From assembly GCA_000092065.1 (NCBI GenBank), contig CP000588.1: a DNA stretch of 64,000 bases; one strand, written 5' to 3'. This DNA comes from Ostreococcus lucimarinus (taxonomy: Eukaryota). Below, piece after piece: positions 1 to 64,000 of the stretch. The position numbers and the translations under genes are program-made. The notes under the pieces were generated by a model. That model did no database searches and was not told the origin of the DNA. It saw only the letters and a list, made by a program, of their open reading frames with translations. Numbering within the stretch: position 1 is the first letter of the stretch; the number at the start of each line of letters is the position of its first letter.

Positions 1-323
1 ACGAGCTTTGGAGCCAATACCCATTCCCCGGGCTCTTCCTTGGCGACACCCCAGTGGCAGATGAGCGGCTCGAGAGCGTTGGTGGTGAGAACCACGCTTC
101 GGCCCGTGATTTTACGTCGAGGCGCGCTCATCGCGTCTTCATCCTTGCCGCCGTTTTCGTACACTTGCACCAGAAGCTCACCGTCCGCGAGCGGATACAG
201 GCCATCGCTTATCAGCAGGCGGCCGTCTTCGTCCGGTTTCATCTCGCGCCAGCGCGCCACCGTGGACGGTTCCGCCGCATTGGCGACCCGACTCGTGTCG
301 TCCTCCGCGTTCGAGCGTCGCGG
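1..323 (-). CDS. Partial hypothetical protein; N-terminus at 323, the gene continues past the left edge of the window
   Basis: Reverse-strand ATG at 323..321 opens a frame that runs to position 1 with no stop (MLPRRSNAED...LICHWGVAKEEPGEWVLAPKL) and has strong G/C bias at third codon positions. The overlapping + ORF 40..1341 is Arg/Ala/Ser low-complexity. No domain recognised. Confidence 0.25.
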
Positions 324-1126
324 CAACATCGCGCGCAAGTCTCGACGTCGACGATCCGACGCCGGCAGCGGCGGCGGCGGCGGCGCCACCACTGACTCAA
401 CCTTCCGCACCGCCTTCTTCGCCGTTCGCTCCTCTCTCCTCTCCTCCGTCGCGTCCGCCAAATCCGCGCTCGCCGCGAACGCCACCGCCTCCGCCACGCG
501 TTTCGCCTCCGCCGCCTCTACTCCCGGCGCTCGCCACGCCTCATCGTCCCCCTCCACCGGCGCCCGCCCGTACCGCCGTCGTATCGCGTTCAGCGTCGTC
601 CCGCTCGCGACTTCTCGCTTCAAATCCTCCGTCGCCCTGCGAAACTCCTCCTCCTGCCACGCCTTCGTCGTGTCGTTCGGCTTTCCCGCCTCCTCCCATC
701 GCACGAACGCCCGTATCTCGCACAGATCTCGCGGCACCTCGATCGCATCGAGCGTCGCCGCGTCCACGACCGCGTCCATCGCGTCCCGCGCGTTCGCGCG
801 CGCGCGATGCGTCGTCGCGCGCCGTCGCCCTCGATCGCGTCGTCGCGCCGTCGTTCGCGCGACGTCGCGCGTCGCGCACCGCGCCGTCGCGTCGCGCGTC
901 GCCGCGGTCGTCCGCGCCATCGCGTCGCGCGCGCGATCGCGCCGTCGCGCGTCGCGAGGTGTCGCGGCGCGATCGCGATCGCGCCGTCGCGTCGGCGATT
1001 CGAGCTCGAGTTCGTTACGCGAATGCGCGGCGACGGCACAGCGACGCGCGTCGAACGAGCGGACGCGCGAGACGCGCGAGACGCGCGAACGAGGCGCGAT
1101 CGCGACGGCGCGACCGGGACGGCGCG

Positions 1127-2680
1127 ATGGCGACGTACGCGATGGCGGACGTCGCGAAACACGCGACGGCGAACGACTGCTGGATGGTCATCGGCGACGG
1201 GGTGTACGATTTAACGAAATTCGCGGCGTTTCACCCGGGAGGGGCGTCGTTCATCGTCGCGGCGGCGGGACAGGACGCCACGGAGGCGTTTTACGCGCTG
1301 CACCGGAGCGAGATCCTGGAGAAGACGGCGAAGAAGTATAAAATAGGGACGCTGGCGGGGGCGAAGTCGCTGGCGCCGACGCGAGGGGCGCTGAGTAAGG
1401 TGCCGTACGCGGAACCGAGCGCGTTTCAGGGAGCGCCGAGCCCGTATTACGATGAATCGCACGTGCGGTTTCGACAGGCGGTGCGAGCGTTCTATGATGA
1501 GCACGTTCGGCCGGATATGGTGCAGAAGGACATCGCGGGGCAACCGCCGTCGAAGGAGCTGTACGAAAAGCTCGGGAAGGCTGGGATGTTCGCGACTCGG
1601 CTGCAGCCGGGGCCGTGGATGAAGGATTGCGTCGATAACTGTGGGATGACGCTTCCGGGCGGGCTGACGCCGGAAAAGTTCGACACGTTTCACGAGATGA
1701 TCGCGCACGAGGAGCTCGGACGGTTGGGCGTGCCGGGGTACTGCGACGGTATCGGCGCCGGGTTCGTCATCGGCGTGCCGCCGGTGCTCATGTTTGCGCG
1801 ACCAGAAGTGCGCCAAAAGGTTGGCCGTGAGTGCATCATGGGCCAGAAGCGCATCTGTTTGGCGATCAGTGATCCGTTCGCGGGAAGCGACGTGGCGGCG
1901 ATTCAATGCACGGCGACGAAGACTCCCGACGGCAAGCACTACATCGTGAACGGTGTCAAGAAGTGGATCACGAACGGTACGTTCTGCGATTACTTCACCA
2001 CTGCCGTTCGAACCGGTGGCAAAGGCTTGCAAGCGCTGTCTTTGCTCCTCATCGAGCGCGGTGAGGGCGTCGAGACGAACCCCATCAAGACGGCGTACAG
2101 CCCGGCGGCCGGGACGTCTTACATCATCTTTGAAAACGTCAAGGTGCCGGTCGAAAACTTACTCGGTCGCGAAGGCGATGGCTTCAAGCTCATCATGCAC
2201 AACTTCAACCACGAGCGTTGGATGATCGTCGCCGGTACGAACGGCGCGATGCGCAACGTGCTCAAGGAATGCTACACGTTTGCCCACCAACGCAAGACTT
2301 TTGGGAAAAAGTTGATCGAGCAACCGGTGATCCGCAACAAGCTCGCACGAATGACATCTCAACTCGAGGCCGTGGAGTGCTGGACCGAGTCCATCACGTA
2401 CCAAATGGGTGTGCTCACGCACGCGCAACAAGCCGTGGCGCTCGCCGGTCCCATCGCGCTGTTAAAGTTTTTGTGCACCCGCGTCGCCAACTTCTTCGCC
2501 GACGAGAGCGCGCAAATCTTCGGCGGTCGCGGAATCACGCGCACGGGCATGGGCAGAATAATCGAAGGTTTTAACCGCGCGGCCAAGTTCTCCGCCATCC
2601 TCGGTGGTTCGGAGGAAGTCATGGCCGACCTCGGCGTGAAGCAAGCCGAGCGCGGATTTCCCGCCGACGCGCGACTTTAG
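1127..2680 (+). CDS. Cytochrome b5 domain fused to an acyl-CoA dehydrogenase (ACAD) domain
   Basis: Starts MATYAMADVAKHATANDCWMVIGDGVYDLTKFAAFHPGG...EAFYALHRS, which is a cyt-b5 heme-binding HPGG motif. It is followed by an ACAD fold (GxxGLQALSLLLIERGEGV..., FNHERWMIVAGTNG..., ESAQIFGGRGITRTG, RAAKFSAILGGSEEVM). The ATG at 1127 is in frame inside the larger low-complexity ORF 959..2680. Confidence 0.8.
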   Translation: MATYAMADVAKHATANDCWMVIGDGVYDLTKFAAFHPGGASFIVAAAGQDATEAFYALHRSEILEKTAKKYKIGTLAGAKSLAPTRGALSKVPYAEPSAFQGAPSPYYDESHVRFRQAVRAFYDEHVRPDMVQKDIAGQPPSKELYEKLGKAGMFATRLQPGPWMKDCVDNCGMTLPGGLTPEKFDTFHEMIAHEELGRLGVPGYCDGIGAGFVIGVPPVLMFARPEVRQKVGRECIMGQKRICLAISDPFAGSDVAAIQCTATKTPDGKHYIVNGVKKWITNGTFCDYFTTAVRTGGKGLQALSLLLIERGEGVETNPIKTAYSPAAGTSYIIFENVKVPVENLLGREGDGFKLIMHNFNHERWMIVAGTNGAMRNVLKECYTFAHQRKTFGKKLIEQPVIRNKLARMTSQLEAVECWTESITYQMGVLTHAQQAVALAGPIALLKFLCTRVANFFADESAQIFGGRGITRTGMGRIIEGFNRAAKFSAILGGSEEVMADLGVKQAERGFPADARL

Positions 2681-2885
2681 GCGGTCTCCACGCCAACCGG
2701 TCCGCATGCATCGCGCGTACTTACTCTACGCATTTTTCCTCGTTCACTTCAAATACTCACGATTACGATAAAATAAATTTCTCGTCTCGTCGCGTCCCCG
2801 GAACGCGAACGGACACGCGTTCCGTGGATAAGGAGCCTCCTTATCGCCAATCCCCGCCGCACTCCGCGCTTCGACGACGGATCTC

Positions 2886-4916
2886 ATGCGCGCCGCCCGC
2901 GCGCTCGCCGCACCGCACGCGCGACCGCTCTCTCGCGCCTCCACGCGCTGCGCCGCGTCCAAGAAAGCCGCGCGCAAGGGTAAAAAAGCCGGCGGCGTCG
3001 TGAAGCCGCCGCCATCGGATGACGTCGTCGCATCGCGACCCGTCGAAGACGACGCCTCGAGCGCGCCGGCGGCGCCGGCGGCGTCGTACGGCGGTCTTGG
3101 GTACGATGGTGATAACTTCATCCCGTACGGCAACACGAGCGGGGCGGCGCTGCGCATCACGGACGTGATGCTGAGCGTCGGAGACGTCGACTTGCTCAGC
3201 GAGGCGTCGTGCGCGGTCATGCCGGGCCAAGTCGTTGGGCTCGTCGGTGGGAACGGATGCGGGAAATCCACGCTGTTGAAGTGCATCGCGGGGAAGCGGA
3301 GCGTGCAGGATGGGGAGATTGCGATCTCGAAAGAGCTCGAGGTGGGTTATTTCGAACAGACGGCGGTTTCTGGGAGCCAAAAGACGGTGTATCAAGAGGC
3401 GCGCGCGAGGATGGATCGAGTAAACGCCGCGGAGAAGGCACTGCGAGCGGCGGAAGCGGCGTGCGAGACAGAGGACGACAAGGACGCGTGCATGGCGGCG
3501 GATGTGCTCATGGATTGCTTGGCTGAGTTTGACGCCGCGGGCGGGTACGAGGCGGAGAAGCGCATCGCCGGCGTGTTGGACGGTTTGGGATTCGCTCGCT
3601 CGCAGTGGGATGTGAAGTGCGATGACTTAAGCGGTGGTTGGCAGATGCGCGTCGCGCTCGCGCGTTTGCTGTTGTCCCCCGCGGGTTCGGGCGAGAAAGG
3701 TTTGTTGCTTCTTGATGAACCGACGAATCACCTCGACGAAGCCGCGAAGACATGGCTGGCCACGTGGATCAAGGATTCGCCGTGCACGACGCTCATCGTC
3801 AGCCACGAAGCTGAACTTCTCGACGGTGCGTGCTCGCACATGGCCGAGGTCCGCGGTAAGGGCCTTCACTGGTACACGGGCAACTTCACCAAGTTCCTGG
3901 AGGATCGCGAAGAGCGAATCTCAATCGCCAAGGCGACTTACGAAAAGCAACTCGCGGAGGAAGCGGAATTAAAAGATTTCATTCGCCGTTTCTCCGCGAA
4001 CGCGAGTAAATCCACACAAGCGCAATCGCGTCAAAAGCTTTTGGATAAGCTTCAAAAGGAAATGCGCAAAACTGTCAGCGCGGCGACGGCGACCATTTCG
4101 GACGGCGCCGCGGGCGACGCGTCAAAGATGAACTTACGCTTGACCAAGCCGCCGCCTTCAAACCAAGTACAGCTGAAACTCACGGATGGCGTTCTCGGTT
4201 ACAGCGCTGACGCACCCATCTTGCGTGGATCCCTCGCGCTCGAGCGTGAGATGCGAGTCGTCGTCTTGGGCCCTAACGGCGCCGGAAAGTCGACATTGTT
4301 GAAGAGCATTTCTGGCACCATGCCGCTCATCTCGGGCGAACGCGAAATCACCGACGATCGCGTCAAGCTCGGTGTCTTTTCGCAAGATCTCGCGCAATAC
4401 TTGCCGAAGGAAAAGTCTTGCCTCGAATACGTTCTCGATGTCGCGCGCGAAGACGACCCCGCAACGATTGAGCAAGTCGGCAGGCAAGCTTTGGGAGCGC
4501 TCGGCATCACCGGCACGATGGCTTTGCGAAAAATCGGCAGCCTTTCTGGTGGCGAGAAAGCTCGCGTCGCTCTCGCCGCGTTCGTTTTGCAACCGCGTAA
4601 CTGCTTGCTCCTCGACGAACCTTCCAATCACTTGGACGTCGGCGCCGTTCAAGCGTTGACCGACGGTCTTCGCGGATGGGACGGGTGCTTATTCGCTGTG
4701 TCTCACAACAAGGCGTTCTGCGAAAGCCTGAACCCGACGCACGTGATTCGCGTGAAGAATGGGCAATTCCACATGGAGAACTGCTACGGCCTGACCGATG
4801 CAGACTTCGAACACGAAGAACAGACCGGCGACGCGACCGCCATGGCAAAGTCTGCCGTGACGACGACAGAAGAGGCGGTCGCAGTTGAAGAAAAAGAACT
4901 CGCCCCGGCGCGTTAA
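2886..4916 (+). CDS. ABC-F family ATPase with two ABC domains and no transmembrane domain; the N-terminal leader looks like an organellar presequence
   Basis: Two Walker A motifs (GGNGCGKST and GPNGAGKST) and two ABC signatures (LSGGWQMRVALARLL and LSGGEKARVALAAFVL), with an inter-domain linker of ABC-F type. The leader is MRAARALAAPHARPLSRASTRCAAS. Confidence 0.85.
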   Translation: MRAARALAAPHARPLSRASTRCAASKKAARKGKKAGGVVKPPPSDDVVASRPVEDDASSAPAAPAASYGGLGYDGDNFIPYGNTSGAALRITDVMLSVGDVDLLSEASCAVMPGQVVGLVGGNGCGKSTLLKCIAGKRSVQDGEIAISKELEVGYFEQTAVSGSQKTVYQEARARMDRVNAAEKALRAAEAACETEDDKDACMAADVLMDCLAEFDAAGGYEAEKRIAGVLDGLGFARSQWDVKCDDLSGGWQMRVALARLLLSPAGSGEKGLLLLDEPTNHLDEAAKTWLATWIKDSPCTTLIVSHEAELLDGACSHMAEVRGKGLHWYTGNFTKFLEDREERISIAKATYEKQLAEEAELKDFIRRFSANASKSTQAQSRQKLLDKLQKEMRKTVSAATATISDGAAGDASKMNLRLTKPPPSNQVQLKLTDGVLGYSADAPILRGSLALEREMRVVVLGPNGAGKSTLLKSISGTMPLISGEREITDDRVKLGVFSQDLAQYLPKEKSCLEYVLDVAREDDPATIEQVGRQALGALGITGTMALRKIGSLSGGEKARVALAAFVLQPRNCLLLDEPSNHLDVGAVQALTDGLRGWDGCLFAVSHNKAFCESLNPTHVIRVKNGQFHMENCYGLTDADFEHEEQTGDATAMAKSAVTTTEEAVAVEEKELAPAR

Positions 4917-5051
4917 ACGTTCACTCATTATTCTTTCACACACACTGCAAGCGCGAACTAGACCTGTAAAACTAATGTAGAGCTGCCGTGATTCCCGCGT
5001 GGTGTTAAATTTTCTAAATACAGCGTCGTTACATTTATAAATCTAAGGAGT

Positions 5052-7154
5052 TTATCTCGGCGCGGGCGCGGGCCGACGAGTGAGAGACGGGCGAGTCGCG
5101 CCGTCGGCGATAAAGGTAGGTTTCTTTTCGTCATCCACGGCTTCGGGGTAGTCCAAGGTGTAGTGTAAGCCGCGAGACTCTTTACGCATGAGCGCGCACC
5201 GCAACATGAGCTCACCCGCGTCGAGCAGATTCATGACCTCAGCGAGCTGCATGGTGTAGCCCTTCGTCACACTCAGGCGTTCCTCGCACGCGGTGGCGAG
5301 CTCTCGAAGCTTTAAGAGCGCGACTTCCATCTCCGCCGTCGTTCGAACGATTCCCGCCGCGTTCCACATCGTGCGTTGAATTTCGCGACGAGTGTCGCGT
5401 TCCCACGAGTCGTGCTCCGCCGTGAAGTTTCGTAGCACGTCGCCGCGCGTGAGGTCGTCGCATCGTTCGTCGAGCCAGCGACGCAAGTCTTCATCGTCGA
5501 CGTCGAGCGAAGGTAACTCAGCGCGCAACGCGTCGATTTCGTTTGCTACGGACACCACCGCGCGACGCGCGAAGACGATACCCTCGAGCAAAGAATTACT
5601 CGCCAACCTATTCGCGCCGTGCACGCCGGTGTACGCGACTTCGCCGCACGCAAACAATCCACGCAAGGAGGTTTCGCCGTTTTCGTTCGTGCTCACGCCG
5701 CCGCACATGTAGTGCGCCGCGGGGACGACGGGAATGCGCTGCTTCGTCATGTCCAATCCTCGACGATCAAGCTCCGCGGCGACTCCCGGGAAGTTGCGTC
5801 GAATCTCTTCTCCGTCGACGTGCGTGATGTCCAAAAACACGCACGGCGCTCGCGTGCGTTTCATCTCGCTATCGATGCTTCTCGCCACGACGTCTCGCGG
5901 CGCGAGTTCTTCTCTCTCGTCGTATCTCGCCATGAAGCGCTCGCCCTCGGCGTTGTACAGCCGACCACCGTGCCCGCGCACGGCTTCCGTGATTAAAAAT
6001 GCATTTTCGTTTTGGTTGAGCTTCGCGGCGCCGCCTTCGCCCGTGTACAGCGCGGTGGGGTGAAACTGCATAAACTCCATGTTGGCCACCGCGACGCCCG
6101 CGCGCGTCGCCATGGCGATGCCGTCGCCCGTGCTCACCACGGGATTCGTCGTGCTCGGAAATAGGTGTCCGGCGCCACCGCACGCCAGCACGGTGGACGA
6201 CGCGACGAAGGCTATCGTCTTACCTCGGGCTTCGTCCACGACGAGCGCCCCGGCGCAGCGTTCGCCGTCTCGCGTCTTGAGCAACTCCATGGCGAAGTGA
6301 TACTCGTAAAACGTAATCCTCGGGTTCGCCTTAGCGGCTTCGAGCAAAGCGCGCTCGATCTCCTTTCCCGTCATGTCGTCCGCGTGCACGATGCGATGCC
6401 GACTGTGCCCTCCCTCGCGCGCGAGGTGCAGGCGTCCGTCGGCGTCGTCTCGCGTAAACCGCGTGCCTCTCTCGATGAGCGTCTCGACCGCCGCCTTCGA
6501 ATCCTCCACCATCACGCGCACCGCATTTTCATCGCACAAAAACCCACCCGCGACGCACGTGTCCCGCACGTGCTCATCCACGGAATCGAGCGTATCCACC
6601 ACGGCGCTGATGCCGCCCTGCGCGTACGTCGTCGCCGCCTCGAACGCGCGCGCCTTCGTCACGATCGCCACCTCTCCCACCTCCGCCGCGTCCAGCGCGT
6701 ACGACAGTCCCGCGATCCCGCTTCCGATCACCGCGAAATCCACGCGCACGCGCGCCTCCGTCGCGCCGCGTCCTCGCCCTCGTCGCGCGCGCGCGCGCGA
6801 GATCTCCGATTCGCCGCGCATTTCCCCGCCTCGCGCGCGCGTCTCTCGCGCCCGCGCCGCCGCGCGCGTCCCCGACGTCGCCCGCGTTCGTCCGCGTTCG
6901 CTCGCGTCCGTCTCCCCGCCGTTTCCCGCCTCGCGCGCGTCCTCGTCGACCGACGGCGACCGCACCGCGCGCGCCGTCCCTCGCCCTCGCGCGCGCGCGC
7001 GCGTCGCGCGCGTTGTCTCTGCGCGCGCCGCGCCCGCGGCGCGCGCGTCGGCGCGCGCGCGCGCCGCGCGCGCGTCCGCGATCGGCGCGCGCGTCGTCGC
7101 GCGTCGCCATCGCGCCGTCGACGTCGCCGTCGGCGTCATCGCGATCGTGCGCAT
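5052..7154 (-). CDS. L-aspartate oxidase (NAD biosynthesis), with a long low-complexity N-terminal extension that is probably a transit peptide
   Basis: FAD-binding motif DFAVIGSGIAGLSYAL, then RHRIVHADDMTGKEIERAL, FMQFHPTALY, AAHYMCGGV and the C-terminal succinate-dehydrogenase-like helical domain. The true ATG may lie downstream of 7154 inside the Ala/Arg/Thr-rich leader. Confidence 0.85.
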   Translation of the reverse strand: MRTIAMTPTATSTARWRRATTRAPIADARAARARADARAAGAARAETTRATRARARGRGTARAVRSPSVDEDAREAGNGGETDASERGRTRATSGTRAAARARETRARGGEMRGESEISRARARRGRGRGATEARVRVDFAVIGSGIAGLSYALDAAEVGEVAIVTKARAFEAATTYAQGGISAVVDTLDSVDEHVRDTCVAGGFLCDENAVRVMVEDSKAAVETLIERGTRFTRDDADGRLHLAREGGHSRHRIVHADDMTGKEIERALLEAAKANPRITFYEYHFAMELLKTRDGERCAGALVVDEARGKTIAFVASSTVLACGGAGHLFPSTTNPVVSTGDGIAMATRAGVAVANMEFMQFHPTALYTGEGGAAKLNQNENAFLITEAVRGHGGRLYNAEGERFMARYDEREELAPRDVVARSIDSEMKRTRAPCVFLDITHVDGEEIRRNFPGVAAELDRRGLDMTKQRIPVVPAAHYMCGGVSTNENGETSLRGLFACGEVAYTGVHGANRLASNSLLEGIVFARRAVVSVANEIDALRAELPSLDVDDEDLRRWLDERCDDLTRGDVLRNFTAEHDSWERDTRREIQRTMWNAAGIVRTTAEMEVALLKLRELATACEERLSVTKGYTMQLAEVMNLLDAGELMLRCALMRKESRGLHYTLDYPEAVDDEKKPTFIADGATRPSLTRRPAPAPR

Positions 7155-7492
7155 CGCGCGCGTCGGAGCGCGCCGCGCGTCGCGGTGGGCGTCCCGCGCG
7201 GCGCACGCGCGCGTCGCGTCGACGCGCGCGTCGCCGCGAGGTCGCGTCGCTGTGCGGTCGCCGTCGACGCGACGCCGCGGCGACGCCGCGCTGGATGGCG
7301 GATAGCGTATCGTTCAATTCCTACGTCTCACTCATTCTACAGCACCGTATGTCCGAATCAAACAGAGGATCGTCCACGATGAAACGTATACCGTCTACAA
7401 ATAGAAGTATGGAAAACTTGTCTTGACTACGATAAAAACTCGAACGCCGACGCGCGCGCGCGACCGACGCGCGCGAGACGGCGACGCGCGCG

Positions 7493-10400
7493 ATGCCGTG
7501 CGCGCTCGCGCACGCGTGGCCCAAGACGCGCTCCAGCGCGCGCGACGACCGCGCGTCGCGCGCGACGCCTCGCGACGCCGCGACGACGCGCGATGGCGAC
7601 GCGAACACCGACGCCACCGACGACGACGACGCGACGACGGCGTGCGGCGCGGCGGTGCACCGCGAGGGCGCGTTCCTCGCCGCGTTCGACGCGCGCGGCG
7701 TCGAGGCGCGCGCGATCGGACGGCACGGCCGGAGCGGGCGCGAAGTGGGGAGGATCGAGACGGACGCGCGCGCGCGGGGCGAACGCGTCGTCGCGTGCGG
7801 TTGGCGCGAGGCGTCGGCGCGACGCGGAACGCGCGCGCGGGACGCGGGGGGGGGGTGGGACGTCGAGGATGGGCGAGAGGGACGCGATGAACGGTTGGGG
7901 ACGTCGCTCGTGAGCGTGAGCGCGGATGGGGAGGTTTATATATCGAGGGCGAGCGCGACGACGCGGAGCGACGGCGAGTTTGAGGGAACGCTGGAGATCG
8001 AACGCGTCGTGACGTTGGACGACGGCGAGCGGGCGACGTGTTGCGCGAGCGATGACGATGAAATCGTGGTCGGGACGGATAGGGGGCGGGTGGTGTTTTT
8101 GTGCTGGGAGGAGGGGTCGGAGGGGCGAAGCGCGACGTGCGCGCGGAGCGAACGAGACGGCGGCGCGACGAGCGTGGCGTGGTGCCGCGATACCGGTACG
8201 GTGGTCGTGCGGTTCGATGCGGGAGCGGTGTGCGCGCTGGAGATTGATGCGGCGGGCGACGTGCGGCGAAGGAACTGGTTCGATGCGTTCCCGTGTCCGG
8301 CGACGTGCGCCGCGTTTCATCGAGGCTCGCGGCGGCTCGCGCTCGGCACAGCCGACGGCGAAATCCGCGTGTACGACGACGCGATGACGTCGGAGGCCGC
8401 GAAACCGCGACATGTTTTCGGGTTAAGTCCGTGGGGCTTCGGCGTGGAAGACACTGGCGCGTTAGCGCACGCTTCTTGGTCGAACGACGGGCGAGCGCTC
8501 GCCGTCGGTTGGCGTCGGCGCGGCGTGAGCGTGTGGAGCGAATCGGGATGTTTGCTCATGTGTACTTTACATCACGGCGGCGGCGATAGCGCGGTGGGAA
8601 CATCGTCTTCGCCGCGCGCGACGTTCACGGGTGACGAGGAAGTGCCAGAGATGGGCGCTTGTCTGGCCCCGCCCGCGTGGGGCGTCGGCGACTACGCGTT
8701 GTTCGTCCCGGTGCGGTCCGAGTCTGGTTCGAAAGTTTTAGAGTACGCGCTCGCGAAGAGCGTGTCGAACAGTCGCGTCGCCCCTCGATCATACGATGGC
8801 GGTTGCGATCACGATGATGCATCACTGCTTCTTGGTGACGATCGTATTTTCATCGTCGCCTCGAGCGCGACGAGCACCAGAGTTCACGCGCGACAGGAAG
8901 TGTGTCCGAGCGAGTACGTCCAGCGTCAGTGGCCCATGTGCGTGGCGGGAATGAGCCCGAGCGGCGATCGAGTCGCCGTCGGAGGCGTGCGAGGATGCGT
9001 CGTGTTTGACACGCGCGGTGAATGCTGGAGTCAGTTAGGAGACGTGGAAGAGGAGAACTCCTTCGAGGCAATCGCGTTCGATTGGATGCAACCGGCACCG
9101 CCGACATCGGGGCGGCAGCGTAGCGTGTTGCAGCCGGTACTCGCCATCGTCGCTCGATTAGGTAGAACGAGGATGTTTACAAAGTCTATCAAGTTGTCGT
9201 ACGGCATTAGCTTTTACGCCGACGGCGGAAAGGGTGACCTTTTGATGACGATGCCGCTACCATCCGAGGCGACGGGCGCATACGCGTGCGGAGAATTCTT
9301 ACTCGTGAGCTTCTCGAATGGCGAAATAGCAGTGTACGAGGTGGAAGAAATGTCATCGAACGTGGGAGCGATTTCCGCACACCACGTTCGCGAGGATGCG
9401 GGACAGCGACGGAAAACAACCTTAAACGCGGGCGGGCGCGTGCAAGGAATGTGCGCGGTGCCGCCGGCGGCGGCGCCCGAGCGAGCGCCGAGCGAGTGCG
9501 TAGTTTTGACAGAAGCTGGCGAACTCTTCGTCGTAGACTTGACGGATGAGTACGATCAGGTGAAGCTCTTTGATGACGTCGCGGAGTTCTGGGTCGTTGG
9601 AAGCGCGAACGCACCGCAAGAAATGATGATGCAAGGGGACGAAAGCAGCGACTTTGAGAGCGACGCGAGAGATTCGCTTTCTGTGGACGGGGGATGCGTA
9701 TTTGCCTATGGTGCCGAAGGGATGCGCATATGTTACTTTCCGAATGGCGACTTACGACAAATCCTCATCAACGGCGCAACGTCGTGTGACGTTGAGCGCG
9801 CGGCGAACAATCCAGAACTCGAGTTTGATCGAGAATTGTATCCGATGAGCGTGAGCCTGAATATGAATCGCATCATCGGAGTGACGCAAAAGTTTTCCTT
9901 CGCAGATGCGGTAGACATGCCATACTTCACAATCGCACCCAAATCGCACACAATTGTGCCTTACATTTTGCGCAAGCTTTTGAGTTCTGGCCAGCACGAC
10001 GCCGCGTTGCGATATGCGCGTGCCGCTCGACGACAGACGCCGCACTTCATGCATGCGCTCGAATGGTTGCTCTTCACAGCGCTGGAACGCTCGAATCGCG
10101 AAATCACGTCACAAACAGTACTCAAGCAATCGATTGCACTGCTGTCGGAGTTGCCAAATTATCTTGACGTCATCGTGAGCGTGGCGCGGAAGACAGACAA
10201 CACGCGATGGGAATCGCTCTTCAAATATGCCGGTAAACCAAGCGAGCTTTGTGTCAAGGCGTTGAAATTAAAGCGCATTCGTATCGCGGCGTGCTACATT
10301 CTCGTCGTCGATAAACTTGAGGGCGAAACAATGGGACGTGAAATCGCCGTGCGCGTGATGAGAGCCGCGCTGGAAGCCCGCGAGTACAAGCTCGTCGAAG

Positions 10401-11074
10401 ACCTCATCAAGTTTTTACTGCAGCCAGCAGACGAAGCGGCGAAGGAAAATCAAAAGCCTGGAATCTTCAAGCGCGTGCTTGAAGTCATCGCTCCGCCGCC
10501 AAACAGCGTAATTGCGTTAGGCGGGCGCGCAGATCGTGAGCTTGCGCTTGGTGAACCAGAACAACTGTTATTGAAGTCGCACGTCGACTCTCTGGGCCGC
10601 GAACGCGATGTCGCGGCGATGGGAGCTTTTATGAGCGAAACGTCCTTTGACGGCGTCGCTTACTTGAAACACGAGACGGACGAGAATGGTGAAGCGTACA
10701 TCTCCGATTTCGCGGGCAGTATCGAGTTAGCAGCGCGGCGATTACGAGAAGGAAAATTACGACGAGCGGCGTCGAGTCAAAGTTCTCGCACAGAGAGTTT
10801 ATTTCTCGTCGATCCCACGCGCGCCGTCGGATCGAAAGTCGAAAGCGACGCCACTTACGTCACCTCGCTTCTCGCCACCGCGCGCGAGGCGGGTTGTACC
10901 GACTGGTCTTTACTACTCGCTACTCTTTTAGGACGCGCAGACGTCCTAAACGAGTTTTTCACGAACGAACCGGCGCTTCGAGAACCTTGGATGAACATCG
11001 CAAAGCGCGTCGCGACAAACACGAGCGACGCGACGTTGAAGAATCACCTCACGGCGCTCGTCTCGGATATTTGA
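7493..11074 (+). CDS. Large WD40-like propeller plus alpha-helical protein, provisionally a RIC1-like Rab6 GEF subunit
   Basis: N-terminal half has WD-like blades (GEIRVYDD, LAVGWRRRGVSVWSESG, VAVGGVRGCVVFDTRGECW). The C-terminal half is alpha-helical (ILRKLLSSGQHDAALRYARAARRQTPHFMHALEWLLFTALE...), resembling the RIC1 domain architecture. The first ~130 codons are low-complexity, so the start is uncertain. Confidence 0.45.
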   Translation: MPCALAHAWPKTRSSARDDRASRATPRDAATTRDGDANTDATDDDDATTACGAAVHREGAFLAAFDARGVEARAIGRHGRSGREVGRIETDARARGERVVACGWREASARRGTRARDAGGGWDVEDGREGRDERLGTSLVSVSADGEVYISRASATTRSDGEFEGTLEIERVVTLDDGERATCCASDDDEIVVGTDRGRVVFLCWEEGSEGRSATCARSERDGGATSVAWCRDTGTVVVRFDAGAVCALEIDAAGDVRRRNWFDAFPCPATCAAFHRGSRRLALGTADGEIRVYDDAMTSEAAKPRHVFGLSPWGFGVEDTGALAHASWSNDGRALAVGWRRRGVSVWSESGCLLMCTLHHGGGDSAVGTSSSPRATFTGDEEVPEMGACLAPPAWGVGDYALFVPVRSESGSKVLEYALAKSVSNSRVAPRSYDGGCDHDDASLLLGDDRIFIVASSATSTRVHARQEVCPSEYVQRQWPMCVAGMSPSGDRVAVGGVRGCVVFDTRGECWSQLGDVEEENSFEAIAFDWMQPAPPTSGRQRSVLQPVLAIVARLGRTRMFTKSIKLSYGISFYADGGKGDLLMTMPLPSEATGAYACGEFLLVSFSNGEIAVYEVEEMSSNVGAISAHHVREDAGQRRKTTLNAGGRVQGMCAVPPAAAPERAPSECVVLTEAGELFVVDLTDEYDQVKLFDDVAEFWVVGSANAPQEMMMQGDESSDFESDARDSLSVDGGCVFAYGAEGMRICYFPNGDLRQILINGATSCDVERAANNPELEFDRELYPMSVSLNMNRIIGVTQKFSFADAVDMPYFTIAPKSHTIVPYILRKLLSSGQHDAALRYARAARRQTPHFMHALEWLLFTALERSNREITSQTVLKQSIALLSELPNYLDVIVSVARKTDNTRWESLFKYAGKPSELCVKALKLKRIRIAACYILVVDKLEGETMGREIAVRVMRAALEAREYKLVEDLIKFLLQPADEAAKENQKPGIFKRVLEVIAPPPNSVIALGGRADRELALGEPEQLLLKSHVDSLGRERDVAAMGAFMSETSFDGVAYLKHETDENGEAYISDFAGSIELAARRLREGKLRRAASSQSSRTESLFLVDPTRAVGSKVESDATYVTSLLATAREAGCTDWSLLLATLLGRADVLNEFFTNEPALREPWMNIAKRVATNTSDATLKNHLTALVSDI

Positions 11075-11164
11075 GCGTCAACGTTGTCGCCGTGGCTTAG
11101 AACATTAGCATAGCGTGTAACAAAGAGAAGGATAAACAAAGAGATGTTTGACAAACAACGACGT

Positions 11165-12394
11165 CTATCGCGATTCGAGAAACTCGGTGACAAGTCTTTT
11201 TATTTCCTCCTTACGATCGGACAGAGACATCCCGAATTTGGTTTCCAAATCCTTGCGAACGCTCTTCATAGAAACTTGTTCCATGTCGGCGTTTACTAGT
11301 AACCTTCGAACAGCGCTACCGAGCTCGGCCGCCGTCGGTGGCGGGTTGGTCGGTTCCGCCGCAGGCGCAGGCGCCGGCGTCGGTTCGACCGGTTTCGGCG
11401 GTTCCGTCTTGGGTGCCGGTGGCGCGGGCGCGGGCGTGGGCGCCTTCGCGGGCGACGGTGCTTTCACTGGAGACGGTTCCGGCGACGGTTCTGGCGACGG
11501 AGATTGTTGTTTCGCCGGCTTGGGCGCCGGCTTCGGCTTTTTAGCCGCCGGCTTTTCCGTGAACTCTTCGTCTGAATCTTCCTCTTCCTCCTCTTCTTCG
11601 TCTTCCTCGTCTTCGTCTTCGTCCTCTTCGTCCTCTTCGTCCTCTTCCTCTTCCTCTTCCTCCTCTTCTTCCTCTTCCTCCGCCGGCTCCTCTTCCTTTC
11701 CAGTCAACTTCGCGATTTTCGCGCGCAACGCGGCGTTCTCCGCCTTCAACTTTTTAATCAACGCTGCTTGCTTCGCCGACCCACCCGCCGACGATTTCGC
11801 CGCCGCCGTCTTTTTTGCTTTAGCCGCCGTCTTCTTCGCCGTGCGTTCGCGTTTCTTTTCCTTCGCCGCGCGTTTCTTCGCCTCCGCCTCCTCCAACGAT
11901 TTTTTCCCGCTCGCCTTCGGCGCGTCCAACCACGTCATCAAACGCGCCACCTGCGCCTCCTTCTTCCCTTCCGCCCCGCTTCCTCGCGGCAGCTCGAACA
12001 AGTCCAGAAGATCGTGCAGCGTGTCTTTAAACGCCCTCGACAGCAAATCTTCCTTCACCGCGCGCTCGCCGTCGTTTTCGAACGTCCATCCCGAGAACTC
12101 GCCGATGTCCCGCTTGATGGTTTGTTGCTTGCCCACCCCCTTGTACAGGATGCGATACACAAACTTCAACAGCTCCTCCTTGCGCGGGATCTTCGACAGC
12201 TTGAACGCCACGTTCGGGATCTCGCACAGCTTCGTCCCGCGTCCCGGCTTGACGTCGAGCGATTTCTTCGGCGCGTCGTCGACGACTTGAAACACTTCAA
12301 CTTTTTTACGTTCGCGTTTCGGTTTCACGCTCGGCGACGCCGGCGCGGGCGTCGGCGCGGTCGCCGCGGGGGCGTCGGGCGTGGGCGCGTCCAT
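11165..12394 (-). CDS. DEK-domain chromatin protein (SAP/SAF box, acidic tract, DEK_C)
   Basis: SAP-like KLCEIPNVAFKLSKIPRKEELLKFVYRILYK, a poly-Glu/Asp acidic stretch, a Lys/Pro/Ala-rich region, and the C-terminal DEK_C motif AAELGSAVRRLLVNADMEQVSMKSVRKDLETKFGMSLSDRKEEIKRLVTEFL. Confidence 0.7.
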   Translation of the reverse strand: MDAPTPDAPAATAPTPAPASPSVKPKRERKKVEVFQVVDDAPKKSLDVKPGRGTKLCEIPNVAFKLSKIPRKEELLKFVYRILYKGVGKQQTIKRDIGEFSGWTFENDGERAVKEDLLSRAFKDTLHDLLDLFELPRGSGAEGKKEAQVARLMTWLDAPKASGKKSLEEAEAKKRAAKEKKRERTAKKTAAKAKKTAAAKSSAGGSAKQAALIKKLKAENAALRAKIAKLTGKEEEPAEEEEEEEEEEEEEDEEDEEDEDEDEEDEEEEEEEDSDEEFTEKPAAKKPKPAPKPAKQQSPSPEPSPEPSPVKAPSPAKAPTPAPAPPAPKTEPPKPVEPTPAPAPAAEPTNPPPTAAELGSAVRRLLVNADMEQVSMKSVRKDLETKFGMSLSDRKEEIKRLVTEFLESR

Positions 12395-12547
12395 GTGTGC
12401 GCGCGTTTTCGTGCGCTCGGCGGCGATGCGCGACGCGTCGCGCGTTCAAATGTGCGGGCGAGTTTGAAATTTAATTTAAATTTAAAAACGCTCGTCGTCG
12501 GCGTCAGTCGTCGGCGCGCGTCGACGCGAAGCGACGACGCGCGCGCG

Positions 12548-12922
12548 ATGGTGTTTAAGACGCTGTGGAACTACGTCAAGGTGTACCGCGCGCAGACGCG
12601 CGCGCTGGAGCGCATACGCGCGGAGAGATCGGCGCTGGAGAAGACGCAGCGGGAAATCGCGGCGATGACGGAGAAAAATGCTGAAAACGAGCGCGCGCTC
12701 GCGTCGTTCGCGAAGTGGAGCGCGGGAGCGATGCGGGAGAACGCGTCGTCGATGGAAGAGATCGAGCGGGTGACGACGGAGATGACGGATAGGTTGGGAG
12801 CGGTGTCGGAACAGCACGTGAGGGACGCGTACGAGGCGGAGGCGCGAGCGGCGGAGGCGATGAACGCGTCGCGAGCGGCTGCGGTGTTTGCGAATCTGGA
12901 TGAGGTGAAGGGGAAGTCATGA
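12548..12922 (+). CDS. Small coiled-coil protein (~124 aa), function unknown
   Basis: MVFKTLWNYVKVYRAQTRALERIRAERSALEKTQREIAAM... has heptad-like periodicity and high GC3. It is in frame with the 3' part of the artefactual ORF 11768..12922. It sits 154 bp head-to-head with DEK. Confidence 0.3.
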   Translation: MVFKTLWNYVKVYRAQTRALERIRAERSALEKTQREIAAMTEKNAENERALASFAKWSAGAMRENASSMEEIERVTTEMTDRLGAVSEQHVRDAYEAEARAAEAMNASRAAAVFANLDEVKGKS

Positions 12923-13009
12923 GCGGTTGGGGTAGCGTAGGGTAGCGTAGTCTCGTAGCGGTGTTGTGAGTGTACATGTTTTGTAGAAATTGAAAGGCGC
13001 GCGGCGTCT

Positions 13010-16000
13010 CTACTCGTCGGCGGGTTTGGCGGATTGCACGCGCATGGCGGGCTTGGATAATAAGCGACCGGTGCCGCGGCGTATACCCTCGAGCTCGGCG
13101 CGATGTTTGCCTGTGATTGGTTTCGCGCGCTCGCCCGCGGGTGGGCTGGTGTCGAAACGCATGTGCTTGTTCGGTCGCGCGAGCGATGGGCTCGACGGCG
13201 GTTCGTCGGCGTTGACATCACTCAAGATGCGCCGTGCTGTGCCCATGGTTCCCGGTGTCTTCCCAGGAGTGCGACCTGCTAATGGTCGCTTCACCGCGGG
13301 CGTGCGCGCGGTCGTCTTCGAGACGCTCGGTGGCGGTTCGATGCCCTTGAGTTGTGCGATTTCAGTCTTGGCCGCGTGCAAGGCGACTTCGAGAGACTCA
13401 ATGCGCGATCGCGCGGTGGAGTACTTGCTCCTCGTAGCCTGCGAAGACTTGTTTGCTTCATCAACGTCGTGCATGAGCGCCGTGACCTTGGCCTCCATCT
13501 CTTGCGCGCGTTCTTCCGCTCGCTTGCGAGCCGCCTTGGCGGAGTCCAAACGCGCATCCGATTTCGCGTGCGCGTCACCATCTGCGGTCGCGTTGTCGTT
13601 CGCGGCGAGCTTTCGCTCCAACTTTGCAATTTCTGCGTCCTTGAGTTCCATTTCCTCGTGTAGCTTACGAATTTGAGCTTGTGCGGTCCCTGCGGCGGAG
13701 AACTCAGCCGACGCAGCAGATTTCGCTCGCGAAATCTCTTCTCGCGCCGCAGCGAGTTTCTTTTCGGCGTTTCGAATGTCCGCTGCGAAAGCTGAGCTCA
13801 ACAGGCTCTTCTGCTCTTCTAACGCGACGGAATGTTCTTCGACCAGCTCGGTGCGCACGGCGTCTTCTGTCTCTGCACGCGCCCTTCTCATCTCAGCGAG
13901 CTCGTTTTCGAGATCTGTGATTTGAGACTTGTACTCGCGCTCTAATTCCTCCATCGTCTTCGTGTGCTCTTCGTTCAACGCCGCCAACTCATTGGCGTGC
14001 GCGTCCGCTGCCGACGTCGACTCTGTTTGTTCGAGCGCGTTCGCGAGACGTGCTTCCACGTCCGCCATGGCCTCTGCGTGCTTGCGCTCGAGTGCCTCCA
14101 AGGCTTCCGCCTGCGCGGCGTTTATCTTCTCAATCTGTTCCGAGAACGCTTGCGCTTGCGCCGCGAGTTTCGACGTGTGCGCGTCTACAAGCTCGACTTT
14201 CGCATTCGCCATCTCTTCGCGTAACGCGTCCATTGCCCGAGTGTGGCCCTCCTTGAGCGCATCGATCGCACGAGTGTGCTCTGCTCGCGCCGTCGCAGAC
14301 TCACCCGCGAATTTCGACTCGAGTTCGCCCGCTTGTTTCTCCAAAGCCGCCTCGTGCGCTGCACGCTCGACTTCGAATCCCCCCTCCACGTCGAATTTTA
14401 CACTCGCGAGCGCTTCTTCGTGTTTGCGCGCAAGAACCTGCAGTTCGGCGACGTGCGCAGTCTTAAGCTCGGCCATCGCCGCTTCGCCCGCCTCAGTCGC
14501 GGCGCCTACGGCAGCTTCGAATTCAGCTCGTTTCTTCTCCAGCTCGCAGTCGTGCTCAGCCTTTTGAGCGCTCAGCGCTGAATCTATTTTGCATTGCATC
14601 GTTTCCAACTCCGCCTTGGCCGCCGCGAGCGCGTTGGTCGTTTCTTCGTACGACGAGTTCGCACCCGCCGCCTTGGCTTCGGCGAGCTCGACGCGCGCCT
14701 CGAGCTCGGCTCTATCCTTGTCAGCTTGCACCTTGTGCGCCGCGAGCACTTCGAGCTTCGAAAACATCTCTTCCATCACTTCTTTGTTCTCTTCAAACGT
14801 CGCTTGAACGCGTGCGCGGTCGGCTTCCGCAGATTCCTTGGCCATCTTGTGCTCGTTCTCCAAAACTTCCGCCGCGAGTTGCGCCGCGCGAACGTTTTCC
14901 GCAGTCTCTTCGCTCGCCAACGCGCGACGCTCGGCGGCATCGGCAGCGGCTTGGAGAACTTGATTTTGCGCCTCGATGTCATCCAATGATTTCAAGGCAG
15001 CCGCTTTTTCGTCGAGCGCTTTGGCCGTAAGTTCGCCCTCAGCGATGACGAGCTTGCGCAAATCCTTCAATTCCTCCTCGGCGGTGGCTAAACGTCCGCG
15101 ATTGGCGGAGCGCTCATTCTCGGCTTGAAGGCGATCGGCGCGCTCTTGCAACGCCGCGAGTTCGATGCGGACGCGAACGACCTCGGGTGGGTGTTCGTTC
15201 TGCTTTCGAAGCTCTTCAATCTCCGCATTCACCGACTCTGGCGTTAACTCTTTGCGCTTGAGCGCCTCGTCGCGTAAACGAATCACCATCTTGGCGGATT
15301 GCAAATTCTTGTCCAAACACGTGCATAAATCCTTGGCGTGCTCGAGTTTGCTCTTCAGCTTCGCGAGCTCTTCTTCGCTATCCTTTGCCGCAGCCGCGGC
15401 CGCGCGATTCGCCTTCGCCATGATGGCTTCGAGTTCGACAATCTTCGCTCGAGCGTCGACGTCGTTCAAGCCGCCGCCACCCTCGGCGAGGAGCGCTCGC
15501 AAACGCCCAACCTCAGCCGCGAGCTCGTTCGCTGATCCGACGGATTCTTCGTTCGCCACTGCGCGGACTTTCACAAGCTTGGCGCGCTGGGCGAATTTCA
15601 GCGTAGACATTGTCTCCTCCACGTTCACATGCGCCGGCGAGACGCACGCGAGGAGCGTGCAGCGCGCGCGTCCGCCGAGCGCGTCCTTGAGCAAAAACGT
15701 CAACTTGGAATCGCGGTAGGGCACGTGTCGTTCCTTGCCGTCGGCCACGTCCACGAGGGCTTTGATGACGTTCCCGAGCGCGCTGAGCGATTTATTAATC
15801 GCGCTCGCCTCTTTCAAACGTTCACCTGCCGCGTCCGTGCTCTTCTGCCGCTCGCTCCCTGCGAGATCGACCAAGTGCAAAAGCGCGCTCTTTTTTGTCG
15901 TCGGCGCCGTGGGATGCGCCTTCGTGCGCGATTCCACCGAAATCGTGAACACGCTGTGCGAACGCGAAGAATCGGCATTCATATTCGTCTGACCCACCCT

Positions 16001-16846
16001 ACGATTCGCCGCACCGCGCAAAAACGTCTCGTACGTCTGCTCCGCCCCGTGCACGCGCTCCTCGTGCAAATTCTCCACAAACGTGCCTCGCTTGGCGTCT
16101 TCCCGCACGTTCGGCGCCGGTCCATCGTGCTCGGTATTCATCAACAAATCTCGCAACGTCTCGTTATAAATCTCCAAATACGAGCACTTCACTTCGATTT
16201 CGCACGCCCCGCCCGCTTCGATTGCCGCGTTCCTCGCCGACTCGCATCGCTCAAACAATCGCTTCAGCGCGCGCGGAATCAACCCCGCGTTCGGCGCGTC
16301 CAGCGCGTCCCCCTCCGCCCCTCCCGCCTCGCCCGGCGACATCATGACGCAATCATCGTCACCCTCAAACCCTCCGACGTCGTCGTCGCGATCTAAATCC
16401 ACGCCTTGCATCGAGTACGTCTTCCCCGCGCCCGTCTGCCCGTACGCGAGCACGCACCCGTGATACCCCTCCACCACGCCGTCCACCGCGTCGCGTCCGA
16501 CGCGTTCGAAAATCTCCTCCTGCGCCGACGACTGATCGCACACGTGGTCGTACGCGAAACTCAGCGCCGCCTTGCCCGCGACGCTCTCGCGGACGCTCCC
16601 GCGCTGGAGCGTCAGCGCGTTCGTCCCGTGCGTCTGCACGCACGGCGCGTAGCCGGCATCGATCTCTCTCGCGTTCGGCGGTCGCACGCGCACGAGCACG
16701 CGCACGGTGTCGTGGACGTCTCGCTCGACGTCGTGCGTCATCGCCTCGCGCGGTGCGCGCGCGCCGAGGGCGAGGCGCGTCGACGTGTGCGGCGATGCCG
16801 ACGCCGAGGGGAACGAAGCGGAACTTAAACCGACTTTTTTCCTCAT
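13010..16846 (-). CDS. Kinesin-like protein with an N-terminal motor domain and a ~900-aa coiled-coil stalk
   Basis: Motor motifs VRVLVRVRPPN, GYHGCVLAYGQTGAGKTYSM (P-loop), SSRSHSVFTISVE (switch I), LHLVDLAGSER (switch II), followed by a long Ala/Glu/Lys-rich heptad region. The ORF extends to 17056; internal Mets at 16846 and 16741 are more likely starts. Confidence 0.9.
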   Translation of the reverse strand: MRKKVGLSSASFPSASASPHTSTRLALGARAPREAMTHDVERDVHDTVRVLVRVRPPNAREIDAGYAPCVQTHGTNALTLQRGSVRESVAGKAALSFAYDHVCDQSSAQEEIFERVGRDAVDGVVEGYHGCVLAYGQTGAGKTYSMQGVDLDRDDDVGGFEGDDDCVMMSPGEAGGAEGDALDAPNAGLIPRALKRLFERCESARNAAIEAGGACEIEVKCSYLEIYNETLRDLLMNTEHDGPAPNVREDAKRGTFVENLHEERVHGAEQTYETFLRGAANRRVGQTNMNADSSRSHSVFTISVESRTKAHPTAPTTKKSALLHLVDLAGSERQKSTDAAGERLKEASAINKSLSALGNVIKALVDVADGKERHVPYRDSKLTFLLKDALGGRARCTLLACVSPAHVNVEETMSTLKFAQRAKLVKVRAVANEESVGSANELAAEVGRLRALLAEGGGGLNDVDARAKIVELEAIMAKANRAAAAAAKDSEEELAKLKSKLEHAKDLCTCLDKNLQSAKMVIRLRDEALKRKELTPESVNAEIEELRKQNEHPPEVVRVRIELAALQERADRLQAENERSANRGRLATAEEELKDLRKLVIAEGELTAKALDEKAAALKSLDDIEAQNQVLQAAADAAERRALASEETAENVRAAQLAAEVLENEHKMAKESAEADRARVQATFEENKEVMEEMFSKLEVLAAHKVQADKDRAELEARVELAEAKAAGANSSYEETTNALAAAKAELETMQCKIDSALSAQKAEHDCELEKKRAEFEAAVGAATEAGEAAMAELKTAHVAELQVLARKHEEALASVKFDVEGGFEVERAAHEAALEKQAGELESKFAGESATARAEHTRAIDALKEGHTRAMDALREEMANAKVELVDAHTSKLAAQAQAFSEQIEKINAAQAEALEALERKHAEAMADVEARLANALEQTESTSAADAHANELAALNEEHTKTMEELEREYKSQITDLENELAEMRRARAETEDAVRTELVEEHSVALEEQKSLLSSAFAADIRNAEKKLAAAREEISRAKSAASAEFSAAGTAQAQIRKLHEEMELKDAEIAKLERKLAANDNATADGDAHAKSDARLDSAKAARKRAEERAQEMEAKVTALMHDVDEANKSSQATRSKYSTARSRIESLEVALHAAKTEIAQLKGIEPPPSVSKTTARTPAVKRPLAGRTPGKTPGTMGTARRILSDVNADEPPSSPSLARPNKHMRFDTSPPAGERAKPITGKHRAELEGIRRGTGRLLSKPAMRVQSAKPADE

Positions 16847-17518
16847 TCCCCTCGTCGAACGGCGCGCGTCCCGCACTCCGACGCGCGACGAGCTCGACGA
16901 CGACCGAGAAAGATGTTGGGTAAAACGCTCAAGTTCCAAGCGCTCGTCATCGCGCTCGTCGCGGTGTCGTGCGTGATCGAAGACGGCGCGCAGGCGATCG
17001 CGAAGAAGATTACGCGATGCGTCGTGCGCGACTTTACGTTGGCGACGGTGTCGCACATCGCCGCGGGAGCGGCGAGTTCGACGAAGAAAGCGTTGGCGAA
17101 GGTAATGTTACTTATGCATGCGTTCTCCCTGTTCGACGTGTACGTGCGCGGGAGCTCGTGCTGCCCGACGAAGCTCATGGCGGCGCAGGCGTGCGCCGGC
17201 GCGCTCGCGTACGGGTTGTACGGCGGCGCGTTACCGATCCCGAAGATCGGTGGTGGTAAGAAGAAGTCGGCCAAGAAGTCGTCGTCTTCAGCCAAGAAGG
17301 CGACGCCCAAGCGTGCGAGCTCGAGATCGAGCTCGAGATCGCGAAAGTGAGCGACTCGTCCCGACGACGTCGATCGACGCGCCCGGGACCCGCGCGCGGA
17401 CGATTTGAACAAGAAGTCCGTGGTCATCATCACCGATTTTATCTATTCCAAACGAAAGCATCTACTTAATCTAAACAGCACTGCGTGTAACGATAAGCGA
17501 GAAGACGTGTTGAATCAA

Positions 17519-18460
17519 TCACGCAGCGAACGCGGGCATCTGACTCACGACGACGCTCGCGAGCGCTGCGCGAGCGCCCCATCGCGCCGCCTTCGTCAAT
17601 GCTTTGAGCGGGACATCCGCCAACGTTTCCGTCGTGCGCTTCCCACCGTCGCTCGCCACGGCGGTGAGCGCCCAGGCGATGACGAGTGCGTACACAGGAT
17701 CGCCCGTCGTGAGCGTCACCGCAGCGCCCAAACCGCCCGCGCCGAACGCCGAGAGAAACGCCGTCGCGAGCTGCGTGTCCGGCGCGCACGTCTTCGCGAC
17801 GTGTGAGTTCAAGTTCACCAACGCCGCACATGAAATCCAACCGAAGTGCATCGACAGAGGAACGTGCGTCGTCCAATACCACGCCTTGCTCGCCGCGCTC
17901 GCCGCGGCGCGCAGCGCTCGGTGCGCCGAACCCAGCGCAACCGCCTCGGCGACCAACAACGCGCTCGACACCCAAAAGTGTCTAGGCGCCTTGGCCCACG
18001 GTCTGAACGCCGCGCACCACAACGCTTGAAACGCACACGCGAGCGCCCAGCTCGGCGCGACGGCGCGCGTCGCCGCCTCGCTCGCGCCGCCTCCGCTCGC
18101 CGACGCCAACGCGTGCGCCACCAGCGCGAACTCTCCGGCGTAAATCGCCCCCCAAATCGCGAACGCCCATCCCGCGGGCGTGAACAAGCTTCGGTATTCG
18201 CTATCGAGCGGAATCGCGTGCGTCTTCTCCTTCGCGTTTTCATCCTTCGCCTTCGCGGCGCGCGCCTCGGCTTGCGCGCGTCGCTGCATCTCCCCGTCGA
18301 TTCTGCCCGGCACGCTCACCGCGAGCACGTTGACGCCGTACGCGAGCGCGGTGACGAGTTGCCATGGCTTCAACCCCGCGAACGCGCGCGCGGACGCGGA
18401 GGCGATCCTGCGTGGAGAACACGCGGCGTCGGTCAGTACTGGAGGAGTGGATAGAGCCAC
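17519..18460 (-). CDS. TspO/MBR-like tryptophan-rich membrane protein
   Basis: FTPAGWAFAIWGAIYAGE matches the TspO PxxWxFxxxWxxLY motif. WYWTTHVPLSMHFGWISCAALVNLN matches the distal VPYLxWxxxAxxLN motif. It is Trp-rich with about five predicted TM helices. Confidence 0.5.
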   Translation of the reverse strand: MALSTPPVLTDAACSPRRIASASARAFAGLKPWQLVTALAYGVNVLAVSVPGRIDGEMQRRAQAEARAAKAKDENAKEKTHAIPLDSEYRSLFTPAGWAFAIWGAIYAGEFALVAHALASASGGGASEAATRAVAPSWALACAFQALWCAAFRPWAKAPRHFWVSSALLVAEAVALGSAHRALRAAASAASKAWYWTTHVPLSMHFGWISCAALVNLNSHVAKTCAPDTQLATAFLSAFGAGGLGAAVTLTTGDPVYALVIAWALTAVASDGGKRTTETLADVPLKALTKAARWGARAALASVVVSQMPAFAA

Positions 18461-18635
18461 GCGGGACGCCGGGACGGAACGTACCAGGGCGCGAGCTTAG
18501 CGACCGCGAACGTCGCGGCGGCACCCGTGGCGCATATGAGCGCAGCGGTGACGTCGCGAGCGGCGTCGGGCATCGGAAGGCGCGCGCGCGCGAAAGTGTG
18601 GGGCGGAGACTGCGCTCGACTACAAGGCTACGGGC

Positions 18636-19913
18636 TCAGTCGGCGAAGACGGATTGCAAGCTCGGGAAAGGATCCGCCTTGGACAACACCAAGACGCGGT
18701 TCTTGTGCGATATGTAGCCCTTGATGAACTTTCTAAAGATCAAGTTGGCGACGATGCACTCGACCTCGTCGAGATCGACGTCGTCGGCGCCGCACCACGC
18801 GAGGGCGGTTTGGAATTTGGCGAGCGAGACTTGGTTCGCCTTCGCCGCGTCGGCGGTTTCGCCGTGAATGGCGTGCACTTTCTTGAACAGCGTGCGGTAG
18901 ACGGACATGCGAAGCTTTTCGAGGATCAGATACGTGCCCTGTTTGATGAAAGTCGATTCACCGTCGCTGAGGGCGGCGTCGAGCGTGCGCGCGTCGCCGC
19001 GGCGCATCGCCTCGACGACGTCGACAAACTCTCGCAACTCGTACTTCTCCAGTAACTTTCGCGACGGCAGCGTGCCTAAAATCAACTTCACCGGGATCAA
19101 GTACTGCAAAATCAATCGCACGTTCCGCGCGCTCTGCGCGTGACAATGCGCGAACGCGTACTCAAGATGCTCCGCCGCGCGCTCGTACGCGTCCTCGAAC
19201 ACCGCCAACCGCCCGACGTAAAAGTTATACGTCACCTTTTCCGACTTTGGGAACGAATCGAACGGCAAAAACGTCGGCAAGTTCACGGCGTTGATCAAGT
19301 TCTTGCACAAATGCAGCGCGTTGAGCTTGAAGTACACCTTGAATAGATTATTCACCACGTGCAACTGCGGCGCCTTCTTCTCCGCCGTCGACGTCTGCGA
19401 CACCGCTCTGTACACCAGCATCAGCGTCGACCCGGCGTCGGCGAGTTTGCTCGGTTTTTCCCCCCCGCGCTTCAGCGCCTCATCCGCGCGCTGCGCCAAC
19501 GCTCTCGCGTCGTCCACCGCGACGTACCACGCCTCGCTCGTCCACGCCGAGTCCTCGTCCGCCCTGTACGCCTTCACGAAATCCTTCACCCCTCTCGCGT
19601 GCGCCTCGTACGCGCGCACCGCGTCCTCGTCCCTCCCGCTTCCCGCCAGCGTCCGCGCGCACGCGAACGCCCCCATCGCGTCGTCCCACGGCGCGCGCAC
19701 GCCTCGCTCGCGCATCAGCGTCGCCGCGCGGTCGCAATCCGAACCGCACGCGCGCGTCCACGTCGCGTCGTCCTCGTCGCGCTCGCGCGTCGTCGACGCG
19801 CCGGCGTCGACGCACGACGCGAGCGCGCGTCCATCGCGTCGCGCGATCGCGTCTCGACACCGCGCCGCGCGCGCGTCCATGCTCGCGCCGGCGTGTGCGC
19901 CGCGCGCGTCCAT
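18636..19913 (-). CDS. PCI-domain protein, PCID2/Thp1/CSN12 family (TREX-2 type)
   Basis: LHVVNNLFKVYFKLNALHLCKNLINAV...YNFYVGRLAVFEDAYERAAEHLEYAFAHCH...LILQYLIPVKLILG...ECIVANLIFRKFIKGYISH is collinear with CSN12/PCID2 helical repeats plus a winged-helix PCI end. The N-terminus is built from a short direct repeat (MDARGAHAGAS/MDARAA). Confidence 0.7.
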   Translation of the reverse strand: MDARGAHAGASMDARAARCRDAIARRDGRALASCVDAGASTTRERDEDDATWTRACGSDCDRAATLMRERGVRAPWDDAMGAFACARTLAGSGRDEDAVRAYEAHARGVKDFVKAYRADEDSAWTSEAWYVAVDDARALAQRADEALKRGGEKPSKLADAGSTLMLVYRAVSQTSTAEKKAPQLHVVNNLFKVYFKLNALHLCKNLINAVNLPTFLPFDSFPKSEKVTYNFYVGRLAVFEDAYERAAEHLEYAFAHCHAQSARNVRLILQYLIPVKLILGTLPSRKLLEKYELREFVDVVEAMRRGDARTLDAALSDGESTFIKQGTYLILEKLRMSVYRTLFKKVHAIHGETADAAKANQVSLAKFQTALAWCGADDVDLDEVECIVANLIFRKFIKGYISHKNRVLVLSKADPFPSLQSVFAD

Positions 19914-19922
19914 GCTCGCGTC

Positions 19923-20250
19923 GGCGAATCGTCCGACGGCCGGCGCCGCGCGCGCGAGTCCCCTCTTTACGAGTCATGACCCATTGAGACATTGTTCTAA
20001 ACACCCGATCTCGTACACGACGCGCGTCTCGTACACGACGCGCGAAAACGCCCATTAAAAGTCGTTAGGACGGCGAATCGTCCGACGGCCGGCGCCGCGC
20101 GCGCGCGTCCCCTCTTTGTGAGTCATGACCCATTAAGACATTGTTCTAAACACCCGATCGCGCGTCTCGTACACGACGCGCGAAAACGCCCATCAAAAGT
20201 CGTTAGGACGGCGCGCGCGCGCGCGCGATCGGCGGCGAATCGTCCGACGC
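19923..20250. repeat. Tandem duplication (~2.2 copies of a ~148-bp unit) in the PCID2/NADP-MDH divergent promoter
   Basis: The unit GGCGAATCGTCCGACGGCCGGCGCCGCGCGCGCG..GTCCCCTCTTT..GAGTCATGACCCATTRAGACATTGTTCTAAACACCCGATC...CTCGTACACGACGCGCGAAAACGCCCATYAAAAGTCGTTAGGACG occurs at ~19923-20072 and ~20073-20210, with a truncated third start at ~20228-20250. Copy 1 has an extra internal 18-bp duplication (TCTCGTACACGACGCGCG). Confidence 0.85.
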
Positions 20251-20299
20251 CGCGCGCGACCGCGGAGCGCGACGCGCGACGACGACGACGCGAGCGGCG

Positions 20300-20395
20300 A
20301 TGACGACGACGATGACGACGATGACGACGACGATGACGGCGCGCGCGACGACGACGACGCGCGCGCGAACGACGACGACGACGACGACGACGCGG
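20300..20395. repeat. (GAC/GAT/ACG)n trinucleotide microsatellite
   Basis: gacgacgacgatgacgacgatgacgacgacgatgacgg ... gacgacgacgacgacgacgacg in the 5' region of the NADP-MDH ORF. Confidence 0.9.
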
Positions 20396-21625
20396 GCGGC
20401 GATAGGTCGACGACGCGCGCGCGAACCGAACGCGCGACGACGCGGAGACGCGTGCGTGCGGTACAACACGCCCGCGGGCGTGGGGAGGAAGGCGGACGAT
20501 CCTCTGGGGGTGTTCAGGCTGGAGTACGACATCTCGATGGACGAGGCGCATCGACCGAAGACGTGGAAGCCGACGGTCACGGTGGCGGTGAGCGGCGCGG
20601 CGGGGCAGATTTCGAATCACTTGTTGTTTAAGATCGCGAGTGGGTCGGTGTTCGGACACGATCAGCCGGTGGTGTTGAGATTGCTCGGGAGCGAGCGGTC
20701 GAGACAGGCGCTGGAGGGGGTGGCGATGGAGCTGGAGGATTGCTTGTTTCCGTTGTTGCGCGAGGTCGACATCGGCATCGACTGCAGGAAAGTCTTCGCG
20801 GGCGCGGATTGGGCGCTGTTGATCGGGGCGAAGCCGCGTGGACCGGGGATGGAGCGCGGAGATTTGCTTGAGATGAATGGGGCGATTTTCGTCGATCAAG
20901 GCAAGGCGTTGAACGAGGTGGCGAAGCCGACGTGCAAGGTCATCGTCGTCGGGAACCCTTGCAACACGAACGCGCTCATCGCGCTGTCGCACGCGCCCAA
21001 CTTGGATCCGCGCAACTTCCACGCGTTGACCAAGCTCGACGAAAACAGAGCAAAGTGTCAACTCGCGCTCAAGGCGGGCGTGTTCTACGAAACCGTGAGT
21101 AACGTCGTCATTTGGGGCAACCACTCCACGACGCAGGTGCCGGATTTCGTCAACGCCAAGATCGACGGTAAGAAAGCCACCGAAGTCATCACCGATCAAG
21201 ACTGGCTCGAGAACGACTTCACTCCCGCGATTCAAACCCGCGGCGGGTTGCTGATCAAAAAGTGGGGTCGCTCTTCCGCGGCGTCCACGGCGGTGTCCAT
21301 CGCCGATCACATCAGAAATTTGGTCAACCCGACGCCGGAGGGCGACTGGTTCTCCACAGCCGTGCTCAGTAACGGTAACCCGTACGGCATCCAAGACGGC
21401 ATCGTTTACTCCTTCCCGTGCCGCTCCAAGGGCGATGGTTCGTACGAAATCGTTCCCGGTTTAGAAGTGAACGACTGGCTTCGCGAGCGCATGAAGAAGA
21501 GCGAAGAAGAGCTCACCAGCGAAAAGGGCTGCGTCGGCCACCTCGTCGGGGAAGCGCACGTTGACGTCCCAGACGCAGGGTGCCCGGTCGATCTCGAAGA
21601 CACTCTTTTGCCAGGTGAAATGTAA
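20300..21625 (+). CDS. NADP-dependent malate dehydrogenase, plastid type
   Basis: [21 protein letters not shown] (NADP Rossmann), [39 protein letters not shown], and the C-terminal extension with a Cys pair (EKGCVGHL...PDAGCPVD) typical of thioredoxin-regulated NADP-MDH. The 5' codons are (ACG/ATG)n microsatellite ([11 protein letters not shown]), so the true start is probably downstream. Confidence 0.85.
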
Positions 21626-21959
21626 GCGGCACACGCGAGCAGATGAAAAGAGTCCCGTTGACTCGTGCGCTCGCTCGACGCAACTTACGCATATTGAATC
21701 AAAACCACATCGTTGCATAACCATTTCAATAACATCAATATTCTGGTATAATAACCAACGCGACCACTGCGCGCGCCGACGAGAAAATTCGCCGCGTTCA
21801 CCGTCGGCGGCGAGGCGCACGGGGTGGGCGAGGTGCGAAGACGATGCGTCGCTCGGAGAGGCTTCGTTTGATTATGGTTAATACAACTCGGAAGATTTGA
21901 AAAAATAATTTGAACTCGAGCGCGTTTCCGCGAGTGAAACGACTTGAGTTAGTGTCGGT

Positions 21960-22808
21960 TTAGTTTAAAGGTTTACGGCAGACGAAGACGCCCCACGCGA
22001 AGACGCCGTGATCGCGTTGAGTGTCCGCGCGCTCGGTGAGCGACTCGAGCCAATTGTCGAGGTACTTATCCGTCAAACCCTTGGAGAGCATCTCTTCGCG
22101 ATGGGTGTGAATCTGCTTGATCATGTCGCGGAAATACGTTTCCAAGTGATTGCTGCCGTCCCACCACGTGACGTAATCCAGTCCGGCATCCTTCATGCAC
22201 TGCAGGTACGTGGACGGGCGACCCATCACCGTGGTGGCGTTGCGATCGGTGAATCCCTTGAGGGTCTTTTCATCGGCGCCGTCGGCACCCATGATGTCCG
22301 AAAACACGAACGCGGCGCCCGGCTTCAACACGCGCGCGACTTCTTTGAATAATTCGGGCTTATCGCCGGCGTGGCACAACACCTCGCACGACCACGCGCC
22401 GTCGAACGAATTCGTCCAATCCGCCGGAAACGGCTTGTTAATGTCCCCGACGACCGCGTCGACGAGATCGCCCAGGCCGAGCTCCTTCGCCTTGGCGATG
22501 TTCTGCGCGTTTTGTCCCGGTCCAATGTTATATCCCATCACCGAGCATCCGTACTTCTTCGCCAACGCGTGCGATCCGCCGCCGTGCCCGCTTCCGATGT
22601 CCAGCAACTTATCCCCCGCCCCGATCGGTCGCGCCATGTCCAACTGCGTCATCATCCACGCCGTCGTCGCCGCGCTCGACTCGCGCACCCCATCTTTCGC
22701 GTCTCTGTAGATACCAAAGTGAATATCGTCACCACCACCGCCCATGACGATCGTGTAAAACAGTCGCTGCTCGGCTTCGTCGTACTGCTCGAGCACCATC
22801 TTCCCCAC
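21960..22808 (-). CDS. Class-I SAM-dependent methyltransferase, resembling sarcosine/dimethylglycine or phosphoethanolamine N-methyltransferase
   Basis: Motif I LLDIGSGHGGGSHALAKKYGCSVMGYNI, motif II DLVDAVVGD, post-II FDGAWSCEVLCHAGD, motif III LKPGAAFVFSDIM. The whole protein is 282 aa. Confidence 0.6.
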   Translation of the reverse strand: MGKMVLEQYDEAEQRLFYTIVMGGGGDDIHFGIYRDAKDGVRESSAATTAWMMTQLDMARPIGAGDKLLDIGSGHGGGSHALAKKYGCSVMGYNIGPGQNAQNIAKAKELGLGDLVDAVVGDINKPFPADWTNSFDGAWSCEVLCHAGDKPELFKEVARVLKPGAAFVFSDIMGADGADEKTLKGFTDRNATTVMGRPSTYLQCMKDAGLDYVTWWDGSNHLETYFRDMIKQIHTHREEMLSKGLTDKYLDNWLESLTERADTQRDHGVFAWGVFVCRKPLN

Positions 22809-23094
22809 CTCCTCCTTGTCGAACTGTTTCCCGACGAAATCAGCCTGCGAATCGCGCGACGCGATCGTTCGTCAGTCTCGCTTCGCGCGCGCGTCGTCGT
22901 CGTCGTCCTCCGCGCCGTCGCGCGCCGCCGAAGCGTCGCGACGTCGCGACGTCCCGATCGCCGTCGTCGCCGTCGGTTTATCCGGCGCTCGCGTCGCGCG
23001 CGCGTCGCGTCGGCGCGCGCGCGTCGCGTCGGCGCGTCGCGCGCGCGCACCATGATGCGCGTTCGCCGTCTCGGTCGCGATCGAGCGCGTCGCG

Positions 23095-24081
23095 GTGTGC
23101 GCGCGCGACGCGACGCTTCGCTTCGGTCGTCACAATCGACCGCGACGGTTCGCGACGCGGCGACGCCGCGCGACGCCGCGCGAGCCTCGCGCGCGCGCGC
23201 GGCGACGACGACCGCGACGCATGAGCGTGCGCGCGCGCGCGGCGGCGTTCGCCGCGGGAACGGCGCGACCGATCGACGGCGACGCGCCGGCGACGCGCGA
23301 GGACGCGCGCGCGCGAAACGCGACGAGGACGACGACGACGACGACGACGACGCGCGACGACGCGACGACGGAGGGCTCGGGGACGCGCGTCGACGCGTCG
23401 ACGGCGCGCGCGCGAGGCGCGGCGACGCGCGAGGAAGGCGCGAGCGGGACGCGCGGCGACGCCGCGCGGTTCGAGCGCGCGTTTGAAAAGGCGTGCGACG
23501 CGTTGGCGCTCGCGCGGGCGATCGAGGCGACGGTGCGACGGGAAACGGTTTGGACGGGACGAAGCTCGGCGCGCGAGCGCGCGCGGGCGAGATCGTTGGC
23601 GGCGGAGCGGGCGTACGAAGCCGTCGCGGAGCGACCCGGCGTAACCGTCGACGCGAAGCGCGACGAACGCGCGAGGCCGGCGTCGAGCGGTCGAACGACG
23701 GCGACGGCGCGCGAGGAGGAAGATACGTCGATGAGTGTCGTGCGGTCGTTTTCGTTCGCGCGGGACGAGGTCGACGGTGACGATGGCGACGTCGGCGACG
23801 CGGACGCCGACGAAGACGAACCGTCGCGAGAGGCGTTCGAGGACGACGGCGGCGAATCAGGCGCGCTGCGCGAGATCGCGCGCGCGCGTCGCGAGATCGC
23901 GAGCTTACTCGCCGACTCTCGGAGCGACGCCGCGCGCGGCCGTCCACGACGCCTCGACGCGGAGACGCCCGCGGAGACGCGAACCGTCGCCTCGCCGAAT
24001 CGCCGCGTCGAAAAAACCATCGTCATGGATCGAATCGCCATGATCGACGGCATCTTAGCCGCGCTCGCGGAGGATCGATGA
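23095..24081 (+). CDS. Hypothetical acidic low-complexity protein (uncertain)
   Basis: High-GC3 frame ending ...SPNRRVEKTIVMDRIAMIDGILAALAEDR with an Asp/Glu-rich tract. At least three other long ORFs overlap it on both strands, and it contains a (GAC)n microsatellite at ~23335-23365. The frame choice is tentative. Confidence 0.2.
   Translation: MCARDATLRFGRHNRPRRFATRRRRATPREPRARARRRRPRRMSVRARAAAFAAGTARPIDGDAPATREDARARNATRTTTTTTTTRDDATTEGSGTRVDASTARARGAATREEGASGTRGDAARFERAFEKACDALALARAIEATVRRETVWTGRSSARERARARSLAAERAYEAVAERPGVTVDAKRDERARPASSGRTTATAREEEDTSMSVVRSFSFARDEVDGDDGDVGDADADEDEPSREAFEDDGGESGALREIARARREIASLLADSRSDAARGRPRRLDAETPAETRTVASPNRRVEKTIVMDRIAMIDGILAALAEDR
23335..23365. repeat. 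(GAC)n microsatellite
   Basis: gaggacgacgacgacgacgacgacgacg. Confidence 0.9.
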
Positions 24082-24221
24082 TGCGTTCGGTCGTGTCGTA
24101 TCGTATCGCATCGCGACGCAACGCGCGTCCATCTTCGCGGCGCACCGTGTAATCTACTTCTAGAGTCTATAGCCCGCGACGGCTTCGCGACGCGCGTCCC
24201 CGGCTCGCCTTCGCCCATCTC

Positions 24222-24632
24222 TCAGTCCTCTCCCATGCGAAACCCGATCGGGTCTCGATGCGCCCCCGTTCCCAGGCAATCCATGCACACGCTTCGTCCC
24301 GAGCCTCGGCAGTCGACGCACCATCGCGGCCACGCGCCGCGCGCCTGCACCTCGCCGTCCCGTCTCGCGTTCTCCCGCCCTCGCGCCTCGCACCGCGCGC
24401 ACGCCCGCGTCCCGAATCCATCGCACGCCGCGCACGTCCTCTTACCCTCGGGCGTCGCCCGCGCGCGCTCGAACGCGCGCGGGCGCGCCCACGTCGACGC
24501 GTCGTCGTCGTCGTCGCTCGCGGCGCGCGGCGTCGCGCGCGGACGCGCACCGCGCGGCGTCGCGCGCGCGCGGCGACCGGCGACCGGCGCGGCGACGACG
24601 ACGGCGCGCGGCGCCGCGCGCGACGTCGCCAT
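24222..24632 (-). CDS. Small DnaJ-type zinc-finger protein with four CxxCxGxG repeats, BSD2-like plastid assembly factor
   Basis: MATSRAAPRAVVVAAPVAGRRARATPRG... (transit-peptide-like), then CAACDGFG / CARCEARG / CVDCRGSG / CMDCLGTG. It is ~136 aa and lies at the 3' end of the artefactual 710-aa ORF 24222..26354. GC3 is strongly biased in this frame. Confidence 0.5.
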   Translation of the reverse strand: MATSRAAPRAVVVAAPVAGRRARATPRGARPRATPRAASDDDDDASTWARPRAFERARATPEGKRTCAACDGFGTRACARCEARGRENARRDGEVQARGAWPRWCVDCRGSGRSVCMDCLGTGAHRDPIGFRMGED

Positions 24633-24744
24633 GCGCGTCGACGCGCGCGCGCGGTGCGCGTCTCCGCGCGCGACGACCACTGGCGACATCACAACACGGC
24701 GCGCGCGCGAACGCGGACGAACGCGCGCGCGGCGCGCGGACGCG

Positions 24745-25554
24745 ATGCGCGGACGAGCGATGCGCGCGTGCGCGGAGACGATCGGCGCGATGCGCCGCGG
24801 CGCGACGCGCGCGGAACGCGGCGCGATCGGACGGTGGTTGATTTCGAGCCGCGATGACGATCGAAGCGCTGGCGCGACGCGCGAGCGCGCGAACGCGCTC
24901 GAGACGCGACCGCGGACGTACGCCAACGCGTCGCGAGCGTTCGGGGCGTCGCGCACGGTGGAACAGTGGAGCGAACTCGCGGAACGGGGGGTGGACGTGA
25001 ATCCGTGCAATAGCCCGAAACACCCGGCGGCGCTGGCGGGAGTGCAGACGGCGTTCGACGCCGGACGCACGCGAAGGAGCCTGCAGGAGGCGTATGATCC
25101 GCATTGTATCGATTTCGTGTGCGGACGCGCGCACGACACGGCGGGGAAGATTGGATTGGTGTCGTATCGATGCGAAAACGAGGAAAACGTGCTCGAGTCG
25201 CACTTGAAGTTTCCGTCGCAGTACGAAGAGTTTCCAGGAATCATCGGACCGGCGATGTACGGCGTCGCGGCGAGCGCGCATGGAAATTGGGCGGCGTCGA
25301 TCGCGCTGATGGACCGCGCGATCCTACCGAGACCGCCGTTGGTGGCGGTGAAATCGCTCGCGGTGAGCGTCGTCGACTTGGTCGGTCCGGGCGAGCCCTT
25401 GACGTTACGATCGCGATTGCTCGAGGTCGAGGACGCGCGCGAACCGTTCCGCGTCGTCGTCGAGATCGAGATCAAATCCAAAGCCACGTCAAAAGTCGTC
25501 GCTCGAGCGGAGTGTTCGTACGAAAAAATCGGCGCCGTGCGTTCGATGCGGTGA
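24745..25554 (+). CDS. Hotdog-fold thioesterase-superfamily (PaaI/4HBT-like) protein
   Basis: GIIGPAMYGVAASAHGNWAASIALMDRA fits the HGG..A.L.D thioesterase motif. LVAVKSLAVSVVDLVGPGEPLTLRSRLLEVEDAREPFRVVVEIEIK fits the central beta-sheet. The ATG (24745, 24760 or 24790) is uncertain; upstream the ORF is low-complexity. Confidence 0.35.
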   Translation: MRGRAMRACAETIGAMRRGATRAERGAIGRWLISSRDDDRSAGATRERANALETRPRTYANASRAFGASRTVEQWSELAERGVDVNPCNSPKHPAALAGVQTAFDAGRTRRSLQEAYDPHCIDFVCGRAHDTAGKIGLVSYRCENEENVLESHLKFPSQYEEFPGIIGPAMYGVAASAHGNWAASIALMDRAILPRPPLVAVKSLAVSVVDLVGPGEPLTLRSRLLEVEDAREPFRVVVEIEIKSKATSKVVARAECSYEKIGAVRSMR

Positions 25555-25755
25555 TATCGTCCAACGCTCTTCGCTCGCCGCGGCGACGCCCGAGCCCCGA
25601 CTTCGACCTTCCCCGATCCCGCGCGATTCCCTTTCACCGTTTTGTACGCTGTTGTACCGTGTATAGCCGTCATCATGTAGTTTAGAGCAGCACGCACGCT
25701 CACGCTCGCCGGTTCGCCGACGCCCTCGCGCCGCTCTCGGGAAACCCTTTCACCC

Positions 25756-28700
25756 TTGGACCATCGCGCCTCCTGCCAGCACACGCGCGCGCGCACGACC
25801 GTCCTCGACGCGTCCCGCGCGCACGTGGACACGCGCACATCGTCGACGTCGACCGCGCGCGCGATGCCGCACGCCGTCGGCGCGCCGCGCGGCGCCGCCG
25901 CCGCGATCGGGACGAAAAGGTGGGCGAACGACCATCGACGCGACGTCGCGCGAGCTGGACGCGTTTCGCGCGCCGCGGGACGACGCGCGAGCGCGTCGAA
26001 CTCGGTGACGTCCGTGGACGTGCGCGCGCGCGCGCGCGCTGGGGCGGTGCGACGGAACGGTGGAGACGCGCGCGACGTCGCGGCGGCGGCGGCGAGCGAC
26101 GAAGCGGCGACGGAGCGAGCGGGCGCCGCGGCGCGCGAGGGGGTCGTCGCGAAGGCTGGTAAGAGCACCGTGAACGTCACGAACGCTGGACCGAGCTTGG
26201 AGAGCATTCTGCGATCGAAGAGCGGGTTTACGAAGATTTTGTGCGCGAACCGCGGAGAGATCGCGGTTCGAGTGTTTCGAGCGGGGACCGAGTTGGGGAT
26301 GCAAACCGTGGCGGTGTTCGCCGAAGCCGATCGACAGTCGACGCATAGGTACAAATCCGATGAATCGTACGAGGTCGGTCACGGCAAGGCGCCGGTGGCG
26401 GCGTATTTGGATTACGAATCCATCATTCGCTGCGCCAAGGAGAACGGGGCGCAGGCTATTCATCCGGGCTACGGATTTTTGAGCGAAAACGCCGCCTTTG
26501 CGCGACGATGCGAGGAAGAAGGGATCGTGATGATCGGGCCGAAGTCGCAAACGTTGACGGAGATGGGCGATAAGGTGATCGCCAAGGCGAAAGCGAAGGA
26601 GTGTGGGTTGCCGCTCGTGCCGGGGACTGAAGAGGCGACGGCGGACGTCAACGATGCCTTGGAATTCGCCAAGGAGTTCGGAATGCCAATCATGCTCAAG
26701 GCCGCGATGGGCGGTGGTGGTCGCGGTATGCGTGTTGTCAAGGAGTACTCCGAGCTCGAAGATGCGTTCAAGCGCGCTTCGAGCGAGGCACAGACTGCGT
26801 TCGGCGACGGGAGAATGTTTTTGGAACGTTACGTCGAGGCGCCGCGACACATCGAGGTGCAAATTCTAGCCGACAACTACGGTAACGTCGTTCACTTGGG
26901 CGAGCGCGATTGTTCCGTGCAACGTCGTCACCAAAAAGTTGTCGAGTTGGCGCCCGCGCCCAACCTTGACCCAGTGCTTCGCCAAAGATTATTTGACGAC
27001 GCCGTGGCGCTCGCCAAGCATGTCAACTATCGCAACGCCGGCACGGTGGAGTTCATGGTTGATAAGCAAGGGCGTCACTATTTTTTGGAAGTGAACCCGC
27101 GCATCCAAGTAGAACACACTGTGACGGAAGAAGTCACTGGGATCGATTTGGTGCAATCGCAGATATTGATCGCAGGTGGTCAAAAGTTGTCCGACATCGG
27201 TATCAAGTCCCAAGACGACATTCAGCTTCGCGGCTTCGCGATGCAGTGCAGAATCACCACCGAAGACCCGTCCATGAACTTCTCTCCGGATTTCGGCAAA
27301 GTTGAGGTCTACCGTCCTCCGGGCGGTATGGGTGTGCGTTTGGATGGTGAAGTCGTGGTCGGTTCGCGAGTGTCACCCAACTACGATTCGCTCCTCGTCA
27401 AGCTCACGTGCTCGGAGAAGAACTTTGAAGCAACCGTGCAAAAGATGTATCGATCGCTCAATGAATTCCGTATTCGCGGCGTGAAGACAAACATTCCGTT
27501 CCTGATGAACGTTTTGTCCAGCGAAACGTTCTTGAGCGCGAACTTTGCCACGGACTTTATCGATAGCACTCCGAGCTTGTTCAAGTTGGACTCGTACATC
27601 GATGACACGCAGAAGCTTCTCAATTACCTCGGTGACGTTGCCGTGAACGGTTCGTCGCACCCTGGTGCGGTCGGTCCCGCGCCGACGTGCGCGGAACCGC
27701 CAGTTCCCGAACCGAAGAAGTCTTTAGCGCAGCTCAAGGACACCGGGTTCAAGGCTATTTTGGACAAGGAGGGTCCGGCGGCGTTCGCCAAAGCGGTTCG
27801 CCAGCACAAGGGCTTGCTCATCATGGATACGACGTGGCGGGACGCGCACCAGTCGCTCTTGGCGACGCGCGTGCGGACGCACGACCTTCGTCGTTCGGCA
27901 CCACTCACGCGAAGCGCCCTCAGTGGCGCGTATTCGCTTGAGATGTGGGGTGGCGCCACCTTCGACGTCGCGCTTCGATTCTTGCAAGAGGATCCGTGGA
28001 GGCGACTCGAGCTTCTTCGTGAGCAAGTGCCAAACATCCCATTTCAAATGCTTCTTCGCGGCGCCAACGCGGTCGGTTATACTTCGTACGCGGACAACGT
28101 CGTGCAAAGCTTCGTGCACCAAGCGCGCAAGTCTGGTATCGATGTTTTCCGCGTTTTTGACTCGCTCAACTACGAAGATAACCTCATGTTTGGCATCGAC
28201 GCCGTGCGCAACGCCGACGGCGTCGTTGAAGCGACAATTTGCTACACTGGTGACGTGAGCGATCCGAAGAAGACTAAATATACGCTGGACTATTATGTCG
28301 ACCTCACGACCAAGCTCGTTGAGCACGGTATTGATGTGCTCGCCGTGAAGGACATGGCTGGTTTGTTGAAGCCGCGCGCCGCGACGATGTTGATCTCCGC
28401 CATTCGCGCCAAGTTTCCCGACTTGCCCATCCATGTGCACACCCACGACACCGCTTCAACGGGCGTGGCTTCCATGCTCGCTGCTGCCGCGGCAGGTGCG
28501 GATGTTGTCGATGTGTGCATGGACGCCATGGCTGGCACGACGTCCCAACCCGCCATCGGCGCCGTGATCAACTCAGTCGCGGGCACCGAGCTCGACACCG
28601 GATTGGATATCGATGAAGTGCTCAAGCTCAACTTGTTCTGGGAACAAACGAGAGGTCTGTACTCTCCGTACGAGAGCGGTATTAAAAGCGGAAGCTCAGA

Positions 28701-29697
28701 TGTGTACATTCACGAGATGCCCGGTGGTCAATACACCAACTTGAAGTTCCAAGCGTACGCCAACGGACTCGGAAGCGAATGGGATCGCATCAAGGATTCG
28801 TACGCGACGGCGAATAAGATCTTGGGTGACATCGTGAAGGTGACGCCGTCTTCCAAGGTCGTCGGTGATTTCGCGCAATTTCTCGTCGCGAACAACCTGG
28901 ATGAGCACTCCGTGGTGGAAAAAGCTGACACGTTGTCCTTCCCGACTTCCGTCGTCGAGTACTTCCAAGGATACCTGGGCCAACCCGTCGGTGGCTTCCC
29001 CGAACCGCTTCGCTCGCGAGTGGTGAAGAACAAGGAAATCATCGCCGGTCGTCCTGGGGCGTCGCTTCCCAGCATGGACATCAACAAGTTACAAAACGAG
29101 CTGTCCATCAAGCACACCGGCCGTCGATCGATCACGCACAAGGATGCGCTCGCGGCGGCTTTGTACCCGAAGGTGTTCGACGAGTACGTCGTGAAGCGCG
29201 ACACCGTCGGGCCGGTCGGTTTGCTCCCGACCAAGGCGTTCTTGAAGGGATTGGACATCGATGAAGAGATCGAAGTCACCACCGATCGCGGTGTGAGCAC
29301 GAACATCAAGCTTAAGGCTGTCGGTGAGCTGTTGCCAAGCGGCAACCGCGAAGTGTTCTTTGAAGTCAACGCGATTCCGCGCGTCGTCGAGATCCACGAC
29401 AGAAAGATTCTCGAGAGCGCCTCCAAGGGCGGCGGCGGCGCAGTCGCTCGCGAGAAGAGCGATCCACTCGACCCGGGCTCGGTCGGCGCCCCGATGTCAG
29501 GGTCCGTCGTCGAAGTCCTCGTCGCTCCCGGTCAAAAGATTAAAGCGGGCGAGCCCATCGTCGTGTTGAGCGCGATGAAGATGGAAACGACCGTCGCTTC
29601 TCCCGTCGCCGGCACCCTCAAGCACGTCGGCGTCGTCAAAGGCGACACGTGCGCCGCCGGCGATTTAATGTGCGCCATCGACGTCGACGCCGCGTAA
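25756..29697 (+). CDS. Pyruvate carboxylase (biotin carboxylase, carboxyltransferase and biotinyl domains)
   Basis: ILCANRGEIAVRVFRA, GYGFLSEN, MLKAAMGGGGRGMRVV, HIEVQILADNYGNVVHLGERDCSVQRRHQKVVE; the CT domain FRDAHQSLLATRVRT...HTHDTASTGVAS; the C-terminal biotin site SAMKMET. The N-terminal ~140 aa are a leader. Confidence 0.95.
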   Translation: MDHRASCQHTRARTTVLDASRAHVDTRTSSTSTARAMPHAVGAPRGAAAAIGTKRWANDHRRDVARAGRVSRAAGRRASASNSVTSVDVRARARAGAVRRNGGDARDVAAAAASDEAATERAGAAAREGVVAKAGKSTVNVTNAGPSLESILRSKSGFTKILCANRGEIAVRVFRAGTELGMQTVAVFAEADRQSTHRYKSDESYEVGHGKAPVAAYLDYESIIRCAKENGAQAIHPGYGFLSENAAFARRCEEEGIVMIGPKSQTLTEMGDKVIAKAKAKECGLPLVPGTEEATADVNDALEFAKEFGMPIMLKAAMGGGGRGMRVVKEYSELEDAFKRASSEAQTAFGDGRMFLERYVEAPRHIEVQILADNYGNVVHLGERDCSVQRRHQKVVELAPAPNLDPVLRQRLFDDAVALAKHVNYRNAGTVEFMVDKQGRHYFLEVNPRIQVEHTVTEEVTGIDLVQSQILIAGGQKLSDIGIKSQDDIQLRGFAMQCRITTEDPSMNFSPDFGKVEVYRPPGGMGVRLDGEVVVGSRVSPNYDSLLVKLTCSEKNFEATVQKMYRSLNEFRIRGVKTNIPFLMNVLSSETFLSANFATDFIDSTPSLFKLDSYIDDTQKLLNYLGDVAVNGSSHPGAVGPAPTCAEPPVPEPKKSLAQLKDTGFKAILDKEGPAAFAKAVRQHKGLLIMDTTWRDAHQSLLATRVRTHDLRRSAPLTRSALSGAYSLEMWGGATFDVALRFLQEDPWRRLELLREQVPNIPFQMLLRGANAVGYTSYADNVVQSFVHQARKSGIDVFRVFDSLNYEDNLMFGIDAVRNADGVVEATICYTGDVSDPKKTKYTLDYYVDLTTKLVEHGIDVLAVKDMAGLLKPRAATMLISAIRAKFPDLPIHVHTHDTASTGVASMLAAAAAGADVVDVCMDAMAGTTSQPAIGAVINSVAGTELDTGLDIDEVLKLNLFWEQTRGLYSPYESGIKSGSSDVYIHEMPGGQYTNLKFQAYANGLGSEWDRIKDSYATANKILGDIVKVTPSSKVVGDFAQFLVANNLDEHSVVEKADTLSFPTSVVEYFQGYLGQPVGGFPEPLRSRVVKNKEIIAGRPGASLPSMDINKLQNELSIKHTGRRSITHKDALAAALYPKVFDEYVVKRDTVGPVGLLPTKAFLKGLDIDEEIEVTTDRGVSTNIKLKAVGELLPSGNREVFFEVNAIPRVVEIHDRKILESASKGGGGAVAREKSDPLDPGSVGAPMSGSVVEVLVAPGQKIKAGEPIVVLSAMKMETTVASPVAGTLKHVGVVKGDTCAAGDLMCAIDVDAA

Positions 29698-29773
29698 CGA
29701 CCCAACACAAATCACGCCACCGCAAACGTAATAGCCCATACATCGTTGAAAACGGCCACACCGAAACTTCAGA

Positions 29774-31510
29774 ATGCGTCGCGCGTCTCTCGCGTGCGCG
29801 CATCTCGCTCGACTTCGCGCCGCACACGCGCGAAGCGCGTCCGTCGTCTTCGGAGCGTCGTCGTCATCCGAGACGCCGTCGAGCGCGCGCGCCGCGCGCG
29901 CGAATTCATCCGCCGCCATGCCCGAAGCCGACGCGACAAAAACGACGAACGACGGCGATCTGGACGCGCGCGCGACGGCGGCGCACGCGGCATCGACGTC
30001 TGCGACGCTCCCGCGCGAGTTTCGATTCCGTGCGGTGAACGACGACGCGGACGAACCACCGCACGAAGCGCGCCGCGCGCCCCCGGGGGCGACGGCGAAG
30101 GCGAGAGGGTTTGCGTTCTTCGAGGCGCTCGGGAATCCCCGATACCACGTCGCGCCCATGGTCGATCAGAGCGAACTCGCGTTTCGAGAGTTGTGTAAAC
30201 GATACGGGGCGACGCTGGGATACACGCCGATGATACACGCTCGTTTGTTCGTGGAGTCTCCAAAGTATCGACGGGAGATTTTTAGCACGTCGACGCGCGA
30301 CAGGCCGTTGTTGGCACAGTTTTGCGCGAACGATCCCGAGATATTGCTTCGCGCGGCGACCATGATCGCACCGTATTGCGATGGGGTTGATATTAATTTT
30401 GGATGTCCGCAAAGAATCGCGAAAAGAGGGAACTATGGGGCGTTTTTGATGGACGATTGGAAGACGGTGGAGGCGTTGATTCGTAAACTCGATGAAGAGT
30501 TGCCCGTGCCCGTCACGGCGAAGATTCGCGTGTACGATGACTTAGAGACAACGTTGAAGTACGCCAAGATGGTTGAAGCTGCCGGGGCACAGATTGTTGC
30601 CGTGCACGGACGAACGCGCGAGCAGAAGCGATGCGCTGACATTCGAGCGAATTGGTAAGTCATTCGGTGCAAATGCACCGCTTACGTGATTTTTCTTTCC
30701 ACTCGCGATTCTCACGACTTGGCGGTTCCGGTGACGACAAAACATAAAAATACACCATAGATCTGTTCCGAACAAATCTTGACGACAAAAACATGCACCA
30801 CTAACTGAGGAACCGCCGCGAGTATCGTGACTTTTTTACGTGGCGACAACGTCCGCGAATCGCGCGACGCCGATATTGACCGAATGTTTTCCTTCTTCCT
30901 TCGCAGGGCGTATATCAGGGCCATCAAAGACGCACTGAAAGTTCCAGTACTCGCTAACGGCGACATACGCTCGCTTGCCGAAGCACGCGCATGTCTTGAG
31001 GCTACAGGCGCGGATGGCGTCTTGAGCGCCGAACCCCTCTTGAGCAATCCGGCGCTCTTTAGCGACCCCCCGTTTTACGCTGCGCCGACGGACGGATACG
31101 CCCCGATCCCGCTCGATGGCGTCGCGGCGGTTGATTTGATGATTGAGTATTTCGACATCTGCAAGTCGTACACGACGTCATTTAGTTACATTCGTGGCCA
31201 CGTGTGGAAACTCGTCGGTCACTGGATGAGCGAGTTTACTGATTTGCGCGACGAATTCGTCGCCATCAAGTCGCCAGACATGGACACCCTCATCGCCTGG
31301 GGCATGAAGATGCGAACTAGAATCGAAGAGTTGGAGCGCACGACCGGACGGCGTCGCCCGATCCCGGTGAAAACTGAACGCGCGCTCGCGCGCGAAGCCG
31401 CGGAGGCGGCCAAGCAAGCCGCGATTGAGGAATCGCAGCGCGAGGAGGACGCTTTGCGAGGTACGTTGAGCGATGTCGACCGCATAGAAGTGACGCGACG
31501 CAACGCGTAA
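29774..31510 (+). CDS. tRNA-dihydrouridine synthase (Dus1-like), two exons (29774..30654 and 30907..31510)
   Basis: Exon 1: YHVAPMVDQSELAFRELCKRYGATLGYTPMIHARLF...VDINFGCPQRIAKRGNYGAFLM...VPVTAKIRVY...VAVHGRTREQKRCADIRANW. Exon 2 continues in phase (W|AYIRAIKDALKVPVLANGDIRSLAEA...DGVLSAEPLLSNPALF). The ORF track breaks at RANW-stop only because of the intron. Confidence 0.8.
30655..30906 (+). other. Spliceosomal intron (252 nt) in the Dus gene
   Basis: Donor TTG|GTAAGT at 30655. Pyrimidine tract plus TTCGCAG| acceptor ending at 30906. Branch-like TTGAC about 28 nt upstream. Splicing restores the Dus frame exactly (phase 2: TG|G gives Trp). The intron is AT-richer than its flanks. Confidence 0.65.
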
Positions 31511-32055
31511 ACGGCAGATGAGGATAAACAACAGATAGGGACATCTTACGCGCGAGAATGATGCGAAGTCTGGTCACCTCGATGGAGACATCGACGGTCC
31601 GCCGATGCCGAATTGAATGAGATCGCGATGGGGACTCGCATCGAGAAGGATGAAACGACACTGACCGACGCGTCGCACTTCGCGCTCGCAGAGATAAACA
31701 CCGGCCACGAATTAGCCGTCGATCTCCCCGCGGACGCGAATAAGCGCCAAAAAGTTGCCGATCTCGCGTGACGCGCGGGTCGCGAATGTAACAATGACTC
31801 ACCGTATTGAACAAAACTCGCGCGCCGCACATCGCACCTCGCCATGTCGAACGCCGACCCCACCACTGCCCATCAACCACCCAGTAAACTACCAAGAGTA
31901 AACACCGCGTGTTACCATCAAAGAGCTCATTTTTGTTGCTTCATCTCCGTCATCGCGCTTCTTTTGCTGTTTGTTTGCCTCGCTGTGTGTGTGTTTAGCC
32001 GACGGTGTTGACGACGCCGCGCCGAGCGCGGGACATCAAACCACGACGCGTTCCC

Positions 32056-32604
32056 ATGAGTGTCTCCACGAGCGCGCACGCGTCTACTTGGCGCGAGGAA
32101 AAGCATGAACACGCCAAGGACGTCGCCAGGGCATTGCGCGCGCGATGTCTTGAACGAAACATAGACAGCATTTTTGAGTTGGACGAGTTCACCGACGAGG
32201 CGTTGTTCACGCAGCTCGGCGAGAGCTTACTCGGCGCGAGCGGGCGAGTCCCGGCGAAATCGTTCAAGCACAGCGCCCACTTCAAAAGCATCGTGAAGCA
32301 CGAGTACGATGCGATGTACGGGGACGTTCGCGAGTCGAAGAGCGACAGCGAAGAGTTGGCGTCGCCGCGAAAGTCGCCGCCGACGCGAACGTCCCCGAGA
32401 CGTCGACGCGAAGACACGACGACGGTGTTCGAGCGTTGGAAGGCGCGACTTCGAGTGTTAGAGGACGTGATAACGTTTGTGGCTCTCCTTGCGGTGTGTT
32501 TTGTCGCTGGAATATTGCTTTGCGACGTTTGCGAGAATCATTTCCAAGAGCTCGCGAAACCGGCGACGAGGGAAGACGACGCGTCTCCGTTCGCGACGCC
32601 GTAG
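32056..32604 (+). CDS. Hypothetical protein with a C-terminal transmembrane helix (tail-anchored?)
   Basis: MSVSTSAHASTWREEKHEH...RWKARLRVLEDVITFVALLAVCFVAGILLCDVCENHF; no recognised domain. Confidence 0.3.
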   Translation: MSVSTSAHASTWREEKHEHAKDVARALRARCLERNIDSIFELDEFTDEALFTQLGESLLGASGRVPAKSFKHSAHFKSIVKHEYDAMYGDVRESKSDSEELASPRKSPPTRTSPRRRREDTTTVFERWKARLRVLEDVITFVALLAVCFVAGILLCDVCENHFQELAKPATREDDASPFATP

Positions 32605-32723
32605 ACCGCGACGCGCGCACTCGGCGCGACCGACGACGACGATCGAAACGACGCAAGAATAGATTGAAACGCGAGTGAACGAACGACTGTAGGCGTGGTG
32701 AGGGACGACGAGGTGCGGCACGT

Positions 32724-32927
32724 ATGCAAACGAAGGGGACGACGCAGCGAGTGGAGCAAAGCGCGTGTCGAAAAGAGTCCCAGCTCGCCCTCGCGTGCGC
32801 GTCTAGTCAGCCGCCAGAGAATAAGTCCGCGTGCGACGCATTGTTTCAGTCGTACAAAGATTGCCGAAAGCTGGACCTCGAGCGCGTGATACGCGAACGG
32901 GTGGAGAAGAGGAAGAGCGCTTTTTGA
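32724..32927 (+). CDS. Twin-Cx9C (CHCH) micro-protein, TRIAP1/Mdm35-like
   Basis: 67 aa with C-RKESQLALA-C and C-DALFQSYKD-C, i.e. two exact Cx9C pairs. The second pair resembles TRIAP1 C-TDLFKRYQQ-C. It ends in a basic tail ERVIRERVEKRK. Confidence 0.4.
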   Translation: MQTKGTTQRVEQSACRKESQLALACASSQPPENKSACDALFQSYKDCRKLDLERVIRERVEKRKSAF

Positions 32928-32982
32928 GCAATTGCTCGAGGGACGCGTTAGTCGCCGTCGAAAAACCGCTGGTTGGAACAGT

Positions 32983-33864
32983 ATGCGTCGAGTCGCGAGT
33001 GCGGAGCGCGTGGTCGTCGCGGCGATGCGCGCGCGGTGCGCGGAGACGTCTCTGAAAGCGAGAACGAGGTGCGCGAGGTGCGCGAGCGGGACGGCGGACC
33101 CGCCGCCTCGAGTGTTCGCGGCGCCGCCAGCCGCGCCGGGGGATGAAGATTGGAAAAACATGACAATTTTGATGGATAAACCTCAGAAGTACACGTCGTT
33201 TGACGTCGTGGCGCGCGTGCGGCGGTTGAGCAGGGAGAGAGGGGTCAAGAAAGTTGGACACTGCGGCACGCTCGATCCCATGGCGACCGGATTGTTGATT
33301 TTATGCGTTGGCAAGGCGACGAAGAGCGTGGAGGAGTACTCGGGGATGGATAAGACGTACACTGGTACCATTAAGTTGGGTGAAGGGACGCCGTCGCAGG
33401 ACGCGGACGAAGAAGTGAACGAACGCGAACCTTGGGAACACGTCACGGACGTCGAACTACGTGAGGGCGCGCGCAAACTCACAGGCGCGATCAAGCAGTT
33501 ACCACCGATGTATTCAGCAATCAAGGTGAACGGAAAACGTCTGTATAAATCTGCCAGAGAAGGTGTCGAGGTCGAGCGCAAGCACCGAGACGTGGTGATT
33601 CACGAATTCGAAGTCGAGCGAGACGCGGAGGACGCACAAATCGTACACTTTTCCGCACACGTCTCCAAGGGCACTTACGTGCGCACGTTGGCGTACGATT
33701 TGTGTAAAAGTCTCGGCACGACAGGTCACTTAACGGCGCTTCGCAGGACAAAGATCGGGAGTGAGTTTGACGTGGAAGACGCGTGGACAATCGAGCAGTT
33801 GGCTGAAGCTTGTGGGGAGGATCCGTCAAAGTTCAAAAAAACTCCAAAAAAGGAGAGCTCTTAA
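32983..33864 (+). CDS. tRNA pseudouridine-55 synthase (TruB/Pus4 family)
   Basis: VGHCGTLDPMATGLLILCVGKATK (catalytic Asp motif), YTGTIKLGEGTPSQD, LPPMYSAIKVNGKRLYKSAREG, KGTYVRTLAYDL. The ORF opens at 32932, only 5 bp after the previous gene's stop. The start could be 32983 (MRRVASAERVVVAAMRAR, presequence-like) or 33160 (MTILMDKPQKYTSF). Confidence 0.8.
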   Translation: MRRVASAERVVVAAMRARCAETSLKARTRCARCASGTADPPPRVFAAPPAAPGDEDWKNMTILMDKPQKYTSFDVVARVRRLSRERGVKKVGHCGTLDPMATGLLILCVGKATKSVEEYSGMDKTYTGTIKLGEGTPSQDADEEVNEREPWEHVTDVELREGARKLTGAIKQLPPMYSAIKVNGKRLYKSAREGVEVERKHRDVVIHEFEVERDAEDAQIVHFSAHVSKGTYVRTLAYDLCKSLGTTGHLTALRRTKIGSEFDVEDAWTIEQLAEACGEDPSKFKKTPKKESS

Positions 33865-33954
33865 TCGCAATTGATAATCGCGACTGATTTTACAAAACGT
33901 TTAGGCTACTAATGGTACGTAGGTGTTGATGTTGTACATGATACATGTGAGTTT

Positions 33955-35409
33955 TCAGATGACGAGCGCCATGCTAATCTTGTGCTCGCGGCAGAGCGTC
34001 GCGGGATCTCGAACTACGCACACGCGCACGCGCTTCTTGTCTCCGGCGTTATACACGCGATATATATGATAATCCACGCTTGGTTTCGTCGCAAAATCCC
34101 ATTCCCAAGGTGAAATCTCAAATGCGTTTTTATCGTCGAAACGCGTCGACTTGACCTCTACGAAAGTCACGCGCCCAGTGGCAACGTCGGTGACTTTGAT
34201 GTCGTAAAAACTGTTCGTCTCGCCTTCCGCGTTCAACCACTCGACGAGATGATTCTCTCGCGCGGGGTACGATGCGAGTAGGTATTGATACACAAGCGCT
34301 TCGCCCCATCGACCGACGGCGCGCGTATCGCACGCGTCTACTTCTTCCCACCAAGGTACGAAACGCGAGACGCCTGGGATCGCGTCTTCGCCTCGGCTCG
34401 ATGCCTCCTTCGGCGCGCGCAACCTTCCTTCCCATTCGTAACGATCCTCGACCCGGAAACGAATTCCCGTCGACGCGTTCTCTTCGCGCGCCGCCGGTTC
34501 GTCGTCGACGCGCACGACGCTCACGCTCGGTGCGCGCTCTCGCTTGCCGCGCTTCGTTGCCGGCGCGTCCTCGTCGGCTCTCTCGTCGACGACGTCTGCG
34601 CCCTCCTCCTTCTCTACCTCCTCCTCAAAACATTTCGCGCGGTACTTCGAACCTCCCATATGCAACATCGCGTACTCTGCCATCACTGTCGCGCGCTCGC
34701 TCGCCGACAGCTCGTCCATGATCGTCTCCACCGCCTTGCGCGCCTTGCCGAAGGATGGCTTCCAAACCGTCGTCGCCGACGACCCACCCGCCAACGTCTC
34801 GTACACCTTCCTCAGCGCGTTCTTCGTCTCCTCGCGCGTCGGTTCGACCAACTTCGGCGTGTTCAATCGCCGCAACCGATTCCCCGCGCGCGCCGCGCGT
34901 TTCGCTGCGATCGCCGCCTCCGAAGCCGCCGCCTCCGCTTCGCTCGCCGCGCGCCTCTCTCGCGCCAACGTCATCGACTCCGCGTGTCTCTCCGCCATCG
35001 CCGACACGCGCGCGTAAAACGCATCATCACCACCGCTCCCATCGCCATCGCGCCTTTCGTCGCCATGGCGTCGCGTCGCCTTCGCGAACGTCCATCGTTC
35101 GCCGCGCTTCGCCGGCGGCGCGCCCGCCGCCGCCAATCCCTCCCTCGTCGCCCGCAGCGCGTCCACGTCCAGCGCCCGAGAGAAATCCTCCAGCGCCACG
35201 TCGCGCGCGTCCGGCAGCGGTATTTCCTCGCTCTCCGTCGCGCGCTCGGCGCGTTCGCCCGCGGCGCGCGTGAACGCGCGCAGCGCGTGCGTCAAATCCG
35301 CCACCAGCTCATCCCTCGTCCCGGTCGATTTACGCGCGAACCACGCCTTGGCGTACGTCTCCGCGATGTCCATCAGTCGAGGATTCGGTCTCGACGCCTC
35401 GCGCGCCAT
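33955..35409 (-). CDS. DUF3883 (NO VEIN C-terminal / PD-(D/E)xK-like) domain protein with a coiled-coil, low-complexity N-terminal half
   Basis: C-terminus: VGRWGEALVYQYLLASY...HLVEWLNAEGETNSFYDIKVTDVATGRVTFVEVKSTRFDDKNAFEISPWEWDFA...YHIYRVYN. The D...EVK core matches a restriction-endonuclease-like fold. The ORF continues upstream to 36189 but there overlaps the importin start, so the ATG at 35409 (MAREASRPNP) is the preferred start. Confidence 0.5.
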   Translation of the reverse strand: MAREASRPNPRLMDIAETYAKAWFARKSTGTRDELVADLTHALRAFTRAAGERAERATESEEIPLPDARDVALEDFSRALDVDALRATREGLAAAGAPPAKRGERWTFAKATRRHGDERRDGDGSGGDDAFYARVSAMAERHAESMTLARERRAASEAEAAASEAAIAAKRAARAGNRLRRLNTPKLVEPTREETKNALRKVYETLAGGSSATTVWKPSFGKARKAVETIMDELSASERATVMAEYAMLHMGGSKYRAKCFEEEVEKEEGADVVDERADEDAPATKRGKRERAPSVSVVRVDDEPAAREENASTGIRFRVEDRYEWEGRLRAPKEASSRGEDAIPGVSRFVPWWEEVDACDTRAVGRWGEALVYQYLLASYPARENHLVEWLNAEGETNSFYDIKVTDVATGRVTFVEVKSTRFDDKNAFEISPWEWDFATKPSVDYHIYRVYNAGDKKRVRVCVVRDPATLCREHKISMALVI

Positions 35410-35637
35410 CGCGGCGTCCGCGCGCGTCGCGCGTCGCGCACTGCGACGCGTTTGAAGATTCAAAAGTGACTCCACGCGTTCAAACGGCGTCGACTGCGCG
35501 GCAGTCCACGGCGCGTGCGCGTCCGCGCGCGCGCATCGCGACGCTCGGGACGATCGGTCGCGTTCGCGAGCGCGTTCGCGAGCGCGCGCGGGGCGCGATT
35601 CGGTCGAGGCGCGACGCGAACGCTTCGGGACGTCGAC

Positions 35638-38600
35638 ATGCGGGCGGATGAAGTCGCGCGGTGCCTGGCCGAGACGCTCTCGCCCGACGCCGTCGCGCGC
35701 GCCGAGGCGCAGCGCGCGATCGAGCGCATGGGAGGCGAACCGGGGTTCGCGGAGACGCTGGCGTCGATCGCGCTGCGCGGCGTCGAGGGCGCGGTGGTGG
35801 ACATCAGCACGAGACAGCTGAGCGCGGTGCTGCTGAAGAAACACGTGCGAGAACACTGGAACGCGCTGGATGAAAGGTTCGTCGCGCCGGAATTGACGGA
35901 AGCGGAGAAGCAAGGGTTGAAAACAGTGCTCCCGAAGGGACTGGCGGATGAGTCGAGCAAGATGCGCACGGCGTTCGCGGCGGGGATCGCGCAGGCGGCG
36001 GCGAGCGACGGCGCGATTTGGGACGAGCTGACGACGACGTTGGTGGAAGGAATACGAGCGAAACGATCGAGGTCGGAGGTTTTGGGGTGCTTGAAGTGTT
36101 ATGAGATTATTGCGGGGGAGATTGACGCGAAGGATGTCGCCACGGTGGGGCCGACGTTGTTTCCAGAGTTGTTGACGCTGGCGAGGCACGGAGAGGACGG
36201 CGCGCTACGGAGGCGAGCGGAAACGGCGTTTTCGTCGACAGTGAGCGCGTTGACCACGCTCACGGGGACGGAGCAAAAGGAAATGCGAGACATGTTGTTA
36301 CCGTATTTGCCCACGTGGTTGGAGACCGTAGCGATCGCGTTGGAGGGAATGCCGAATCCGAACAATTTCGACGCGTTGGCTTCGACCATGGCGGCGCTCA
36401 CGAGTCTCGCGCTCGCGGTGCAGTACTTTACCAAGCCCGCGGGCGAGGCGCTGATGCCGGCTTTATCCCGTGGGGCGATAATGTTTCACACCATAGCGCC
36501 AGTTTGGGCGAAATACTCAGAGGAGACGGATCACTTGGATCCGGGCATGGATAGCGACGGCGACACGGTGAGTTTCGAGGCGGTGGTCACAGAACTCCTG
36601 GAGCTCGTCATCAACATCGCGGAGCAGCCTAAGTTGAATAAGCTGCTCGAGCCGAATTTAGCGGATACGTTGTACGTCACGATGGGTTACATGACGATGA
36701 GCTCATCGCAAGAGGAGATGTGGATGGATGATCCGAACCAGTTCGTCGCGGACGAGGACGACGATTTCGGCAATGTGCGTGCCGCGTGCGGTCTCATGCT
36801 TGATTCTCTCGGAGAAAGATTCGGCGTAAAGGCGGTCGCTGCGCTCTGGAACGCATCAAATAGACGATTGGCGGAGTCCATATCGGCGCAACAAACCGGT
36901 GACTCGATGTGGTGGCGACCGCGAGAAGCGGCGCTCCTCGCCGTGGGCACGATGAACGAGGTCGTCTTGTCGAGCCTGGAGCGCGCGCAAGAAAAGGGCA
37001 AACCCGCACCTTTCGACATCGCCGCTTTCATGAAAACGGTGATTGAGAACGATTTGCACGAGAGCACGGCGGCGTCGGCGCCGTTCTTGCGTGGCCGAGC
37101 GTTGTGGGTCACGGCTCGCCTATCGAGCGGCGTGCCGACGGAGATGGCGGATGCCATTCTCAGAGCTTCGGTAAGTTCGCTGGCGCCCGGTTTAGCGCCA
37201 CCACTGCGTATTGGTGCGTGCCGCGCGATCGCTGAGTTTTTACCGATCGCGAAGAAGGAAGTGACGACTCCGTACATTGGTGAAATTTACAAAGGCTTGG
37301 GCAATTTGCTCGTCGACGCCGGCGAAGAGACTCTGCATCTCATTTTAGAAGCCATGCTCGTGCTCATTAAGGCTGACTCCGACGCTGCAGCGGCGTGGTT
37401 GAGCGCACTCGCGCCGGCGGTGGTGAAAATATGGGCGGAGTACGTCCGAGATCCCTTGGTGAGCGCAGATACCACCGAGGTGTTTGAGGCGCTCGCGGAG
37501 ATTCCTGCGTGCCAGGCGCAGTTGCACACCATGCTCGTGCCGACGCTTTCGCACATACTCGCATCGCCGAGCGAACAACCTGAAATGTTAGTGGAGGCGA
37601 CGCTCGATCTATTGACAATCATTCTTCGCCCGGCGTCGCCTGAGACGGCCAAGGCTACGCACGACGTGTGCTTCAAGTACGTGTGCGGTCTCATCATGCA
37701 GAGCGACGACGCCGGCGTGATGCAGGGTGCGTCCGAGACGTTACGCGCATTTCTTCGCGCGGGAAAAGAGAACATGCTCGAGTGGGGTAGTGGTGACCCG
37801 ACCGTGGGCGGTGGCGACGTGTTGCGCGCGATGTTTGAAGCCGCGTCGCGCTTGTTGGATCCAAATTTGGAGGACAGCGCAAGTCTGTACGCGGCACCTT
37901 TGCTGTGTCAAATGCTTCGTCGTTTGCCGACCAAGGTGGGCCCGGTGCTTCGCGATATCACGGCTGCGGTCGTGGCGCGCTTGCGCTCTTCAAAGCAGCC
38001 CAATCTGTCGGCGTCGTTGTTGACGGTGTTCGCGCGCATCGTGCACGTGGACGCCAACGCGTTCATCGAGCTCTTGATGTCGCTTCCGAGCGGCGGTGAC
38101 GAGCCGAACGCGTTCGATTTCGTCATGCGACAGTGGTCAGAGAAGCAATGCGATGTACACGGTTCGTTTGACATCAAGTTGACCACGACCGCGCTCGGTT
38201 TGCTTCTCAACACGCAGAGTCCAGCGTTGCACGCCGTCGTCGTCAAGGGCCAGCTCGTGGAGACGCCCGCGGAGAGCGGCCGCATTCGCACGCGCGCGCG
38301 CGCTCAAGCCAACGGCCCAGAAGTCTGGACCCAAATCCCACTCTCCGCCAAAATAGTCGAACTCTTAGCCGACGTCCTCATCGAGTACGCCGAAGGCATG
38401 GCCGGCGCCGAAGACGACGAAGACGAATGGGAGGAGGAGCGCGACGACGACGAAGACGACCCCGACGACGCCGCAGACGACGACGACTTCACCGGCGAGG
38501 AAAAGGAATTCACCGGCGACTTATTCGAGCGTCTTCTCATGCGCGGCGGTCTCGACGCGTTCGATCCCGACGACGCCGACGAGGCCGAGGATCCCGTGAA

Positions 38601-38733
38601 CGACATCGACGTTCGCGCCTTCGTCGTCGGCGGCTTTCGCGCGCTCCACGCATCCGGCGTCCTCGCCCCGCTCGCGCAGTCCATCGCCACCAGGCACCAG
38701 CGCGCCATTCACGACGCGCTCACGCATCAGTAA
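35638..38733 (+). CDS. Importin-beta family karyopherin (importin-9-like), HEAT/ARM solenoid with an acidic C-terminal insert
   Basis: N-terminal importin-N-like MRADEVARCLAETLSPDAVARAEAQRAIERMGG...ALRGVEGAVVDISTRQLSAVLLKKHVREHW, about 1,000 aa of helical repeats, and an acidic loop EDDEDEWEEERDDDEDDPDDAADDDD. Confidence 0.75.
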   Translation: MRADEVARCLAETLSPDAVARAEAQRAIERMGGEPGFAETLASIALRGVEGAVVDISTRQLSAVLLKKHVREHWNALDERFVAPELTEAEKQGLKTVLPKGLADESSKMRTAFAAGIAQAAASDGAIWDELTTTLVEGIRAKRSRSEVLGCLKCYEIIAGEIDAKDVATVGPTLFPELLTLARHGEDGALRRRAETAFSSTVSALTTLTGTEQKEMRDMLLPYLPTWLETVAIALEGMPNPNNFDALASTMAALTSLALAVQYFTKPAGEALMPALSRGAIMFHTIAPVWAKYSEETDHLDPGMDSDGDTVSFEAVVTELLELVINIAEQPKLNKLLEPNLADTLYVTMGYMTMSSSQEEMWMDDPNQFVADEDDDFGNVRAACGLMLDSLGERFGVKAVAALWNASNRRLAESISAQQTGDSMWWRPREAALLAVGTMNEVVLSSLERAQEKGKPAPFDIAAFMKTVIENDLHESTAASAPFLRGRALWVTARLSSGVPTEMADAILRASVSSLAPGLAPPLRIGACRAIAEFLPIAKKEVTTPYIGEIYKGLGNLLVDAGEETLHLILEAMLVLIKADSDAAAAWLSALAPAVVKIWAEYVRDPLVSADTTEVFEALAEIPACQAQLHTMLVPTLSHILASPSEQPEMLVEATLDLLTIILRPASPETAKATHDVCFKYVCGLIMQSDDAGVMQGASETLRAFLRAGKENMLEWGSGDPTVGGGDVLRAMFEAASRLLDPNLEDSASLYAAPLLCQMLRRLPTKVGPVLRDITAAVVARLRSSKQPNLSASLLTVFARIVHVDANAFIELLMSLPSGGDEPNAFDFVMRQWSEKQCDVHGSFDIKLTTTALGLLLNTQSPALHAVVVKGQLVETPAESGRIRTRARAQANGPEVWTQIPLSAKIVELLADVLIEYAEGMAGAEDDEDEWEEERDDDEDDPDDAADDDDFTGEEKEFTGDLFERLLMRGGLDAFDPDDADEAEDPVNDIDVRAFVVGGFRALHASGVLAPLAQSIATRHQRAIHDALTHQ

Positions 38734-38951
38734 CGCAAATCTTCATTCGCGGTCTCACTCGCGTTCGCCAGCCCTCGTTCGCCTTTGATTCCGCTCCGTT
38801 CGTCGTCGCCGCGCCGCGCCGCGCCGTCCCGCTCGAGCGTCGTCGCCATCCCTCGACCCGTCGTCGTCACACGTCGACCGCGCGCCGACCGACCGCGCGT
38901 CTGCGAGACGCGAACGCGCGCGCGCGTCGTCGTCGTCGTCGCTCGCGCGCG

Positions 38952-39202
38952 ATGCCGCGCGCGCGCGACGCGCGCGGCGTCGCGAACGTCGTCGACGCGG
39001 CGACGTCGCTCGGCACCGCGTCGACGCGCGCGGCGCATCGCGGGGCGTTCGCGGCGGCGCGCGGCGACGCGCGGCGATGGTCGATCGTCGCGCGCGATCG
39101 GGGCGTCGCGCGCGCGCGCGAGACGGGCGGAGACGCGCGCGCGCGCGCGAGGGGGACGGAGACGCGCGCGGCGAGCGGGACGCGCGGGTTCGCGGCGAGC
39201 GG

Positions 39203-39243
<41 letters not shown>

Positions 39244-41411
39244 TGCGGACGTGGAATGGATGGTGTGAGCTGCGCGTCGAACGCGCGGGCGAAGGGAGAC
39301 GCGCGCGCGAGGCGTGGACGGTGACGGCGCGACGCGGGTTCGCGGCGGAGCCGTTGAAGGAGTCGGCGGCGGAGGACGAACCGACGGAGGAGGTCAAGGT
39401 CGACATCGCCGCGCTCGATCGCGCGCGAGCGGAAATATCGAAGTTGCACAGAGAACGACAGCTAAAGGCGTGGGAGCGCATGTACGCGTCGGCGGTGGGT
39501 GGGGTGACGTACGCGGCGTCGTTCGGGCCTTGGTTCGTTTCGCTGAGTAAAATGTCGCGCGCAGAGTGGAAGAGTGGCATCAAGCACAGCTGGGGACACG
39601 TCAAGGATGAGATGCATCACTATTGGTCCGGCGCAAAGCTGCTCTGGGTCGAAGTGAAGATCGCGTCGCGGTTGTCTTGGCGGTTGATGAGCGGATCGGA
39701 GTTGTCGAGGCGAGAGCGAAAGCAGCTGACGCGCACGACGGCGGACGTCTTTCGTTTGGTGCCTTTCGCGGCGTTCGTGTTGATTCCATTCATGGAAGTC
39801 TTCTTACCCGTAGCTCTGAAGCTGTTTCCGAACATGCTTCCCACGACGTTTAGAAACGATCTGAAGCACGAGGAAGAGTTGAAGAAGAAGCTCAAGGCGA
39901 AGCTCGAGGTGGCGAGATTTTTACAAGACACGGTTCGAATGATGGCCAAAGGCTTGAAGCACTCGCGCGACGGTGTCACGCGCGATCGCGCCGATGATTT
40001 GTACGTTTTTATGAAGAAAATTCGCTCCGGCGCCAAGGTGACGAACGAAGACATTTTGAAGTTTTCAAAGCTCTTCAACGACGAATTCACGTTGTACCAA
40101 GTCAATCGCGCGCAGTTGGTGAACATGTGCAAGTTTGTCGGTATCGCGCCGTACGGCACCGATACTTTCTTGCGTTTTCAGCTTCGAAACAAGCTTCGTG
40201 AGATCAAGAACGACGATAAGATGATCTACTTCGAGGGATTGAGCAATATGACGACGAGCGAACTGCGAAGCGCGGCGCGCTCGCGCGGGATGCGATGGGA
40301 GTGCGAGCGGGAAGATTTAATCAAGCAACTCGAGGATTGGCTCGAGTTGAGCCTGAAGAATAAGCTCCCATCGACTCTCCTACTTCTTTCGCGTGCGTTT
40401 GTCATCACAGCTGAGTCCAGCGGCGAGGATGCCAAGACGAAGGTGTTCCAAGATATCACCGACACCTTGGCTTCGTTGCCCGAGGACGTCATCACTTCCG
40501 CGGCGGTTGACGAAGGTTTGGCCACGCATACGCCAACGAAGAAGGAAGATTACACGAAGAGAATGGAGTTCTTGAAGCGCGAAGAAGAAATCATCGCGGA
40601 GGAGCAAAAACAAACGGAAGCCGTGCAGGAAGAAATCGTGCCGGCGCCGGAGACGACGGAAACAGAAACAGTCGACAAGGCGGCGGAGGAGATGGAGGGC
40701 GCGCCTTCGACGAAGCAAGCGGCCGCGCCTTCCGCCGACGCATCAGGCGATGATGAAGAGAAGGCCATTCGCAATGAAGAAAAGGCGACGTACGAACGCG
40801 AGAAGCGCGCAAAGCGCGCCGCGCAGCTCTCGCGTTTGCTAACCATGGTTTCCGACACGTCATCCGTCTGCGTTGAACGCACCGAGTTGATGATGCTCGT
40901 CAAGAAGGGTGTAGACGCATACGCCGACCGCGTCGAAGAAGCGCGATGCGCCGCTGAAGAAATCGCCGCGGACCAGGGCGCCATCGAGCACCTCACCGCG
41001 GAAGTGGACGAAGAGGCTCGACTCTCGCATCAGCTCGCCGACCAAGTCAGCGCTCGCGTGGACAAGATGTTGCAATCCGCGAGCAAAGACATTGAAGAAG
41101 TGGAGAAGCGCATCGGCGACAAACTCCGCGTCCTCGACGCGGATTGCGATGGTAAGATCACCATGCAGGAGCTGTTACGCGTGCGCGACGTTCTCGGCGC
41201 CGATCAAATCGACGAACGCGACGAAATCGAGTTGGTGAACATTCTCAGCGGTCTCATCAAGGACGACGGAACCATCGCCGTGGAAGATTTGAGAAAGCTC
41301 ACCAGCGACATCATCTCCACCGAACACTTGGAAGACGTTCAAACGGACGACGACGCGGACATCGAGGCGACCTCGAGCGCGAGCGCCGCGTCCTCGGATG
41401 TCCCCGCGTAG
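38952..41411 (+). CDS. LETM1-like mitochondrial inner-membrane protein (K+/H+ exchange)
   Basis: LETM1 RBD: HYWSGAKLLWVEVKIASRLSWRLMSGSELSRRERKQLTRTTADVFRLVPFAAFVLIPFMEVFLPVALKLFPNMLPTTF. C-terminal coiled coils and an EF-hand DADCDGKITMQELL. The ORF opens at 38427 but overlaps the importin 3' end. There is an (ACG)n poly-Thr tract at 39205-39244. Confidence 0.8.
39205..39244. repeat. (GAC/ACG)n microsatellite (poly-Thr in the LETM1 leader frame)
   Basis: gacgacgacgacgacgacgacgacgacgacgacgacgacg. Confidence 0.9.
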
Positions 41412-41524
41412 AGCTTTAATACAACTTGTACGTAGCGCGTATCGTTCAAACTCGCTCAACGCGCCGCACTGTTCGACGTCGACCCTCTTCGCGCGCCGCT
41501 CGACGTCCCGGTCGATGCGCAACG

Positions 41525-43837
41525 ATGTCTTCGCACCGCTCGTCGTCCGCGTCGCGTCGCGCGTCGTCGCGTCGCGCCTCGAGCGATGCGAGCACGTCGC
41601 AACGGTCATGGAGTGAATCGTCACGGAGCGACGGCGATGGCGACGCCGCGCCGCACTATCGCAACGCGCGCGATCCGCCGTTGCGCCAAGGCGTGTCTCG
41701 CGTCACCGTCAGCGCCGATAATCTGTCGAACGAGAGCGAGTGGGAGACGATGAAAATCACCGCGAGCGCGGCGGCGAGAGGCGCGGCGACGACGGCGGCG
41801 CGGCGACGACGATTCTGCGCGGCGGTGCGTCGGATGGCGGGCACGAAGCGTGGAATATACGAAATAATGCGAAGTCCAGGGGCGGTGAGCGCGCTTCGGC
41901 GGTTGATGAGCGACGAGGACGTGGATTGTCGACGAGGGGCGTGCGAGGCGGTGAGCGAATTGGCGAAGACGCCATTCGGCGCCGCATTACTGTGCAGCAC
42001 CGACGCGCAGTTGAAAGAGGCCTGGGGAACGGTGCGGACGTGGGAGTGGAAGATGGCGCTAGCGAGGATAAAGCGGACATTTGGGTATAAAACGTACGCG
42101 CAGTGCTTGGCGGCGTTCGCGACGTCGACGTCGTTACCACTCAAGGCATCCGGGGAAGCCGTTGACAAGTACTTGTCGCGGCAGGTGTTTTTTCCATTAC
42201 AGTCCAACTTTTCGCCGACGTTTCGCGATGAGACGCACGCGTTAGAGTCGTTGTCTAAAGTTTTGAGTCGACCGGACGACAAGCCCGAGGTGTTGTACGC
42301 CGCCCTGAGCGCCTTGGACACGTTGTTATCAACGGTGAATTTCTCGGCTGAAGTCATCCCGTTGGTGAATCAATCGACTTACGCGACGGCGCAGCGCTTG
42401 TCGAAAGCGACGGAAACGAGTTTAGCCGCACTCGACCCCGTGGAGGCTTTCATGGGTTCGGACTGGACTGAGGCTGTTCGTGGCCCCGGGTGCGTCGGCA
42501 CCGTCGTAATGTTGTTCAAGCGTTGGGTGTTGAAGACCGATGAAAGCACCGTTGACGGAGACGAAGCCAGCGAGCGCGAGGAAGAAGACGAAGATGACAG
42601 AGAAGCCATACGGCGACGAAATGACAAAGCCGTGCTTTCAGTGACACAATTCAAATTAGACCGAAGATTGATGGTGCTCGCGTCGCACAAGACGGACGCA
42701 ATCATCAGAGAAGACGCGAGCCGCATCTTATACGAAGCGACGCTGAATTGCGAAAACAAGAGCGTCGGCAAGCGAGTGTTTGAAATGCTCGTCAGTAGCG
42801 ACAGTGTTCTACGCGCGAGTACGCTTTCGTGGATGGCGTACTTGTTCGTACAACATGTGCGAACCGTGCGCGCTTTTGTTTCGATCGACGAAAACGAGAT
42901 ATGGCCTTTGACGAAGACGGTGCGATACTTGCTTTCGGACGACGTGCTGCGTTCGGCGAGCAGAGGGCTGTCGGAACAAGAAGAGTCCATACGCTTGGGC
43001 GCCACGCGAATGCTTCGCGCCGCGTGGGATGCGGTATCAGTTAAGCCATCAGCCATGCCGGAAAAAAGCGAAGAAAACCCAGCGATCTTTGTCGACGAGC
43101 GGCTTTCGTTCCCCGGATCCCACGAGCGCTGGCTCGTCTTTGTGAATAGCGGCGCCGTAGCCGCGCTTTGCGACATGCAGCTCAGTCGGGCGATAGGGGC
43201 GTCGCAGCTTGCGGATTCCACGCTCGATCACCTCGTGAAAACCGAGCCTGCGGCGATGCAGTATTTGCTATCGCGCAACAAGCAGCCGAGTGCGGCGGAG
43301 AAGCGCGAGGTGATTCGACAAAAGGTTGAACATCACAAGGCGGATTTCCCTCGCTCGAGGGTGGTTGAAACGCAGACGCTGCCCGCGGAAGAGGAATCGC
43401 CGCCGACACCAACCGACGCCCAAGACAGTCTTGAGAGCGTGAACATCGCGCCGCATCGCGCGCGGTGGCGCGAGTATAGAGAAAATCACAAGCCTATCGT
43501 CGCTAAGTTTGTTGACGTCGACAGCTTCGGAGATGACGAACTTGATCGCGAGGGGTGGCGAGCCAAAGCGGAGGACTTTATAATCGCGGGTGGATCGGCG
43601 CGAAAGAAGAAAGGTTACGAAACACATCGTGGTCCGTACGAACGGGCGGTTTTACGCGAAGGAACGCTCGGTTTGGCGGCAAAAAGCGACAAAATGCCCG
43701 TAGTGTTCTCAGCGAACCCGAACGTGGGCCCGTACGACGCCGCCGCACCGCGAAGCGCTTCGGCGAAAGTTTTCACGCGACCGAGTAAGCGACATGAGAT
43801 TCCGCGAGACGGTATCCCCTCGAACGCGAGGACCTAG
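41525..43837 (+). CDS. Hypothetical helical-repeat (ARM/HEAT-like) protein
   Basis: GIYEIMRSPGAVSALRRLMSDEDVDCRRGACEAVSELAKTPFGAALLCSTDAQLKEAW... then a long helical region. No specific family recognised. The ORF opens 15 bp after the LETM1 stop, so the start may be later. Confidence 0.4.
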   Translation: MSSHRSSSASRRASSRRASSDASTSQRSWSESSRSDGDGDAAPHYRNARDPPLRQGVSRVTVSADNLSNESEWETMKITASAAARGAATTAARRRRFCAAVRRMAGTKRGIYEIMRSPGAVSALRRLMSDEDVDCRRGACEAVSELAKTPFGAALLCSTDAQLKEAWGTVRTWEWKMALARIKRTFGYKTYAQCLAAFATSTSLPLKASGEAVDKYLSRQVFFPLQSNFSPTFRDETHALESLSKVLSRPDDKPEVLYAALSALDTLLSTVNFSAEVIPLVNQSTYATAQRLSKATETSLAALDPVEAFMGSDWTEAVRGPGCVGTVVMLFKRWVLKTDESTVDGDEASEREEEDEDDREAIRRRNDKAVLSVTQFKLDRRLMVLASHKTDAIIREDASRILYEATLNCENKSVGKRVFEMLVSSDSVLRASTLSWMAYLFVQHVRTVRAFVSIDENEIWPLTKTVRYLLSDDVLRSASRGLSEQEESIRLGATRMLRAAWDAVSVKPSAMPEKSEENPAIFVDERLSFPGSHERWLVFVNSGAVAALCDMQLSRAIGASQLADSTLDHLVKTEPAAMQYLLSRNKQPSAAEKREVIRQKVEHHKADFPRSRVVETQTLPAEEESPPTPTDAQDSLESVNIAPHRARWREYRENHKPIVAKFVDVDSFGDDELDREGWRAKAEDFIIAGGSARKKKGYETHRGPYERAVLREGTLGLAAKSDKMPVVFSANPNVGPYDAAAPRSASAKVFTRPSKRHEIPRDGIPSNART

Positions 43838-43929
43838 TACACCTTAGATGAACAGTAGGTAGGATGAATTTAAGCGCACTCGATGGAAAACATCGATTAC
43901 AAAAATTTTAAATGAATCGCAGGCGACGC

Positions 43930-45132
43930 TTACATGCCGAGCGCGTTGATGTGATGACCCCACGCTAAGCCCGTCGTGAGCAGACCAAACACCAAGAACG
44001 GCTGCGCGCTTGCTTGATACTTGACGTCGTTCTTGATGGGATCCGGCAAGAAGAACTTGAACTGGAAGAAGATTTGTGGGAAGATCAAGCAAAACAAGAC
44101 GTTTGAGTACGTCTCTTCGCCGATGGCGCGCAGGTAGCACGCGACGAAGAGCTGCGTGATGTCGATCGTAGACACCGTGATCCACTTCGCCTTCTCGATG
44201 CCGAACGCCACGGGGAGCGATTGCAAGCCGAGCTCTCGGTCACCTTCGATGGACTTGAAATCGTTCACGATGGCGATGCCCAAACCGGCGATCGAGTAGA
44301 GGACGGTTAAAAACATGACGTCCGGCGTCAATTGCCCGAAAGTCGCCATACCCGCCCACCACGGCAGTGCGATGTACGACGAGCCAAGAGCGTAACACCC
44401 CTTCCAGCCCTCAGCCTTGAGCTTCAGCGGCGGCGCGCTGTAAATGTACGATATGTACGACCCGAAGAGCGACAGCGCCAACACGATTGGAAAATCGTGT
44501 TCGCACCATCGGTCGAGTTGCAGCGCGCACAACCATCCACCGACCAACAGCACCGCAATCTGCGCCTTGACTTCATTCTCCGAAATCAACCCGCTCGGGA
44601 TCGGCCTGTACGGCTCATTGATCGCATCGATCTCTCTATCGTACCAATCGTTGATCGTCTGCGTGTACCCCGTCAAAAACGGCCCGCTCATCGTCATGCA
44701 CAGCAGCGCCTTCCCGACGTTATCCAGGTTCCACTCGTAGTGCCCGCTCGCCGCCGCCCCGCACATGACGCCCCAAATCAGCGGCACCCACGTCCCCGGC
44801 TTGGTCAGCTGCACGCGAATCTTCCACACGTCGTCCGTCTCCGCCGCGCCCTTGAACCCGAGCAGCTGTCTCACGTTCCCACCGAGCTCCGTCGTCGTCA
44901 CGTCCTCCGCCGTGTTCTCCGCCTTGATGTTCGCGTCGTCATCGTTCGACGCCGCCGTTCGCGCGCGTCGTCGTCCGCGCGTCGTCGCCACCGCCGTCGT
45001 CGTCATCCTCGACGTCGCCGTCGCCATCGTCGGCGTCATCGCGCGCCCGCGCGTCGCCGTCGCGCCGCGCCGCGCCGCGCGCGGCGTCGCTCTCGGCGTC
45101 GCCGTCGTCCGCGTCGACAGCATCGCTCGCAT
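43930..45132 (-). CDS. CHLG: Chlorophyll synthase (ChlG, UbiA prenyltransferase family), plastid
   Basis: NDWYDREIDAINEPYRPIPSG (ChlG/BchG signature), multiple TM helices, and a Thr/Ala/Arg-rich transit peptide MRAMLSTRTTATPRATPRAARRG. Confidence 0.9.
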   Translation of the reverse strand: MRAMLSTRTTATPRATPRAARRGATATRGRAMTPTMATATSRMTTTAVATTRGRRRARTAASNDDDANIKAENTAEDVTTTELGGNVRQLLGFKGAAETDDVWKIRVQLTKPGTWVPLIWGVMCGAAASGHYEWNLDNVGKALLCMTMSGPFLTGYTQTINDWYDREIDAINEPYRPIPSGLISENEVKAQIAVLLVGGWLCALQLDRWCEHDFPIVLALSLFGSYISYIYSAPPLKLKAEGWKGCYALGSSYIALPWWAGMATFGQLTPDVMFLTVLYSIAGLGIAIVNDFKSIEGDRELGLQSLPVAFGIEKAKWITVSTIDITQLFVACYLRAIGEETYSNVLFCLIFPQIFFQFKFFLPDPIKNDVKYQASAQPFLVFGLLTTGLAWGHHINALGM

Positions 45133-45325
45133 CGCGCGCGCGCGCTCGCGCGTCGTCGTCTGGCGACGTCGCGCGCGCGCGATCGTTATCCACGGCGTCG
45201 GCCCGCGATCGAACCCGAATCCGAGGTTCGCGTTCGAACCTCGCGCGAGGGTCGACGCGCGATCGTCGATCGACGCGCGCGCGGGTTCGCCGCAGACCTC
45301 GGCGCGCGCGCGCGCGCCGCGCGCG

Positions 45326-46882
45326 ATGCCGCGCGCGGGCGCGGACGTCGACGTGGAGACGCTCGTGCGACGCGCGAAGACGCGGTTGAACGCGCTGTAC
45401 GGGATTCAGCACGTGCGCGCGAACGCGCGCGCGAGCGACGGGGCAAACGGCGACGACGCGTGGGCGATTCGCGACGCGGACGCGGCCGAGGTCGCGCGCG
45501 GGCTGTTCGCGGACGACGAGGTCGGCGATCGGACGTCGCTGGCGATGGTGAAGATGGCGTTCTGCGCGGTGGAGCGGAAGCGGAGGCTGGAGCGGTGGGA
45601 GTACGGGGCGGAGTGGTTGGCGCGCGCGGAGCGCGACTTGACGAAGGCGCGCGTCGAATGCGGCGAACGCGAGATACCGGCGCGGTTTTTGAAGCCGGAT
45701 TGCGACTACGCGATCGAGGAGGAGGGAGACGTGTGGATGACGTTCGAGCGGGCGGGGCGGGCGGTGGCGAGGCGAGCGGTGCGACGGATGCGAGACGGGT
45801 ACGCGTTGGTGCCGAAGCGAGAGTTGGCGGAGACGTACGCGGAGGCGGTGGCGCGAGAGATACGGGAAGATTGCGATCGGGTGTTGCGGAAGATGCACGC
45901 GTGGTTGGCGACGGGGAAGGCGCCGATGGCGTTCGATCCGAAGTGTCGATCGAACGCGCTGCGAATCGTGCGCACGTATCAGCCGGATGCGAGCGAGTTG
46001 CCGAAAATATCGGCACCCAACGGGTTCAATTTCGCAAAGGCGAGGCGCGAGCGACGTCGCGCGCAGCGTGTGGGTGGCGTGGCGCAACACGCTATTGCGA
46101 TCGAGGCCGACGGTGAAGTCGAAGCGATCATCGAGACGCGACCTGGGGCGGAATTGCGTCGCGCGCGCAAAGCGCTTGACTCAAACGTCAATCGCGACGT
46201 CGCCACGAGACCGTTTCCTCCGTGCATTCGAAACAAGATGGAAGATTTACGCCGAGATGCACACTTAAAGTGGCACGACAGGTTTCAACTCAACCTGTTC
46301 TTCAAGGGCATCGGGTTCACGGTGAACGAAGCTCTCGAGTTCTGGCGTCGCGGCGTGTTTCCGAAGGGGCGAATGAAGGCGTACCAAGGCGAGCACACGT
46401 ACGCGATTCGACACCACTACGGCTTGGAGGGCGCCATGAAAGACTACAACCCGCACAAGTGCGATTCGTTAGCAGAACTCACGGAAGGCGTGCGCACGTG
46501 CCCTTTCGTCGGTTCCGTGGAAGATTTGCGTCAGTCATCGAACTCGCGGGATTGGTACCAAGCGCTCTCGTTTGACGGCCGCGAAGCCGTCGAGTTAGCC
46601 GTACAAGCGGGCGACCGACGCGCGGCGTGCGAACGCGTCTTCGCCGATTTCCACGGCGGAATGTCGATTGGAGAAGACTTCGAATCTCCCGCCGATTACT
46701 TCGACGCATCCATGGAGATCGAGGACCAATATCGCGACAGACAAAGACGCGACGCGTTTTCGTCGAAATCCGTCGCCGCGCCGCCGCCCGACGACGACGC
46801 TCCGCCCGCACCGAGCTCCCTCCTCCCCGAACGACTTCAACTCGATATCGAAGACTCGTCGTCCGACGAAGAACCCGCCTGA
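45326..46882 (+). CDS. DNA primase large subunit (PriL/PRIM2)
   Basis: PPCIRNKMEDLRRDAHLKWHDRFQLNLFFKGIGFTVNEALEFWRRGVF...HTYAIRHHYGLEG...YNPHKCDSL...CPF is the Fe-S C-terminal domain with conserved Cys. The ATG at 45326 is in frame inside the artefactual ORF 44765..46882. Confidence 0.8.
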   Translation: MPRAGADVDVETLVRRAKTRLNALYGIQHVRANARASDGANGDDAWAIRDADAAEVARGLFADDEVGDRTSLAMVKMAFCAVERKRRLERWEYGAEWLARAERDLTKARVECGEREIPARFLKPDCDYAIEEEGDVWMTFERAGRAVARRAVRRMRDGYALVPKRELAETYAEAVAREIREDCDRVLRKMHAWLATGKAPMAFDPKCRSNALRIVRTYQPDASELPKISAPNGFNFAKARRERRRAQRVGGVAQHAIAIEADGEVEAIIETRPGAELRRARKALDSNVNRDVATRPFPPCIRNKMEDLRRDAHLKWHDRFQLNLFFKGIGFTVNEALEFWRRGVFPKGRMKAYQGEHTYAIRHHYGLEGAMKDYNPHKCDSLAELTEGVRTCPFVGSVEDLRQSSNSRDWYQALSFDGREAVELAVQAGDRRAACERVFADFHGGMSIGEDFESPADYFDASMEIEDQYRDRQRRDAFSSKSVAAPPPDDDAPPAPSSLLPERLQLDIEDSSSDEEPA

Positions 46883-46917
46883 CCCGTCGCGCGCCCTATA
46901 TATAGTCTTATTAGCCT

Positions 46918-48567
46918 TTGCAAGTAGCCCGCGGCGCGCCGCCGCGCTTTGAAATCGCCTCGTCTCGCGGCGTCCTCACACGCGCCCTCGCCGAGGCCGC
47001 GCCCTCGCTCGCCGCCGCGCGCGATCTCGAGCGTCAACAACGCAAATGTTCGACTGATCGCGACGTGACCGCCGCCGCGCGCGCCATGCCGAACGCGTGC
47101 GCGCCGTGCTGCGGGTCGAAGCCGAAGGGTGTTGGCGACGACGAGAGCGACGACGCGGGCGCGCCGGCGCCCAACTCGCTTCGCCACGTCTCGGCGACGA
47201 AAACGAAACGCACCGCGCCGAAGTCGCTGCGAAATCTGGTTCAGTACGGCGCGGGGGACGAACGCGACGCGAGCGATGATTCGGGCGCGGAGAAGGTTGA
47301 GGACGATCCGCGCGCGCAGTACGAGACGGCGACGACGCCGGCGGGGAAGCCGAAGTTTGATCCGAACAAATTTAAAAAACGCGTCGGTGATCATCTCGCG
47401 GCGAAACGCGCGCTCGAGGCGGAGCGAAGGCCGTTGCTCGAAGAAACGACGGCGCGGGTTGGTGTTGAGCCGGAGGACGAGAAGAGCGAGAGACGGGCGA
47501 AGCGAGAAGAGCGTGAACGACGGAAAGAGGCGAAAAGAGCGGCGAAAGAGGATAAGCAGAAGCAACGCGCGCGAGTCCTCAAGGCGCGGTCGACGCAGAG
47601 GCGGTGTTGGTGGATTCTCATGATCGTCGTGCTCGTCGTCATCGTGTGCGCGGGTATCATCTTCGGGGACGACGTGCATTTTAATTATTGGAGATCGAAC
47701 GCCGATCGCGTCGACGCTCGTGATGATTCGACGCAGACGCATGCGATAGATTCAAATCAGATGGACGAGCGTCCCACGACCACAGAAGATTCCACAGACG
47801 TCTCAAGGGCTGGGCTCTCTCTCGCGGATGGGCCGAAATCGCAGGATAGCTTTGACGACGACGGCGACGACGGTGATGACAGCGATGAGCACGCACGCGC
47901 GTTGGATGTCGACGGTGACGAGTACGGCGTTGATTTCAACGACCCGAGTTTGCGCACCATGGCGCCGAAGGCATGGCGAAGACGCGAGCGGGAAATAGAA
48001 AAAATAAAGCGCCGAGCGCGCTCGTCGGCAAAGGATGACGTACAGCGATTCGTTGAAGGTGCGCACCGCGAGCTCGGCGTGCGCGACGAGGAAAAAGATG
48101 CAGAAGAAGAGTACGAGGATACTCTCATCGAACGCATCGAGTCGTCACCGGGGGTGGTGATCGAAAAGAGGCGAGGCGGCGAAGACGCGTCGCGGTCGGG
48201 CGACAAAGCCGCCGAGGTATTAGCCAAATCGCAAGCGTCGATTCTGTCGCACGGATTGATACGCGACACCAAGAGTTCATCGCGCGACTTAGATAGGCTC
48301 TCGTTCGGGGACGATGTCGCCGCGGGCGGAACTGCGTCTCCGGATTCTCGCGCCGCCGCCGCGGGCGAGGCGCCAACAGCCCGGGAGGCCTCGAAGACGA
48401 AGCGAGCGGCCGACATCAAAGATGACGATTCCGATCCAGATTTCGGGCTTAGCGCAGTGTTTCGTCCGCCGAACGAGCCGGTGGTGCATGAGAGACAACC
48501 CGACGACGACGGCGCGTTCTCCGCGGCGCTTCCCAGAAGAGTGCCGCGGCGCGCGCTCGCGGCGTAA
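46918..48567 (+). CDS. Hypothetical highly charged single-pass membrane protein
   Basis: One hydrophobic helix WWILMIVVLVVIVCAGIIF, flanked by Lys/Arg/Glu-rich (upstream) and Asp/Glu-rich (downstream) segments. A possible alternative start is MPNACAPCCGSK at 47086. Confidence 0.35.
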   Translation: MQVARGAPPRFEIASSRGVLTRALAEAAPSLAAARDLERQQRKCSTDRDVTAAARAMPNACAPCCGSKPKGVGDDESDDAGAPAPNSLRHVSATKTKRTAPKSLRNLVQYGAGDERDASDDSGAEKVEDDPRAQYETATTPAGKPKFDPNKFKKRVGDHLAAKRALEAERRPLLEETTARVGVEPEDEKSERRAKREERERRKEAKRAAKEDKQKQRARVLKARSTQRRCWWILMIVVLVVIVCAGIIFGDDVHFNYWRSNADRVDARDDSTQTHAIDSNQMDERPTTTEDSTDVSRAGLSLADGPKSQDSFDDDGDDGDDSDEHARALDVDGDEYGVDFNDPSLRTMAPKAWRRREREIEKIKRRARSSAKDDVQRFVEGAHRELGVRDEEKDAEEEYEDTLIERIESSPGVVIEKRRGGEDASRSGDKAAEVLAKSQASILSHGLIRDTKSSSRDLDRLSFGDDVAAGGTASPDSRAAAAGEAPTAREASKTKRAADIKDDDSDPDFGLSAVFRPPNEPVVHERQPDDDGAFSAALPRRVPRRALAA

Positions 48568-48754
48568 CATTCGATTGTGATATTAACGTTAGAAGATTAG
48601 ATATTTTGCGAGTACAACAGTCGTCTGTGCATGGTTATTGAAATGTAAGTGTGGGTCGTCGCGACGATAATAAGGCCGGCGGCGCGCGACGACTGCGTCG
48701 ATCGAATCGACGCTCGACGAATGTCTCTGCGTTTGTCGACAACCGATCGGTCGA

Positions 48755-49538
48755 TTACATGATGACGCATCCCTTCTTGCCTCCCTTACCCTCACCGATA
48801 GAGTCAAGTTTACCCCTCAAAGCGGCCAGAAGCTTATCCTTGTTCTTCCCCGTCGCGAGCTTCTTCGCGTCGTCGCCATCCTTGTTTTTAATCTTGACGT
48901 CGGCGCCCGCCGCGACCAGTCTCGCGACGTTTTCCACGTTCCCCGCGCACACGGCGTACATGAGCGCCGTCCACCCATCCTCATCCTGCGCGTTCAAGTT
49001 GCACTTCTTATCGATGATCAACTGCAGCACGTCGCCGAATCCGTGCGCCGCCGCGCTCATCGCCGGCGTCCCGCCGTCCTCCGCCGTGAGATCGAGCAAC
49101 GACGGCCCGCGTTGCATCGCCTTCAGCACGTCCACGTGTCCACCGCTCGCGGCAAACATCGCCGCCGTCTTCCCTGCATTACTCTGCACGCGTTAAACCG
49201 CCACACCGCGGTCCGTCAGTCATCGCTCGCCTCCGTCTCGCTCGCGTCCGCGCCGCGCGCCGCGATCTCCAATCCCCAACCGTCCACCATCGCATCGAAT
49301 TCCCCCTTCTTCCCCCCCCGCGACGCGTTCCGCCCCTACCCGACGCCCGCGTCCGATCAAAGAATTCATCCACCATCGCGTCGCGCGCGCCTCGCTTCGG
49401 ACGCACCTCTCCGCACGCCCTGATGTTCCCATCCGCGCCGTCGTCGAGCAGCGCGATCACTTTTTCGAGATCGCCGTCCGCCGCGGCTTTGTGCAGCGGC
49501 GCGAGCCCGGTGAACGTGTCGTGGTCGTTGATTCCCAT
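48755..49538 (-). CDS. Small ankyrin-repeat protein with a polybasic CaaX (CVIM) prenylation tail; two exons (49538..49407 and 49183..48755)
   Basis: Exon 1 MGINDHDTFTGLAPLHKAAADGDLEKVIALLDDGADGNIRACGE. Exon 2 SNAGKTAAMFAASGGHVDVLKAM...DGGTPAMSAAAHGFGDVLQLII...DGWTALMYAVCAGNVENVARLVAAGADV...KGGKKGCVIM-stop. The ankyrin register continues across the junction. Confidence 0.6.
49184..49406 (-). other. Spliceosomal intron (223 nt) in the ankyrin gene
   Basis: On the minus strand: donor GAG|GTGCGT (exon ends at 49407), acceptor ...TTTAACGCGTGCAG| (exon restarts at 49183), CTGAC branch-like motif ~30 nt upstream of the AG. Phase 0 on both sides. Confidence 0.55.
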
Positions 49539-50451
49539 GGCGAGATTTACGCTCGATTCGTCGCCGCGTCGCGTCGCGTCGTCGTCGGCGTCGCGGCGGC
49601 GTGTGACGGTCGCGCGCGCGCGCTGACGCGGACGGCTCGACCGCGTCGGGCGGGTGTATGCGCATACAGTGAGACGCCGTGTACGCGCGTCGCGTCGCGC
49701 GATCATGGCGCGCGGCTCGTAGAGTAGCACCGATCGCGATTCGCGATCCGCCCGCGATCGCGACGCCGCGCCGCGCGTCGACGCGCCACTCATCGACGCG
49801 CGCGATGCCGACGGCGGCGCTCGATCGCGCCGCGACGCTCTCCGCGCGCGCGCGCGTCGCCGCGACGCCGCGCCGACGCGCGCGCGCGACGACGACGACG
49901 ATTCGACGACGACGAACGCGCGGCGCGACGACGACGCGCGCGTCGAACGCGGACGACGCGCAGCGATGGATCGACGCGTGGACGAAAAAAACCGGCGCGA
50001 CGACGACGACGGCGACGACGACGGGAACGATCGGGGCGCTGGACGCGATGCTGCCCGCCGAGGCGGCGCCGGCGGCGGCGCCGCCGGCGCCGGCGAGCGC
50101 GCCGCGCGAGCGCAAACCGGGAGAGATCTCGCCGGAGATGCGGAAAAAGTTGCTGGGCGAGAGCGTCGGGCTGGGAGGATTGCCGGAGAAGCCGATGCCG
50201 TCGAACATTTTCTTGAACGTCATACTGGGGGTGACGCTGATCGTGGTGGTGGCGTACGCGGGGGGGATCCGGCCGTGACGCGGCGGCGGCGCGAGCGCGC
50301 GAATGTAATGCGATAAAGCGCGATCGAAGACGATTCCGATGGATGATGTCGACGCCTTCGGTGACTCGAGTCCGCGTCGGCGCCGTCGCGAATTTCGCCG
50401 CGTCGATTACGTCGCCGAGCGTCGAGCGCCGCACACGCCGCCGCGACCTCC

Positions 50452-52453
50452 ATGAGCGCGCGCCGCGACGTCGACGCGCGTCACGCGTCGACGTCCGAAA
50501 AGGTGCGCCACGCGATGCCGCGCGAGTCCGCGCCGCGCCGCGCCGCGCCGCGCGCGCGAACCGTCGACTGACGCGCGATACCGACGACGGCAGGATTCCG
50601 AAAGAAAACCGTCGCGAACGACGACGGCGGACATCGCGAGCGCGCCGACGTTCCGTCCGACGCTCGAGGAGTTCGCGGACCCGATCGCGTACCTGTCGTC
50701 GATCGAGGCGCGCGCGCGCGAAGCGGGGATATGCAAGGTGATACCGCCGCGAGGCGCGGCGCCGAGGTGGAACGGCGAGGCGTGGAGGCGAGACGACGCG
50801 CGATTCGAGACGAAATTGCAGAACGTACACTCGCTGAGCGAGGGAAGGACGTTTCAGTTCGGGAAGGAGTACGCGAAAGGGGAGTACGAGGCGATGGCGA
50901 AGGCGTATGAGGAACGGTGGGCGAAGGAACGTCCGGACGTCGACGCGAACGACGCGAACGCGCTGGAGCGAGCGTTTTGGGATATGGTGGAGACGCGGAG
51001 CGAGCAGGCGCGAGTCGAGTACGGGAATGATTTAGATACCAAGATTTTCGGTACCGGGTTCGGGGTGGACGAAAACGGGGAGAAGCATCCGTGGGATTTC
51101 GAGCATTTGTACTCGCATCCGCTTAATTTATTGCGCGTCGTCGAGCACGACATTCCGGGACTCACCAAGCCTTGGTTGTATCTTGGCATGCTTTTCGCCA
51201 CGTTTTGCTGGCACGTTGAGGATCATTTCTTGTGTTCGCTTAACTATTTGCATCGCGGGGCGGCGAAGACGTGGTACGGTGTGCCAGGAAGCGACGCGGA
51301 GGCGTTCGAGAATTGCGCTCGGGCGACGGTGCCGCGCCTATTCGAGCAAGCGCCAGATATTTTACATCAAATCGTCACGATCGTCCCACCTGGAGTATTG
51401 GTAGATCATGGCGTCAAGGTCGTGCACACGGTGCAACAGCCTGGGGAGTTTGTCGTGACGTTCCCTCGTGCTTACCACGCCGGGTTTTCCCACGGTTTCA
51501 ACGTCGCCGAAGCGGTGAACTTCGGTCATGTCAACTGGCTCGATTTCGGCCGTCGAGCCATCGACGTGTACAGCACCGGATCGTTCAAACGCAACGCCGT
51601 GTTTGCACATCATCGCCTCGTTTCGCGCGCCGCCGAAACCTTCGTCGAAGTTCTGGGTAAGAACGCTCGACTGGTGAAGAGTAAAGCCATGGGCGCCATC
51701 GTATCGACGCTTCGCAAGGAGCTCGAAACGATTTTGAGCGATGAAGAAATTTATCGTGCCTCCCTCGTGCGTCGTGGATTGAACATAGAAATCGTTCAAG
51801 CACCTAACGAGGACGACGATGCGTGCTGTATTCGCTGCAAAGCGATGCCGTTTCTCTCCGTCGTGCGATGCAAGTGTCTACCGACGGCGGTGCGATGCCT
51901 TCGACACGCCATGGACGCTTGTGATTGCGCGGCGGGGGAGAGAACCTTAGAGATTCGCGTGGTTGATTCACGACTTCGCGAGCTCATTAAAGCACTGTTC
52001 TTCGGTGACGGCATACAAACCAAGAACGACGCCGCGAAAGCGCGCGTAGATTTCTCGGCCAATGTGAACAGAGTCGCCGTCAATCGAGCGCCGCCGCCCA
52101 AGCCGAAAGTCGTCCTTCCAAAGCCGAAAACCGTAAAACCGCCGCCGACGCGAGCGGTACTCGCGTCTCCACCCCCCACGCGCATCGTCGCATCGAAAGC
52201 CGACGATGCTTTCACCGCGCGCGGTCTTCCGCGCAAGCGAGCCAAGTGCGAAACCCGGCGGCGCTGGACCGCCGAGATGGTCGCCGACTTCGAAGTCGCC
52301 GTCGAGCGCCTGGGCGGCGTCGACGCGGCGACGGGCAAAAAGCTCGCCGAAGCGTTATCCGCGCACGACGTCACGCGAGACCAATGCGCGAGTCGCTTGC
52401 AAAAGCACCGCGAGAAAATCAAATCAAACGCGGACGCGCGCGCAACCTTGTAA
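50452..52453 (+). CDS. JmjN/JmjC histone lysine demethylase (KDM5/JMJ14-like) with a C5HC2 zinc finger and a C-terminal Myb/SANT-like motif; a short 5' exon is proposed
   Basis: JmjN APTFRPTLEEFADPIAYLSSIEARAREAGICKVIPP. JmjC WLYLGMLFATFCWHVEDHFLCSLNYLHRGAAKTWYGVPG...VVTFPRAYHAGFSHGFNVAEAVNF. zf-C5HC2 CIRCKAMPFLSVVRCKC...C. The main frame is open from 50456 with no ATG. Proposed: exon 1 50452..50502 (MSARRDVDARHASTSEK), intron 50503..50593, exon 2 50594..52453. Confidence 0.75.
50503..50593 (+). other. Putative short intron (91 nt) at the 5' end of the JmjC gene
   Basis: AAG|GTGCGC donor, CTGAC branch motif 22 nt before the CGGCAG| acceptor. It joins the only in-frame-compatible ATG (50452) to the JmjN frame. 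Unverified. Confidence 0.3.
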
Positions 52454-52489
52454 TGTTATTCCCTCGCCCCGCGCAGCGCGCGTTACAGC

Positions 52490-54166
52490 ATGGCGTCCAA
52501 ACGACCCCGCGGCGACGCCACCGACGCGTCCACGCCTCGAGCGCGCGTCTCCGAGGAAGACGCGCGCGCCCCAGTCTCCCTCAAGTCCCTGCTCGAGCGA
52601 TGGAACCTCGGCGACGTCGTAAACACCGCCGGCGTGTCGCGTCGAATAAAGTGTCGACTCGTCCCGGTGTGTCGAACGAAGGACGACGAGCGCGCGCGCA
52701 TCGCTCGAGGCGAGCCGGTGATATGCGCGAGCGCAGAGTACGCGTCCGAAGTGTTCGACGCGATCGGGACGGCGCGCGACGGCCTCGCGTGGGCGACGCG
52801 GTCGAGTTTCTCAAACTTTGACGCCGAGCGCGGCAAGGTGGCCATGCGAAGCGGTTGGGGCGCGCCGGGGACGCACGTGCTGAGCAATCGAGACATGACG
52901 ATCGTGACGTCGTTCGCCGAGGTCGTCGACCCGGCGAATGAAAAGCCGCTGAATTTACAAATGTTTCATCGCGAGGACACCGCGGTGCCGGTGTTGTCGA
53001 GGAAATTGAAGTGGCCGAGCGAGGAGGAATTTTTTGGAATCGAAGGCGAAGACGCGCCGGGGAGGCTTTTAGACGACGCGACGCGCGTGAGCGCGAGAGG
53101 GGCGATGACGTGGTGGCACTTGGATGACTGTGGGGAGTTTGTGTGTCAAGTCGGGTTGCCCGAGGCGGGGGAGGCGGCGGAGGACGTGTTGCTCGGGCCG
53201 ACGGGGAAACCCGTGGTGAAGTTGTTCATTTTCGCCCAGAGGAAAGACTACGCGTGGGTGGCGCAAGACGCAGAGATGAATAAATCTTACAAAAATTGCG
53301 CACTGGATCTTTTCGATACGCCGGATCATTATTATCCCACGGCGAGCGAGATGTGCCACCCATCGAGCGCGCCGCTTGACGTTTCGTCGCCAAAGGCGTT
53401 CGACGGCGCCGCGACGAGCGACGACGCCGAAGATCCATGTCCAACGTTTTGGGTCGCTCCGCTCGAGGCTGGAGGGCCACCTTTATTATCACCTCCCAAT
53501 ATCATACACTGTGTGCTCACCGTACGCGACTGCGTGATGTGTGAAGAGCGCCGGCTTTCGCTGGCGTACATGGATGAAGTGTTGTACTTTCAGCGACGCG
53601 CGGCGAGATGGTGCGAACCACCCATCTTCTACGCTTTCGTTCGTGAAGATTTGAGCGACACGGAGAAGGCTAGGTCGAACGCGATGCGGCCACTCGTGAA
53701 GATGCTGAATGACTTGAAGCGCGTTGGCGCGACAGACGGCGACGCGTATCGCTTTGCGCGGTGTTTAACGTCGTTGCGAGTTTTGGCGAATCATTCGCCC
53801 GAATTCTACGCACTCGACGCAGATGGCGTCGCCGAGGCTCGTAAAAGCATCGACAAGCTCGAGTCTTGGTTGGCTGACGACTCAAACTGTGAGTTCGTCG
53901 AGAAAATTCAAGCCGCGGTAAAGGCGGATCCGCGAGCGGTGGAGGACGCAGAACTCGCAGAGTCTATGATGAGCGAAACACTTGGCGTGCTCAATCTCGC
54001 CGACGGACGATCGTGCGCCGTCGTTCACGAGCGTGGTCGACCTCGCTGGGGCCCGGTGCGCAACTCCAAGTCGCTCGTAGACAAGGACCGAAAAGATATG
54101 AAGAATGCGATTCGTTCGGGAACGCTCGACGCGCTTCTCCTCGCGTATCGCCGCGACATCATCTAA
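52490..54166 (+). CDS. Hypothetical protein, possibly a divergent cupin/JmjC-like fold
   Basis: MASKRPRGD start. Core AMTWWHLDDCGEFVCQVGL...GKPVVKLFIFAQRKD...PPNIIHCVLTVRDC resembles the JmjC strand pattern (compare FCWHVEDHFLCSLNY) but lacks clear Fe/2OG ligands. Confidence 0.35.
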   Translation: MASKRPRGDATDASTPRARVSEEDARAPVSLKSLLERWNLGDVVNTAGVSRRIKCRLVPVCRTKDDERARIARGEPVICASAEYASEVFDAIGTARDGLAWATRSSFSNFDAERGKVAMRSGWGAPGTHVLSNRDMTIVTSFAEVVDPANEKPLNLQMFHREDTAVPVLSRKLKWPSEEEFFGIEGEDAPGRLLDDATRVSARGAMTWWHLDDCGEFVCQVGLPEAGEAAEDVLLGPTGKPVVKLFIFAQRKDYAWVAQDAEMNKSYKNCALDLFDTPDHYYPTASEMCHPSSAPLDVSSPKAFDGAATSDDAEDPCPTFWVAPLEAGGPPLLSPPNIIHCVLTVRDCVMCEERRLSLAYMDEVLYFQRRAARWCEPPIFYAFVREDLSDTEKARSNAMRPLVKMLNDLKRVGATDGDAYRFARCLTSLRVLANHSPEFYALDADGVAEARKSIDKLESWLADDSNCEFVEKIQAAVKADPRAVEDAELAESMMSETLGVLNLADGRSCAVVHERGRPRWGPVRNSKSLVDKDRKDMKNAIRSGTLDALLLAYRRDII

Positions 54167-54185
54167 TCTAGAAACTAGCGATAGA

Positions 54186-55244
54186 CTACATATTAGAGCT
54201 ACTAGCTTTAGAAGCTTCGGCGCGCTCGAAAACATCGCGAACGAGCGCCGCAATTTCGTCGCCGTGACTGCGCAAGCCGTCGTGCGCGACGCCCGGAAGG
54301 ATGACGAAAAAATCACAATACCGTTCCCACGAGCGCACCACGCGACGCGGCGCGGCAAAATCACAGTCACCCTCAATCATGCCGCAATACCACGTCCGAT
54401 TCGCATCCTTCAAAACATCCATCGCGCCGTTTTCGTGGCCGTCCACGACGCAGTGCACCCAACACTCGGCGTCCAGGCGGCTCAAATGCGCGAAAAACGG
54501 CGCGAATGCCGCGTATGAACTCTTCAAATAGCCCAGCACTCGCGACAGCGCCCACACAAATCGAGGAAACGTCGCCGCGAAGCGAAGCGACGCCCCGACG
54601 ACGGCGCTCGTTGCTTTCAAACCGACGACGCGTTTCGCGATGGACACGACGACGTCGGCGCCTCGACGCCCGACGAGCCCGTCGAGAATGCGCTCGGGCG
54701 TCCCCAGCAAGCTCACGTGACAACGAATGACAGCAGGTCTGCATCGAATCATCTCGAGCGCCACCTGCGTGCCGTACGAGTACGACACCAAATCGACGTC
54801 TCGTTCGCGCTCGACGCCGCTCCTCGAGCAAAACTCATCGACGCACGCCCACGCATCCTTCGCGAACGCTTTCGCGCTCACGAGGGCGTAATCGCGTGGA
54901 TTCTCGCTGCACCCGTGCCCTCTGAAATCAAACTCCAGCGCGCATCGCCCGCGCGCGACGCACTCGTCCGCGAGGCGCACGAGCTGGAAATTTTCATTGC
55001 TCAGCCCGTTCACGAACACCGTGACGCCCGACGCGCGCGCGCCCGGACGGCGACCGCGGTAGGCGATCAACGTTCCATCCTCCCCGGGAACCCTTCCCGG
55101 GAACTCGCGCGCCATGCGCGGCGGTGTGCGGGCGTTCGTTTGGAAAATTGTTTGCCATGTTTTACAAGAAGAAGCGTCATACTCATACAAAAGTCGTGCG
55201 ACCGACGCCTCGGCGTCGATCGCGCATAAAAAGTACAGGCGCAT
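54186..55244 (-). CDS. Alpha/beta-hydrolase fold protein
   Basis: GVTVFVNGLSNEN...EFDFRGHGCS...DVDLVSYSYGTQVALEM (nucleophile elbow SYSYG)...DCDFAAP...PGVAHD (His). Its stop is 20 bp from the convergent upstream gene's stop. Confidence 0.6.
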   Translation of the reverse strand: MRLYFLCAIDAEASVARLLYEYDASSCKTWQTIFQTNARTPPRMAREFPGRVPGEDGTLIAYRGRRPGARASGVTVFVNGLSNENFQLVRLADECVARGRCALEFDFRGHGCSENPRDYALVSAKAFAKDAWACVDEFCSRSGVERERDVDLVSYSYGTQVALEMIRCRPAVIRCHVSLLGTPERILDGLVGRRGADVVVSIAKRVVGLKATSAVVGASLRFAATFPRFVWALSRVLGYLKSSYAAFAPFFAHLSRLDAECWVHCVVDGHENGAMDVLKDANRTWYCGMIEGDCDFAAPRRVVRSWERYCDFFVILPGVAHDGLRSHGDEIAALVRDVFERAEASKASSSNM

Positions 55245-55378
55245 TTCGCGCGCACATATTAATCCTCAACCATCATACACTCGCCGTCGCCGTCGCCGTC
55301 GCCGTCGTCGCCGCTCGTTCGCTCGTCTCGTCGCCGCGAGCGTCTCCGCGTCCGCGTCCGCGCGCGCGCCCGCCGTCC

Positions 55379-55753
55379 TCATCGCGCGCGTTCATCGTCG
55401 GAATCGCACGTCATCGTCCGCGTTTCGTCCTCGTCCGCGCTCTCTCGATCGCGTCGCCGCATCGACAGCGACACGACGTCTTCGCACCGCACGCGCGCCC
55501 TCGCGTGCGTCCCGAGCGCGCCTCGCAGCGCCTCCATCGCGAACGCTCGCTCGCGCGCGTCCACGCCCGCGAACCGCGCGTTCGCGCACGGCTCGCGATC
55601 GCCCACGAGCGTGATGTCGCACTCGCGTCCGACGAGATCGTCCCAGACGGCGAGCGCGCGCAGCTTGAGAAAGACGCGACACGCCGCGAGCGCGTCGGCG
55701 TCGTCGGCGTCGGCGTCGGCGGCGGCGGCGGCGCGCGCGCGCGTCGGACTCAT
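55379..55753 (-). CDS. Possible small hypothetical protein (uncertain)
   Basis: High-GC3 frame ...ACRVFLKLRALAVWDDLVGRECDITLVGDREPCANARFAGVDARERAFAMEALRGALG... in the 690-bp gap between the hydrolase and IspH. No domain recognised. Confidence 0.2.
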   Translation of the reverse strand: MSPTRARAAAAADADADDADALAACRVFLKLRALAVWDDLVGRECDITLVGDREPCANARFAGVDARERAFAMEALRGALGTHARARVRCEDVVSLSMRRRDRESADEDETRTMTCDSDDERAR

Positions 55754-55932
55754 GCGACGCGGCGGCGACGCGGGTCGGTCGTCGACGGCGATTCGCGCGC
55801 GCGGCGCGGAGTGCGGACGCGGCGGCGCGGCGCGAGGGCGCGATCGCGAAAAAGTGCACCGCGCGATTGACACGCTGGCGGTTGAGATATTTCGCGCGAC
55901 GGAGCGGCTTTGATTATATTATAAACGACGCG

Positions 55933-57303
55933 TTAACGCGAGACGGCGGACTCGAGGGCGCGCTTGGTGGCGAAGACGACGTCCATGACGTCCTCGACGA
56001 CCTTGTCCGGCGTGGACGCGCCCGAGGTGATGCCGATGACGACGTCGCCGGCGGGGAGCCAACCGTCGGTGGTGACGAGCTCGCCGTGGGCGAGCTTGTG
56101 GGAGATGGAGTTGGTGTCGGCGTTTAAGCGATCGGCGGTGTCGACCCAGTAGCTCGGAATGGCTTTGTCTTCGCTGATCTCTTGTAAGTGTTGGGTGTTG
56201 GAGGAGTTCAAGCCGCCGACGACGAGCATGATGTCGGGCTTGGCGTCGACGAGCTTGTACATGGCGTCTTGACGCTCTTGCGTCGCGTCGCAAATGGTGT
56301 CCATGACGACAAAGTGTTGGTCGACGTTTTCAACGCCGAATTTTTCCATCATGGTGGACTGGAACAACTTTCCGATCGCCTCGGTCTCGCCCTTGAGCAT
56401 GGTGGTCTGGTTGGCGATGCCGACGCCGTCGAGGTCTTCGTCGGGGTCGAAGCCTTGGGACATGGCGTTTTTAAACTTTTCCATAAACTCCGCCTTATCG
56501 CCGCCCTTCAAAATGTAATCGCGCACGTAGTTCGCTTCCCTCATATCCTTGACGATCAAGTACGTCGTCGCGAAACTCGCCGTCGCCACCGTCTCCTCGT
56601 GGCTATACTTGCCGTGAATGATCGACGTAAAGTCCTTTCGCTTGTGCGTGTCCACGGCGTTCCAAACCTTGCTCACCCACGGGCACGTCGTATCGACGAT
56701 GTTCGCCCCTTTATCCGCCAGAAACTTCATCTCGTGCACACTCGCGCCGAACGCGGGCAAAATAACCACCTCTCCGCGCTTCACTCCACTGAAATCCTTT
56801 CCGTCGCTCGTCTCCTCGACAAAGTTCACCCCCATCTCGCTCAGCCGGTCGTTCACCGTCGGGTTGTGAATGATTTCATTCGTGATCCACAGCTTCGCCT
56901 CCGGGAACTGTTTCCTCGCCTCGTACGCCATCTGCACCGCGCGTTCGACGCCCCAGCAGAACCCGTACGCGTCCGCCAGCTTAAACGTGATCCCGTCCTC
57001 GACGTACGACAACCCGTTCTCCTTCATCTTCGCCACCAACCCAGTCTTGCTGTACGAGATCCCATCGTTCGCCATCTTCGTCGCCGCCTCTTCGTCGTTC
57101 AGGAACTTTCGGCTGTACTGCGACGTTCGTCCGAGGTCACGGCGGTACTCTCGCGGGTCGAACGGCAGATTCGGCGCCGCGTTCGTGCGCGTCGTCGTCG
57201 CGCGTCGCGTCGAGGGCGTCTTGATTCGCGATCCATTCGCGCGCGCGTCGGGCGCGCGACCGATCGCGGCGGTCGCGGACGTCGGTGAGCGGTGCGCGAG
57301 CAT
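55933..57303 (-). CDS. ISPH: 4-hydroxy-3-methylbut-2-enyl diphosphate reductase (IspH/HDR), plastid MEP pathway, plant type
   Basis: LADAYGFCWGVERAVQMAYEARKQFP, ITNEIIHNPTVN, NIVDTTCPWVSKVW, IIHGKYSHEETVATASFA, GIANQTTMLKGETEAIGKLF, MLVVGGLNSSNTQHL; conserved Cys ligands and the plant-type N-terminal extension. Confidence 0.9.
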   Translation of the reverse strand: MLAHRSPTSATAAIGRAPDARANGSRIKTPSTRRATTTRTNAAPNLPFDPREYRRDLGRTSQYSRKFLNDEEAATKMANDGISYSKTGLVAKMKENGLSYVEDGITFKLADAYGFCWGVERAVQMAYEARKQFPEAKLWITNEIIHNPTVNDRLSEMGVNFVEETSDGKDFSGVKRGEVVILPAFGASVHEMKFLADKGANIVDTTCPWVSKVWNAVDTHKRKDFTSIIHGKYSHEETVATASFATTYLIVKDMREANYVRDYILKGGDKAEFMEKFKNAMSQGFDPDEDLDGVGIANQTTMLKGETEAIGKLFQSTMMEKFGVENVDQHFVVMDTICDATQERQDAMYKLVDAKPDIMLVVGGLNSSNTQHLQEISEDKAIPSYWVDTADRLNADTNSISHKLAHGELVTTDGWLPAGDVVIGITSGASTPDKVVEDVMDVVFATKRALESAVSR

Positions 57304-57579
57304 CGTTTGCGTGCGCGCGCGCGCGCTGCGACTGAAGAGTGCGGTTCGGACGCGTGCGCGCGCGAATGGCGACGCGGATCCGCGTTATCCACGAGACGGC
57401 TGTTTTCGCCATCATTTGGCGAAATCTCTCGGCGCCGACGGCGCCGCCGCGGACGATGGACGCGCGACGCGCGCGGACGCGCGCGGACGCGACGCGCGAC
57501 GCTAATCTACACGCAATGTTATTACACGATCGAACGACGCGCGCTCGAGCGACGACGACGACGGACCGCCGTCGTCGGA

Positions 57580-57972
57580 CTACCGCGACGCCGCGCCGGC
57601 GGCGCGCGCGGGCACGACGACGGCGACCGCCAGCGCCTCGTTCCTCGGCCGCTCCCACTGCACGAGCCCGGTGTGCATGTTCCAATAATACGGAATCTTC
57701 TCCGCGGTCTCGCTCCTGAGCTCGCGCCAGCCGTCGGGCAGCGTCGGGGATTCGACGACGTCCGCGCGAAGCGTTCGCGTCCGCGTCCCCTTGAGCTCGC
57801 GCGGGCACTCCCACTGCACCGTCCCGCGCTCGATCTTATCGAAGTAGTACCGTCGTCCGTCGCGCGTGATCGCCTGTCCCCAGCGCTGCTCGGCTCGTCG
57901 CAGGCGCTCGGCGTCGCGCTTTTCCGCCTCGGCGACGTTCGCGATGGCTTTGGCGCGGCGAATGAGCGCCAT
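57580..57972 (-). CDS. Small protein with two WW domains
   Basis: MALIRRAKAIANVAEAEKRDAERLRRAEQRWGQAITRDGRRYYFDKIERGTVQWECP (WW1) ...LPDGWRELRSETAEKIPYYWNMHTGLVQWERP (WW2). It forms the 3' end of the artefactual 524-aa ORF 57580..59154. Confidence 0.55.
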   Translation of the reverse strand: MALIRRAKAIANVAEAEKRDAERLRRAEQRWGQAITRDGRRYYFDKIERGTVQWECPRELKGTRTRTLRADVVESPTLPDGWRELRSETAEKIPYYWNMHTGLVQWERPRNEALAVAVVVPARAAGAASR

Positions 57973-58197
57973 GAAATCTTCGTCGTTCGCGTCGGTCGCG
58001 TCGTTCGCGTCGTTCGCGTCGTTCGCGTCGTCGCGGGACGCGCTCGCGCGCGCGTCGCTCGCGTCGCGCGCGTCGTCGCCCATCGCGCGCGCGGGCGTCG
58101 CGAGCGACGCGTCGAGGATTGACGTTCGATTCGCGCGCGCGCCGGCACACGCGCGCGCGCGACGTCGCGCGTCGGCGTCCCGAGCGCGCGAAGCGCC

Positions 58198-59127
58198 ATG
58201 TTGCGCCTCGCGCGGCGCGTCGCCGACCGCGCGTCGACGTCCGCGCGCGGCGTCGCGGCGACGTCGGAGGCGCGATCGATCTTTACCCTCGGCGTTCGCG
58301 ACGGCGCGCGCGCGTTCGCGACGACGACGGACGCGGACGCGCGCGAGGCGACGGAGACGCCCGAGGCGCGCGCGCGACGAACGATGCGGGACGGCGCGCG
58401 AAAGGTTCGGGAGGCGGCGGACGCGGGCGGGGCGCGCGGGGAGAGCTGGGGCTGGGTGTACGACTTGACGGAGAGCGGCGAGACGGCGGAACGGTGGGTG
58501 AATCAAGCGAACGCGCGGCTGAGCGATCGAGCGAAGACGCAGATGTACGCGATGCACGGAGAAGATCCGGTGACGTGGAGCGTGGACGCGTTGGCGGCGA
58601 AGTATCGCGTTCGAAAGCAACGCGTCGGGGCGATTTTGGCGCTGAAACGAAGAGAGGAGGAGGCTGTCAAGGCGAATAGGACGCTGTTTCACGACACGGA
58701 GGCGGCGATGGAGCGAGCGAGTGGAAGCGTGGACATCGGAACGGGGGAGCGACACGTCGCGGACGTGCCGACGATGCCGCAGTTTCAAACGGTGAGCGCT
58801 TTTGATCACGGACGAGACGCCAAGCCGAAACGTTTCGTCGAGGCGAGCGAATTGGCGCGCAAACAAGAGCGGGTTTTGGTTCGAGAGTTTTTCGAACGCT
58901 TGGAGTATAACGTGGGTGAACGCGGACAAGGTTTGCGACGCGTTAGTAGGCGTGCAAGCGCGCCGCCGCGGCCCGAGGGTGGATACGCGCTGCACGTCAC
59001 GCCTCTCGGCGACACAAACATCGAACCGTACGTGGCGTACAAAGACGGAACCCAGCGTCCGCTTAATGACGATGAGGCCGAGCATGCCCGGCAAAAGACG
59101 CCTAAGCGCCGTCGTCGCATCATCTAG
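58198..59127 (+). CDS. Hypothetical protein with a mitochondrial-presequence-like N-terminus
   Basis: MLRLARRVADRASTSARGVAATSEARSIF... then GWVYDLTESGETAERWVNQANARLSD..., ending KTPKRRRRII. No family recognised. Confidence 0.4.
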   Translation: MLRLARRVADRASTSARGVAATSEARSIFTLGVRDGARAFATTTDADAREATETPEARARRTMRDGARKVREAADAGGARGESWGWVYDLTESGETAERWVNQANARLSDRAKTQMYAMHGEDPVTWSVDALAAKYRVRKQRVGAILALKRREEEAVKANRTLFHDTEAAMERASGSVDIGTGERHVADVPTMPQFQTVSAFDHGRDAKPKRFVEASELARKQERVLVREFFERLEYNVGERGQGLRRVSRRASAPPRPEGGYALHVTPLGDTNIEPYVAYKDGTQRPLNDDEAEHARQKTPKRRRRII

Positions 59128-59171
59128 AAGTAGAAGCTCAATATATTTCAACATTCACAACATCTTCGGCG

Positions 59172-62168
59172 CTAAAACATGAATTCTTTCGGAAACGGCG
59201 CGTGTAAAAATGTGTGGAGCGTCTTCGCTTGCCGTGCGTCGCCAAGGATATCCGCGAGTTCGTCTTCTCTCAGGTCGCACATCTTTTCGATACTTTCAAC
59301 TCGTGCGATGACTCGTCGGTAATTGCCGTCGGTGATACCCGGTAGCCTGCGCAACAAATCGACGGCAGCGTCGTTGAGGTTATCCTTTACGAGTTTGTGC
59401 ACGTCACCGTCGGCATCGGGAACGCCTATTCGCTGCGCAGTTTCGAGTGAGGGTTCAGGCTCAAGCCTTTTTAACTCTGCGAAAATTTCAGCCGTCATGT
59501 GCATCGATCGACTCCAAATAAGACGCAACTTTCGAAAACGTGTGATGAGCATACATATCTTCGTGATGAGATGTTGCTGCCCGACGAAACGAGGAAGGTC
59601 GGCTTCTGCGTGCAGAGCGAACGCTTTTGAGCCGTCAAACTCGATGAGTAGAATCGGTGTCTTATAGTGTTTGCACATCGCTTCGACTTGTGCTATCAAA
59701 CGCCCAGACGCGAAGGACTGAATCAAGTCTGGAATGGCTTTGCGCTCGACGCACATATCGGGCGAGAGGATGTAATCGCCCACTTCTAGCGTCGTCGGGC
59801 GCACTTTGAAACCTGCCGAATGCAACACGCAAGGGAGCGCAGACATGAACTCACGCATATCCACTATGACTTCGAGAGACGAACGAATAGTGAGCGATCT
59901 GCCTCCTTTACGCGTACTCGCCTCTTGCGACTCCTCGATTCGATGTCGAGCGGTCGAGCTCGGCAACGACAACGGCAACGGATTCTCTGAATCGGTCCAA
60001 CCCTCTTGTTCAGCGGGAACAGCCATATGCTGCTTCGTGCGTATGAGGTTTTCGAACGCCGCACTCTCGCGTTTGATGCTACTGAGATACTTTTGCTCCT
60101 CTAATGACGTGTCGTACACCAAAAAGTACACCTTGACCGGGACGTCCGGGCGCGTCGCCTGATAGACTTCGAGTTCACGGATGAATGACGCGTCTGGATC
60201 ATACATCACCACGAACGAAGGCTGAATGCGGTTCAGCAGGTTCAATTTGCGCTCGTGCGCGTACACGTACATGTTATCGGTATCGCGCTTAACGGTCGAG
60301 CGCGTGCGCGTATCGCCGACTACGATGACTTCGTCGTCGCTAGCCGCCGCGTCCTCTTCCGCTTTCATTTCTATTTTGATATCTAACTCTTTCGCCGCCT
60401 TCGTAGCCTTCATCTTCTTATCCGCGTCTTCGGCCTTCTTCGCAGCGACTAGGGTCTTCTTCGCCTCCGCTGCGGCCGCCGCTAAGAGTTTGTTCTCGTC
60501 AGATTTCCCATCTTTCGCCGGCCCCGGATCTTCGTCGATTTCTCGACCCTCCATTCTCGCCTGAATGCGCTCGAGTTTTGAATACACACGCTGAGGCTTC
60601 TGCGCCGCACCGCGCCCACCACCACGGCCACTACCACGGCCACCACCGCGCCCGGCACCGCGCCATCCCGTCTGTCGCTTCGTCACTTGCGCCGCCACGT
60701 TCTTCCCGCCCCGGCTAAACAAGTAATCGACCCAATGCGCATTCATCAGCGCCGGCGTTCCGTAACGAATGCAGTACTCCAGTTGCCGCGCCACGTGCTC
60801 TTCTTTACACACAATCAACGTCGCTCCTTGCTTGTATTTTAACATTCTATGCGTGCCGTGCTCTTGGGACTCATACGGCTGAGAAAACGTCAGGTCCACG
60901 ACCGTTTCGGAGTCCGCCACGGCGAGGAGCTCTCCGCCTTGCCGACGTTCTTCGTCTATTTCATCTAAAATCTCTTCCATGAGCGTCCATTTTGGCATGG
61001 GTTCTAAAATCGGAATCAAGTCCGTCTCTGTGATTTGTGGTGGAAGCGGTCGCTTTGCGCCCAAGCCTTTCGGTTGCGCCGCCGCGGCTTTACGCTTGAG
61101 CAGGTAAACTCGCTTTTTCGCGTACTCGAAAATCGCGTGCGAGGCCTCTGTGAACATCCACATGCTCTCACGTGACTCACTCGCTCGCAACGCCTGCAAG
61201 TACTTCAAAAACGTGACTGAATCGTACTTCAGCAACGCATCTGCGAGTAAGCGGAGCGTCTTTAAATCGTACACGATCTGTTTCACTCGTCTCGGCGCGA
61301 TGTGCCACACCTTGTCGAGTTGTCGCTGCAAAATCAAATCGAAGCTCTTGAACAACCCACTCTCGAGCGTTAAATCGCTCGTGTCGATGTAGCGACTTTT
61401 CTTCAACTCAGCCATGCACGAATCCATGACGCTGACGATCGCTTCTTGAATCTTCAACACGTTCTCGCTCATCGGCTGTCTCAATTCGATCACCTCTGGC
61501 GGACGCGCGTCTAAATCGTCCTTCACTCGCAAATGAAATCGCGGCCACAGATGCACGCGCGTGAGCATCAGCGCCTTCAAACATCGTTCCACGCTATTAA
61601 AGCCGCGCGTCAAATCCCCAGGGCGATCGCTGATCGCCCGCACGTATCCTTTCCTATTCCCCTCTCTAAACAACCGCACGACGAACCCCTCCCCCGACGT
61701 CTCGTTCGTCCTATGCGCCGAGCACACTATGATCCCTCGCACTCGCTTCGCGTCCAGCCTCCCACTCAACAAATCCACGCTCGCGATTCGAGTCGTCACG
61801 AACGCCACGCATCCCGCGTCGTAAAACTTTTTCCTCTTGTCGCCCGCGTAGTCGGCGGTGAACTCCAGCGGCGGCGCCGCGCGCGGAAACAGCGCCGTCA
61901 TACGCTCCTTCACGCTCACTTTCGCGTGCTCACTCGCACCGACGATGAGCGTCACCATGGGTGGTTCGCCTAGAACGTGCGTCTTAGACAGCGCGTCGTC
62001 GACGGCGACGAGCGCGGCGATGACTGCGCTCGCACCGAGTCCTTCGGCGAGAACGCAAAAACCATCGCGCGCGAGCAGTTCCTTGGTGATCTCGCGCTGG
62101 AACGGCAAAAGGTCGGCCCCGTCGACGACCGCTTCGCTCGGACTCGCGTCGGCGAGGACGAGGGACAT
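59172..62168 (-). CDS. ERCC4: DNA repair endonuclease XPF/ERCC4 (Rad1/UVH1 family)
   Basis: N-terminal SF2-helicase-like region. ERCC4 nuclease domain VIVDMREFMSALPCVLHSAGFKVRPTTLEVGDYILSPDMCVERKAIPDLIQSFASGRLIAQVEAMCKHYKTPILLIEFD. C-terminal (HhH)2 LLRRLPGITDGNYRRVIARVESIEKMCDLREDELADILG. Confidence 0.9.
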   Translation of the reverse strand: MSLVLADASPSEAVVDGADLLPFQREITKELLARDGFCVLAEGLGASAVIAALVAVDDALSKTHVLGEPPMVTLIVGASEHAKVSVKERMTALFPRAAPPLEFTADYAGDKRKKFYDAGCVAFVTTRIASVDLLSGRLDAKRVRGIIVCSAHRTNETSGEGFVVRLFREGNRKGYVRAISDRPGDLTRGFNSVERCLKALMLTRVHLWPRFHLRVKDDLDARPPEVIELRQPMSENVLKIQEAIVSVMDSCMAELKKSRYIDTSDLTLESGLFKSFDLILQRQLDKVWHIAPRRVKQIVYDLKTLRLLADALLKYDSVTFLKYLQALRASESRESMWMFTEASHAIFEYAKKRVYLLKRKAAAAQPKGLGAKRPLPPQITETDLIPILEPMPKWTLMEEILDEIDEERRQGGELLAVADSETVVDLTFSQPYESQEHGTHRMLKYKQGATLIVCKEEHVARQLEYCIRYGTPALMNAHWVDYLFSRGGKNVAAQVTKRQTGWRGAGRGGGRGSGRGGGRGAAQKPQRVYSKLERIQARMEGREIDEDPGPAKDGKSDENKLLAAAAAEAKKTLVAAKKAEDADKKMKATKAAKELDIKIEMKAEEDAAASDDEVIVVGDTRTRSTVKRDTDNMYVYAHERKLNLLNRIQPSFVVMYDPDASFIRELEVYQATRPDVPVKVYFLVYDTSLEEQKYLSSIKRESAAFENLIRTKQHMAVPAEQEGWTDSENPLPLSLPSSTARHRIEESQEASTRKGGRSLTIRSSLEVIVDMREFMSALPCVLHSAGFKVRPTTLEVGDYILSPDMCVERKAIPDLIQSFASGRLIAQVEAMCKHYKTPILLIEFDGSKAFALHAEADLPRFVGQQHLITKICMLITRFRKLRLIWSRSMHMTAEIFAELKRLEPEPSLETAQRIGVPDADGDVHKLVKDNLNDAAVDLLRRLPGITDGNYRRVIARVESIEKMCDLREDELADILGDARQAKTLHTFLHAPFPKEFMF

Positions 62169-62286
62169 CGCGCGCGCGTCGCGCGCTCGAATGTGAGGAG
62201 AATCTGGTTGGTCTCCCTCAACTGTTCGTGGCGCTCGGATGGGGCGACTGCGCGAATGTATTAAATGTCGCGCTACATCGCGGTGA

Positions 62287-63660
62287 CTACTGCGCTATCT
62301 TAAAGTAATCGAGCGTTTCGTGCAAAATCTTCTTCTTGCACGCGCGGTAGATGAACCGCACGCGCTCGGCGTCGTCGACGCACGCGCCGGAGCGGAGCGC
62401 GTCGACGTCTTCGGCGAGCGATGTCGGCATTTGGGCCAAGAGTTGTTCGCATCGCGCGGCGATGTCGGCGCGAGCGAATTTGAGCTCATCGCCACAAATT
62501 GGGCCGTTGATATCTCCCGAGGCCTCGGTACCGGCATACATGGCGGCAAAAGCACTGAGAAGTCGCGCGTCGATTCTCCCGGCGCCGAGAGCCTTCAATC
62601 GAGGCTCCGCCGCGGCGAGCTTGGCGTCCGCCGAGCCCTCGGCCTCGAGCGCTTTCGTGACTTCATCGTACGCTGCGTTCGCAGCTTTCTCGCGAATTTC
62701 GCCCTCGGGCCCGTCCCACAACTCTGGATGCGCCACCGAGTGCCACACCATCGCGTGCTCGAGATTGCTAAACAACACGCAATCGTCGTGCGGGTTGTTG
62801 TCCGGCGCGAAGCCGTAATAAATCAAAAAATGATCGTTACTGCGCTCACCGTAAGACATCAACGCCTCCTCGCCCTCTTCAATGTCTCGCGTCGCCGCAA
62901 ACTGAATGACGCCCTCTTCGGCGTCGAGCGTGGACCACGCGATGTTATCCGTCGCCGCAGTCGTCATATCCGTCAGCTCCCCCGTGGTCTCATCCCGCGT
63001 CAACGACGTCACGATATCGCCTCCATGATTCAGCATATCCGCCAACGGCAGCAGCACGCGAAAGTACCCAGCGTTATCCTCCGCGCTCGCCACGCCGTAC
63101 GTCCGCGAGTGCACCACGCCGACGGCGTTCGCGAACGCCTCGTAATCAAAATACGCGTCCCCGAGCGCCTCCGGCGCCTTCTCCCTGAGCGTCTCGTGCC
63201 ATTTTCTACACGCCGCTTGCATCTCTCGTATCTCCGACATCGCCGGCGGGTACTGCACGTCCGCGATCGCCTTTTCATCGTAGTGTATCGGCGACGTCGG
63301 CACGCGTTCCGGAAGCGTCCTCGCGTACGCCGCGTACGCCGACCCCTCGCCCAACTTCTTCTCCTGCAGCAGTCTGCACGCCAATCGCACCCCCCAGGGC
63401 GCTTCCTTCATCGCGTCCCGCGCGCTCTCCGGATGTCCCTTCGCATCGTCGACGATTCCGCTCGCCAGTTTCAGCTCGAGCACGCCTTCGCCCGCGCGCA
63501 GCGCGCGCGTCGCCTCCAACCCTCGTCCCGCGCCCGCGCCCGTCTCCAGCGCCACCGTGAGCCCGCTCCCGCGCGCGCCGCGTTCGACGCACCACCGCAC
63601 CAGCGCGCGCACGTCGTCCGCGTCGCGCGTCGCCGTCGTCGCCGCCGTCGCCGTCGACAT
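62287..63660 (-). CDS. SET-domain lysine methyltransferase, Rubisco LSMT/SETD3-like family
   Basis: GEGVLELKLASGIV (N-SET), YFRVLLPLADMLNHGGDIVT, EEGEEALMSYGERSNDHFLIYYGFAPDNNPHD, and the C-terminal substrate-binding helical domain. The ORF extends to 63834 through a poly-Thr (ACG)n tract. The ATG at 63660 (MSTATAATTATRD) is preferred. Confidence 0.75.
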   Translation of the reverse strand: MSTATAATTATRDADDVRALVRWCVERGARGSGLTVALETGAGAGRGLEATRALRAGEGVLELKLASGIVDDAKGHPESARDAMKEAPWGVRLACRLLQEKKLGEGSAYAAYARTLPERVPTSPIHYDEKAIADVQYPPAMSEIREMQAACRKWHETLREKAPEALGDAYFDYEAFANAVGVVHSRTYGVASAEDNAGYFRVLLPLADMLNHGGDIVTSLTRDETTGELTDMTTAATDNIAWSTLDAEEGVIQFAATRDIEEGEEALMSYGERSNDHFLIYYGFAPDNNPHDDCVLFSNLEHAMVWHSVAHPELWDGPEGEIREKAANAAYDEVTKALEAEGSADAKLAAAEPRLKALGAGRIDARLLSAFAAMYAGTEASGDINGPICGDELKFARADIAARCEQLLAQMPTSLAEDVDALRSGACVDDAERVRFIYRACKKKILHETLDYFKIAQ

Positions 63661-63755
63661 TCGCCGTCCGCCTCGTCCCGCGACGTCCCGCGCGCGCGCG
63701 CGCGTCCGCGACGCGCCGACCGCGCGCGCGCGCGTCGTCGTCGCTCTCGCCGTCG

Positions 63756-63757
<2 letters not shown>

Positions 63758-63796
<39 letters not shown>
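63758..63796. repeat. (GTC)n microsatellite (poly-Thr on the minus strand)
   Basis: gtcgtcgtcgtcgtcgtcgtcgtcgtcgtcgtcgtcgtc. Confidence 0.9.
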
Positions 63797-63798
<2 letters not shown>

Positions 63799-64000
63799 GC
63801 GCGTCGCCGCGTCGCGCGATGCCGGCACACGCATGCTCGCGCGCGAGTCGCGCCCGCGCCTCTCGCGCGCGCGCGCCGCGCTCGCGCGCGTCGCGTGCGT
63901 CGCGCTCCTCCTCGCGCTCGCCGCGCGCGCGCGTCGCGCCGCGCCGGCGCCGCGCGTCGAGCGCGCGCGCGACGACGACGACGACTCGGTGATTCGCGAC

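Follow-up and report, generated by a model that had tools for sequence, protein, structure and literature searches.

Probable strain-level tandem duplication of the bidirectional promoter core shared by the PCID2/THP1-like and NADP-malate dehydrogenase genes of Ostreococcus lucimarinus

The locus described here raises the question of what a tandemly repeated unit may represent when it fills more than half of the roughly 240-nt spacer between two divergently transcribed genes of Ostreococcus lucimarinus. The initial annotation of the window—i.e. the whole 64-kb stretch of DNA analysed—had left three options, a duplicated cis-regulatory module, a minisatellite and the terminal fragment of a dispersed repeat family. 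The Ostreococcus genome is among the most compact eukaryotic ones, its spacers measuring about 200 bp, and, to our knowledge, very few cis-regulatory elements have been defined in the genus. No description of the duplicated unit was found in the literature searched. The features of the locus are collected in Table 1.

Table 1 Features of the spacer and of the two genes flanking it (positions refer to the window)
Feature	Position	Strand	Size	Remark
PCID2/THP1-like (PCI-domain) gene	18636–19913	-	425 aa	longest ORF
Direct repeat CGCGCGTCCATGCTCGCG, twice	19870–19920		period 33 nt	copies at 19870 and 19903; 5′ end of PCID2
Unit, copy 1	19922–20070		149 nt	PCID2-proximal
Hypervariable zone, copy 1	19955–20000		46 nt	around the palindrome
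Near-palindrome GAGTCATGACCC, copy 1	19971–19982			preceding base C, hence no full TGAGTCA
Right half of copy 1	20001–20067			three lucimarinus-clade blocks; 18-nt sub-repeat twice
Unit, copy 2	20071–20208		138 nt	proximal to the malate dehydrogenase gene
Hypervariable zone, copy 2	20104–20149			equivalent of the zone in copy 1
TGAGTCATGACCC, copy 2	20119–20131			near-palindrome with the sole full TGAGTCA heptamer of the locus
Right-half blocks in copy 2	20150–20205			18-nt sub-repeat once
Alternating (CG)n tract	20209–20232			right of the unit; site of group II duplication breakpoints
Flank repeat matching the beginning of the unit, GGCGAATCGTCCGACG	20234–20249		16 nt
NADP-dependent (chloroplast-type) malate dehydrogenase gene	20300–21625	+	441 aa

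Concerning the two genes, the names proposed at the outset proved to be well founded: the minus-strand reading frame contains the Pfam domains PCI and TPR_PSMD3_N, its homologues being named PCID2, THP1 or EER5, and the plus-strand one scores 653 bits against TIGR01757 (NADP-dependent malate dehydrogenase; cutoff 598). The Thr-rich N-terminus of the latter protein originates from an (ACG)n stretch at 20277–20392. The conserved start of PCID2 is probably the ATG at 19880, giving a protein of 414 aa, and the N-terminus MDARAARCRDAIARRDG is retained in the lineages L075 and L076; the ATG at 19913 is the product of a 33-nt duplication, which is polymorphic, its repeat being present once in five contigs (L003, L009, L022, L026 and L041) and absent from another (L012). 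The 5′ end of PCID2 is, as had been noted, built from a direct repeat. The unit lies between the divergent starts, i.e. the ATG of PCID2 at 19880 or 19913 and that of malate dehydrogenase at 20300, and being only 9–42 nt from the start codon of PCID2, it must include core promoter or 5′UTR sequence. Synteny of the gene pair extends to all the Ostreococcus lineages fetched as well as to Micromonas-like relatives, and with its start codons about 240–420 nt apart the pair resembles other conserved head-to-head pairs with bidirectional promoters. As a bidirectional promoter it is ordinary; what is particular to it is the duplication polymorphism and the local hypervariability.

The two copies of the unit are, in a global alignment, identical at 133 of 138 positions (96.4%), differing by five substitutions and one 11-nt indel (89% identity with the gap counted), and their blastn E-value of 5e-55 is far beyond chance, in agreement with the original description of two near-identical tandem copies between divergent genes. 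The sequence GAGTCATGACCCATT has two occurrences, at 19971 and 20120, and none elsewhere in the 64 kb even with up to two mismatches allowed (0.06 expected); GTTCTAAACACCCGATC is found at 19994 and 20143. The 18-nt sub-repeat TCTCGTACACGACGCGCG is present once in copy 2 (20165–20182) and twice in copy 1 (20009–20044; TRF period 18, 2.0 copies, 100% match), so that the doubling reported for copy 1 is real. A CG-rich tract matching the one to the right of the unit is contained in the left part of both copies (19944–19955 and 20093–20106). The common, single-copy state is a unit of about 138–157 nt, in which an AT-richer core separates the CG-rich left end from the right flank, which is likewise CG-rich. 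It should be pointed out that the 16-nt repeat GGCGAATCGTCCGACG, taken previously for the start of a truncated third copy, does exist as a sequence; it is, however, also found in single-copy alleles and is an ancestral repeat of the flank.

The number of copies varies in wild populations, the comparison across strains having been suggested together with the first description of the repeat. Among the 20 environmental contigs resolving the region, 16 have one copy and four (L082, L041, L018 and L003) have two or more. The exact junction of the window recurs in the independent assembly L082, a second junction is present in L041, the same second junction plus a third one in L018, and L003 has two copies with a gap between them. 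In the window, the copy-2 junction GTTAGGAC/GGCGAATCG is located at about 20066–20082 with the 5-nt microhomology CGGCG at 20071–20075, and in two other alleles the homology at the junction is either CGCGTCGGCGA (11 nt) or (GC)n; the duplications fuse the right flank of the unit to its left flank within short GC-rich homology. Since there are at least three different junctions, the duplication arose at least three separate times. Alleles with one, two and possibly three copies co-exist in the sea, the third, partial copy of L018 being positioned at the end of the contig, where it could be an assembly loop. Micro-duplications of 9, 18 and 33 nt near the unit are polymorphic, too, and together with the multiple junctions they bear out the earlier view that slippage or duplication readily occurs in this region.

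Like a minisatellite or VNTR, the unit is arranged head-to-tail between GC-rich flanks and its copy number differs among individuals; unlike one, it forms no array of many units, there being at most two to three copies, the common allele is unrepeated and the multi-copy alleles differ in their junctions. The three junction sequences indicate separate duplication events and not a single expanding array.

With regard to the motif carried by the unit, the near-palindrome GAGTCAYGACYC consists of two inverted GAGTCA half-sites. It had been claimed that the motif of each copy embeds the heptamer TGAGTCA, but GAGTCATGACCCATT itself does not contain it: copy 1 reads CGAGTCA at 19970 and the heptamer is present only at 20119 in copy 2, as well as in most wild haplotypes (CTGAGTCA). 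Nor is TGAGTCA enriched in the 64-kb window (6 observed vs 4.1 expected from shuffles). The possibility that GAGTC/GACTC is an avoided word was also considered and abandoned; it is found 92 times vs 178 expected from dinucleotide shuffles, but comes only at about the 33rd place when the 512 pentamers are ordered by depletion. What is conserved is the 12-mer G[AG]GTC-NN-GAC[CT]C rather than the heptamer. Within the window, G[AG]GTCNNGAC[CT]C is confined to the two copies of the unit (0.2 expected), and it recurs at the orthologous promoter in the lineages L076, L071 (twice), L077 and L078, the spacers of which are otherwise unalignable, and, with one mismatch, in L080, its retention at this promoter spanning deeply diverged members of the genus; L071 and L077 have it also in the kinesin promoter, another divergent one. 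Of these other lineages, L077 alone has an intact heptamer (TGACTCA); in the rest it is imperfect, with C or G as the usual first base (CGAGTCA, GGGTCA). The AP-1/GCN4 label given initially is thus not established. The similarity to the bZIP element TGA(C/G)TCA lies in the heptamer of copy 2 and of most wild haplotypes and in the possibility of reading the 12-mer as two abutting imperfect heptamers (TGAGTCA and TGACCCA), whereas copy 1 is devoid of the heptamer and the conserved entity is a 12-nt palindrome. The palindrome is absent from L075 (83% identity in PCID2), from L072 (the 66% lineage) and from the Micromonas-like relatives, so that the gene pair can do without it.

The rest of the unit exhibits a mosaic of conservation and diversity. 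The multi-lineage alignment revealed three blocks in the right half that are kept within the lucimarinus clade—ACACCCGAT, TCGTACACG-CGCGC and CCAT-AAAAGTCGTTA—and absent from the deeper Ostreococcus lineages examined; the right half is orthologous in place in the sister lineages L075 and L076. The zone around the palindrome, by contrast with its invariant GAGTC and ACCC cores, is hypervariable (Pi = 0.09–0.12), with a diversity 15–25 times that of the neighbouring third codon positions, and the central and flanking bases of the palindrome differ among wild haplotypes. Another peak of diversity, at 19380–19419, is an artefact caused by a misaligned extra copy of L018. As for other promoters of the window, a second one, at 25727–25771, also contains variable short repeats, and the nearby kinesin/145-aa promoter is invariant.

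Based on the above results, it appears probable that we are dealing with a tandem duplication at the strain level, affecting the core of the bidirectional promoter that serves both genes, the best reading of the sequences being that the duplication is recurrent and mediated by microhomology. Of the three options, the duplicated cis-regulatory module is the one favoured by the position of the unit in the bidirectional spacer and by the presence of its motif in orthologous Ostreococcus promoters; the opposite case, envisaged initially, of a unique locus with a fixed number of copies and without any conserved motif does not apply here, since the copy number varies and the motif is conserved. Replication slippage or unequal exchange would be the mechanism, and the palindrome may be regarded as a putative transcription-factor binding site. 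Any regulatory consequence of the duplication is entirely inferred: in the two-copy allele, each gene would have a copy of the unit next to it and twice as many binding sites would be present, which should raise or uncouple the transcription of one or both genes.

The most serious alternative, which we consider doubtful, is that of neutral, minisatellite-like slippage, in which the CG-rich self-complementary flanks destabilise the spacer and the additional copy is inert, of no consequence for expression. It would account for several independent indels within the same 400 nt (the 9-, 18- and 33-nt duplications and length changes of (ACG)n), for breakpoints falling in short GC homology and for a very high local diversity, as expected of a mutational hotspot, and it agrees with the variable short repeats in the promoter at 25727–25771. 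The prevalence of single-copy alleles speaks in its favour as well, the single-copy majority in the wild being compatible with a duplication that is neutral or mildly deleterious. The unit is, however, not inert in its content, holding a genus-conserved 12-mer together with clade-conserved blocks, and its distance from the start of PCID2 places core promoter or 5′UTR sequence within it; moreover, the invariance of the kinesin/145-aa promoter means that the spacers are not all unstable.

Going beyond the duplication of a promoter core as such, the shared promoter might, in wild O. lucimarinus, be subject to diversifying or balancing selection, reflecting a cis-regulatory tuning, among ecotypes, of the enzyme of the chloroplast 'malate valve'. 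Both the repeated independent duplication of the core and the 46-nt diverse zone around an invariant motif core would fit this idea; we nevertheless hold it to be improbable. Were it true, alleles differing naturally in promoter copy number would serve as a rheostat of expression in a eukaryote that ranks among the smallest free-living ones.

It is very improbable that the unit derives, as a fragment or as a terminal repeat, from a dispersed mobile element (MITE, LTR or satellite family), having been inserted in the spacer and then duplicated. Such an origin could be suspected from the 16-nt direct repeat bounding the unit and from the orthologous spacer of the distant L072, which has an insertion of roughly 1 kb between 121-nt direct repeats. 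Yet blastn with both copies matched nothing else in the 64-kb window except CG-rich low-complexity stretches, the AT-richer core of the unit being found nowhere else in it, and, the self-complementary (CG)n tracts aside, the unit is devoid of terminal inverted repeats. A 17-mer was present in 37 metagenome and 19 viral stretches, of which seven (7/56) exhibited extended similarity, all seven representing this very locus; the 19 viral contigs are chance matches with no extended similarity, and a viral origin is rejected, as is a dispersed family as far as the 64-kb window and the metagenome and viral scans go. The right half, being orthologously conserved in L075 and L076, is therefore promoter sequence that belongs at this site rather than an insertion. 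A duplicated gene for a small structured RNA (snoRNA, snRNA or other non-coding RNA) between the protein genes is hardly credible; the AT-richer conserved core within the GC-rich spacer and the 9-bp inverted repeat (TCGCGCGTC/GACGCGCGA) flanking TCGTACAC would be in line with it, but the inverted repeat is made largely of self-complementary CG runs, the best Rfam match of the unit at a permissive threshold has an E-value of 0.7, far below the gathering score, ARAGORN detected no tRNA in the unit, and the unit folds no better than its shuffles (z-scores -1.38 and -0.65 on the two strands).

A tandemly duplicated promoter core has parallels elsewhere. The cyp51A promoter of Aspergillus fumigatus reportedly has tandem-repeat alleles, TR34 and TR46, which duplicate transcription-factor sites in units of 34–46 nt. 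The Ostreococcus unit is similar in being a promoter segment with a conserved motif duplicated head-to-tail, in recurring independently and in having co-existing repeat-number alleles; it differs in its length of 138–162 nt and in belonging to a bidirectional promoter, most of whose spacer it covers. Unstable tandem repeats in yeast promoters are also said, after Vinces et al. in Science in 2009, to tune expression, these being reportedly short units in long arrays that act mainly via nucleosome positioning. Here, too, the copy number varies within a promoter, the origin is of the slippage type and a 'tuning knob' of expression is possible, although there are just one to three copies of a long complex unit with discrete conserved motifs.

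The locus thus offers the complete core of a bidirectional promoter as a natural series of alleles with one, two and possibly three copies of it, with GAGTCAYGACYC as a candidate binding site defined by its genus-wide conservation, and it makes recurrent, microhomology-mediated duplication visible directly in environmental populations. If the copy number were without effect on expression, the spacer would be just an ordinary unstable one; if it alters the expression of NADP-malate dehydrogenase, the locus would represent a simple and testable case of regulatory adaptation in marine picophytoplankton.

The spacer between the PCID2/THP1-like gene and the divergently oriented NADP-malate dehydrogenase gene contains the tandem duplication that the initial annotation had described at 19860-20300, and the sequence there is as it was reported. 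The two copies of the unit are arranged head to tail with zero spacer between them, and their near-identity was confirmed by a global alignment, in which 133 of the 138 aligned positions (96.4%) are the same, the differences being five substitutions and one 11-nt indel (blastn E-value 5e-55). The indel arises because the 18-nt TCTCGTACACGACGCGCG is present twice in copy 1 (20009-20044; TRF period 18, 100% match) and once in copy 2 (20165). The motifs GAGTCATGACCCATT (19971 and 20120) and GTTCTAAACACCCGATC (19994 and 20143) have no further occurrence in the 64 kb with 2-3 mismatches allowed; CGCGCGTCCATGCTCGCG is found at both 19870 and 19903, and the first 16 nt of the unit are repeated at 20234-20249. 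The heptamer TGAGTCA, previously ascribed to each copy, is present in copy 2 (20119), whereas copy 1 reads CGAGTCA.

Coordinates of the two unit copies and of the flanking open reading frames
Feature	Position	Strand	Length	Remarks
Unit copy 1	19922-20070		149 nt	
Unit copy 2	20071-20208		138 nt	
PCID2/THP1-like ORF	18636-19913	minus		PCI domain; homologues named PCID2, THP1 or EER5
NADP-dependent malate dehydrogenase ORF	20300-21625	plus		TIGR01757, 653 bits vs cutoff 598

Concerning the source organism, clustering at 90% identity places the PCI protein together with XP_001419295.1 from Ostreococcus lucimarinus CCE9901, and the contigs with exactly this protein share 97-99.9% identity with the window, on which basis the latter is assigned to O. 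lucimarinus itself or to a very close relative. Since the PCID2 N-terminus MDARAARCRDAIARRDG is conserved in sister lineages, the conserved start codon probably lies at 19880; the ATG at 19913 arises from a 33-nt duplication, itself polymorphic. Upstream of PCID2, the start codon and the first base of copy 1 are thus 9-42 nt apart, depending on the ATG considered; upstream of the malate dehydrogenase, copy 2 stops 92 nt before the start codon. The 33-nt duplication (19870-19920) adds an extra in-frame ATG (425 aa vs 414 aa); the 33-nt sequence is single-copy in the fetched contigs L003, L009, L022, L026 and L041, and L012 is without either ATG, its gene being called at 346 aa, a length shared with the RefSeq model of CCE9901. 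At 20277-20392, an (ACG)n/(CGA)n microsatellite encodes the Thr-rich N-terminus of the malate dehydrogenase, presumably its transit-peptide region, and the called length of this protein differs across haplotypes and lineages (441, 442, 443 and 448 aa). For the gene downstream of PCID2 (17519-18460), the window and most contigs give a protein of 313 aa; other contigs of the same species give one of 284 aa together with a 46-aa fragment (sites: window, L011-L014, L082 and L085), the differing gene calls suggesting an indel or frameshift polymorphism.

The copy number varies in the wild, as the comparison of many independent environmental contigs, gathered by exact-protein look-ups and a DNA scan, revealed. 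One copy is present in sixteen contigs resolving the region (L001, L002, L004, L006, L007, L008, L009, L012, L022, L026, L042, L045, L081, L084, L085 and L086). Two copies are carried by L082, the junction of which, GTTAGGAC|GGCGAATCG, is exactly that of the window, which shows that the allele seen there is real and not private to it. In L041 the two copies meet at a different junction (period 162 nt, spacer GGCGCGCGCGCGTC retained), L018 has the L041-type junction together with a third type with the spacer GGCGCGCGACGCGTC, and L003 has two copies with a scaffold gap between them. Five more contigs end or have N-gaps within the unit, which would be expected if repeated alleles are difficult to assemble. 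With each junction set against single-copy alleles from the same haplogroup, the exchange was located to the 5-nt CGGCG in the window type and to the 11-nt CGCGTCGGCGA in the L041 type; in the third type it lies in a (GC)n run. Judged by these sequences, the three types represent three separate duplication events. The 16-nt repeat that had been taken for a truncated third copy does exist, but it is not a decayed copy, since single-copy alleles also have it, or variants of it, downstream of the unit; it is an ancestral flank repeat that played no part in the window junction.

All the Ostreococcus lineages that were fetched keep the divergent gene pair in synteny (PCID2 identity 96% in L076, 83% in L075, 72% in L071 and L077, 66% in L072, 64% in L080 and 63% in L078), as do Micromonas-like relatives (51-55%), the spacers of the 63-72% lineages being unalignable to the window. 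The near-palindromic 12-mer G[AG]GTC-NN-GAC[CT]C occurs in the window only within the two unit copies (0.2 expected), and it was found in L071 (twice, once matching the 14-mer of the window exactly in reverse complement), L077, L078, L076 and, with one mismatch, L080; it was not found in L075, L072 or the Micromonas-like loci. It is usually followed after 5-6 nt by GAGTCCC(C)T in the lineages that have it, and in the window GAGTCCCCTC precedes it by 5 nt. Its occurrence as the same composite in the divergent promoter upstream of a kinesin gene in L071 and L077 marks it as a promoter element that can be reused, for which a transcription-factor site is the simplest candidate. There, GACGAGTCAYGACYC is followed by a CCCTCGAGGGGA-like palindrome (L071:6195-6235, L077:5565-5600); the orthologous spacer of the window (16846-16913) is without the composite and invariant in the population. 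The right half of the unit contains three blocks, ACACCCGAT, TCGTACACG-CGCGC and CCAT-AAAAGTCGTTA, kept in L076 and L075 and not found in deeper Ostreococcus lineages. The AP-1/GCN4 label proposed initially reflects mere resemblance, TGAGTCA/TGACTCA being unenriched in the window (6 observed vs 4.1 expected). The pentamer GAGTC/GACTC occurs 92 times in the whole window vs 178 +/- 13.5 expected from dinucleotide shuffles, probably a codon-usage effect rather than specific avoidance, because the depletion is stronger for about 32 other pentamers.

It should be noted that some lineages have peculiarities at this locus. The L072 spacer is about 1.6 kb long and contains a segment of ~1 kb (L072:1814-2923), with direct repeats of 121 nt and 75% identity at its ends and, inside, two 69-nt tandem units (2291-2428) that resemble MORN-repeat coding sequence; it may be an insertion or gene remnant. 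In L078 (1700-2000) and L079, the 5' coding part of the malate dehydrogenase is apparently interrupted, after GVFRLAYDVSK and before the conserved region, by ~330 nt of non-coding sequence with GTGCGT at its start and TGTAG at its end, which looks like a lineage-specific intron and is absent from the window.

In an alignment of 24 copies of the unit, drawn from 20 alleles, the leftmost 34 nt and the rightmost ~50 nt are near-invariant. The 46-nt stretch that runs from GAGTCC to GTTCTAAAC holds ~20 variable columns, several with three alleles, and the palindrome parts GAGTC and ACCC are invariant; of the five differences between the two copies in the window, four fall in this stretch. Diversity (pi) is 0.09-0.12 in this zone vs 0.002-0.007 at third codon positions of both flanking genes in the same sequences. 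The retrieval of many contigs by exact protein lowers coding diversity, but the contrast holds in the five sequences chosen by DNA only. Within 11 kb (15300-26400), a single further stretch of 40 nt is as variable, and the kinesin/145-aa spacer is invariant. That second hypervariable promoter tract (25727-25771, pi about 0.1-0.13), upstream of a pyruvate carboxylase gene, consists of short ACCCTT(T/C)G repeats differing in number and sequence in nearly every environmental haplotype. The variability of the 46-nt zone may reflect either a mutational hotspot or selection.

Based on the above results, the locus is probably best read as a recurrent, microhomology-mediated tandem duplication of a bidirectional promoter core, segregating in wild populations of O. 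lucimarinus. It would have arisen by replication slippage or unequal exchange at short homologies, rich in GC, on either side of an AT-richer core, and it doubles the genus-conserved candidate binding site and provides each gene with a proximal unit copy. The data show the structure, polymorphism and recurrence of the duplication, its uniqueness within the scope searched and the conservation of the motif; how the duplication came about, protein binding and an effect on expression are inferred. The main rival, that the same duplicated structure is functionally neutral, is regarded as rather unlikely. A dispersed repeat family, also proposed initially, found no support: matches of the unit to the rest of the window were limited to CG-rich low-complexity stretches, and among the 37 metagenome and 19 viral-contig stretches returned for the exact 17-mer GTTCTWAACACCCGATC, similarity extended past it in only seven, all aligning across this same locus (98-99.6% identity to the window). 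Uniqueness thus refers to the 64-kb window and stretches with the exact 17-mer, and diverged copies without it may exist elsewhere in the genome; a mobile element is effectively excluded by the data at hand, as is an RNA gene, the unit matching nothing in Rfam or ARAGORN and folding no better than shuffles (z-scores -1.38 and -0.65).

No description of the element was found in the literature searched, the likeliest paper to list Ostreococcus footprints lying outside that search. Its closest analogues are promoter tandem-repeat alleles, such as TR34/TR46 of the A. fumigatus cyp51A, and the unstable promoter repeats of yeast; the locus is a further example of this known kind, with nothing surprising in kind, and offers a ready-made natural experiment on promoter function in a minimal eukaryote.

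Follow-up and report, generated by a model that had tools for sequence, protein, structure and literature searches.

The minus strand of the window analysed here, a 64-kb stretch of Ostreococcus lucimarinus DNA, holds a 710-aa ORF whose end encodes a run of cysteine motifs, and this raises the question of whether a real gene lies within the frame and, if so, to which family its product belongs. We put at roughly four in five the probability that the locus carries a genuine zinc-finger gene of about 155 codons that lacks a J domain and belongs to a green family paralogous to BSD2, with a product that likely serves as an organelle holdase or thiol factor. The features at the level of genes are as follows.

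24222..26354, minus strand: 710-aa ORF, a GC-rich artefact in its whole extent upstream of about 24689
24222..24689, minus strand: proposed zinc-finger CDS, 155 aa plus TGA stop, single exon
24222..24632, minus strand: the same CDS from the alternative start, ATG 24632, 136 aa
24690..24744, between the head-to-head genes: intergenic spacer of 55 bp, presumed bidirectional promoter region
24745..25554, plus strand: divergent neighbour gene, 269 aa from ATG 24745, conserved protein

The C-terminal 136-155 codons of the ORF translate as MSPVVVARGDAHRARASTRMATSRAAP...CAACDGFGTRACARCEARG...WPRWCVDCRGSGRSVCMDCLGTGAHRDPIGFRMGED, and the encoded protein divides into these parts.

24498..24689, minus strand: leader, residues 1-64, presumed from its composition to be an organelle-targeting presequence
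24438..24497, minus strand: pre-finger segment STWARPRAFERARATPEGKR, residues 65-84, conserved in alignments A1 and A4
24264..24434, minus strand: DnaJ-type cysteine-rich domain, residues 86-142, with four CxxC motifs
24411..24434, minus strand: motif 1, CAACDGFG, canonical CxxCxGxG
24378..24401, minus strand: motif 2, CARCEARG, degenerate (CxxCxAxG)
24297..24320, minus strand: motif 3, CVDCRGSG, canonical CxxCxGxG
24264..24287, minus strand: motif 4, CMDCLGTG, canonical CxxCxGxG
24225..24263, minus strand: C-terminal tail AHRDPIGFRMGED, residues 143-155, conserved, with the family signature xxRxPIGFR

The four motifs, which start on the minus strand at 24434, 24401, 24320 and 24287, form two pairs with 3 residues between the members of each (CAACDGFG-TRA-CARCEARG and CVDCRGSG-RSV-CMDCLGTG), and GRxN...GAWPRW lies in the linker that joins motif 2 to motif 3. 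This arrangement, two CxxC pairs each with a 3-residue spacing, is the DnaJ-type pairing rule, and the motifs also conform to the looser form CxxCx(G)x(G), in which at least one Gly is present (PMC4806229). The earlier note had counted four CxxCxGxG repeats, which is slightly overstated: four CxxC motifs are indeed there, but only 3 of the 4 show the full consensus, motif 2 being without the first Gly. This motif is canonical in relatives and degenerate in the window.

At 69% G+C, such a pattern might be a chance Cys/Gly-rich stretch within a spurious long ORF and no gene at all. In several frames the region does contain ORFs longer than 300 aa that overlap one another, and on identical metagenome contigs prokaryote-style gene callers choose an antisense ORF of 423 aa. 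Against a chance origin, a six-frame scan of the whole 64 kb returned exactly three CxxCxGxG motifs, all in the zinc-finger ORF, which is also the sole place with four CxxC within 70 aa, and block shuffles almost never yielded such a cluster (mean 0.02). The zinc-finger frame is kept in two diverged syntenic relatives with a pN/pS of 0.40-0.46, compared with about 1.2 in four of the five other frames at the locus; the fifth, interrupted by a stop in each relative, gives 0.56-0.66. The third codon positions of the zinc-finger frame show an excess of substitutions and, with dS of about 1.1-1.2 and dN/dS of 0.24-0.37 against the two relatives, these values indicate purifying selection specific to the zinc-finger frame. 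Homologues in distant algae and plants (E 1e-12 to 1e-17) keep all eight Cys invariant. Shuffles, selection and homologues together effectively refute the chance explanation, whose remaining probability we consider negligible, and on the strength of these sequence comparisons the intron-less zinc-finger gene is genuine. It would be a nuclear gene of a GC-rich marine picoeukaryote, whose compact genome and gene order appear Mamiellophyceae-like.

The upstream part of the 710-aa ORF overlaps the plus-strand pyruvate carboxylase ORF (25756..29697) and also the conserved plus-strand gene that ends at 25554, so that both overlaps described beforehand were found. Equivalent ORFs in two relatives run into in-frame stops 174 and 251 codons ahead of their C-terminal end, which shows that the long ORF is an artefact enclosing the zinc-finger gene, in line with the earlier note. 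The ORF being open far upstream in the window would also suit a larger multi-exon gene, of which the cysteine-rich segment would be the last exon and the 136-155-aa model an incomplete part, and one database protein, P0001, joins a different N-terminus to the same C-terminus. That N-terminus, however, comes from a chimeric metagenome scaffold (L001), whose first 276 nt are unmatched in the window while the remainder is 99.3% identical, and we rejected it as an extra exon. Besides the stops in the relatives, where the Met positions are conserved, family members elsewhere, among them RefSeq plant models and an ORF from a transcriptome, are complete at 120-200 aa and have a C-terminal finger, and the upstream DNA is filled by conserved plus-strand genes; a missing upstream exon is in our view most improbable. 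The relatives' closed ORFs and the conservation of both Met positions agree with a stand-alone mini-gene, as had been suggested.

The gene is masked on both strands, by the spurious 710-codon ORF on its own strand and by an ORF of 423-439 codons on the opposite one. This 155-codon gene illustrates how prone to error gene finding is in picoeukaryote DNA that is very rich in GC, and public metagenome protein sets derived from prokaryotic gene callers hold a wrong product at the locus. No record of the exact ORF product was found in the assembly index. Beyond these annotation points the gene is ordinary in kind, with nothing mechanistically surprising about it.

As to where translation begins, relatives can be aligned with the N-terminal 'M..VVVAR.DA' as well as with the second Met, and in this comparison the upstream ATG 24689 is better conserved than ATG 24632. 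A coding region of 155 codons is more likely than one of 136. The protein had been placed in the last ~136 codons of the ORF; its C-terminal location stands, and its length is better given as 155. The 64-residue leader contains 13 Arg and 18 Ala, has no Lys or Glu and ends in DDDDD, a composition from which we would guess at a transit peptide, which could target mitochondria instead of the plastid. It is poorly conserved, varies in length among relatives and is disordered in the AF2 model. The pre-finger segment that follows matches the plant 'PSWIVRTESNVRKE..KPDPP' in alignments A1 and A4.

Pfam and NCBIfam scans of the 155-aa protein returned CR-type matches only, with no J domain, glutaredoxin-like domain or other domain; the match to PF00684 (DnaJ_CXXCXGXG) reached 19.6 bits (E 0.0011), missing the gathering cut-off of 32.7. 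In the AF2 model, the mean pLDDT is 62 overall and 67-86 within the cysteine-rich domain, and its Foldseek matches, all non-significant (E at least 4.6e-3, TM 0.2-0.6), are headed by the CR domain of DnaJA2 and include BSD2 and the DnaJ CR domain. Judged from the four paired CxxC motifs, the DnaJ type of the domain is established, and the mini-gene was correctly described as encoding a DnaJ-type zinc finger. Since the zinc finger is its sole recognisable domain, the protein belongs, by the published definition (PMC12063368), to the DnaJE1 class of J-less DnaJ-like zinc-finger proteins. Proteins of this class have two pairs of CxxCx(G)x(G) motifs, with 3 residues between the members of a pair; they are Hsp70-independent and mostly plastid-located, and have holdase and disulfide-reductase activities (PMC4806229, PMC12063368, PMC5818400, PMC7217058). 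With DnaJ/DNAJA CR domains (PF00684; 1EXK, 7ZHS) the window protein has in common the CxxCxGxG repeat logic and possibly the predicted hairpin fold, but the J domain, the G/F region and the C-terminal client-binding domains are all missing from it. PSA2, LQY1, SCO2/CYO1, HCF222, OR, FIP, ZnJ2 and ZnJ6 fall into the same J-less class, most members of which are plastid assembly factors, holdases or disulfide reductases (PMC4806229, PMC7865324, PMC12063368). In contrast to the membrane-anchored FIP and ZnJ6, the window protein has no hydrophobic segment (PMC5915565, PMC7865324).

Having assigned the class, we compared the protein with BSD2, to which, together with its relatives, the architecture had been likened. 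Arabidopsis BSD2 (6EKB/6EKC/8ILB/9CI1) agrees with the window protein in size, in having a leader followed by a C-terminal four-CxxC domain and in the lack of a J domain, and the two are ~33-35% identical over ~70 residues. AtBSD2 is also the best profile match among PDB entries, albeit a weak one (27 bits, E 3.5e-5) with DnaJ CR domains next, and is among the best by fold, while BSD2_CRD is the top Pfam family, the 136-aa model reaching 23.7 bits and the 155-aa model 23.2, both under the gathering cut-off of 27. Such likeness would be expected of a true algal BSD2 orthologue, that is, a late-stage Rubisco RbcL8 assembly factor that has merely diverged. Land plants, however, have BSD2 and in addition a separate, far closer family: an HMM built from 115 land-plant members of the latter, mostly annotated 'uncharacterized', gives 72.3 bits (E 2e-24) to the window protein and 12.9 bits to the AtBSD2 fragment. 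An algal profile gave the same order, scoring plant family members at 60-72 bits and AtBSD2 at 27, so that the window protein is not closer to plant BSD2 than to the other plant zinc-finger family, as an orthologue of BSD2 should be. Among the 145 relatives found, none is a BSD2-type sequence and none has a BSD2-type second half; the GRxN, LPxGxWPxWC and RxPIGF motifs are missing from the aligned BSD2 sequence, and in the window protein the stretch from motif 2 to motif 3 exceeds that of BSD2 by 3 residues. We consider BSD2 orthology improbable. The gap between 72 and 13 bits on the plant HMM indicates that the window protein is a paralogue of BSD2 and not BSD2 itself, which leaves the earlier attribution valid for architecture and superfamily and not for identity. 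Which algal protein is 'BSD2' is unsettled in the literature, and naming the window gene BSD2 from architecture alone would for this reason spread misannotation.

The 145 relatives were retrieved when a profile was run against 1.84 billion representatives; almost all of them measure 90-240 aa and have a C-terminal finger, and land-plant proteins are among them, as is a 141-aa ORF of a transcriptome assembly. The signature of the family reads CxxCxGxG-x3-CxxCxGxGRxN-x6-10-LPxGxWPxWCxxCxGSG-x3-CxxCxGTGxxRxPIGF, and we defined the GxWPxWC orthogroup by GRxN, LPxGxWPxWC and GTGxxRxPIGF together with a protein length of 120-200 aa and a C-terminal position of the domain. The window protein displays G104-R105-E-N107, G118-A-W120-P121-R-W123-C124 and G140-T-G142-A-H-R145-D-P-I-G149-F150, and its alignment with plants (A4) has one gap of one residue across the domain and 22 invariant positions, among them all 8 Cys and W120-P121-x-W123. 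The window protein is orthologous to the green-algal and land-plant family that GRxN...LPxGxWPxWC...GTGxxRxPIGF characterises. Members annotated as uncharacterized or as DnaJ-Hsp40 cysteine-rich superfamily proteins (e.g., P0067, Cucumis LOC101214526, Quercus LOC115987151 and Micractinium KAL4428300) are similar to it in length and layout. Compared with the plant family, the window lineage shows Arg-rich substitutions, the degenerate motif 2 and CRGSG in place of the plant CGGSG, and it is missing the acidic C-terminal extension.

This family spans prasinophyte-like picoalgae to angiosperms and is nearly always annotated 'uncharacterized'; the window gene adds a deep-branching green-lineage member to it. 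No experimentally assigned function was found for any GxWPxWC member, and, the plant orthologues being almost all annotated 'uncharacterized', there is none to transfer. Cluster look-ups for the family gave no Arabidopsis or Chlamydomonas names, its peptide motifs had no match in a literature search, and a homologue search from P0054 was swamped by low-complexity candidates and returned nothing useful. The names 'EDA3', 'pTAC5' and 'SSUH2' on a few plant matches look like automatic transfers and were set aside as unreliable.

The family might coincide with a DnaJE1 member that has already been studied. By name, the plant orthologues are set apart from PSA2, LQY1, SCO2 and BSD2, none of which designates them in RefSeq. 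HCF222 is an unlikely identity, as it is reportedly absent from algae. FIP was rejected because it has two motifs only, a membrane anchor and a distribution restricted to land plants (PMC5915565). For ZnJ2, the published extinction coefficient of GB1-ZnJ2 (14,440) corresponds to 1 Trp and 6 Tyr; a single Trp, compared with the two conserved Trp of the family, suggests a poor fit, although this is an indirect hint.

Known assembly factors of this kind have specific clients: BSD2 acts on Rubisco, PSA2 on PSI and HCF222 on cytochrome b6f. By analogy with DnaJ and BSD2, the eight Cys of the window protein would bind two Zn2+, with motifs 1 and 4 forming one predicted site and motifs 2 and 3 the other, and the domain would fold into a V-shaped hairpin. 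The lack of a J domain would place the protein among the Hsp70-independent zinc-finger chaperones of the DnaJE1 class. Its most likely role would be that of a zinc-dependent holdase or assembly factor, perhaps with protein disulfide reductase (thiol-disulfide) activity, serving one specific client inside an organelle, most probably the plastid. Zinc binding, the location in the cell, any chaperone or redox activity and the identity of the client are all inferred.

The divergent neighbour had been called a hotdog thioesterase. It is a conserved gene, with orthologues 56-68% identical in L003, L006 and L002, but the label depends on sub-threshold and non-significant matches. At full length, its product matches no family in Pfam or NCBIfam and no sequence in the PDB; the C-terminal 134 aa match 4HBT_2 at 13.6 bits (E 0.09, cut-off 25.5), and the L003 orthologue aligns to the same part of that profile. 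A single-sequence AF2 model was poor (mean pLDDT 39.5), and its Foldseek list was enriched in hotdog folds, all with E above 0.05. A hotdog fold in the C-terminal half is possible.

The two genes stand head-to-head, as first described, and the distance of ~110 bp given for them applies to ATG 24632 (112 bp to ATG 24745), the better-conserved ATG 24689 leaving 55 bp. L003-L007 and L013 also keep the two genes divergent. The wider gene order is conserved too, as pyruvate carboxylase, the neighbour gene, the zinc-finger gene, an unknown gene, a methyltransferase and malate/lactate dehydrogenase. A more speculative proposal, which we find rather doubtful, is that the GxWPxWC family is a plastid biogenesis or assembly factor with a client of its own and that the algal pairing with a hotdog-like gene beside pyruvate carboxylase, across a spacer of 55-160 bp, may reflect co-regulation with acyl-CoA or carbon metabolism. 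The neighbour has alternative start ATGs at 24760 and 24790, and the spacer in the window lengthens from 55 to at most about 157 bp when other starts are chosen.

The window has a G+C content of 56-72% per 2 kb (69% around the zinc-finger gene) and both its strands are crowded with long overlapping ORFs. Among these is the 710-aa minus-strand ORF 24222..26354, present as the earlier note stated, whose C-terminal part reads ...MSPVVVARGDAHRARASTRMATSRAAPRAVVVAAPVAGRRARATPRGARPRATPRAASDDDDDASTWARPRAFERARATPEGKRTCAACDGFGTRACARCEARGRENARRDGEVQARGAWPRWCVDCRGSGRSVCMDCLGTGAHRDPIGFRMGED* and carries 4 CxxC motifs as two pairs, with 3 residues between the motifs of each pair. The description of these motifs as four CxxCxGxG repeats is exact for 3 of them, motif 2 being a degenerate CxxCxAxG. 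A six-frame scan of the 64 kb found only 3 CxxCxGxG motifs, all within the 710-aa ORF, and only one cluster in which four CxxC fall within 70 residues; such clusters averaged 0.02 in composition-preserving block shuffles. The four-CxxC cluster is real and not a chance outcome of composition. The features considered here are the following:

24222..24689, minus strand: most likely coding sequence of the zinc-finger protein, 155 aa (alternative start at ATG 24632)
24745..25554, plus strand: neighbour gene, likely start ATG 24745, alternatives 24760 and 24790
25756..29697, plus strand: pyruvate carboxylase ORF, 1313 aa
23095..24081, plus strand: convergent ORF, 328 aa, rich in Arg and acidic residues
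22371..23486, plus strand: overlapping ORF
22652..23947, minus strand: overlapping ORF
23130..24218, minus strand: overlapping ORF

The first database search for relatives of the zinc-finger protein returned close relatives only, on long marine metagenome contigs, where two further lineages repeat the gene order of the window. The order runs from pyruvate carboxylase through an unknown gene to the zinc-finger gene, which diverges from that unknown gene, and then through a convergent unknown gene to a methyltransferase of the CMAS type and, last, a malate/lactate dehydrogenase. Over a 92-codon core, the window and these two lineages are separated by a dS of ~1.1-1.2 with dN/dS of 0.24-0.30, and dN/dS between the two relatives is 0.37. 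Differences between lineages fall mostly at third codon positions of the zinc-finger frame, in which pN/pS is 0.40-0.46, against ~1.2 in 4 of the 5 other frames; the fifth, an antisense frame, gave 0.56-0.66, yet it holds a stop codon in both relatives.

In the relatives, the equivalent ORF extends upstream no further than 174 and 251 codons from the stop, the first usable Met yields proteins of 142-151 aa, and their N-termini, MARASVGVVSSARADA and MCASMVVVARARGDA, align with the window MSPVVVARGDA at ATG 24689. Because of this upstream closure and this alignment, we took 24222..24689 as the most likely coding sequence, so that the ~136 codons proposed earlier become ~155; the Met at 24632, from which they were counted, matches the second conserved Met of the relatives. 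The remaining 555 codons of the 710-aa ORF, which overlap plus-strand genes and are closed off in the relatives, are an artefact, as had been suspected. Nor do the cysteine repeats appear to belong to a larger multi-exon gene: no intron is needed, and the window protein aligns over its whole length with small, complete proteins from elsewhere. The different N-terminus of database protein P0001 was rejected: in its scaffold (L001, TARA scaffold_76027), nt 1-276 are lower in GC and unmatched in the window, the remainder matches window 23313..24521, and the join lies near a GAC-repeat (DDDDD) region. The scaffold is chimeric, and the N-terminus that P0001 joins to the zinc finger is therefore false.

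The protein is clearly a J-less DnaJ-like zinc-finger protein of the DnaJE1 class. Pfam gave CR-type matches under their cut-offs (BSD2_CRD, 23.7 bits against 27; DnaJ_CXXCXGXG, 19.6 against 32.7), and Pfam and NCBIfam returned no J domain or any other domain. Searching all PDB sequences with the algal profile placed Arabidopsis BSD2, a Rubisco assembly factor, first (27 bits, E 3.5e-5), with its four motifs all in the alignment, ahead of EMB2737 and the DnaJ CR domain of E. coli. The AlphaFold2 model (37-sequence alignment) has a disordered leader and a finger with pLDDT 67-86, and its best Foldseek matches, none significant, were the DnaJA2 CR domain, BSD2 and the DnaJ CR domain. The earlier reading was right about the architecture, a leader followed by DnaJ-type CxxC repeats. 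In Arabidopsis, ~20 DnaJE1 proteins are reported; most of these reside in plastids and serve as holdases, assembly factors or disulfide reductases that do not depend on Hsp70 (PMC12063368, PMC7865324, PMC4806229, PMC5818400, PMC7217058).

The family is another matter. An exhaustive profile search of 1.84 billion representatives (cut-off E <= 1e-3) matched 145 proteins, nearly all of 90-240 aa with a C-terminal finger. The large, top-ranked majority carry CxxCxGxG-x3-CxxCxGxGRxN-x6-10-LPxGxWPxWCxxCxGSG-x3-CxxCxGTGxxRxPIGF; the weakest matches are generic CxxCxGxG proteins without this signature, and a BSD2-type second half occurs in none of the 145. This WPxWC family spans land plants and the trebouxiophyte Micractinium, one member being a complete 141-aa ORF in a transcriptome assembly, and most of its plant members bear the name "uncharacterized protein LOC..." or "DnaJ/Hsp40 cysteine-rich domain superfamily protein". 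Aligned with 33 of them, the window protein shows 22 invariant residues and, within the domain, one gap of one residue. It scored 72.3 bits (E 2e-24) on an HMM of 115 land-plant members, versus 12.9 bits for Arabidopsis BSD2, taken as the fragment from the PDB profile match. Since land plants have both BSD2 and the WPxWC family, and the window protein resembles the latter much more closely, it is, judged by sequence, a BSD2 paralogue and not a BSD2 orthologue. The likeness to BSD2 and relatives thus stands for architecture, while the family is a distinct and apparently uncharacterised DnaJE1 orthogroup, for which cluster look-ups and literature gave no Arabidopsis or Chlamydomonas gene name. 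Published BSD2 assignments are themselves inconsistent: At5g17840 bears the name in PMC4806229, and ZnJ2 and next ZnJ6 were each proposed and then doubted as the Chlamydomonas orthologue (PMC5818400, PMC7865324). The solved BSD2 structures belong to an Arabidopsis protein other than At5g17840.

The leader has 64 residues (13 Arg, 18 Ala, no Lys, no Glu) and closes with an acidic run, found also in the relatives; it is a putative presequence of the kind with which GC-rich green algae import proteins into organelles, and going by the DnaJE1 class a plastid location would be somewhat favoured over a mitochondrial one. The structures of the DnaJ CR domain and BSD2 are established and form the basis of our zinc-site proposal. 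By analogy, the eight cysteines are predicted to bind two zinc ions, motifs 1 and 4 forming one site and motifs 2 and 3 the other, in a hairpin that would have the GRxN...GxWPxW linker, specific to the family, at its tip; after motif 4 comes the conserved RxPIGF tail. The putative activity would be to hold or assemble a client, perhaps with some thiol-disulfide chemistry as well.

The head-to-head arrangement with the neighbour gene is present in the window and kept in relatives. The spacer of ~110 bp holds from ATG 24632 (112 bp) and shrinks to 55 bp because the preferred starts are ATG 24689 and ATG 24745. Against its orthologues in three metagenome loci (L003, L006, L002) the neighbour protein shows 56-68% identity and long invariant blocks, and the plus-strand gene ending at 25554 is, on these alignments, real. 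Its earlier naming as a hotdog thioesterase survives in part: hotdog-like is plausible, thioesterase unsupported. The full protein had no Pfam, NCBIfam family or PDB sequence match; its C-terminal 134 residues alone matched 4HBT_2 (thioesterase-like superfamily) weakly (E 0.09, 13.6 bits against a cut-off of 25.5), and the L003 orthologue matches the same profile region. The single-sequence AF2 model is poor (pLDDT 39.5), and its Foldseek list, with no significant match, is rich in hotdog proteins (SAV0944, HI1161, MaoC, HadBD, FapR, PhaJ). A hotdog fold is possible for the C-terminal half. The N-terminal half has the invariant blocks RGVDVNPCNSPxHPAA, RRSLQEAYDPxCIDFV, GKIGL and QYEEFPG, which matched no family, and the C-terminal ...SYEKIGAVRSMR is the same in every relative.

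On same-organism metagenome contigs around the methyltransferase (L009-L012), callers report a 423-aa protein from a plus-strand ORF equivalent to ~24235..25554, that is, the antisense of the zinc-finger gene fused with the neighbour. The zinc-finger gene itself either goes uncalled or is reduced to a fragment of 89-93 aa. Public assemblies contain this organism very often: its methyltransferase occurs in 606 indexed blocks. The gene adds one member to an already known kind of protein. Its value is chiefly as an annotation lesson, since it is hidden by spurious ORFs and by gene calling in the prokaryotic style, and as a pointer to a family of small zinc-finger proteins that is widely conserved but unstudied.

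The stop of the convergent ORF 23095..24081 lies 140 bp from that of the zinc-finger gene. This ORF has no Pfam match, and the relatives have genes of 291 and 344 aa in the same syntenic position, matched by position alone. Across 22371..24218, both strands carry mutually overlapping 330-430-aa ORFs with Arg/Ser/Ala-rich low-complexity translations; they appear to be GC-driven artefacts, as the 710-aa ORF is. The pyruvate carboxylase ORF begins with ~100-150 poorly conserved Arg/Ala-rich codons; these, and the 1216 aa of the relatives' gene calls versus 1313 aa in the window, suggest either that the protein has an organelle presequence or that the ORF start is placed too far upstream.
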